Assembly: GCA_039621445.1 (NCBI GenBank)
Contig: CP154954.1
Location: 9,426,634-9,490,633 of the forward strand
Length of the DNA: 64,000 bases
From: Euglena gracilis
Taxonomy: Eukaryota
Direction: 5' to 3'
In this document: positions 1-64,000 of the stretch, piece by piece
How the letters are laid out: the number at the start of each line of letters is the position of its first letter
Position numbering within the stretch: the stretch's first letter is position 1
The notes under the pieces: generated by a model
Told to the model about the DNA's origin: nothing
Seen by the model: only the letters and a program-made list of their open reading frames with translations
Database searches by the model: none
Made by a program: the position numbers and the translations under genes

Positions 1-385
1 TTTTCCAGACGTTCGCGTTCTTACCTGCAGCCTGTTCTTACATCGTTCATGGCAGATTTTGTACGGAGTTAGCCAGCACATACGGGAACCTATGTTTCGT
101 GCCTTGTTGATTGCCACACGTTTCTCCCTCTTTTCATCATGAGTCTGAGAGTTGTGGCCATGTCAGGCTAAGGAAACTTTTTTCTTCACTTTGGGGCGAA
201 GCGGGAAAAAAAATTTTGACCCCGGTCTTGTCTAACGACCACCCCCCTCCCCGGTCAGTAGCGACATTTGCCCAAAATAGCGACCACCCCCCAGTCAGTA
301 GCGATATTTAGTGGTCGCTGGACAAGGGAGGTAAGGGAAATACTCCAGTTCTTTTGGTTTGTTTGGGTCAATTATGTAACCTTTA

Positions 386-781
386 TGTACCCCCCCCTTG
401 TCTAAGCTCCGGAAAAGATGGGTAAGAACCGGGGGGGGGGGGTGCTTATTTTGCTAAAATATGGGTAAGAACCAGGGGGGTGGTGCGGGGAAAAAATTGA
501 CCGCAAAAAAAAATCCGGCGTTTCGCGCCAAAAAGCAAAAATTCCCCTTATTTTGGAGGTCCACTGTTGAACTTACACACATTTGGATGCAGAAATCGAC
601 AATACCTCACCAAATTAGGTGTCAAAAGTTGCTGAAATTTCGAAATTTTTGAGAAATTTCCCTCAAAAATGCACACAAAAAATAAACCTCCCCGTGACGA
701 TGACCTTTAAAAAGATGGGTAAGAACCGGGGGGGGGGTGCTTAGACAAGGGTGGTGCTTAGACAAGGGGGGGGAGGTACAT
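386..781. mobile_element. MITE-like element
   Basis: TIR gtacccccccccttgtctaagc / gcttagacaagggggggg(a)ggtac; internal repeats of atgggtaagaacc. Confidence 0.65.
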
Positions 782-1198
782 GCAGAAAAAACACACACGC
801 ATTCTTCTGTGTAGACTTGCTCATTGGATCAATGAAATACACACCGAACACGTTGTGCTTCTCCACAACGATTCACAGACACACAAATAAGTCCTACCCG
901 CACCCCCCTTGTGCACCGACCGGGTAGACACACATTTCGGTCCGTCGATAGTGGCAGAGTTCTGGAGAGTCTTTTTTGTCACAATCATTGTCTAATTTAA
1001 CTGCGTATCACATTGTCCAAATGGTGGAAATTCGGTCGCCTTCAAACAGGTATGCATCACCTGGTGCTTACAGGCAGCACGGACGCACCAAAACCCACAG
1101 TCATAAAAGCCAGGGTGTACAACCCACCTGTCCGTCTGTTGCTCCAGACGTCCCAGACAGCTCATTAGGATGATAATTTGTAACCTTCATGTTTCCTT

Positions 1199-1550
1199 AA
1201 ACCCCCCCTCCCACTTACAAACACCCCCCCCCTCGGGCCGACCAACCAAACCGGGACCTATAACCCCCCCCCCCCCGGGGAAGAAAAACAAAGCCGTCGG
1301 GGACGATTTTTTTCGGCCACAAACCACCCAAACGCTGATTTTTTGGCAATTTTTTGAGACCGACCATCAACAAAATGCCATTTTTGACGAAACTTGCCAA
1401 AAATTGCCAATTTCGGGGTTCAGGGTCATTTTGGGGGGTCGGATCTTCACCAACAATTCCGGGACCTATAAACCCCCCCCCCTTCGGCCAACCAACCAAA
1501 CCAGATCCATTAAACCCCGGGGGGTTTATAAGTGGGAGGGGGGGGGGGTT
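1199..1550. mobile_element. MITE family A, copy 1
   Basis: TIR aaccccccctcccactta / taagtgggagggggggtt; homologous to 39153-39495 and 43315-43500. Confidence 0.75.
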
Positions 1551-1557
1551 ACATGTG

Positions 1558-2645
<1,088 letters not shown>

Positions 2646-4769
2646 ACATAAGCCAAGCGCCTGGGGGGGAGGAGGTAGGTGGCTTTGAAAATTGGGTTGT
2701 TTTTGGCACCTAGCCGTATGGCCACCCCCTGGTCGGGAGTTGTAGGTTGTGGAGTGTGTATGACCCCCCCGGTCGCGGGTTTGTAGGAACCCGAACACTC
2801 ACATGACACAAGTTCATGAAGTAAGGGTTGATGTGCGCATTTGCGCACACTAACCACATTTTCATTCGGTGTAAGCGGCGCGGCTGGTGTGTGTTTTAGT
2901 GAACATTGACCGCTCATGTATTTGTATAAAGCTGGTGTGCACATCAGCGCACACCAGCAATATGCAAACACAACTGGTTGATGTGCGAAAATGCGCACAC
3001 CAACCACTTGAAATTTGGGGATTATACTCCACATTTTTTACATCACCGCATGAAACAAAACACCTGCCTTTTTCCGTTCTAGAAGTAAAGACTGGGGTGA
3101 GATTTTGAATAGGTGCCTTTTGCAATGTGCGACAAAGAACGGTGGCTTCAAATGTACTTCGCTCTGTGTGCAAGTCTGTATGTCTCATCTCCAACCAGCA
3201 CGACAGACGTTTTCACGTCATCAGTTTGGAAGTTGCGCGGGAGAAATTGATGACGTGTAACCCTGCGTGATTGGTGGACATTTTTTCTTCAAGAACAACG
3301 ACTTCCAGAATTTCAGATTTACGCAGGTGTGATCTTCCTGATGCCTCGTCTGGGAATCATTTTCCATTTTTACCACAATGATGTCTCATTTTTTCCCCAG
3401 AAAACATGCAGCACACCGGTTTTTGTGCACAATATCAGGGTGTTGAGTCCCAGTTCTTTCACGCAACCCAACCATCTGTGAACATTAAATATTCTCTGTC
3501 TCCAGAACAGTGAGCTTTGCGGCCACATTTAAGACGCTGCCACTTTCCATTGTTTCCATCAACCCGCAGCATGCCCCTCCAGTCTGCCATTGTTGTGGGT
3601 TGTGGGGGATAACACGGCCACCTCGATGGCTGCTGCTGCATTGGGGAGTTAATGACGGCCTTGTGGATGCTTAAGTACAATCACCTATCATCACCTGATG
3701 TGAATATTGCAGCAAAACGAAAGCCAGGGGGCAAGTGGCAGAGGTCTTCGAGGTCTACCCCTTTGCCCAAGCGACGCCGCTGCACGTGTGCTGCGACGTG
3801 CTACAGGTCTACAGGTCTCAACATGGACCTACACCTGTCACTGGGCCAGAATCGACCCTTAAAAAAAAAGGCCTCGTGGTGGAGGAGAGCGTGTAAAAGC
3901 TGAAGTTGTACACCCGAAGGAGCCATTGCAAATGGTGTTTGTGGTCGTGCTTGATGTGTTCTGTCTGAAATTTTTCTATTGTGGTCGGTGCACAAAAAAA
4001 ATGTGCACGTTAACGGTGTGCATTTCGCACTCCCACGACGTGCATCTTTACGCACATGTTCGGTGTGTAAAGTGTGTCACGCCGACCACGTGCGCATTGT
4101 CGCAAACTGACCTTTTTTTTTATTCCAACGTTGTGTTTGACACAGGTGTTTTTTCAATGCATTTCTGTCTGTTTTCAGAGCAAAGTAAACCCTTCCAGTC
4201 ATCGTTATTCAGGAAAGCTCAAGGCAGAGAGACCTGTTTATGTGCCATGATACTTGATCGTGTCACTTTGCACAAATGCACATGAGTGCACACACATCGA
4301 CGGTGTGCGCATTTTCGCAAACCGACGACCGCATCTTCGTTCCCAAACTCACGGTGTTTGGGTTTGAAACAGCGTGAATCCTGGGGTATTTATGGCCGTC
4401 GTTGGGGCACCCTGGAGTGGTTGATGTGCGAAATTGCGCATATCGACATTATTTCTTTGTTCGAACCTTGGCTGCAACAAACCATTCCTGTGTGATCTGT
4501 GTGATCCCCTCTCCCGTTTCACCACCGCACAATTTGGCCGGACACATCCCCACTGCAACTTAAATAAGGGCTCGCGACCCTCCCCTTCAAACCACTTTCT
4601 CTTCACCCTGCACGGGCCTTCACAAAAACCCCGGCAAGCCCTCCGGCGTCCCTGTCCGCTGTCCGGCGACAAGTTTGGACTCACCCTAGCCCCCCCCCAT
4701 CCTTGTTCCCCGCGCTCCGGCAAACGTCCAAAACCACAAGCCCGAGGCCGGCAAAACAAAACAGTGCGT

Positions 4770-7700
4770 CAAAACTGCCGGAGGGGGCCAGGAAGTGCCT
4801 CCCAGGGCGGTCCTTAAGCAAATAAAAAAAAAACTCCGCTGTCCCAGCACACTCAATGAAAATATACAGGAAAATGGGCAAAGAAATTTGGCATGCTTCG
4901 GTGAGAACAGGTCGACATCAGGGGAAAAAACTGATTCTTGGCATCCTTGGACCATCGCCCATCCACCCAAATCATCAAGAAATGTGTTTTTTGGACTTTT
5001 TAATTATGGACCCCGTTCAAGTCCCAGTCCGGACCTTGGTCGGCCCTTTGGCCGAAAGGGGGGCTTTCCTGTCCCTTAAGGACCGTCCTGGTGCCGCCGA
5101 CAACTGGTGACGAGAGCCACATCGCACAAATGGGGCTGGGGAGGTGGGGAGGCATTTTACCGTGGGTTTCGGGGGGTTTTTTATCCCTTTTCCTCAAGGG
5201 GGGTGTTTTGTTCTGGATCGGGTGGGCCTGACAAACTGGGTCGGGGTGGGTTTGGGGGCGGTACCGGAATTTTGGTGGTTTTTACTGGTGATTTTTTCAC
5301 TTTGGGGGGGTTTCGTGTTTTCGGAACTCAAAATGGATTTTGGTCGGTTTTGCAAAACCTGCAAATCGACCAAAAAAATGCTTAAGTGCGAGATGCGCCG
5401 CCAAAGTGGATGGGTTTTGGAGGTCGAAAAGAATAATGGTCGTCAGAATGAGGAGCAATGGCCCTCCCTGGGCCGCACAATTTGACAGTTTTTCGACGCA
5501 GTCATCCCAGGTCGGAGTTGTGGAGGTTGGTGGCGATTTGTGGGAGACGTCAGCGAGGTTTTCCATTCATGTCGGTCCGAGGGTCACGGTCTGAGCGAGG
5601 GTTTTCCATTCATTCCATTCATGTCGGTCTGTAAAAAAACCAAAAAAAAATACCGGAGTCCTTCAAAGCTGGTCAAGCTCTGCACGAGCGGGGCAAAAGA
5701 CAGAGGGGGACTGGCTTCTGAGCGCAGAAGACCGACACATTCCAAAAACAGCAGGTCGGTGGTGAGGCGGGGCACTTGAATTCGAAACGAGAGGAGAGGG
5801 AAGGGAGGGATGGAAGGCACCGACTGCTTGTGAACTCACCCGGCCATGGAACGAAAGGACGGCTTGGGGGTCCGTGTTTTATGCATCTGAAAGTTTTTTT
5901 AGGGCTCACCCCCCCCCCCCGCCCACCCACCCGCCCACTGGGGGGCCCTCTGGGGGCAGCGGTTTGGGAGGACTTGCTTTTCGGGGGGGACCCACTTATT
6001 GGCGGGGTCAATTTTGGGGTCCAAAAATTTTTAGCGCTACATTCCGAAGAAAAAAAAAAGAGAAACCCACCCACCCACCCACCCACCCACCCCCCCCCCC
6101 GGGTTGCCAAACTTAAAAAAAAACCCCCTGGGGGGGGTTCCGACCCACCCTCTCACCTGGCCTGAAACCGAAGCTTGGGGAGGCGACCCCCTCAAGGCTT
6201 CCCTTCTCCTTCGTCTGCCCTCCTCACCCACTGGAAACTCGTCACCAGGCAAGTCTGCGTGATAACTTCCCAGGCAGGCTGGGGACTCTGCGGACATGAT
6301 GAGTCAGCCGGAACAGGCCAAAGGCAGCAACCTTCCCGAGGGTCAGTCTCACGGGGGGGGAGCTTTTGGGGACCCTCCGGGCGAAGAGGGGGGGGGGGGG
6401 GGGGGGGGGCCTCCCCCCACCAAAACAGTGGCGCGGTCCAGCCGATTAATCTTTAGCCCGGCGCTTTGCGCCAGGCCGAAAATGTTTCCTCAAAAAAAAA
6501 AAAAAGGCAAAAGTGCCATTAAGGGCACTTTTGGGGCCCAAAAAAAATTGTGGAAAATGCAAAAAGTTTTTTCAGGCCAAAGCACCGGAAGGGAAATTTT
6601 GACTTTGGGGGGGGGGCTGGGAACCCCCCCCCCGAGGTCGGTCCGGACCGCCCCCCCCCCCCCGGCAGGGGGGGGGTGGTCCGGTCGGGATGGTCCCTCT
6701 GGTCCAGGAGGGGTGGATACCCTCACCTAAACCCCGTACACCTTCCTTGTATCGAAGCCTTTGAGCCCCTTCTTCTGGGCCAACAGAACTGATTTTTGAA
6801 ATGACGTTTAGGAGAGTGGTGTGCGGGACCAAATAAGTTCAAGCCAATGAAGCTTTGTGTGAGCCTTCTGTTATATAAAGGAATGCCTGTCTACCGAGGG
6901 AAACACCCACATGTCTCATATCCCAGGCTTGGACCAAACAGTGCAGTTGTGAGGATTCGATGATGCGGATCACAAACTGTCACACCCAATAGGAGAAAGA
7001 ATTTTGCAGTGCATGAATATAGGACACAATTGAGAATTTGGAAGGTGGTCGTATGAAAATTGCACGCTCCTTCAAAAAAAAGGATTTCAATGCTGCCTAC
7101 GAATGATCACTGCACATAACCTCACCCTCCCCCCGAAAAGGGGCCTGAGGCATTTTTCGGTCACAAAAAATATAATGGAAGAAGGAAGCACTTTAGACAT
7201 GGTCACTGAAGAATTTTTACGATTTTGGCGGTGGGGGGGGGGGCAACATAGGCCCTGAAAAAATGCTGCAGAAAAAGACACACAAAAAAACACAAAAAAA
7301 AAGCAAAAACAACGCGAAAAAACGCAAGTTGCATGTAAAATTATTTAGGAGGTCCTGGAGAGGACTTGTAGAGGATTGACAAAATTTTTGGTCTCAGGGG
7401 AAAATCGGGGCCCAAGCGAGAATTTTTTTCACTGCCAAAAGATTTTACCAGCAAAAATCTGAAAAATCGCCAGGATAAAAAACACAAAACACACAAAACA
7501 CACAAACAAAAACGAAAACATGCCAAATCGAAAAACATAAAAAAAACCACAAAAATAGCGTGCTTGTGTTTCCTCCCCTAGGTTTTGGCACCTAATGAAT
7601 GATTGTTTTTGGGGAGCCCTTCGTCATGAAAAATAAAGCAATACCCATTTTGGTCACCTGGGAACAATTGCTAACAATTAAATAATAATAATGAATTATG

Positions 7701-9575
7701 TGTGGAAGTTATTGCACAGATCCTTAAAACACAGGAAAAATCAACTGGGAAAAATTGGACGACATACCAAAACATCAGGAAAAATTCGAAAAGTTCCAAA
7801 ATTGGAAAAAAAAATTTCGTTCTCATGGAAACCCATCAGGATTCACATCAATTCCTGGGGTTCTAATGCAAAGTTCCAAAATTGGTCAAAAAAAAAAGTT
7901 GCAAAATAAAAACCGCATTGTTCAATATGAAAACAAAAAACATTCTCATTTTGGCGGCTGAAAAAAAAAAACCGGGGTCCTTCAAGAATTGGGTGAAGTA
8001 AAAATTTGGAGGGGAAATTGCTATGCTCCTGAAAAATGGGGGGGGGATTGTCCAGAACCCACCGCATTTTTGTTCAATTCCCCCCCCCCTGCATATCCAT
8101 ACAGCAACGAGAGCACACTGTTCTGGTTCTTGGCTTAAACTTCCGTTTTTGTGTGTCCTTCCCATTGGGTGAAAACAAGTTTGAAAGAGACCCTTTGCTC
8201 GACAAAAAAGAAATAACCATTGGACACAACTGCATTCATAGAGAGAGAGAGAGAGAGAGAGAATCACTCAGAGAAAACTCACGGTGGCAAAAAAAAGGGA
8301 GCACACACACATACACAAACAGGTCTTCCGTGAGATCATGCAGTCGGTGCTTCACAGGCTTGCACGCATGGCTCCGTGGAGAACGATGCCATGGTTACAA
8401 GGTTTGCAGCTCGGGTTAGGGGGGGGGTGAGTGTCCTTGCAGATCCATACCGTAGCGGAACAGGCACATTTTTTGGGATTTTGCGCTTATATACTCCCTG
8501 AGATTCATGGGGAGTGTATATGTGGTGTGGACCAGCCTTTCCCGAAGTGTCTGGGCCAAGACAAGGCTGAATCATTGGGTGGTCAATAGACCAGGAGGAG
8601 GGACCAGGGGGAGGGACGTCCCCTGCCCACCCTGGACGCTGGGTACCCCCCCTACCCGGGAGGGGGGGTCCGACGGACACACATTACCCCCCCCCCGGGT
8701 CCAAAATTAAAAAAAAAGACTGCAACAGACTCCAGAACGTTTGCCAACCTCCGAAAGGTCTGCCGACCTCCAGAACACCACCTGGCACTGGCAGGTTCCA
8801 CACGGGGAATGTGGCGGACAGGACTAGGGTCTTCGTGGCATGTTGCGTGACTGCTTATTTCCTGGGGGTCAAACTGGGGATTCAAAAATCGGCGGCATGT
8901 TTCGGAGGGCCAAAACACCAAGTCCCTGTGTTTCATCCTTGGAGAATGGTGAAGATCCACACACAGAGGGCCAACGTGTCAGCAGTTCAAAAACCTCGAC
9001 GCACCCCTGAAAAAAAAAAATCAAAAAGTTAGGAATTTGCGCAATTGCGCACATGAACATGAAAAAGCTTAAGTGCAGGATCGGCCAGGTAAGGGGTTGA
9101 AAACGGAGGCCAGGACTTTTACTAAAAGTTGAAATTTCTCCTTTTGGTTTCAGGGAGACAGTAATGAGCTGTTCTGAGTGACGACAAAGTAAATTACCGG
9201 TTTTACACCATTTTCAGCTTCAAATGCCTACAGCTGAGAGTGTCACCGCAGAGAAGGACAGGAGTGGTGAACGAGCGAACGACATGAACGAGTCGAATGT
9301 GCCAGATGGCCACTGCTGCAAAAACGTGGAAAGTTTTCGTCGAATTTGTACACGATAAACGGCATTGGGATGCTGAAACAAAAATTTAAAAAAAAAGCAA
9401 AATGAAATGAATTGACGAAATTGCAGCAACTCACCTCCGGACGGTTGCAATCATAAATTGTTAATCTGGCCCCAAAGGTCTGAATCCAGCCCACCCAGTG
9501 AGTGTGATTAGGCACAACCAGCAAGCCAAGGAAGGCAGCGTCGAAATCCACCACCCAAAGCAAACTGCCTTGCTG
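4770..9575 (-). CDS. Probable second intron-rich gene, function unknown; only scattered candidate exons recognised
   Basis: HLCDVALVTSCRR|HFLAPS joins across a consensus nonconventional intron (4798-5093). Other coding-like islands lie at about 5400-5560, 5655-5775 (RLTTDLLFLECVGLLRSE...LVQSLTSFEGLR), 6740-6790, 8720-8790 (GRQTFRRLANVLESVA) and 9470-9570. Not fully assembled. Confidence 0.35.
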
Positions 9576-9737
9576 GAGAAATTAGGAATTTGCACAATTG
9601 CACGCAAGGACATGAAAAAGCTTAAGTGCAGGATCGGCCAGGTAAGGGGAGGGGTTGGAAACAGAGGCTAGGATTTGTACTGAAAAGTTGAACTTTCTCC
9701 CTTTGGTTTCAGGGAGACAGTGATGAGCTGTTCTGAG
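9030..9737 (+). repeat. About 150-bp diverged direct repeat pair (9030-9179 and 9582-9737)
   Basis: Both read taggaatttgc...catgaaaaagcttaagtgcaggatcggccaggtaagggg...tttcagggagacagt.atgagctgttctgag. Confidence 0.85.
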
Positions 9738-10013
9738 AGAAACTGATACAATCGCACAAATCTGATGCCATCACAAAGGGGGGGTTGGGTTTGATCACAT
9801 CAAAGAGTCGCCCACATCGAAAATGGCGCAGACTCAAACAATCCTACCGATATCAAAAAAATGTTCAAACATTAAAATGAGTACTCTTATTTAGTCTTAG
9901 GAGTCTGTGAGGAAACAGGGGAGAGACAGCTCGTGCACTTTGATGGACTTGCAGCAAGGTCCAGTTGACATGCATAGCTGCATTAGGGGAAGAGCTGTTC
10001 CAAATTCGGGAGC

Positions 10014-43240
<33,227 letters not shown>

Positions 43241-43314
43241 GAGAGGAATTCACCAGGTAAATATTCTGCATTCACAATGCAGAAAACTCCTTGTGTGATG
43301 GGGTCCCAAACCCC

Positions 43315-43500
43315 ATTTGACCCCCTCACTTATAACCCCCCCCCCGGGCCGACCAACCTATATCTTGACTTACAAACCACCTCCTGGGGAAGAGAAATGA
43401 AAGCCACCGGGGACGATTTTTTCAGCCACAGAACACCCAAAAAATGATTTTGGGCAATTTTTTGAGACCGACCATTATCAAAAATGCCACCTTTGGCGGC
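43315..43500. mobile_element. MITE family A, truncated copy 3, just upstream of the cyclase ATG
   Basis: Shares cacttataaccccc..gggccgaccaacc and ccggggacgatttttt...gaccgacca segments. Confidence 0.6.
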
Positions 43501-44104
43501 CTTCAAATTCAATCGAATTCCAATGTTTTCATGATTGGTGTCAAAAGTTTGGCCATTATGTTAGGGCCGAAATATCTCTATTGTGTGGTTTTGTTTTCAC
43601 CCCGCTTCATTCGATGCTTTCTATACACAAATTGTGGCCGAGCCCAGATTTCAGCCCGAAAACGTGTTCAGCCACAAAATGTTTAAAAACGTGTTTAGAG
43701 CCCGCCAAATGCCCTTCGGGGCCGCCCTGCTGAACACGTTTTCAGGCTGAAATCTAAGCTCTGCCACAATATGTTTAAAAACGTGTCCATAGCCCGCCAA
43801 ATGCCTGCACTGAAAGTCGTGGTCATGATTCACGCCAAGGGAGAAAAACGCGAAAATGTGAAATTGGGAACGAAAAAAAAGCGCCCCAGTGGAAAATGTG
43901 CCTTGCCACGGATGCCCTAATGGAAAACGTGTCATTGCCACAGATGCCCCCATGGGCAAACGTGTTACCCCCCCATTTTCCCTCACAGCCCTCACCCTAT
44001 GGCTAAACACAAGGCAAACTTTGTGAATGGTCTTTTGACACCTCCCCCTAAGACGGAACTGATCTTGGCTCAGGGTTGGGCAATTAACCGTCATTTTTTC
44101 AGGT

Positions 44105-44745
44105 CAAGCGATTAGCCATGGTTAATTGGGGGTCAGGTGTCGATTAACCAATTTTCGATTAACCGTGCCTGTCCCTCAATTAATTTCGATTAAGCGCCAC
44201 CGCATTAATTCCACCCGCCAAAAAACCAAACTCATTTCATCTGACTTCTTCACTCCACAATGGGCCAAGGACACCAAAAATTTGGCGTCCAGAAAATGTG
44301 GTATCAAAAACAGAGTTTACATTCAAGGCTTTTTGAAAGAATTTTTCATCCACATTGGCATTGAACACAACCTTGCCATCTTCCTTCCCAACCCCAGGAC
44401 ATTTCTTTTTCCGACAACGCAAAAGAAGCGATTAACTGGGGGGTTACAAGCGATTACCCCCCCCCCTTATTGTCCCGCCGACCTCCCCCCGGGAGGCCCG
44501 ACCGAACAATAAGGGGGGGGGGGACAATAAGACCGTATCAAAGGAATTTCATTGGCCGAGCCAAAAAAACCCCCCGTCGGCCGGGGCCGAGGGACAATAA
44601 GGGGGGGGGGGACAATAAGGGGGGGGGAAAAAAAGGGGGGGGGGGGAAACCGTTTTTCGATTAATCATGGTTAATTGTCCCCCCCACAAACGAACGATTA
44701 ACTGGGGTGGTCACAAGCGATTAACCGTTTTTTGATTAACCATCC
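44105..44745. mobile_element. MITE-like element rich in cgattaa(cc) motifs, containing a family B MITE (about 44457-44650)
   Basis: Repeated gcgattaac motifs; inner segment is the reverse complement of 59043-59223. Confidence 0.6.
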
Positions 44746-45354
44746 AACCTTGCTTGTCTGCTCTCGTGGTGTACCATCAAGATGCCAAGAAGCCAAAGGT
44801 TGACCCCCTTCATGGCACCTTGCTGGCACAGGGCAAACACGAAGAAAAAGTCTGGCTCCGTAGGTGCAGCAGACCTTGCTGCTGTTGCCAACTGTTTGGA
44901 GTTCGCCAAACCATAGTTGGCAGCTTGATTTTTTTGGACGCTGATTTTTTTTAAATATTAACATTTTTTTTAAAAAAAACAAAAAAACCCAACAAGGTTT
45001 TGTACAAAAAAAAATTGAATGCATATTTTCAACCATTTTTGCAACTTCTGGGTCATTTCTGCCAAAACAAAATTCCACAAAAAAATGAAAAAAGTCATAA
45101 AATTGCATTTTTTTGCAATTTTGGATGTTTTTGACCATTTTTTGGCACTTTTGAACTTAGTAGGATTCGAAGTATGGTTTGGGTGTTTCATAACGAGGTT
45201 TTTAAATGAAATTTCCACTTTCTGAGTGTCTATTTTTTTTTCGTTCGCATATCATGTCGGACAAGTGAAAGCCCCACGTGGGGTATGTTTTGAAGTTCCA
45301 GGCTTTCGACGTCTTGAAGTTCATTGTTTTATCCACTCTGTGTTCACTCTACTG

Positions 45355-45905
45355 GCTCATTTGCAGCCACAGCCTCACCGACCCGGGTGATTTCAACAAC
45401 CCCCGGAGTTCACAACGACATCTGTGAAGCGACAACCTCACCGACCCGGGATACCCATCAAACCCCAGAGTTTGCAGCGACAGTCTGTGCCCTGGGCAGA
45501 GACCCCGGAGTCTACATCGACATCTCGGATTCAAGCCCTGGGAGACTCAGCCCCAGGAGAAGAAGGGTGAGATTCAGCCACCCAGCAGCAGCACGTCGAC
45601 ATCGACATCGGTGGCTCAAGCCCTGGGAGATCCAGCCCCAGGAGAAGCAGCAACAGCAGCAGCACATCGACATCTTGAACAAGATTGGTGGACCCATTTT
45701 ACAGACATTTTGCTTCCAAATCTTGGGTTTGGCTTTGTGCTTTCCCAAAATGCTGCAGAAGATTTTCCCGCAAGCCCAAACCCAGGAGAAAACCTCAGCA
45801 GTGGACCCTGGAGATTTCAGCAAAAACATTAACAAGATTGGCGAGACATTTTGCTTCGAAACCATGTGTTTGGCTCTGTGCTTTTCCCCAAAGCTGCAGA
45901 GATTC
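45355..45905 (+). repeat. Degenerate tandem repeats (cctcaccgacccggg units; acatcg; duplicated aacaagattgg...gacattttgcttc block)
   Basis: Visible repeated blocks. Confidence 0.55.
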
Positions 45906-46266
45906 CAATGAAACTCCGGGGAAAACCCATAACACGGGCACTGCGACGTCTCGGCCTTTTTGCTTGGAGTTTCTTTTGGCAGAACCGAAGGGCGTCTGTT
46001 TTTTCCCTGAATCTGCCCAGTGAGGTGGCGAAGCTAGCCCCAGGCTGCGGCAAGCGTTTCTGGCAGAGGGCGTGGCAGGATTGTACAATCTGTGGGCCGT
46101 TGGGTCCACCACTTTTGCTCCCAATGTCTTTGATGCAGTCTCCAGGGTCCACTCTCTTCCCCACAGACAATGAAGGGATCAAATCAGAACTACTCAGAAA
46201 AGACAGCGACGTCAGGGCGAAAACAAGACCCCTGCTCGAAGCGCCAAGACATCTCGGCAGTGCCAA

Positions 46267-47331
46267 ACGGTAGACTGGGGGGGGGGGGGTAGTGGGTAGT
46301 CGGCCGACTAGTCGGCCGACTGCCCAATTGGTCGGCCGACTAGTCGGCTGACTAATTGGTCGGCCGACTAGTCGGCGGACCAATTGGGTAGTCGGCCGAC
46401 TAGTCGGCCGACTAGTCGGCCGACTACCCACTCTAATGTACTAACGGGTCAAAACCGCCGACTTTTAAGCCCCCCCCTGGGAAAAAACTTTTGTCTAAAT
46501 CACCTCAACACCAGTCAAAACCCACCCAAATGGCTCCAGAACCCCCCAATCGGGGGTGAATATGCAAAAAAAATGGGGGAAAATGTCCATTTTGGTCCAC
46601 ATTTGACAAAAGAACACCTCTCCCCATTGTATTTTCAATATAAATCGAAATTTGCACAAAAAAAGGTCTTATCCCTCCAAGTCTATTGCCAACGTAGAAG
46701 GGATTTTGTTATTTGAGGGGCGGGGTGCGGGGGGGCGGAGCCCCCCCCCCGCCTATGCCAAAGTGAGCCACAAAAACGACTTAGCCCCCGAGTATGTTGC
46801 CAACACAGAAGGGATTTTGTTATTTGAGGCTCGGATGGGGTCGGATGGGGGTGGAGGGGGGAGTTTTCTGCCTCTCGTGATGCAGAATGCTTGCATTTCT
46901 AAAGGATTTTCATGTAATCCCTGTTTCATCGTTGGTTTTTTACCCCTCCGGACCCCCATCAAGGGCCCACCGACCCCCCACCGACCAAAGATTTCCATCT
47001 GGGGGTGTTTATTTAGGCGTAAGACACTTATTTGGACCCATCCGGACCATTTCCGGGTGATTTGGGCCAGCCACAGACCATTTTTATGACCGCCGACTAG
47101 CCACCGACTAGTTTGCATTGAATTTTCTTCTTGGGGGGGGGGGCTTAAAAGTCGGCGGTTTGGACCCGTTAGTACATTAGAGTGGGTAGTCGGCCGACTA
47201 GCCGGCCGACTACCCACTACCCCCCCCCCTGTCTCGCCGACTAGCTACCGACCAGGCCTAGTCGGCCGACCAATTGGGTAGTCGGCCAACTAGTCGGCCG
47301 ACTACCCACTACCCCCCCCCCCAGTCTACCG
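46267..47331. mobile_element. TIR element with subterminal arrays of the palindrome tagtcggccgacta
   Basis: Ends acggtagactgggg(n)tagtgggtagtcggcc / ggcc.actacccactacc(n)ccagtctaccgt; long inner inverted repeat at about 46420-46480 vs 47135-47217. Confidence 0.85.
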
Positions 47332-47712
47332 TCTTGCGCCCATCTCGGCAGCCAGTGTCCATCTCCGACCAGGGGGAGGCGGTACGGTAATCTCTGGCCG
47401 GGGCCACCAAGGTCAAAAGTCTGCACGGCTCGCTGCGGCCGAACGGCCAGTGCCGACCTCAGCCAAGGACGAGGAACCGACGGAGAGCGACCGCGCCGCC
47501 GGCGTGAGGCCCCGTACCTCCGCGCCAAGGACCTACCGCCCTGGCCAAAATGGATCCTCACCGACCCACCCCTGGGGTGGCCGTCCCAAGCGACAGTAGG
47601 CGGACGCACCTTCTACGTTTGGGCCGACGGCCTCTGGGACACACGGTTCCCCTCGGAAGATACCTGCACCTGTCGAGACGGGTCTCACTGGCCTTGGGGG
47701 AAGTGCTGTCTC

Positions 47713-48537
47713 TTGCCGACGCGGAACGTCTACATGGCTGAGAAACACCAGCCCACGATACGCCTTACACCAGATGGCCGTCGCTGCCGCACCTCCCGGC
47801 TTGGAACGAACTGCTGCCCTGTCTGTTCGACACTCGGAGGAAGGGGAAGCGTGCTGACCTGCGGTGACACCCAGGTGCACCCTGGACCATGTCGTGATCT
47901 ACCTGGTGGACACCTCCCCTATTGCCGAGCGTCCACCAAGACGGGCCGAGGGAGCCTCTTGTCCTGCGGGGACATTGAAAGCAACCCAGGTCCGCCCGGA
48001 GGGAGAAAGAGGTCAGCCACATCGGTCGTCGCGTCGGCGGAGCCACCTCGCGACAGCACCAACGATTTAGCACACCCAGCAGACGACACACCCACGGCTG
48101 TGGTGGTTGACCAAAGCGGAAATAACTCTGATATCCGTCACGGCAGCCCGCTCGGAATCACCATCCCGCCCCAGCCGGCCAACCTCCAGGAGGTCCTCCT
48201 CTGCCGCGCAAACACAGTCCTTCATGTACCTGCGGCCAACCAACGTGACGTCTCCGAGACCCTCTCCGATGTCATCGCGGAATACGTCAGCAGGCCAACC
48301 ATGGACAGCTTGTTCGCCACCCTCGCTTTCCCCAAACTGGTGCTTCGGACAGTCCCAAATGCGGGACGTGAGGCCGCGGAGGACATCTCCACCGCGATCA
48401 GGCGGCGCGTCCAACTTTTCCGGCAAGGTGACTATGGAACGCTGATGACAGAGCTGAGAAACGCCACCCGACTCCCACCAGCATCCATCGAGACGCGGGC
48501 GGCCAAAAAAGCACGCACCGAGCCCGCCGCCATACCG
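47713..48537 (+). mobile_element. 5' portion of a non-LTR retrotransposon-like ORF with tandem 2A-like peptides; truncated before any RT domain
   Basis: GRGSLLSCGDIESNPGP matches D(V/I)ExNPGP; downstream TVLHVP...FPKLVL...IRRRVQLFRQGDY resembles from memory the pre-RT region of CRE-like elements. Confidence 0.7.
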
Positions 48538-48552
48538 GGGGGGTTGCTATAT

Positions 48553-49205
48553 CCTGGGGGGGGGGGGGTAGTGGGCTTCGACCATGGACGGCCCACGGTC
48601 GCTCTCGGTCGCTCTCGGTCGCTCTCGGTCGGGGGGGGGGGGGGGGGGGGGGGTGGACCGAGGTTTGGCTGAACTCGGTGGTGGGGGTCGACCGAGGGCG
48701 ACCATGGTCGACCCCCACTCCATAACCGCGACCCCCCCTTCCGAGGGGGCGACCATGGTCGACCCCCCCACCCCAAAACCGCGACCCCCCCTTCCAAGGG
48801 GCGACCACGGTCGACCCCCCCCCACCCCATAACCGCGACCCCCCCTTCCAAGGGGCGACCAAGGTCGACCCCCCCTTCCAAGGGGCGACCAAGGTCGACC
48901 CCCCCACCCCATAACCGCGACCCCCCCTTCCAAGGGGCGACCATGGTCGACCCACCCACCCCATAACCGCGACCCCCCCTTCCAAGGGGCGACCATGGTC
49001 GACCCCCCCACTCCATAACCGCGACCCCCCCTTCCGAGGGGGCGACATGGTCGACCCCCCCACCCCATAACCGCGACCCCCCTTTCCGAGGGGGTGACCA
49101 TGGTCGACCCCCCCACTCCATAACCGCGACCCCCCTTCCGAGGGGGCGACCATGGTCGACCCCCCCAATCCATAACCGCGACCCCCCCTTTCCAAGGGGC
49201 GACCG
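48553..49205 (+). repeat. About 51-bp tandem repeat gaccatggtcgaccccccaccccataaccgcgacccccccttccaaggggc, headed by a gggg(n)tagtggg end
   Basis: About 10 visible units; head resembles the TIR at 46275. Confidence 0.85.
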
Positions 49206-50102
49206 CGGGTTAGAGGGTAGGGGGGACGGGACACAAAAACGGTTTGGTAAACCAAGGGATTTTGTTATTTTGGGGCCCTCGAACAGTTGAGCAACAAAAA
49301 GGGATTTGCCCCCCAAAGCGGTTTGGTAACACAAGGGATTTTGTTAATTTGGGGCCCTCGAACAGTTGAGCAACAAAAAGGGATTTGCCCCCCAAAACGG
49401 TTTGGTATCACAAGGGATTTTGTTATTTTGGGGCCCTCGAACAGTTGAGCAACAAAAAGGGATTTGCCCCCCAAAACGGTTTGGTAACACAAGGGATTTT
49501 GTTACTTTGGGGCCCTCGAACAGTTGAGCAACAAAAAGGGATTTGCCCCCCAAAACGGTTTGGTAACACAAGGGATTTTGCTAATTTGGGGCCTTCGAAC
49601 AGTTGAGCAACAAAAAGGGATTTGCCCCCCAAACCGGTTTGGTAACACAAGGGATTTTGCTAATTTGGGGCCTTCGAACAGTTGAGCAACAAAAAGGGAT
49701 TTGCCCCCCAAACCGGTTTGGTAACACAAGGGATTTTGTTAATTTGGGGCCTTCGAACAGTTGAGCAACAAAAAGGGATTTGCCCCCCAAACCGGTTTGG
49801 TAACACAAGGGATTTTGTTAATTTGGGGCCCTCGAACAGTTGAGCAACAAAACGGGATTTGCCCCCCCAAACCGGTTTGGTAACACAAGGGATTTTGTTA
49901 TTTTGGGGCCCTCGAATGGTTGAGCAACAAAAAGGGATTTGCCCCCCAAAACGGTTTGGTGACACAAGGGATTTTGCTATTTTGGTGCGCTCGAACACCA
50001 CCCCCCCCCCCATATTGTCCCCCCCACCCCATATTGTCCCTCGGCCCCGGCCGACAGGGGGTTTTTTTGGCTCGGCCAATGAAATTTGTTTACTACCCCC
50101 AT

Positions 50103-53100
50103 CCTAGGCGGCCACCTACGGCACAAATGACCGACGGGACCGTCGGTCATTTTTCGGCACTAAATTTCTTCCTACGGCACTTGCTTTTGTGAAGAAAAGT
50201 AGACGAACGTCAGTTTGCCTTCACAGGGTACCTTTTTCCTCATAAAAATGCAAATTTGAGCCTGTTTGGCATGAATTGAAATGTGACAAAATGAACGTTC
50301 ATTATATGAAAAAAACATGTCAAAGTGGAGTTTACAGCATGTGCACAGACAAAAACAGATTGTGCCATCACCTCCCTCTTTTAGGTATGCTCACATTCCC
50401 AGACCGGAGGAAAGGACAAAAACACCTGTAATGATTATGAGAATGAGAAGCAGGATTATTGCATGCGAGCACACAACCATCCAATTTTCAGTAAAAGAGG
50501 ATTAAGCAGCTTACATTGTGGGCAAACGCCCAGACCACAACTGAGCTTAACTATCCAGGAGGATCATTGAAAAATGGATGCCATTGCCACCACAAAGCAG
50601 CTGCTCCGAAAGAACAAAATGAAGAAATTACAGAAAGGGACATCCAACAAATCGTCCATCGTCCCTGCAGCAGTTTCTGATCGCATCGATAATCCTAGAT
50701 GACCACCTAAAACACACAAAAAACGACGGTCCCGTCGGTCCAGATAAAAGTCCTTCAGAAGCAATAAGCCCCTCTGTGATGGGCGCTGCCACAGGTCCAA
50801 AAAGCTAATGAACAAGGTACACCAAACAAACAAGAGCAATTGTAGTTTGCAATTCAGCTGACCGATGGGAGCGTCGGTCATTTCATGCTCTGTGTATGCA
50901 AAACGCCGCGATTTTCAATCAACGTCCTGAATGACAAGCAAACAATGCAATGACAATGAGCAAACGTCCTTACGGTGTCATTCTGGTGACATTCATTCCC
51001 AAGTGTGGGTCAGCCCACACCTTCATGAAACAAACCAACAAATCACCACAAATACTCCTTGCAGAATGCCAAATTTGAAGGTGAATTTGGTATTGAAACC
51101 TCCAATTGTCTGTGGAAGATGCTGGATTCCCAAAGAAATTATCCCCCCCCTTAATGATAAGGACAAGACAGAAAATGCAAAATGACCGACGGGTCCGTCG
51201 GTCATTTTATCATAATCACCTTTGAGGTTGCTTTTCAGCAAGCAATCCATCTGACCAACTCCCGAAAGACCTTTAAATTGAACGTCATTTTGTTCTTCAC
51301 TTTGACAGAGTATGCAGCCCTTTTTACCTCTCCCACTAACATAAATGATCATGCATGTTTTCATCAGCATCATCATTTTGACTTCAAAAATACAGCATCA
51401 GTCAACAACGTTCAGCACTCAAGCATGTGCATTGCACGAAAGGCCAGGTAACTGTGCACAATGCACACTTCCGTCCATACGGTTGTGAAAATGTTCTACC
51501 TTTCAATCGGAGAGATCAAAGAGCATTTTGCAAAAGACAATGTGTGTGTATTGTTCAGAGTCATGGATACCACCTGCAGTTGCAGCTGCAGTTGCTTTGG
51601 GAGAGAAAGCACTCTGTGGCCTTCTTGTTTCTGCTCGATCCACAACTTGTGTACTGGCAATGCTTCCAGAAAGATGTATTTTGTGCGGTTTCTGGCTGGC
51701 ATTGGCTTGTTTCTTCTGGGGTGTTTTGTGTCCCAGGTTCGTCAAAATTCTATTGAGGGGGCTTGTGCCAGCCTGCTTCATTTGCCGGTTTGCCTCTTGG
51801 GTCAAAAAAGATGGGCTGGGGAGGGATTGTTTGTAGTAAATGGTTGTGATCACTGATCAAGGTAACCAAAATACATCTGATTTCGCGCAATGTTGCGTGC
51901 AAAATAGAACGACGTCCATATGTGTATGTGATTTCTTGCAATCACCCAACCAATTCATCCCAGAAAAGGGAGTAATTTTTCGCAAATTGCTCAGATTCAC
52001 TGCACAAAACACCGCCTCCGTCAAAACCACACCCAAACAAAGTTGCTTTGCTTTCTCTGTTGCAAGTGTCTGGAAAAACCATGTGTGAGAAAAAATAGGT
52101 TGGTATTACGTCAGGGCTTGTCTGTTATATCAACCTCAGGCCTTGTGTTACAAACACCCTGTGGCAATGTCTGAAAACGCTGGCAACCGGTGTATTTCTG
52201 AGCAATGCCGGCTCTGCACTTCCCATTAGGGGCTAAATACATACTATAGCCATGTACCATCGAGACATTGGCTGTACCTGGTTTTTGAAAGCAAGAGACA
52301 ACAAGGTCTCTCGTCCCTGTCTGATTTCCATTCTGGTCCAAATTATGGTGTGTTGGTTTTAGAACTCCTGCAATTTAATGATGCAGAATGTTGCTGTGGC
52401 ATGCGACATTTAGCCTTCGGCTATGGTGTGTACATATGGCTAATTGAACCTTACAAGAAACAAAGGTATATGACAATATCGACAAACCTCCACCGCATTT
52501 TGTTATTCTGGTGTTCTGGAACGAGGCAGTATCTCTTCCACAGACACGCACACATTTTCCACACCGAATGATCAGCTGTATTTTGGCCATGGAATGGTCG
52601 AAATACTGAATGGAATTGTCATGGAATTCTTTTGTGATGAGGGGATGGAATTTGTACCTGGTAACAAAAGCTTCGTTCAACAAGTGCAGATAAACATCTC
52701 ATTAACAATGAGAGTGGCACATCTTGACCGACGGTCCCGTCGGTCTTCTTTTCCATCAAACTACATATTCTGTGGAGGAATTGGTCATCTTTTTTGTTCA
52801 AGAACAACAGTGTATTTGATTTAGCTGCAAAGTTCAACAAACAAAAGCAGTACTATCGCTAGAAGTTATGGTGGTGCATTCGCACCTTCCACGCGTTCTT
52901 CACAGGTTTCTCCGCCATCCAACTGTGGTACATACAGTTATGGCGACGAACAGACAATGTGTCATATACCTTGACCGGTTTTACGCAATATGGAATTCTG
53001 AGAAGAGTTGAGAGAGTGAGAAGAGTTAACAGGTCAGAGTGATTTCCTACATCTGACAAAATAACCCGAAATTTGACCATTTGTGGTGAAAATTGTTCCC

Positions 53101-53475
53101 AAACAAAACATACAAGATTGCAATATTGCGTTTTATGAGTAGAAATCTTTTGATATCAAAATCTGGCTTTCAAAAAAAGACCGACGGTCCCATCGGTCAT
53201 TTGTGCAGTAGGTCGCCTAGGATTATGTTTAAAATCAATTGAGGGCTCTTGTTTGCTCAGATAACCGACGGGACCGTCGGTAATTGATTCACAAATAGAT
53301 TGCTTATTTAACCCTTATTGGAACGAAGGTAAACAATTGCAGTTTTTTCCACTGGAGAGTCTCCTGTGAAATCTTGGCCACATCAAATTGCAGCCGCCCA
53401 TAACGGCGCCATTTTTGAGGGACTTTTTTCGACCAACGGGACCGTCGTTTCTTGTGCCGTAGGTGGCCGCCTAGG
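50103..53475. mobile_element. 3.37-kb TIR element, copy 1, nested in a family B MITE; TSD CCCAT
   Basis: 24-bp perfect TIR cctaggcggccacctacggcacaa; cccat at 50098-50102 and 53476-53480; no intact transposase ORF recognised. Confidence 0.88.
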
Positions 53476-53978
53476 CCCATATTGTCCCCCCCCCATGTTG
53501 TCCGGTCGGGCCTCCCGGGGGGAGGTCGGTGGGACAACATGGGGGGGGGGGGGTTGCAGTTGAGCAACAAAAAGGGATTTGCCCCCCAAAACGGTTTGGT
53601 AACACAAGGGATTTTGTTAATTTGGGGCCCTCGAACAGTTGAGCAACAAAAAGGGATTTGCCCCCCAAAACGGTTTGGTAACACAAGGGATTTTGTTAAT
53701 TTGGGGCCCTCGAACAGTTGAGCAACAAAAAGGGATTTGCCCCCCAAACCGGTTTGGTAACACAAGGGATTTTGTTATTTTGGGGCCCTCGAATGGTTGA
53801 GCAACAAAAAGGGATTTGCCCCCCAAAACGGTTTGGTGACACAAGGGATTTTGCTATTTTGGGGCGCTCGAACACCACCCCCCCCCCATATTGTCCCCCC
53901 CACCCCATATTGTCCCTTGGCCCCGGCCGACAGGGGGTTTTTTTGGCTCGGCCAATGAAATTTGTTTACTACCCCCAT

Positions 53979-56900
53979 CCTAGGCGGCCACCTACGGCAC
54001 AAATGACCGACGGGACCGTCGGTCATTTTTCGGCACTAAATTTCTTCCTACGGCACTTGCTTTTGTGAAGAAAAGTAGACGAACGTCAGTTTGCCTTCAC
54101 AGGGTACCTTTTTCCTCATAAAAATGCAAATTTGAGCCTGTTTGGCATGAATTGAAATGTGACAAAATGAACGTTCATTATATGAAAAAAACATGTCAAA
54201 GTGGAGTTTACAGCATGTGCACAGACAAAAACAGATTGTGCCATCACCTCCCTCTTTTAGGTATGCTCACATTCCCAGACCGGAGGAAAGGACAAAAACA
54301 CCTGTAATGATTATGAGAATGAGAAGCAGGATTATTGCATGCGAGCACACAACCATCCAATTTTCAGTAAAAGAGGATTAAGCAGCTTACATTGTGGGCA
54401 AACGCCCAGACCACAACTGAGCTTAACTATCCAGGAGGATCATTGAAAAATGGATGCCATTGCCACCACAAAGCAGCTGCTCCGAAAGAACAAAATGAAG
54501 AAATTACAGAAAGGGACATCCAACAAATCGTCCATCGTCCCTGCAGCAGTTTCTGATCGCATCGATAATCCTAGATGACCACCTAAAACACAAAAAAAAC
54601 GACGGTCCCGTCGGTCCAGATAAAAGTCCTTCAGAAGCAATAAGCCCCTCTGTGATGGGCGCTGCCACAGGTCCAAAAAGCTAATGAACAAGGTACACCA
54701 AACAAACAAGAGCAATTGTAGTTTGCAATTCAGCTGACCGATGGGAGCGTCGGTCATTTCATGCTCTGTGTATGCAAAACGCCGCGATTTTCAATCAACG
54801 TCCTGAATGACAAGCAAACAATGCAATGACAATGAGCAAACGTCCTTACGGTGTCATTCTGGTGACATTCATTCCCAAGTGTGGGTCAGCCCACACCTTC
54901 ATGAAACAAACCAACAAATCACCACAAATACTCCTTGCAGAATGCCAAATTTGAAGGTGAATTTGGTATTGAAACCTCCAATTGTCTGTGGAAGATGCTG
55001 GATTCCCAAAGAAATTATCCCCCCCCTTAATGATAAGGACAAGACAGAAAATGCAAAATGACCGACGGGTCCGTCGGTCATTTTATCATAATCACCTTTG
55101 AGGTTGCTTTTCAGCAAGCAATCCATCTGACCAACTCCCGAAAGACCTTTAAATTGAACGTCATTTTGTTCTTCACTTTGACAGAGTATGCAGCCCTTTT
55201 TACCTCTCCCGCTAACATAAATGAGCATGCATGTTTTCATCAGCATCATCATTTTGACTTCAAAAATACAGCATCAGTCAACAACGTTCAGCACTCAAGC
55301 ATGTGCATTGCACGAAAGGCCAGGTAACTGTGCACAATGCACACTTCCGTCCATACGGTTGTGAAAATGTTCTACCTTTCAATCGGAGAGATCAAAGAGC
55401 ATTTTGCAAAAGACAATGTGTGTGTATTGTTCAGAGTCATGGATACCACCTGCAGTTGCAGCTGCAGTTGCTTTGGGAGAGAAAGCACTCTGTGGCCTTC
55501 TTGTTTCTGCTCGATCCACAACTTGTGTACTGGCAATGCTTCCAGAAAGATGTATTTTGTGCGGTTTCTGGCTGGCATTGGCTTGTTTCTTCTGGGGTGT
55601 TTTGTGTCCCAGGTTCGTCAAAATTCTATTGAGGGGGCTTGTGCCAGCCTGCTTCATTTGCCGGTTTGCCTCTTGGGTCAAAAAAGATGGGCTGGGGAGG
55701 GATTGTTTGTAGTAAATGGTTGTGATCACTGATCAAGGTAACCAAAATACATCTGATTTCGCGCAATGTTGCGTGCAAAATAGAACGACGTCCATATGTG
55801 TATGTGATTTCTTGCAATCACCCAACCAATTCATCCCAGAAAAGGGAGTAATTTTTCGCAAATTGCTCAGATTCACTGCACAAAACACCGCCTCCGTCAA
55901 AACCACACCCAAACAAAGTTGCTTTGCTTTCTCTGTTGCAAGTGTCTGGAAAAACCATGTGTGAGAAAAAATAGGTTGGTATTACGTCAGGGCTTGTCTG
56001 TTATATCAACCTCAGGCCTTGTGTTACAAACACCCTGTGGCAATGTCTGAAAACGCTGGCAACCGGTGTATTTCTGAGCAATGCCGGCTCTGCACTTCCC
56101 ATTAGGGGCTAAATACATACTATAGCCATGTACCATCGAGACATTGGCTGTACCTGGTTTTTGAAAGCAAGAGACAACAAGGTCTCTCGTCCCTGTCTGA
56201 TTTCCATTCTGGTCCAAATTATGGTGTGTTGGTTTTAGAACTCCTGCAATTTAATGATGCAGAATGTTGCTGTGGCATGCGACATTTAGCCTTCGGCTAT
56301 GGTGTGTACATATGGCTAATTGAACCTTACAAGAAACAAAGGTATATGACAATATCGACAAACCTCCACCGCATTTTGTTATTCTGGTGTTCTGGAACGA
56401 GGCAGTATCTCTTCCACAGACACGCACACATTTTCCACACCGAATGATCAGCTGTATTTTGGCCATGGAATGGTCGAAATACTGAATGGAATTGTCATGG
56501 AATTCTTTTGTGATGAGGGGATGGAATTTGTACCTGGTAACAAAAGCTTCGTTCAACAAGTGCAGATAAACATCTCATTAACAATGAGAGTGGCACATCT
56601 TGACCGACGGTCCCGTCGGTCTTCTTTTCCATCAAACTACATATTCTGTGGAGGAATTGGTCATCTTTTTTGTTCAAGAACAACAGTGTATTTGATTTAG
56701 CTGCAAAGTTCAACAAACAAAAGCAGTACTATCGCTAGAAGTTATGGTGGTGCATTCGCACCTTCCACGCGTTCTTCACAGGTTTCTCCGCCATCCAACT
56801 GTGGTACATACAATTATGGCGACGAACAGACAATGTGTCATATACCGTGACCGGTTTTACGGAATATGGAATTCTGAGAAGAGTTGAGAGAGTGAGAAGA

Positions 56901-57351
56901 GTTAACAGGTCAGAGTGATTTCCTACATCTGACAAAATAACCCGAAATTTGACCATTTGTGGTGAAAATTGTTCCCAAACAAAACATACAAGATTGCAAT
57001 ATTGCGTTTTATGAGTAGAAATCTTTTGATATCAAAATCTGGCTTTCAAAAAAAGACCGACGGTCCCATCGGTCATTTGTGCAGTAGGTCGCCTAGGATT
57101 ATGTTTAAAATCAATTGTTGGCTCTTGTTGGCTCAGATAACCGACGGGACCGTCGGTAATTGATTCACAAATAGATTGCTTATTTAACCCTTATTGGAAC
57201 GAAGGTAAACAATTGCAGTTTTTTCCACTGGAGAGTCTCCTGTGAAATCTTGGCCACATCAAATTGCAGCCGCCCATAACGGCGCCATTTTTGAGGGACT
57301 TTTTTCGACCAACGGGACCGTCGTTTCTTGTGCCGTAGGTGGCCGCCTAGG
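53979..57351. mobile_element. 3.37-kb TIR element, copy 2 (near-identical, offset 3876 bp)
   Basis: Same TIRs, TSD and flanks; ORF track repeats at +3876. Confidence 0.88.
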
Positions 57352-58587
57352 CCCATATTGTCCCCCCCCCATGTTGTCCGGTCGGGCCTCCCGGGGGGAG
57401 GTCGGTGGGACAACATGGGGGGGGGGGGTTGCAGTTGAGCAACAAAAAGGGATTTGCCCCCCAAAACGGTTTGGTAACACAAGGGATTTTGTTAATTTGG
57501 GGCCCTCGAACAGTTGAGCAACAAAAAGGGATTTGCCCCCCAAAACGGTTTGGTAACACAAGGGATTTTGTTAATTTGGGGCCCTCGAACAGTTGAGCAA
57601 CAAAAAGGGATTTGCCCCCCAAAAAAGTTTGGTAACACAAGGGATTTTGTTAATTTGGGGCCCTCGAACAGTTGAGCAACAAAAAGGGATTTGCCCCCCA
57701 AAACGGTTTGGTAACACAAGGGATTTTGTTATTTTGGGGCCCTCGAACAGTTGAGCAACAAAAAGGGATTTGCCCCCCAAAAAAGTTTGGTAACACAAGG
57801 GATTTTGTTAATTTGGGGCCCTCGAACAGTTGAGCAACAAAAAGGGATTTGCTCCCCAAACCGGTTTGGTAACACAAGGGATTTTGTTATTTTGGGGCCC
57901 TCGAATGGTTGAGCAACAAAAAGGGATTTGCCCCCCAAACCGGTTTGGTAACACAAGGGATTTTGTTTTTTTGGGGCCCTCGAACAGTTGAGCAACAAAA
58001 AGGGATTTGCCCCCCAAAACGGTTTGGTAACACAAGGGATTTTGTTAATTTGGGGCCCTCGAACAGTTGAGCAACAAAAAGGGATTTGCCCCCCAAAACG
58101 GTTTGGTAACACAAGGGATTTTGTTATTTTGGGGCCCTCGAACAGTTGAGCAACAAAAAGGGATTTGCCCCCCAACCGGTTTGGTAACACAAGGGATTTT
58201 GTTAATTTGGGGCCCTCGAACAGTTGAGCAACAAAAAGGGATTTGCCCCCCAAACCGGTTTGGTAACACAAGGGATTTTGTTACTTTGGGGCCCTCGAAC
58301 AGTTGAGCAACAAAAAGGGATTTGCCCCCCAAAACGGTTTGGTAATGTTATTTTGGGGCCCTCGAACAGTTGAGCAACAAAAAGGGATTTGCCCCCCAAA
58401 ACGGTTTGGTAACACAAGGGATTTTGTTATTTTGGGGCCCTCGAACAGTTGAGCAACAAAAAGGGATTTGCCCCCCAAACCGGTTTGGTAACACAAGGGA
58501 TTTTGTTAATTTGGGGCCCTCGAACAGTTGAGCAACAAAAAGGGATTTGCCCCCCAAACCGGTTTGGTAACACAAGGGATTTTGTTA

Positions 58588-58899
58588 CCATGCCCCCCCC
58601 CCTTACTGTTCCCGTCCCGTGGCCCCCTTTTGGGTCCATGGGAACAGTAAGGGGGGGGGAACAGTAAGGGGGGGGGGGACGAGCTCCCCCCCCCCTTACT
58701 GTTCCCATGGACCATGAACCAACCAACCAAGTTAGAGCCAAAAGGCCACCTAAAATGCCAAAATGAAGCTTTTTGGTTTACATGCTTGAAAATTGCACCT
58801 CCACAACATCCATTTTGGCATTAGGTTGGATTTTGCTGGGGTGGAAAGCACCAAATGGGAACAGTAAGGGGGGGGAACAGTAAAGGGGGGGGGGCATGG
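58588..58899. mobile_element. MITE with TA TSD (Tc1/mariner-type signature) inserted in a satellite unit
   Basis: TIR ccatgccccccccctt(t)actgttccc; satellite ttgtTAttttgggg becomes ttgtTA-element-TAttttgggg. Confidence 0.85.
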
Positions 58900-59042
58900 T
58901 ATTTTGGGGCCCTCGAATGGTTGAGCAACAAAAAGGGATTTTGTTATTTTGGGGCCCTCGAATGATTTAGTAATAAAAAGGGATTTGCCCCCTAAAACGG
59001 TTTGGTAACACAAGGGATTTTGGTATTTTGGGGCGCTCGAAC

Positions 59043-59223
59043 ACCACCCCCCCCCCCATATTGTCCCACCCACCCCATATTGTCCCTCGGCCCCGGCCGA
59101 CGGGGGGTTTTTTTGGCTCGGCCAATGAAATTTGTTTGCTACCCCCATATTGTCCGCCCCCCCCCCATGTTGTCCAGTCGGGCCTCCCGGGGGGAGGTCG
59201 GTGGGACAACATGGGGGGGGTTG
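59043..59223. mobile_element. Family B MITE without the nested 3.37-kb element (empty site)
   Basis: Matches 49998-50102 plus 53481-53556 with a single cccat. Confidence 0.85.
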
Positions 59224-62200
59224 CAGTTGAGCAACAAAAAGGGATTTGCCCCCCAAATCGGTTTGGTAACACAAGGGATTTTGTTAATTTGGGGCCCTCG
59301 AACAGTTGAGCAACAAAAAGGGATTTGCCCCCCAAAACGGTTTGGTAGCACAAGGGATTTTGTTATTTCGGGGCCCTCGAACAGTTGAGCAACAAAAAGG
59401 GATTTGCCCCCCAAACCGGTTTGGTAACACAAGGGATTTTGTTACTTTGGGGCCCTCGAACAGTTGAGCAACAAAAAGAGATTTGCCCCTCAAAACGGTT
59501 TGGTAACACAAGGGATTTTGTTAATTTGGGGCCCTCGAACAGCTGAGCAACAAAAAGGGATTTGCCCCCCAAACCGGTTTGGTAACACAAGGGATTTTGT
59601 TATTTTGGGGCCCTCGAATGGTTGAGCAACAAAAAGGGATTTGCCCCCAAAACGGTTTGGTAACACAAGGGATTTTGTTAATTTGGGGCCCTCGAACAGT
59701 TGAGCAACAAAAAGGGATTTGCCCCCCAAAACGGTTTGGTAACACAAGGGATTTTGTTATTTTGGGGCCCTCGAATGGATGAGCAACAAAAAGGGATTTG
59801 CCGCCCAAAACGGTTTGGTAACACAAGGGATTTTGTTATTTTGGGGCCCTCGAATGGTTGAGCAACAAAAAGGGATTTGCCGCCCAAAACGGTTTGGTAA
59901 CACAAGGGATTTTGTTAATTTAGGGCCCTCGAACAGTTGAGCAACAAAAAGGGATTTGCCCCCCAAACCGGTTTGGTAACACAAGGGATTTTGTTATTTT
60001 GGGGCCCTCGAACAGTTGAGCAACAAAAAGGGATTTGCCCCCCAAACCGGTTTGGTAACACAAGGGATTTTGTTAATTTGGGGCCCTCGAACAGTTGAGC
60101 AACAAAAAGGGATTTGCCCCCCAAAACGGTTTGGTAACACAAGGGATTTTGTTATTTTGGGGCCCTCGAACAGTTGAGCAACAAAAAGGGATTTGCCCCC
60201 CAACCGGTTTGGTAACACAAGGGATTTTGTTAATTTGGGGCCCTCGAACAGTTGAGCAACAAAAAGGGATTTGCTCCCCAAACCGGTTTGGTAACACAAG
60301 GGATTTTGTTATTTTGGGGCCCTCGAATGGTTGAGCAACAAAAAGAGATTTGCCCCCCAAACCGGTTTGGTAACACAAGGGATTTTGTTTTTTTGGGGCC
60401 CTCGAACAGTTGAGCAACAAAAAGGGATTTGCCCCCCAAAACGGTTTGGTAACACAAGGGATTTTGTTATTTTGGGGCCCTCGAACAGTTGAGCAACAAA
60501 AAGGGATTTGCCCCCCAAAAAGGTTTGGTAACACAAGGGATTTTGTTATTTTGGGGCCCTCGAACAGTTGAGTAACAAAAAGGGATTTGCCCCCCAAAAC
60601 GGTTTGGTAACACAAAGGATTTTGTTAATTTGGGGCCGTCGAACAGTTGAGCAACAAAAAGGGATTTGCCCCCCAAAACGGTTTGGTAACACAAGGGATT
60701 TTGTTATTTTGGGGCCCTCGAACAGTTGAGCAACAAAAAGGGATTTGCCCCCCAACCGGTTTGGTAACACAAGGGATTTTGTTAATTTGGGGCCCTCGAA
60801 CAGTTGAGCAACAAAAAGGGATTTGCTCCCCAAACCGGTTTGGTAACACAAGGGATTTTGTTATTTTGGGGCCCTCGAATGGTTGAGCAACAAAAAGGGA
60901 TTTGCCCCCCAAACCGGTTTGGTAACACAAGGGATTTTGTTTTTTGGGGGCCCTCGAACAGTTGAGCAACAAAAAGGGATTTGCCCCCCAAACCGGTTTG
61001 GTAACACAAGGGATTTTGTTACTTTGGGGCCCTCGAACAGTTGAGCAACAAAAAGGGATTTGCCCCCCAAAACGGTTTGGTAACACAAGGGATTTTGTCA
61101 TTTTGGGGCCCTCGAACAGTTGAGCAACAAAAAGGGATTTGCCCCCCAAAACGGTTTGGTAATGTTATTTTGGGGCCCTCGAACAGTTGAGCAACAAAAA
61201 GGGATTTTCCCCCCAAAACGGTTTGGTAACACAAGGGATTTTGTTAATTTGGGGCCCTCGAACAGTTGAGCAACAAAAAGGGATTTGCCCCCCAAAACGG
61301 TTTGGTAACACAAGGGATTTTGTTATTTTGGGGCCCTCGAACAGTTGGGCAACAAAAAGGGATTTGCCCCCCAAACCGGTTTGGTAACACAAGGGATTTT
61401 GTTACTTTGGGGCCCTCGAACAGTTGAGCAACAAAAAGGGATTTGCCCCCCAAAACGGTTTGGTAACACAAGGGATTTTGTTACTTTGGGGCCCAGGAAT
61501 GGTTGAGCAACAAAAAGGGATTTGCCCCCCAAAACGGTTTGGTAACACAAGGGATTTTGTTAATTTGTGGCCCTCGAATGGTTGAGCAACAAAAAGGGAT
61601 TTGCCCCCCAAACCGGTTTGGTAACACAAGGGATTTTGTAATTTGGTGCCTTCGAACAGTTGAGCAACAAAAAGGGATTTGCCCCCCAAACCGGTTTGGT
61701 AACACAAGGGATTTTGTTATTTTGGGGCCCTCGAACAGTTGAGCAACAAAAAGGGATTTGCCCCCCAAAACGGTTTGGTAACACAAGGGATTTTGTTATT
61801 TTGGGGCCCTCGAACAGTTGAGCAACAAAAAGGGATTTGCCCCCCAAAACGGTTTGGTAACACAAGGGATTTTGTTATTTGGGGCCCTCGAACAGTTGAG
61901 CAACAAAAAGGGATTTGCCCCCCAAAACGGTTTGGTAACACAAGGGATTTTGTTATTTTGGGGCCCTCGAACAGTTGAGCAACAAAAAGGGATTTGCCCC
62001 CCAACCGGTTTGGTAACACAAGGGATTTTGTTAATTTGGGGCCCTCGAACAGTTGAGCAACAAAAAGGGATTTGCTCCCCAAACCGGTTTGGTAACACAA
62101 GGGATTTTGTTATTTTGGGGCCCTCGAATGGTTGAGCAACAAAAAGGGATTTGCCCCCCAAACCGGTTTGGTAACACAAGGGATTTTGTTTTTTTGGGGC

Positions 62201-64000
62201 CCTCGAACAGTTGAGCAACAAAAAGGGATTTGCCCCCCAAAACGGTTTGGTAACACAAGGGATTTTGTTAATTTGGGGCCCTCGAACAGTTGAGCAACAA
62301 AAAGGGATTTGCCCCCCAAAACGGTTTGGTAACACAAGGGATTTTGTTATTTTGGGGCCCTCGAACAGTTGAGCAACAAAAAGGGATTTGCCCCCCAAAA
62401 CGGTTTGGTAATGTTATTTTGGGGCCCTCGAACAGTTGAGCAACAAAAAGGGATTTGCCCCCCAAAACGGTTTGGTAACACAAGGGATTTTGTTAATTTG
62501 GGGCCCTCGAACAGTTGAGCAACAAAAAGGGATTTGCCCCCCAAAACGGTTTGGTAACACAAGGGATTTTGTTATTTTGGGGCCCTCGAACAGTTGGGCA
62601 ACAAAAAGGGATTTGCCCCCCAAACCGGTTTGGTAACACAAGGGATTTTGTTACTTTGGGGCCCCCGAACAGTTGAGCAACAAAAAGGGATTTGCCCCCC
62701 AAAACGGTTTGGTAACACAAGGGATTTTGTTATTTTGGGGCCCAGGAATGGTTGAGCAACAAAAAGGGATTTGCCCCCCAAAACGGTTTGGTAACACAAG
62801 GGATTTTGTTAATTTGTGGCCCTCGAATGGTTGAGCAACAAAAAGGGATTTGCCCCCCAAACCGGTTTGGTAACACAAGGGATTTTGTAATTTGGTGCCT
62901 TCGAACAGTTGAGCAACAAAAAGGGATTTGCCCCCCAAACCGGTTTGGTAACACAAGGGATTTTGTTATTTTGGGGCCCTCGAACAGTTGAACAACAAAA
63001 AGGGATTTGCCCCCCAAACCGGTTTGGTAACACAAGGGATTTTGTTATTTTGGGGCCCTCGAACAGTTGAGCAACAAAAAGGGATTTGCCCCCCAAACCG
63101 GTTTGGTAATACAAGGGATTTTGTTATTTTGGGGCCCTCGAATGGTTGAGGAAAAAAAAGGGATTTGCCCCCCAAAACGGTTTGGTAACACAAGGGATTT
63201 TGTTAATTTAGGGCCCTCGAACAGTTGAGCAACAAAAAGGGATTTGCCCCCCAAAACGGTTTGGTAACACAAGGGATTTTGTCATTTTGGGGCCCTCGAA
63301 CAGTTGAGCAACAAAAAGGGATTTGCCCCCCAAAACGGTTTGGTAACACAAGGGATTTTGTTAATTTGGGGCCTTCGAATGGTTGAGCAACAAAAAGGGA
63401 TTTGCCCCCCAAACCGGTTTGGTAACACAAGGGATTTTGTTATTTTGGGGCCCTTGAACAGTTGAGCAACAAAAAGGGATTTGCCCCCCAAAACGGTTTG
63501 GTAACACAAGGGATTTTGTTAATTTGGGGCCTTCGAACAGTTGAGCAACAAAAAGGGATTTGCCCCCCAAACCGGTTTGGTAACACAAGGGATTTTGTTA
63601 TTTTGGGGCCCTCGAACAGTTGAGCAACAAAAAGAGATTTGCCCCCCAAACCGGTTTCGTAACACAAGGGATTTTGTTACTTTGGGGCCCTCGAACTGTT
63701 GAGCAACAAAAAGAGACTTGCCCCCCAAAACGATTTGGTAACACAAGGGATTTTGTTAATTTGGGGGCCTCGAACAGTTGAGCAACAAAAAGGGATTTGC
63801 CCCCCAAACCGGTTTGGTAACACAAGGGATTTTGTTATTTTGGGGCCCTCGAAAGGTTGAGCAACAAAAAGGGATTTGCCCCCCAAAACGGTTTGGTAAC
63901 ACAAGGGATTTTGTTAATTTGGGGCCCTCGAACAGTTGAGCAACAAAAAGGGATTTGCCCCCCAAAACGGTTTGGTAACACAAGGGATTTTGTTATTTTG

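Follow-up and report, generated by a model that had tools for sequence, protein, structure and literature searches.

The DNA analyzed here is a 64,000-nucleotide stretch of Euglena gracilis contig CP154954.1 (the window), in which a stop-to-stop frame on the forward strand (47245–48672, 475 codons; P0001) encodes two 18-residue 2A-like units. In the translation of this frame, a degenerate unit 1 (GGRGSVLTCGDTQVHPGP; 47836–47889, + strand) is followed by a 17-residue spacer (CRDLPGGHLPYCRASTK; 47890–47940, + strand) and then by unit 2 (TGRGSLLSCGDIESNPGP; 47941–47994, + strand), which is canonical by motif scan, alignment, and comparison with PDB chains. The initial annotation rightly placed the two units in one frame with a start-to-start distance of 105 nt, but the starts that it gave (47839 and 47944) omit the first codon of each unit, at 47836 and 47941, respectively. 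The residues GDIESNPGP of unit 2 (47968–47994) fit D[VI]ExNPGP; the predicted StopGo point of this unit lies between the Gly codon at 47989–47991 and the Pro codon at 47992–47994, and the ORF stays open past it for 181 further codons of homologous sequence. Relative to the consensus, unit 1 carries the changes L to V, V/I to T, E to Q, and N to H, so that its core reads GDTQVHPGP with three core positions broken, and its last eight residues (DTQVHPGP) fail the class-A C-terminal motif D(V/I)ExNPG|P. The earlier description of one canonical and one degenerate 2A-like unit (GDIESNPGP vs. GDTQVHPGP) thus stands.

When all six frames of the whole 64 kb window were scanned, D[VI]ExNPGP had a single match, which is unit 2. 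With the window's own six-frame residue frequencies, the strict motif has a chance expectation of 1.8e-4 per window, and the 11 positions common to both units (GRGSxLxCGDxxxxPGP) have a chance expectation of 1.6e-8. Identity to T2A was recomputed as 14/18 for unit 2, which fits D(V/I)ExNPG|P, and as 12/18 for unit 1 with its broken core, in agreement with the values first reported. Two sets of PDB chains, from two recombinant proteins, terminate in EGRGSLLTCGDVEENPG, and unit 2 matches these tails at 13/17 residues (E 6.5e-4 and 2.2e-3), which together with the final Pro gives the 14/18 counted previously; chains ending exactly in ...NPG are, in our reading, the products of T2A constructs. The upstream context of unit 2, GRGSLLSCGD, equals that of T2A at 9/10 positions and includes the Leu pair and the G before D, whereas unit 1 has V in place of the first Leu; the positions regarded as required in an upstream context of ~18–22 residues are those given in passages of a recent preprint (10.64898/2026.09.24.754024).

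Between the two units, 11/18 residues and 31/54 nt are identical, and the whole 105-nt repeats, compared without gaps, are identical at only 47/105 nt, from which it follows that the duplication of the 2A units is old. At a 2A sequence the Gly-Pro bond is not formed, the upstream chain leaves ending in ...NPG, and synthesis may resume at Pro, as set out in passages of Odon 2013 (PMC3708506). According to the passages seen of the assay preprint, substitutions at D12, E14, and N16 abolish 2A activity, with E14H in P2A as the sole exception, and NPGP is intolerant of change (10.64898/2026.09.24.754024); some low activity was retained after E to Q in Odon 2013 (PMC3708506). Judged from their residues, unit 2 is expected to be active and unit 1, a decayed duplicate, to be inactive, its changes falling at V/I, E, N, and the first Leu, of which E and N are among the positions that tolerated almost no substitution in the published assays.

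The locus at 47512–48537 (+ strand) is a truncated relic of ~1 kb without a reverse transcriptase (RT) of its own. Long relatives, aligned back to the window by tblastn, cover the whole of this interval in one frame with no stops. Its upstream conserved part (47512–47835, + strand) was delimited by tblastn with P0002, P0003, and P0004, whose matches start at 47512–47602, and by columns 640–830 of alignment A1 (the window plus nine long relatives, 10 sequences); a weak alignment suggests that this part may hold the tail of a Dam-like domain. Conservation extends upstream of the ATG at 47746, which was for this reason rejected as the ORF start. A Cys-rich module, CxC...WPW..CC, lies at ~47677–47721 (+ strand) and takes the form CxxC-x4-WPW-x-C in relatives, with regex matches in P0002, P0003, and P0004. 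After the Pro at 47992, homology search, tblastn, and alignment all identify 47995–48537 (+ strand) as the beginning of an RT protein that stops before the RT fingers; it comprises a linker with an invariant D-L-A(-H) motif (48061–48072, + strand; alignment A1) and an N-terminal extension domain with the sequence FPKLVLR (~48150–48537, + strand; alignment). This domain corresponds to residues ~83–260 of the relative P0007, which are helical in the predicted structure of that protein and align with R2 proteins and, from residue 248, with LINE-1 ORF2p. The window ORF had no Pfam match, and Rfam applied to the whole window gave no family at gathering score, spliced-leader or other.

The relic ends at ~48537, the point at which its relatives proceed into a linker and the RT. 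In place of the remainder of the element, the sequence from 48538 to 49204 (no strand assigned) opens with poly-G runs and a 10-nt repeat and continues as an array of a 52-nt satellite (48696–49204). The cut on the 3′ side of the window copy differs from what truncation in target-primed reverse transcription (TPRT) produces. Sequence derived from repeats and a foldback-like inverted repeat precede the relic, and the long ORF extends into repeat-derived DNA at either end. Another fragment of a related element, decayed and shifted in frame, was found at 28644–28913 (+ strand), where tblastn with P0105 and P0122 (E 1e-9), P0004, and P0009 aligned the linker that comes right after the N-terminal extension, together with the first part of the RT (...RPIAVG...). 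The attribution of the ORF to a retroelement in the initial annotation was upheld, in that relatives aligning across 47512–48537 carry RVT_1 downstream; the window copy itself lacks an RT and breaks at ~48537 into poly-G and the 52-nt satellite.

Two DNA sequencing runs contributed 152 and 203 contigs that match the stretch, with identities ranging from >99% to <90%, and some contigs of other copies diverge into unlike sequence past 48516–48538; the family is therefore multi-copy and the window copy is truncated. Differences between copies were taken from the best 40 of 150, and the 37 at or beyond 47512 were placed on the frame, giving 24 non-synonymous and 13 synonymous changes. Within these best 40 of 150, 6/8 differences from 48150 on are synonymous, as are 4/22 of those upstream of unit 2, and none falls inside unit 2. 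Unit 1 contains two of the best 40 of 150, 47863 G>C (G to R before Asp) and 47873 A>C (Q to P); both variants make up ~45% of depth in one DNA run and ~80% in the other, and both lie further from the consensus. RNA reads on the stretch numbered 0 in one run and 1 in the other, at ~5–6% of each run sampled, and are no measure of expression. The window copy itself is inert, being unable to make an RT.

Its relatives were collected by searching with 47620–48537 against 1.84 billion representative proteins, which yielded 116 at the cut-off of E ≤ 1e-3 and 37 at E ≤ 1e-10 (best E 1.9e-31). Because the window copy is without Dam, RT, and restriction-like endonuclease (RLE) regions, its membership in the family depends on ~340 aligned residues at 35–44% identity. 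Metagenome assemblies of ENA or JGI are the source of the 10 best relatives, whose sole name is “hypothetical protein.” A protein atlas queried with P0003 gave only generic RVT_1 clusters (0.85–0.90) and was uninformative, and the C-terminal domain, as query in a word-indexed search, retrieved only six proteins. When metagenome contigs were scanned with the 2A motif as sole pattern, at least 596 stretches matched, four of which passed tblastn; the two of these four that were examined (L001 and L004) are RNA-virus-like and are not retroelements, and the scan yielded no complete DNA copy of the family.

The strict 2A motif occurs in 40/116 relatives and a looser form in 42/116; two or more units occur in 20/116, with a maximum of five (P0078), all of these shares being overstated because some of the 116 matches were recruited by the 2A motif itself. 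At least one adjacent pair of units is separated end to end by 22–61 residues in 12 of the 20 multi-unit relatives, which makes the 35-residue spacing in the window ordinary for the family; a second class of adjacent units is spaced by ~105–112 residues. The upstream context GRGxxLL[ST]CGD recurs across the 2A-bearing relatives. The GRGSLL context and the tandem arrangement, which had been singled out as unusual, are consequently the norm of the family. In the unit adjoining the N-terminal extension, with which unit 2 aligns, the G-D-x-E-x-N-P-G-P columns are invariant in 10/10 sequences of A1. An FPKLxLR-type motif is present in 66 relatives, 37 of which begin too near the motif to be judged for 2A; among the other 29, a 2A lies no more than 220 residues upstream of FPKLxLR in 15 and is absent in 14, several of which have Cys/His-rich N-terminal regions fused directly. 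On this evidence a 2A is not universal among the relatives.

The architecture of full-length relatives was derived from motif mapping over 126 proteins and from Pfam searches of the 116 relatives (E ≤ 1e-3) and of eight long ones. In a single ORF, the order is (2A), Dam-like domain (W-x-N-P-P-F), CxxC...WPW..C module, 2A, (CxxC...H..C module, 2A), D-L-A-H linker and helical N-terminal extension, RT, CCHC, and nuclease. Most matches are short fragments, and at a Pfam E ≤ 1e-3 Dam (PF05869) was found in 7/116 and RVT_1 in 8/116; Dam exceeded the Pfam cut-off in 3/8 long proteins, and Dam and RVT_1 occur together in P0003, P0011, and P0126. Single ORFs with a Dam domain and an R2-like RT-RLE, with 2A units between them, are thus carried on independent contigs. 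The motif W.NPP[FYW] was found in 11 proteins, with a 2A downstream in 11/11 and also upstream in 6/11; a Dam module enclosed by 2A units in this way would come off as a separate protein. The initial annotation had 2A units at the front of the ORF cutting off short Cys/His-containing leader peptides, a view at odds with the Dam-like domain and Cys modules that stand upstream of the units in the relatives.

Comparisons of fold and profile, made on relatives and distinct from an RT phylogeny, indicate that the family belongs to the R2-like non-LTR retrotransposons with an RLE. The model of P0007 was built on 13 sequences (pLDDT 80.3, pTM 0.76), and Foldseek placed R2 first (9nl3_A, 1.5e-21; 8gh6_A, 7.3e-20) with LINE-1 ORF2p behind (8uw3_A, 1.5e-15). 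In VIA-align of the same model, LINE-1 scored above R2 in the RT core (Z 24.6, residues 89–830), and R2 chains had a Z of 19–20 with alignment through to the last residue; the RT N-terminal extension of P0007 directly follows the 2A, and its match to LINE-1 ORF2p starts no earlier than residue 248. A profile of alignment A2 against PDB likewise favored R2 (9.9e-13) over LINE-1 (2.4e-5); phmmer with P0007 alone against PDB returned only weak LINE-1 matches (E 0.13). When the C-terminal 256 residues were folded by themselves (pLDDT 80.3), all of the top seven Foldseek matches were R2 proteins, and the model of this domain aligned with R2Tg 1152–1384 (Z 15.0, rmsd 3.3, 214 aligned) and R2Bm 871–1106 (Z 14.4), the next fold reaching a Z of 6.0. 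That fold and the lower rows are cap-snatching and restriction-type nucleases, which we take to be the PD-(D/E)xK group. Invariant C-terminal columns in the relatives are C-x2-C...GDH...C, RH, R-x-A-D, and D. Pfam matched no AP-endonuclease (endonuclease/exonuclease/phosphatase) family in the 116 relatives or the eight long ones, and among the Pfam families of the 116 relatives, which are proteins only, there was no tyrosine recombinase, integrase, or LTR signal. Membership in the APE-type L1Tc/ingi group was rejected, since the relatives have no APE domain and have a C-terminal R2-like nuclease; the likeness to L1Tc/ingi drawn in the initial annotation gives way to an R2-like assignment with RLE by Foldseek, profile, and domain fold.

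The reading that we hold with good confidence is that 47512–48537 (+ strand) is a dead, truncated copy from a multi-copy family of R2-like RLE non-LTR retrotransposons, in whose intact members class-A 2A units of the T2A type divide a single long ORF. In such members, if the established behavior of class-A 2A sequences applies, the ribosome would skip the Gly-Pro bond at each intact unit (StopGo), the upstream product would be released ending in ...NPG, and translation would resume at Pro. The first product would be a Dam-like adenine-methyltransferase module with a Cys-rich tail, the second would consist of at least one small Cys/His peptide, and the third would be the RT-RLE enzyme, with an N-terminal Pro directly before the helical extension. 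Serial 2A units could provide redundancy, fuller separation, and a buffer against the decay of any single unit, and would probably also reduce the amount of RT relative to the upstream products; the roles of the released products and their stoichiometry are what we infer from this arrangement. A natural viral tandem 2A gave 99.9% separation compared with 89–95% for single units in the data presented in passages of 10.64898/2026.09.24.754024. A point against this account is that heterologous expression of eukaryotic DAM domains in E. coli gave no 6mA, according to passages of a preprint on such domains (10.64898/2026.05.21.726589).

A different role for the units, and one that we regard as improbable though the least so of the alternatives, is that they act mainly as translation attenuators, i.e., as “reduction-class” 2A-like peptides that stall ribosomes and yield less RT protein with no clean StopGo. 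Passages of a 2026 preprint describe most of the retrotransposon 2A-like peptides tested as lowering protein abundance with no clean skipping (59% of ORF2p and 70% of ORF1p occurrences; PMC13405545), and Odon 2013 cites, in a passage on L1Tc, a proposal that its 2A down-regulates downstream products (PMC3708506). Against this role, unit 2 and 40/116 relatives retain the full class-A consensus and the LL cluster, and unit 2 differs at just 4/18 positions from T2A, whose matching PDB chains end in ...NPG. T2A is a separator in wide use. Attenuation and separation are compatible roles, and some attenuation by the units is plausible.

Two further explanations concern the origin of the stretch, and both were rejected. 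That it derives from an endogenized, T2A-bearing tetra- or noda-like RNA virus, and not from a retrotransposon, is highly improbable. In its favor are the virus-like loci L001 and L004, in which GRGSL(L/T)TCGDVEENPGP and a Cys-rich module stand before a capsid-like ORF that neighbors an RdRp-like ORF; against it, the match to those loci is confined to 52–97 residues about the 2A, the 180 residues that follow unit 2 have their homologs in the N-terminal extension of RT proteins (E down to 1.9e-31), and no RdRp or capsid homology was found near the locus in the window. Slighter still are the odds that the motif arose by chance or convergence in a spurious ORF of GC-rich repeats, or that the locus is an assembly chimera. 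Here the surroundings invite suspicion, the locus being flanked by the foldback repeat, poly-G runs, and satellites, with an ORF that runs into repeat-derived sequence at both ends; yet the low chance expectation of the strict motif, the 116 homologs, the recurrence of the stretch in independent DNA runs, across hundreds of contigs, and the mostly synonymous differences between copies in the domain after the 2A (among the best 40 of 150) all speak against it.

The truncated R2-like copy and its family can be set beside several known systems. 2A sequences are known in L1Tc, ingi, Rex1, L2, CR1, and Crack, all of them APE-type non-LTR elements, and in L1Tc/ingi and other non-LTR elements the 2A lies 40–80 residues from the N-terminus of ORF2, as stated in passages of Odon 2013 (PMC3708506). 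The present family resembles these elements in having an in-frame class-A 2A just upstream of the enzyme part within a single long ORF, in the presumed function of the 2A to separate or throttle the RT, and in the existence of kin without a 2A; it differs in that its relatives lack an APE domain, have an R2-like nuclease at the C-terminus, carry Dam-like and Cys modules upstream in place of a 40–80-residue leader, and have units in series of 2–5. Retrotransposons of the L1Tc/ingi group bearing a 2A were reportedly described by Heras in 2006. Class-A viral 2A sequences, T2A in particular, are matched by unit 2 at 14/18 positions including GRGSLL, CGD, E, and NPGP, and by the family context GRGxxLL[ST]CGD[VI]ExNPGP, but unit 2 is a predicted peptide that lies in a nuclear-DNA retroelement and not in the polyprotein of an RNA virus.

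With the R2/RLE non-LTR elements (R2Bm and R2Tg; 8gh6, 9dou, 9nl3) the relatives have in common an RT with an N-terminal extension, a CCHC knuckle, and the RLE fold, although sequence identity is only 11–16%. The N-terminus of R2 carries zinc-finger and Myb DNA-binding domains; in place of these N-terminal DNA-binding domains the relatives have 2A-delimited modules and the Dam-like domain. Serial units are also found in viruses with tandem 2A sequences: passages of the literature describe multiple 2A units in picornavirus supergroup 4 genomes (PMC11512398) and the tandem units H15A/B (10.64898/2026.09.24.754024), and the likeness extends to the series itself, in which some units are only 22–61 residues apart. 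The present case is unlike these viruses in that the host sequence is a retrotransposon and the upstream unit is decayed in the window copy.

Retrotransposons carrying DAM domains have DIRS and LTR hosts according to passages of 10.64898/2026.05.21.726589, in which the RTs of E. gracilis DAM elements branch with LINE/L1-like RTs and are attributed to domain transfer, nesting, or artifact. The relatives described here resemble the DIRS and DAM-LTR elements in encoding a PF05869-type Dam with an N-P-P catalytic triplet (present in relatives only), and depart from them in joining Dam to an R2-like RT-RLE in one ORF with 2A units between. Single-ORF Dam-2A-RT-RLE proteins would, in our reading of these sequences, offer a simpler account of the LINE-like DAM cases of Euglena, one that would be in keeping with the euglenid host proposed in the initial annotation.

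The principle of 2A use by retrotransposons is known, and what appears to be new, as far as searched, is the combination of an RLE-type element, a Dam-like module, and serial T2A-type units, together with sequence evidence for 2A units that would bracket whole modules. Clade-resolved work has treated the retrotransposon 2A as a feature of APE-type elements, at least in passages of Odon 2013 (PMC3708506). Two 2026 preprints report, in passages of each, hundreds of RT-associated 2A peptides that are mostly “non-LTR-like,” and one of them mentions N-terminal deubiquitinase domains and one Dualen/RandI case with a 2A (passages of PMC13405545). A methyltransferase partner and RLE elements are absent from the searched main-text passages of both 2A preprints; the terms “methyltransferase,” “tandem,” and “restriction-like” are absent from the searched main text of PMC13405545, and “2A-like,” “NPGP,” and “skipping” from the main text of 10.64898/2026.05.21.726589, the supplementary tables of which, in either case, may name family members. 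No publication was found that combines “2A-like” with “Euglena” and “retrotransposon,” and among the matches listed for “2A-like” with an RLE term there was only Odon 2013, in a passage of which RLE clades are introductory background (PMC3708506).

A bolder proposal can be put forward tentatively, at somewhat less than even confidence: the relic and its relatives would represent an undescribed, widespread protist clade of R2-like RLE elements with a cassette polyprotein, in which T2A-type units bracket Dam-like and Cys/His modules and set free an RT-nuclease with an N-terminal Pro; 2A would have let an “ancient” single-ORF retrotransposon gain and express extra proteins, and the cassette of Cys module plus 2A would have been exchanged horizontally with tetra- or noda-like RNA viruses.

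The family contains natural variants of the T2A type by the dozen that could be drawn upon for co-expression tools, and it bears on the origin of the T2A-type context, given the virus-like contigs with a similar Cys module and 2A. It bears likewise on the means by which a retrotransposon limited to a single ORF could acquire accessory proteins and set their dose, and on whether the DAM domains of retroelements, the “LINE-like” cases of Euglena among them, are produced in free form; in that event, the writing of 6mA by transposons would become testable with defined products.

The truncated retrotransposon copy that carries the two 2A-like units (the relic; window 47512-48537, plus strand) lies among repeats of several kinds. 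Immediately 5′ of it is a foldback-like structure (46279-47322) with terminal inverted repeats of approximately 65-77 nt, paired as 46279-46343 with 47258-47322 and 46401-46477 with 47136-47212, at 97% complementarity. These inverted repeats are built from the palindromic 12-mer TAGTCGGCCGAC and end in poly-G/poly-C; the word CATCTCGGCAG is present at both of their outer sides. A GC-rich 52-nt satellite (48696-49204) adjoins the relic, and a 79-nt satellite occupies three sites in the window: 49236-49997 and 53557-53874 (95% matches; 9.6 and 4.0 copies), and about 61796-62413, the last judged by its repeated ORF translation only. At 1215-3037 and 10240-11086, long and imperfect microsatellites of the (CA)n/(TG)n type are a source of spurious ORFs of 200-500 codons. 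The window also holds a decayed, frame-shifted fragment of a second, related reverse transcriptase (RT) element (28644-28913, plus strand), which spans the linker and runs into the first part of the RT (...RPIAVG...). The relatives that match this fragment best are P0105, in which no 2A unit was found, and P0122, in which the only one is distant.

Five further relatives (P0035, P0036, P0042, P0107, and P0116) lack a 2A unit in the 220 residues before FPKLxLR, the motif of the helical N-terminal extension that precedes the RT. In place of the 2A unit they carry a conserved Cys/His region of the pattern C-P-F-x-x-C-P...H...H, then C-x2-C...C-x-C. R2 elements bear zinc fingers at their N-terminus, of which this region is reminiscent.

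An order like that in the retroelement family, Cys module plus 2A, recurs at virus-like loci on two metagenome contigs (L001, 650-3148; L004, 3176-5698). Both have the appearance of RNA viruses: an RdRp-like ORF adjoins a capsid-like ORF. At the start of the second ORF stands a Cys-rich module, after which comes GRGSL(L/T)TCGDVEENPGP; L004 has a further 2A unit 61 residues after the first.

Two deposited recombinant PDB chains, 7p2p_B and 8ut1_A, have ...EGRGSLLTCGDVEENPG as their exact C-terminal end. We read this tail as the leftover of a T2A construct, and it offers a convenient, tool-derived comparator for the skip point.
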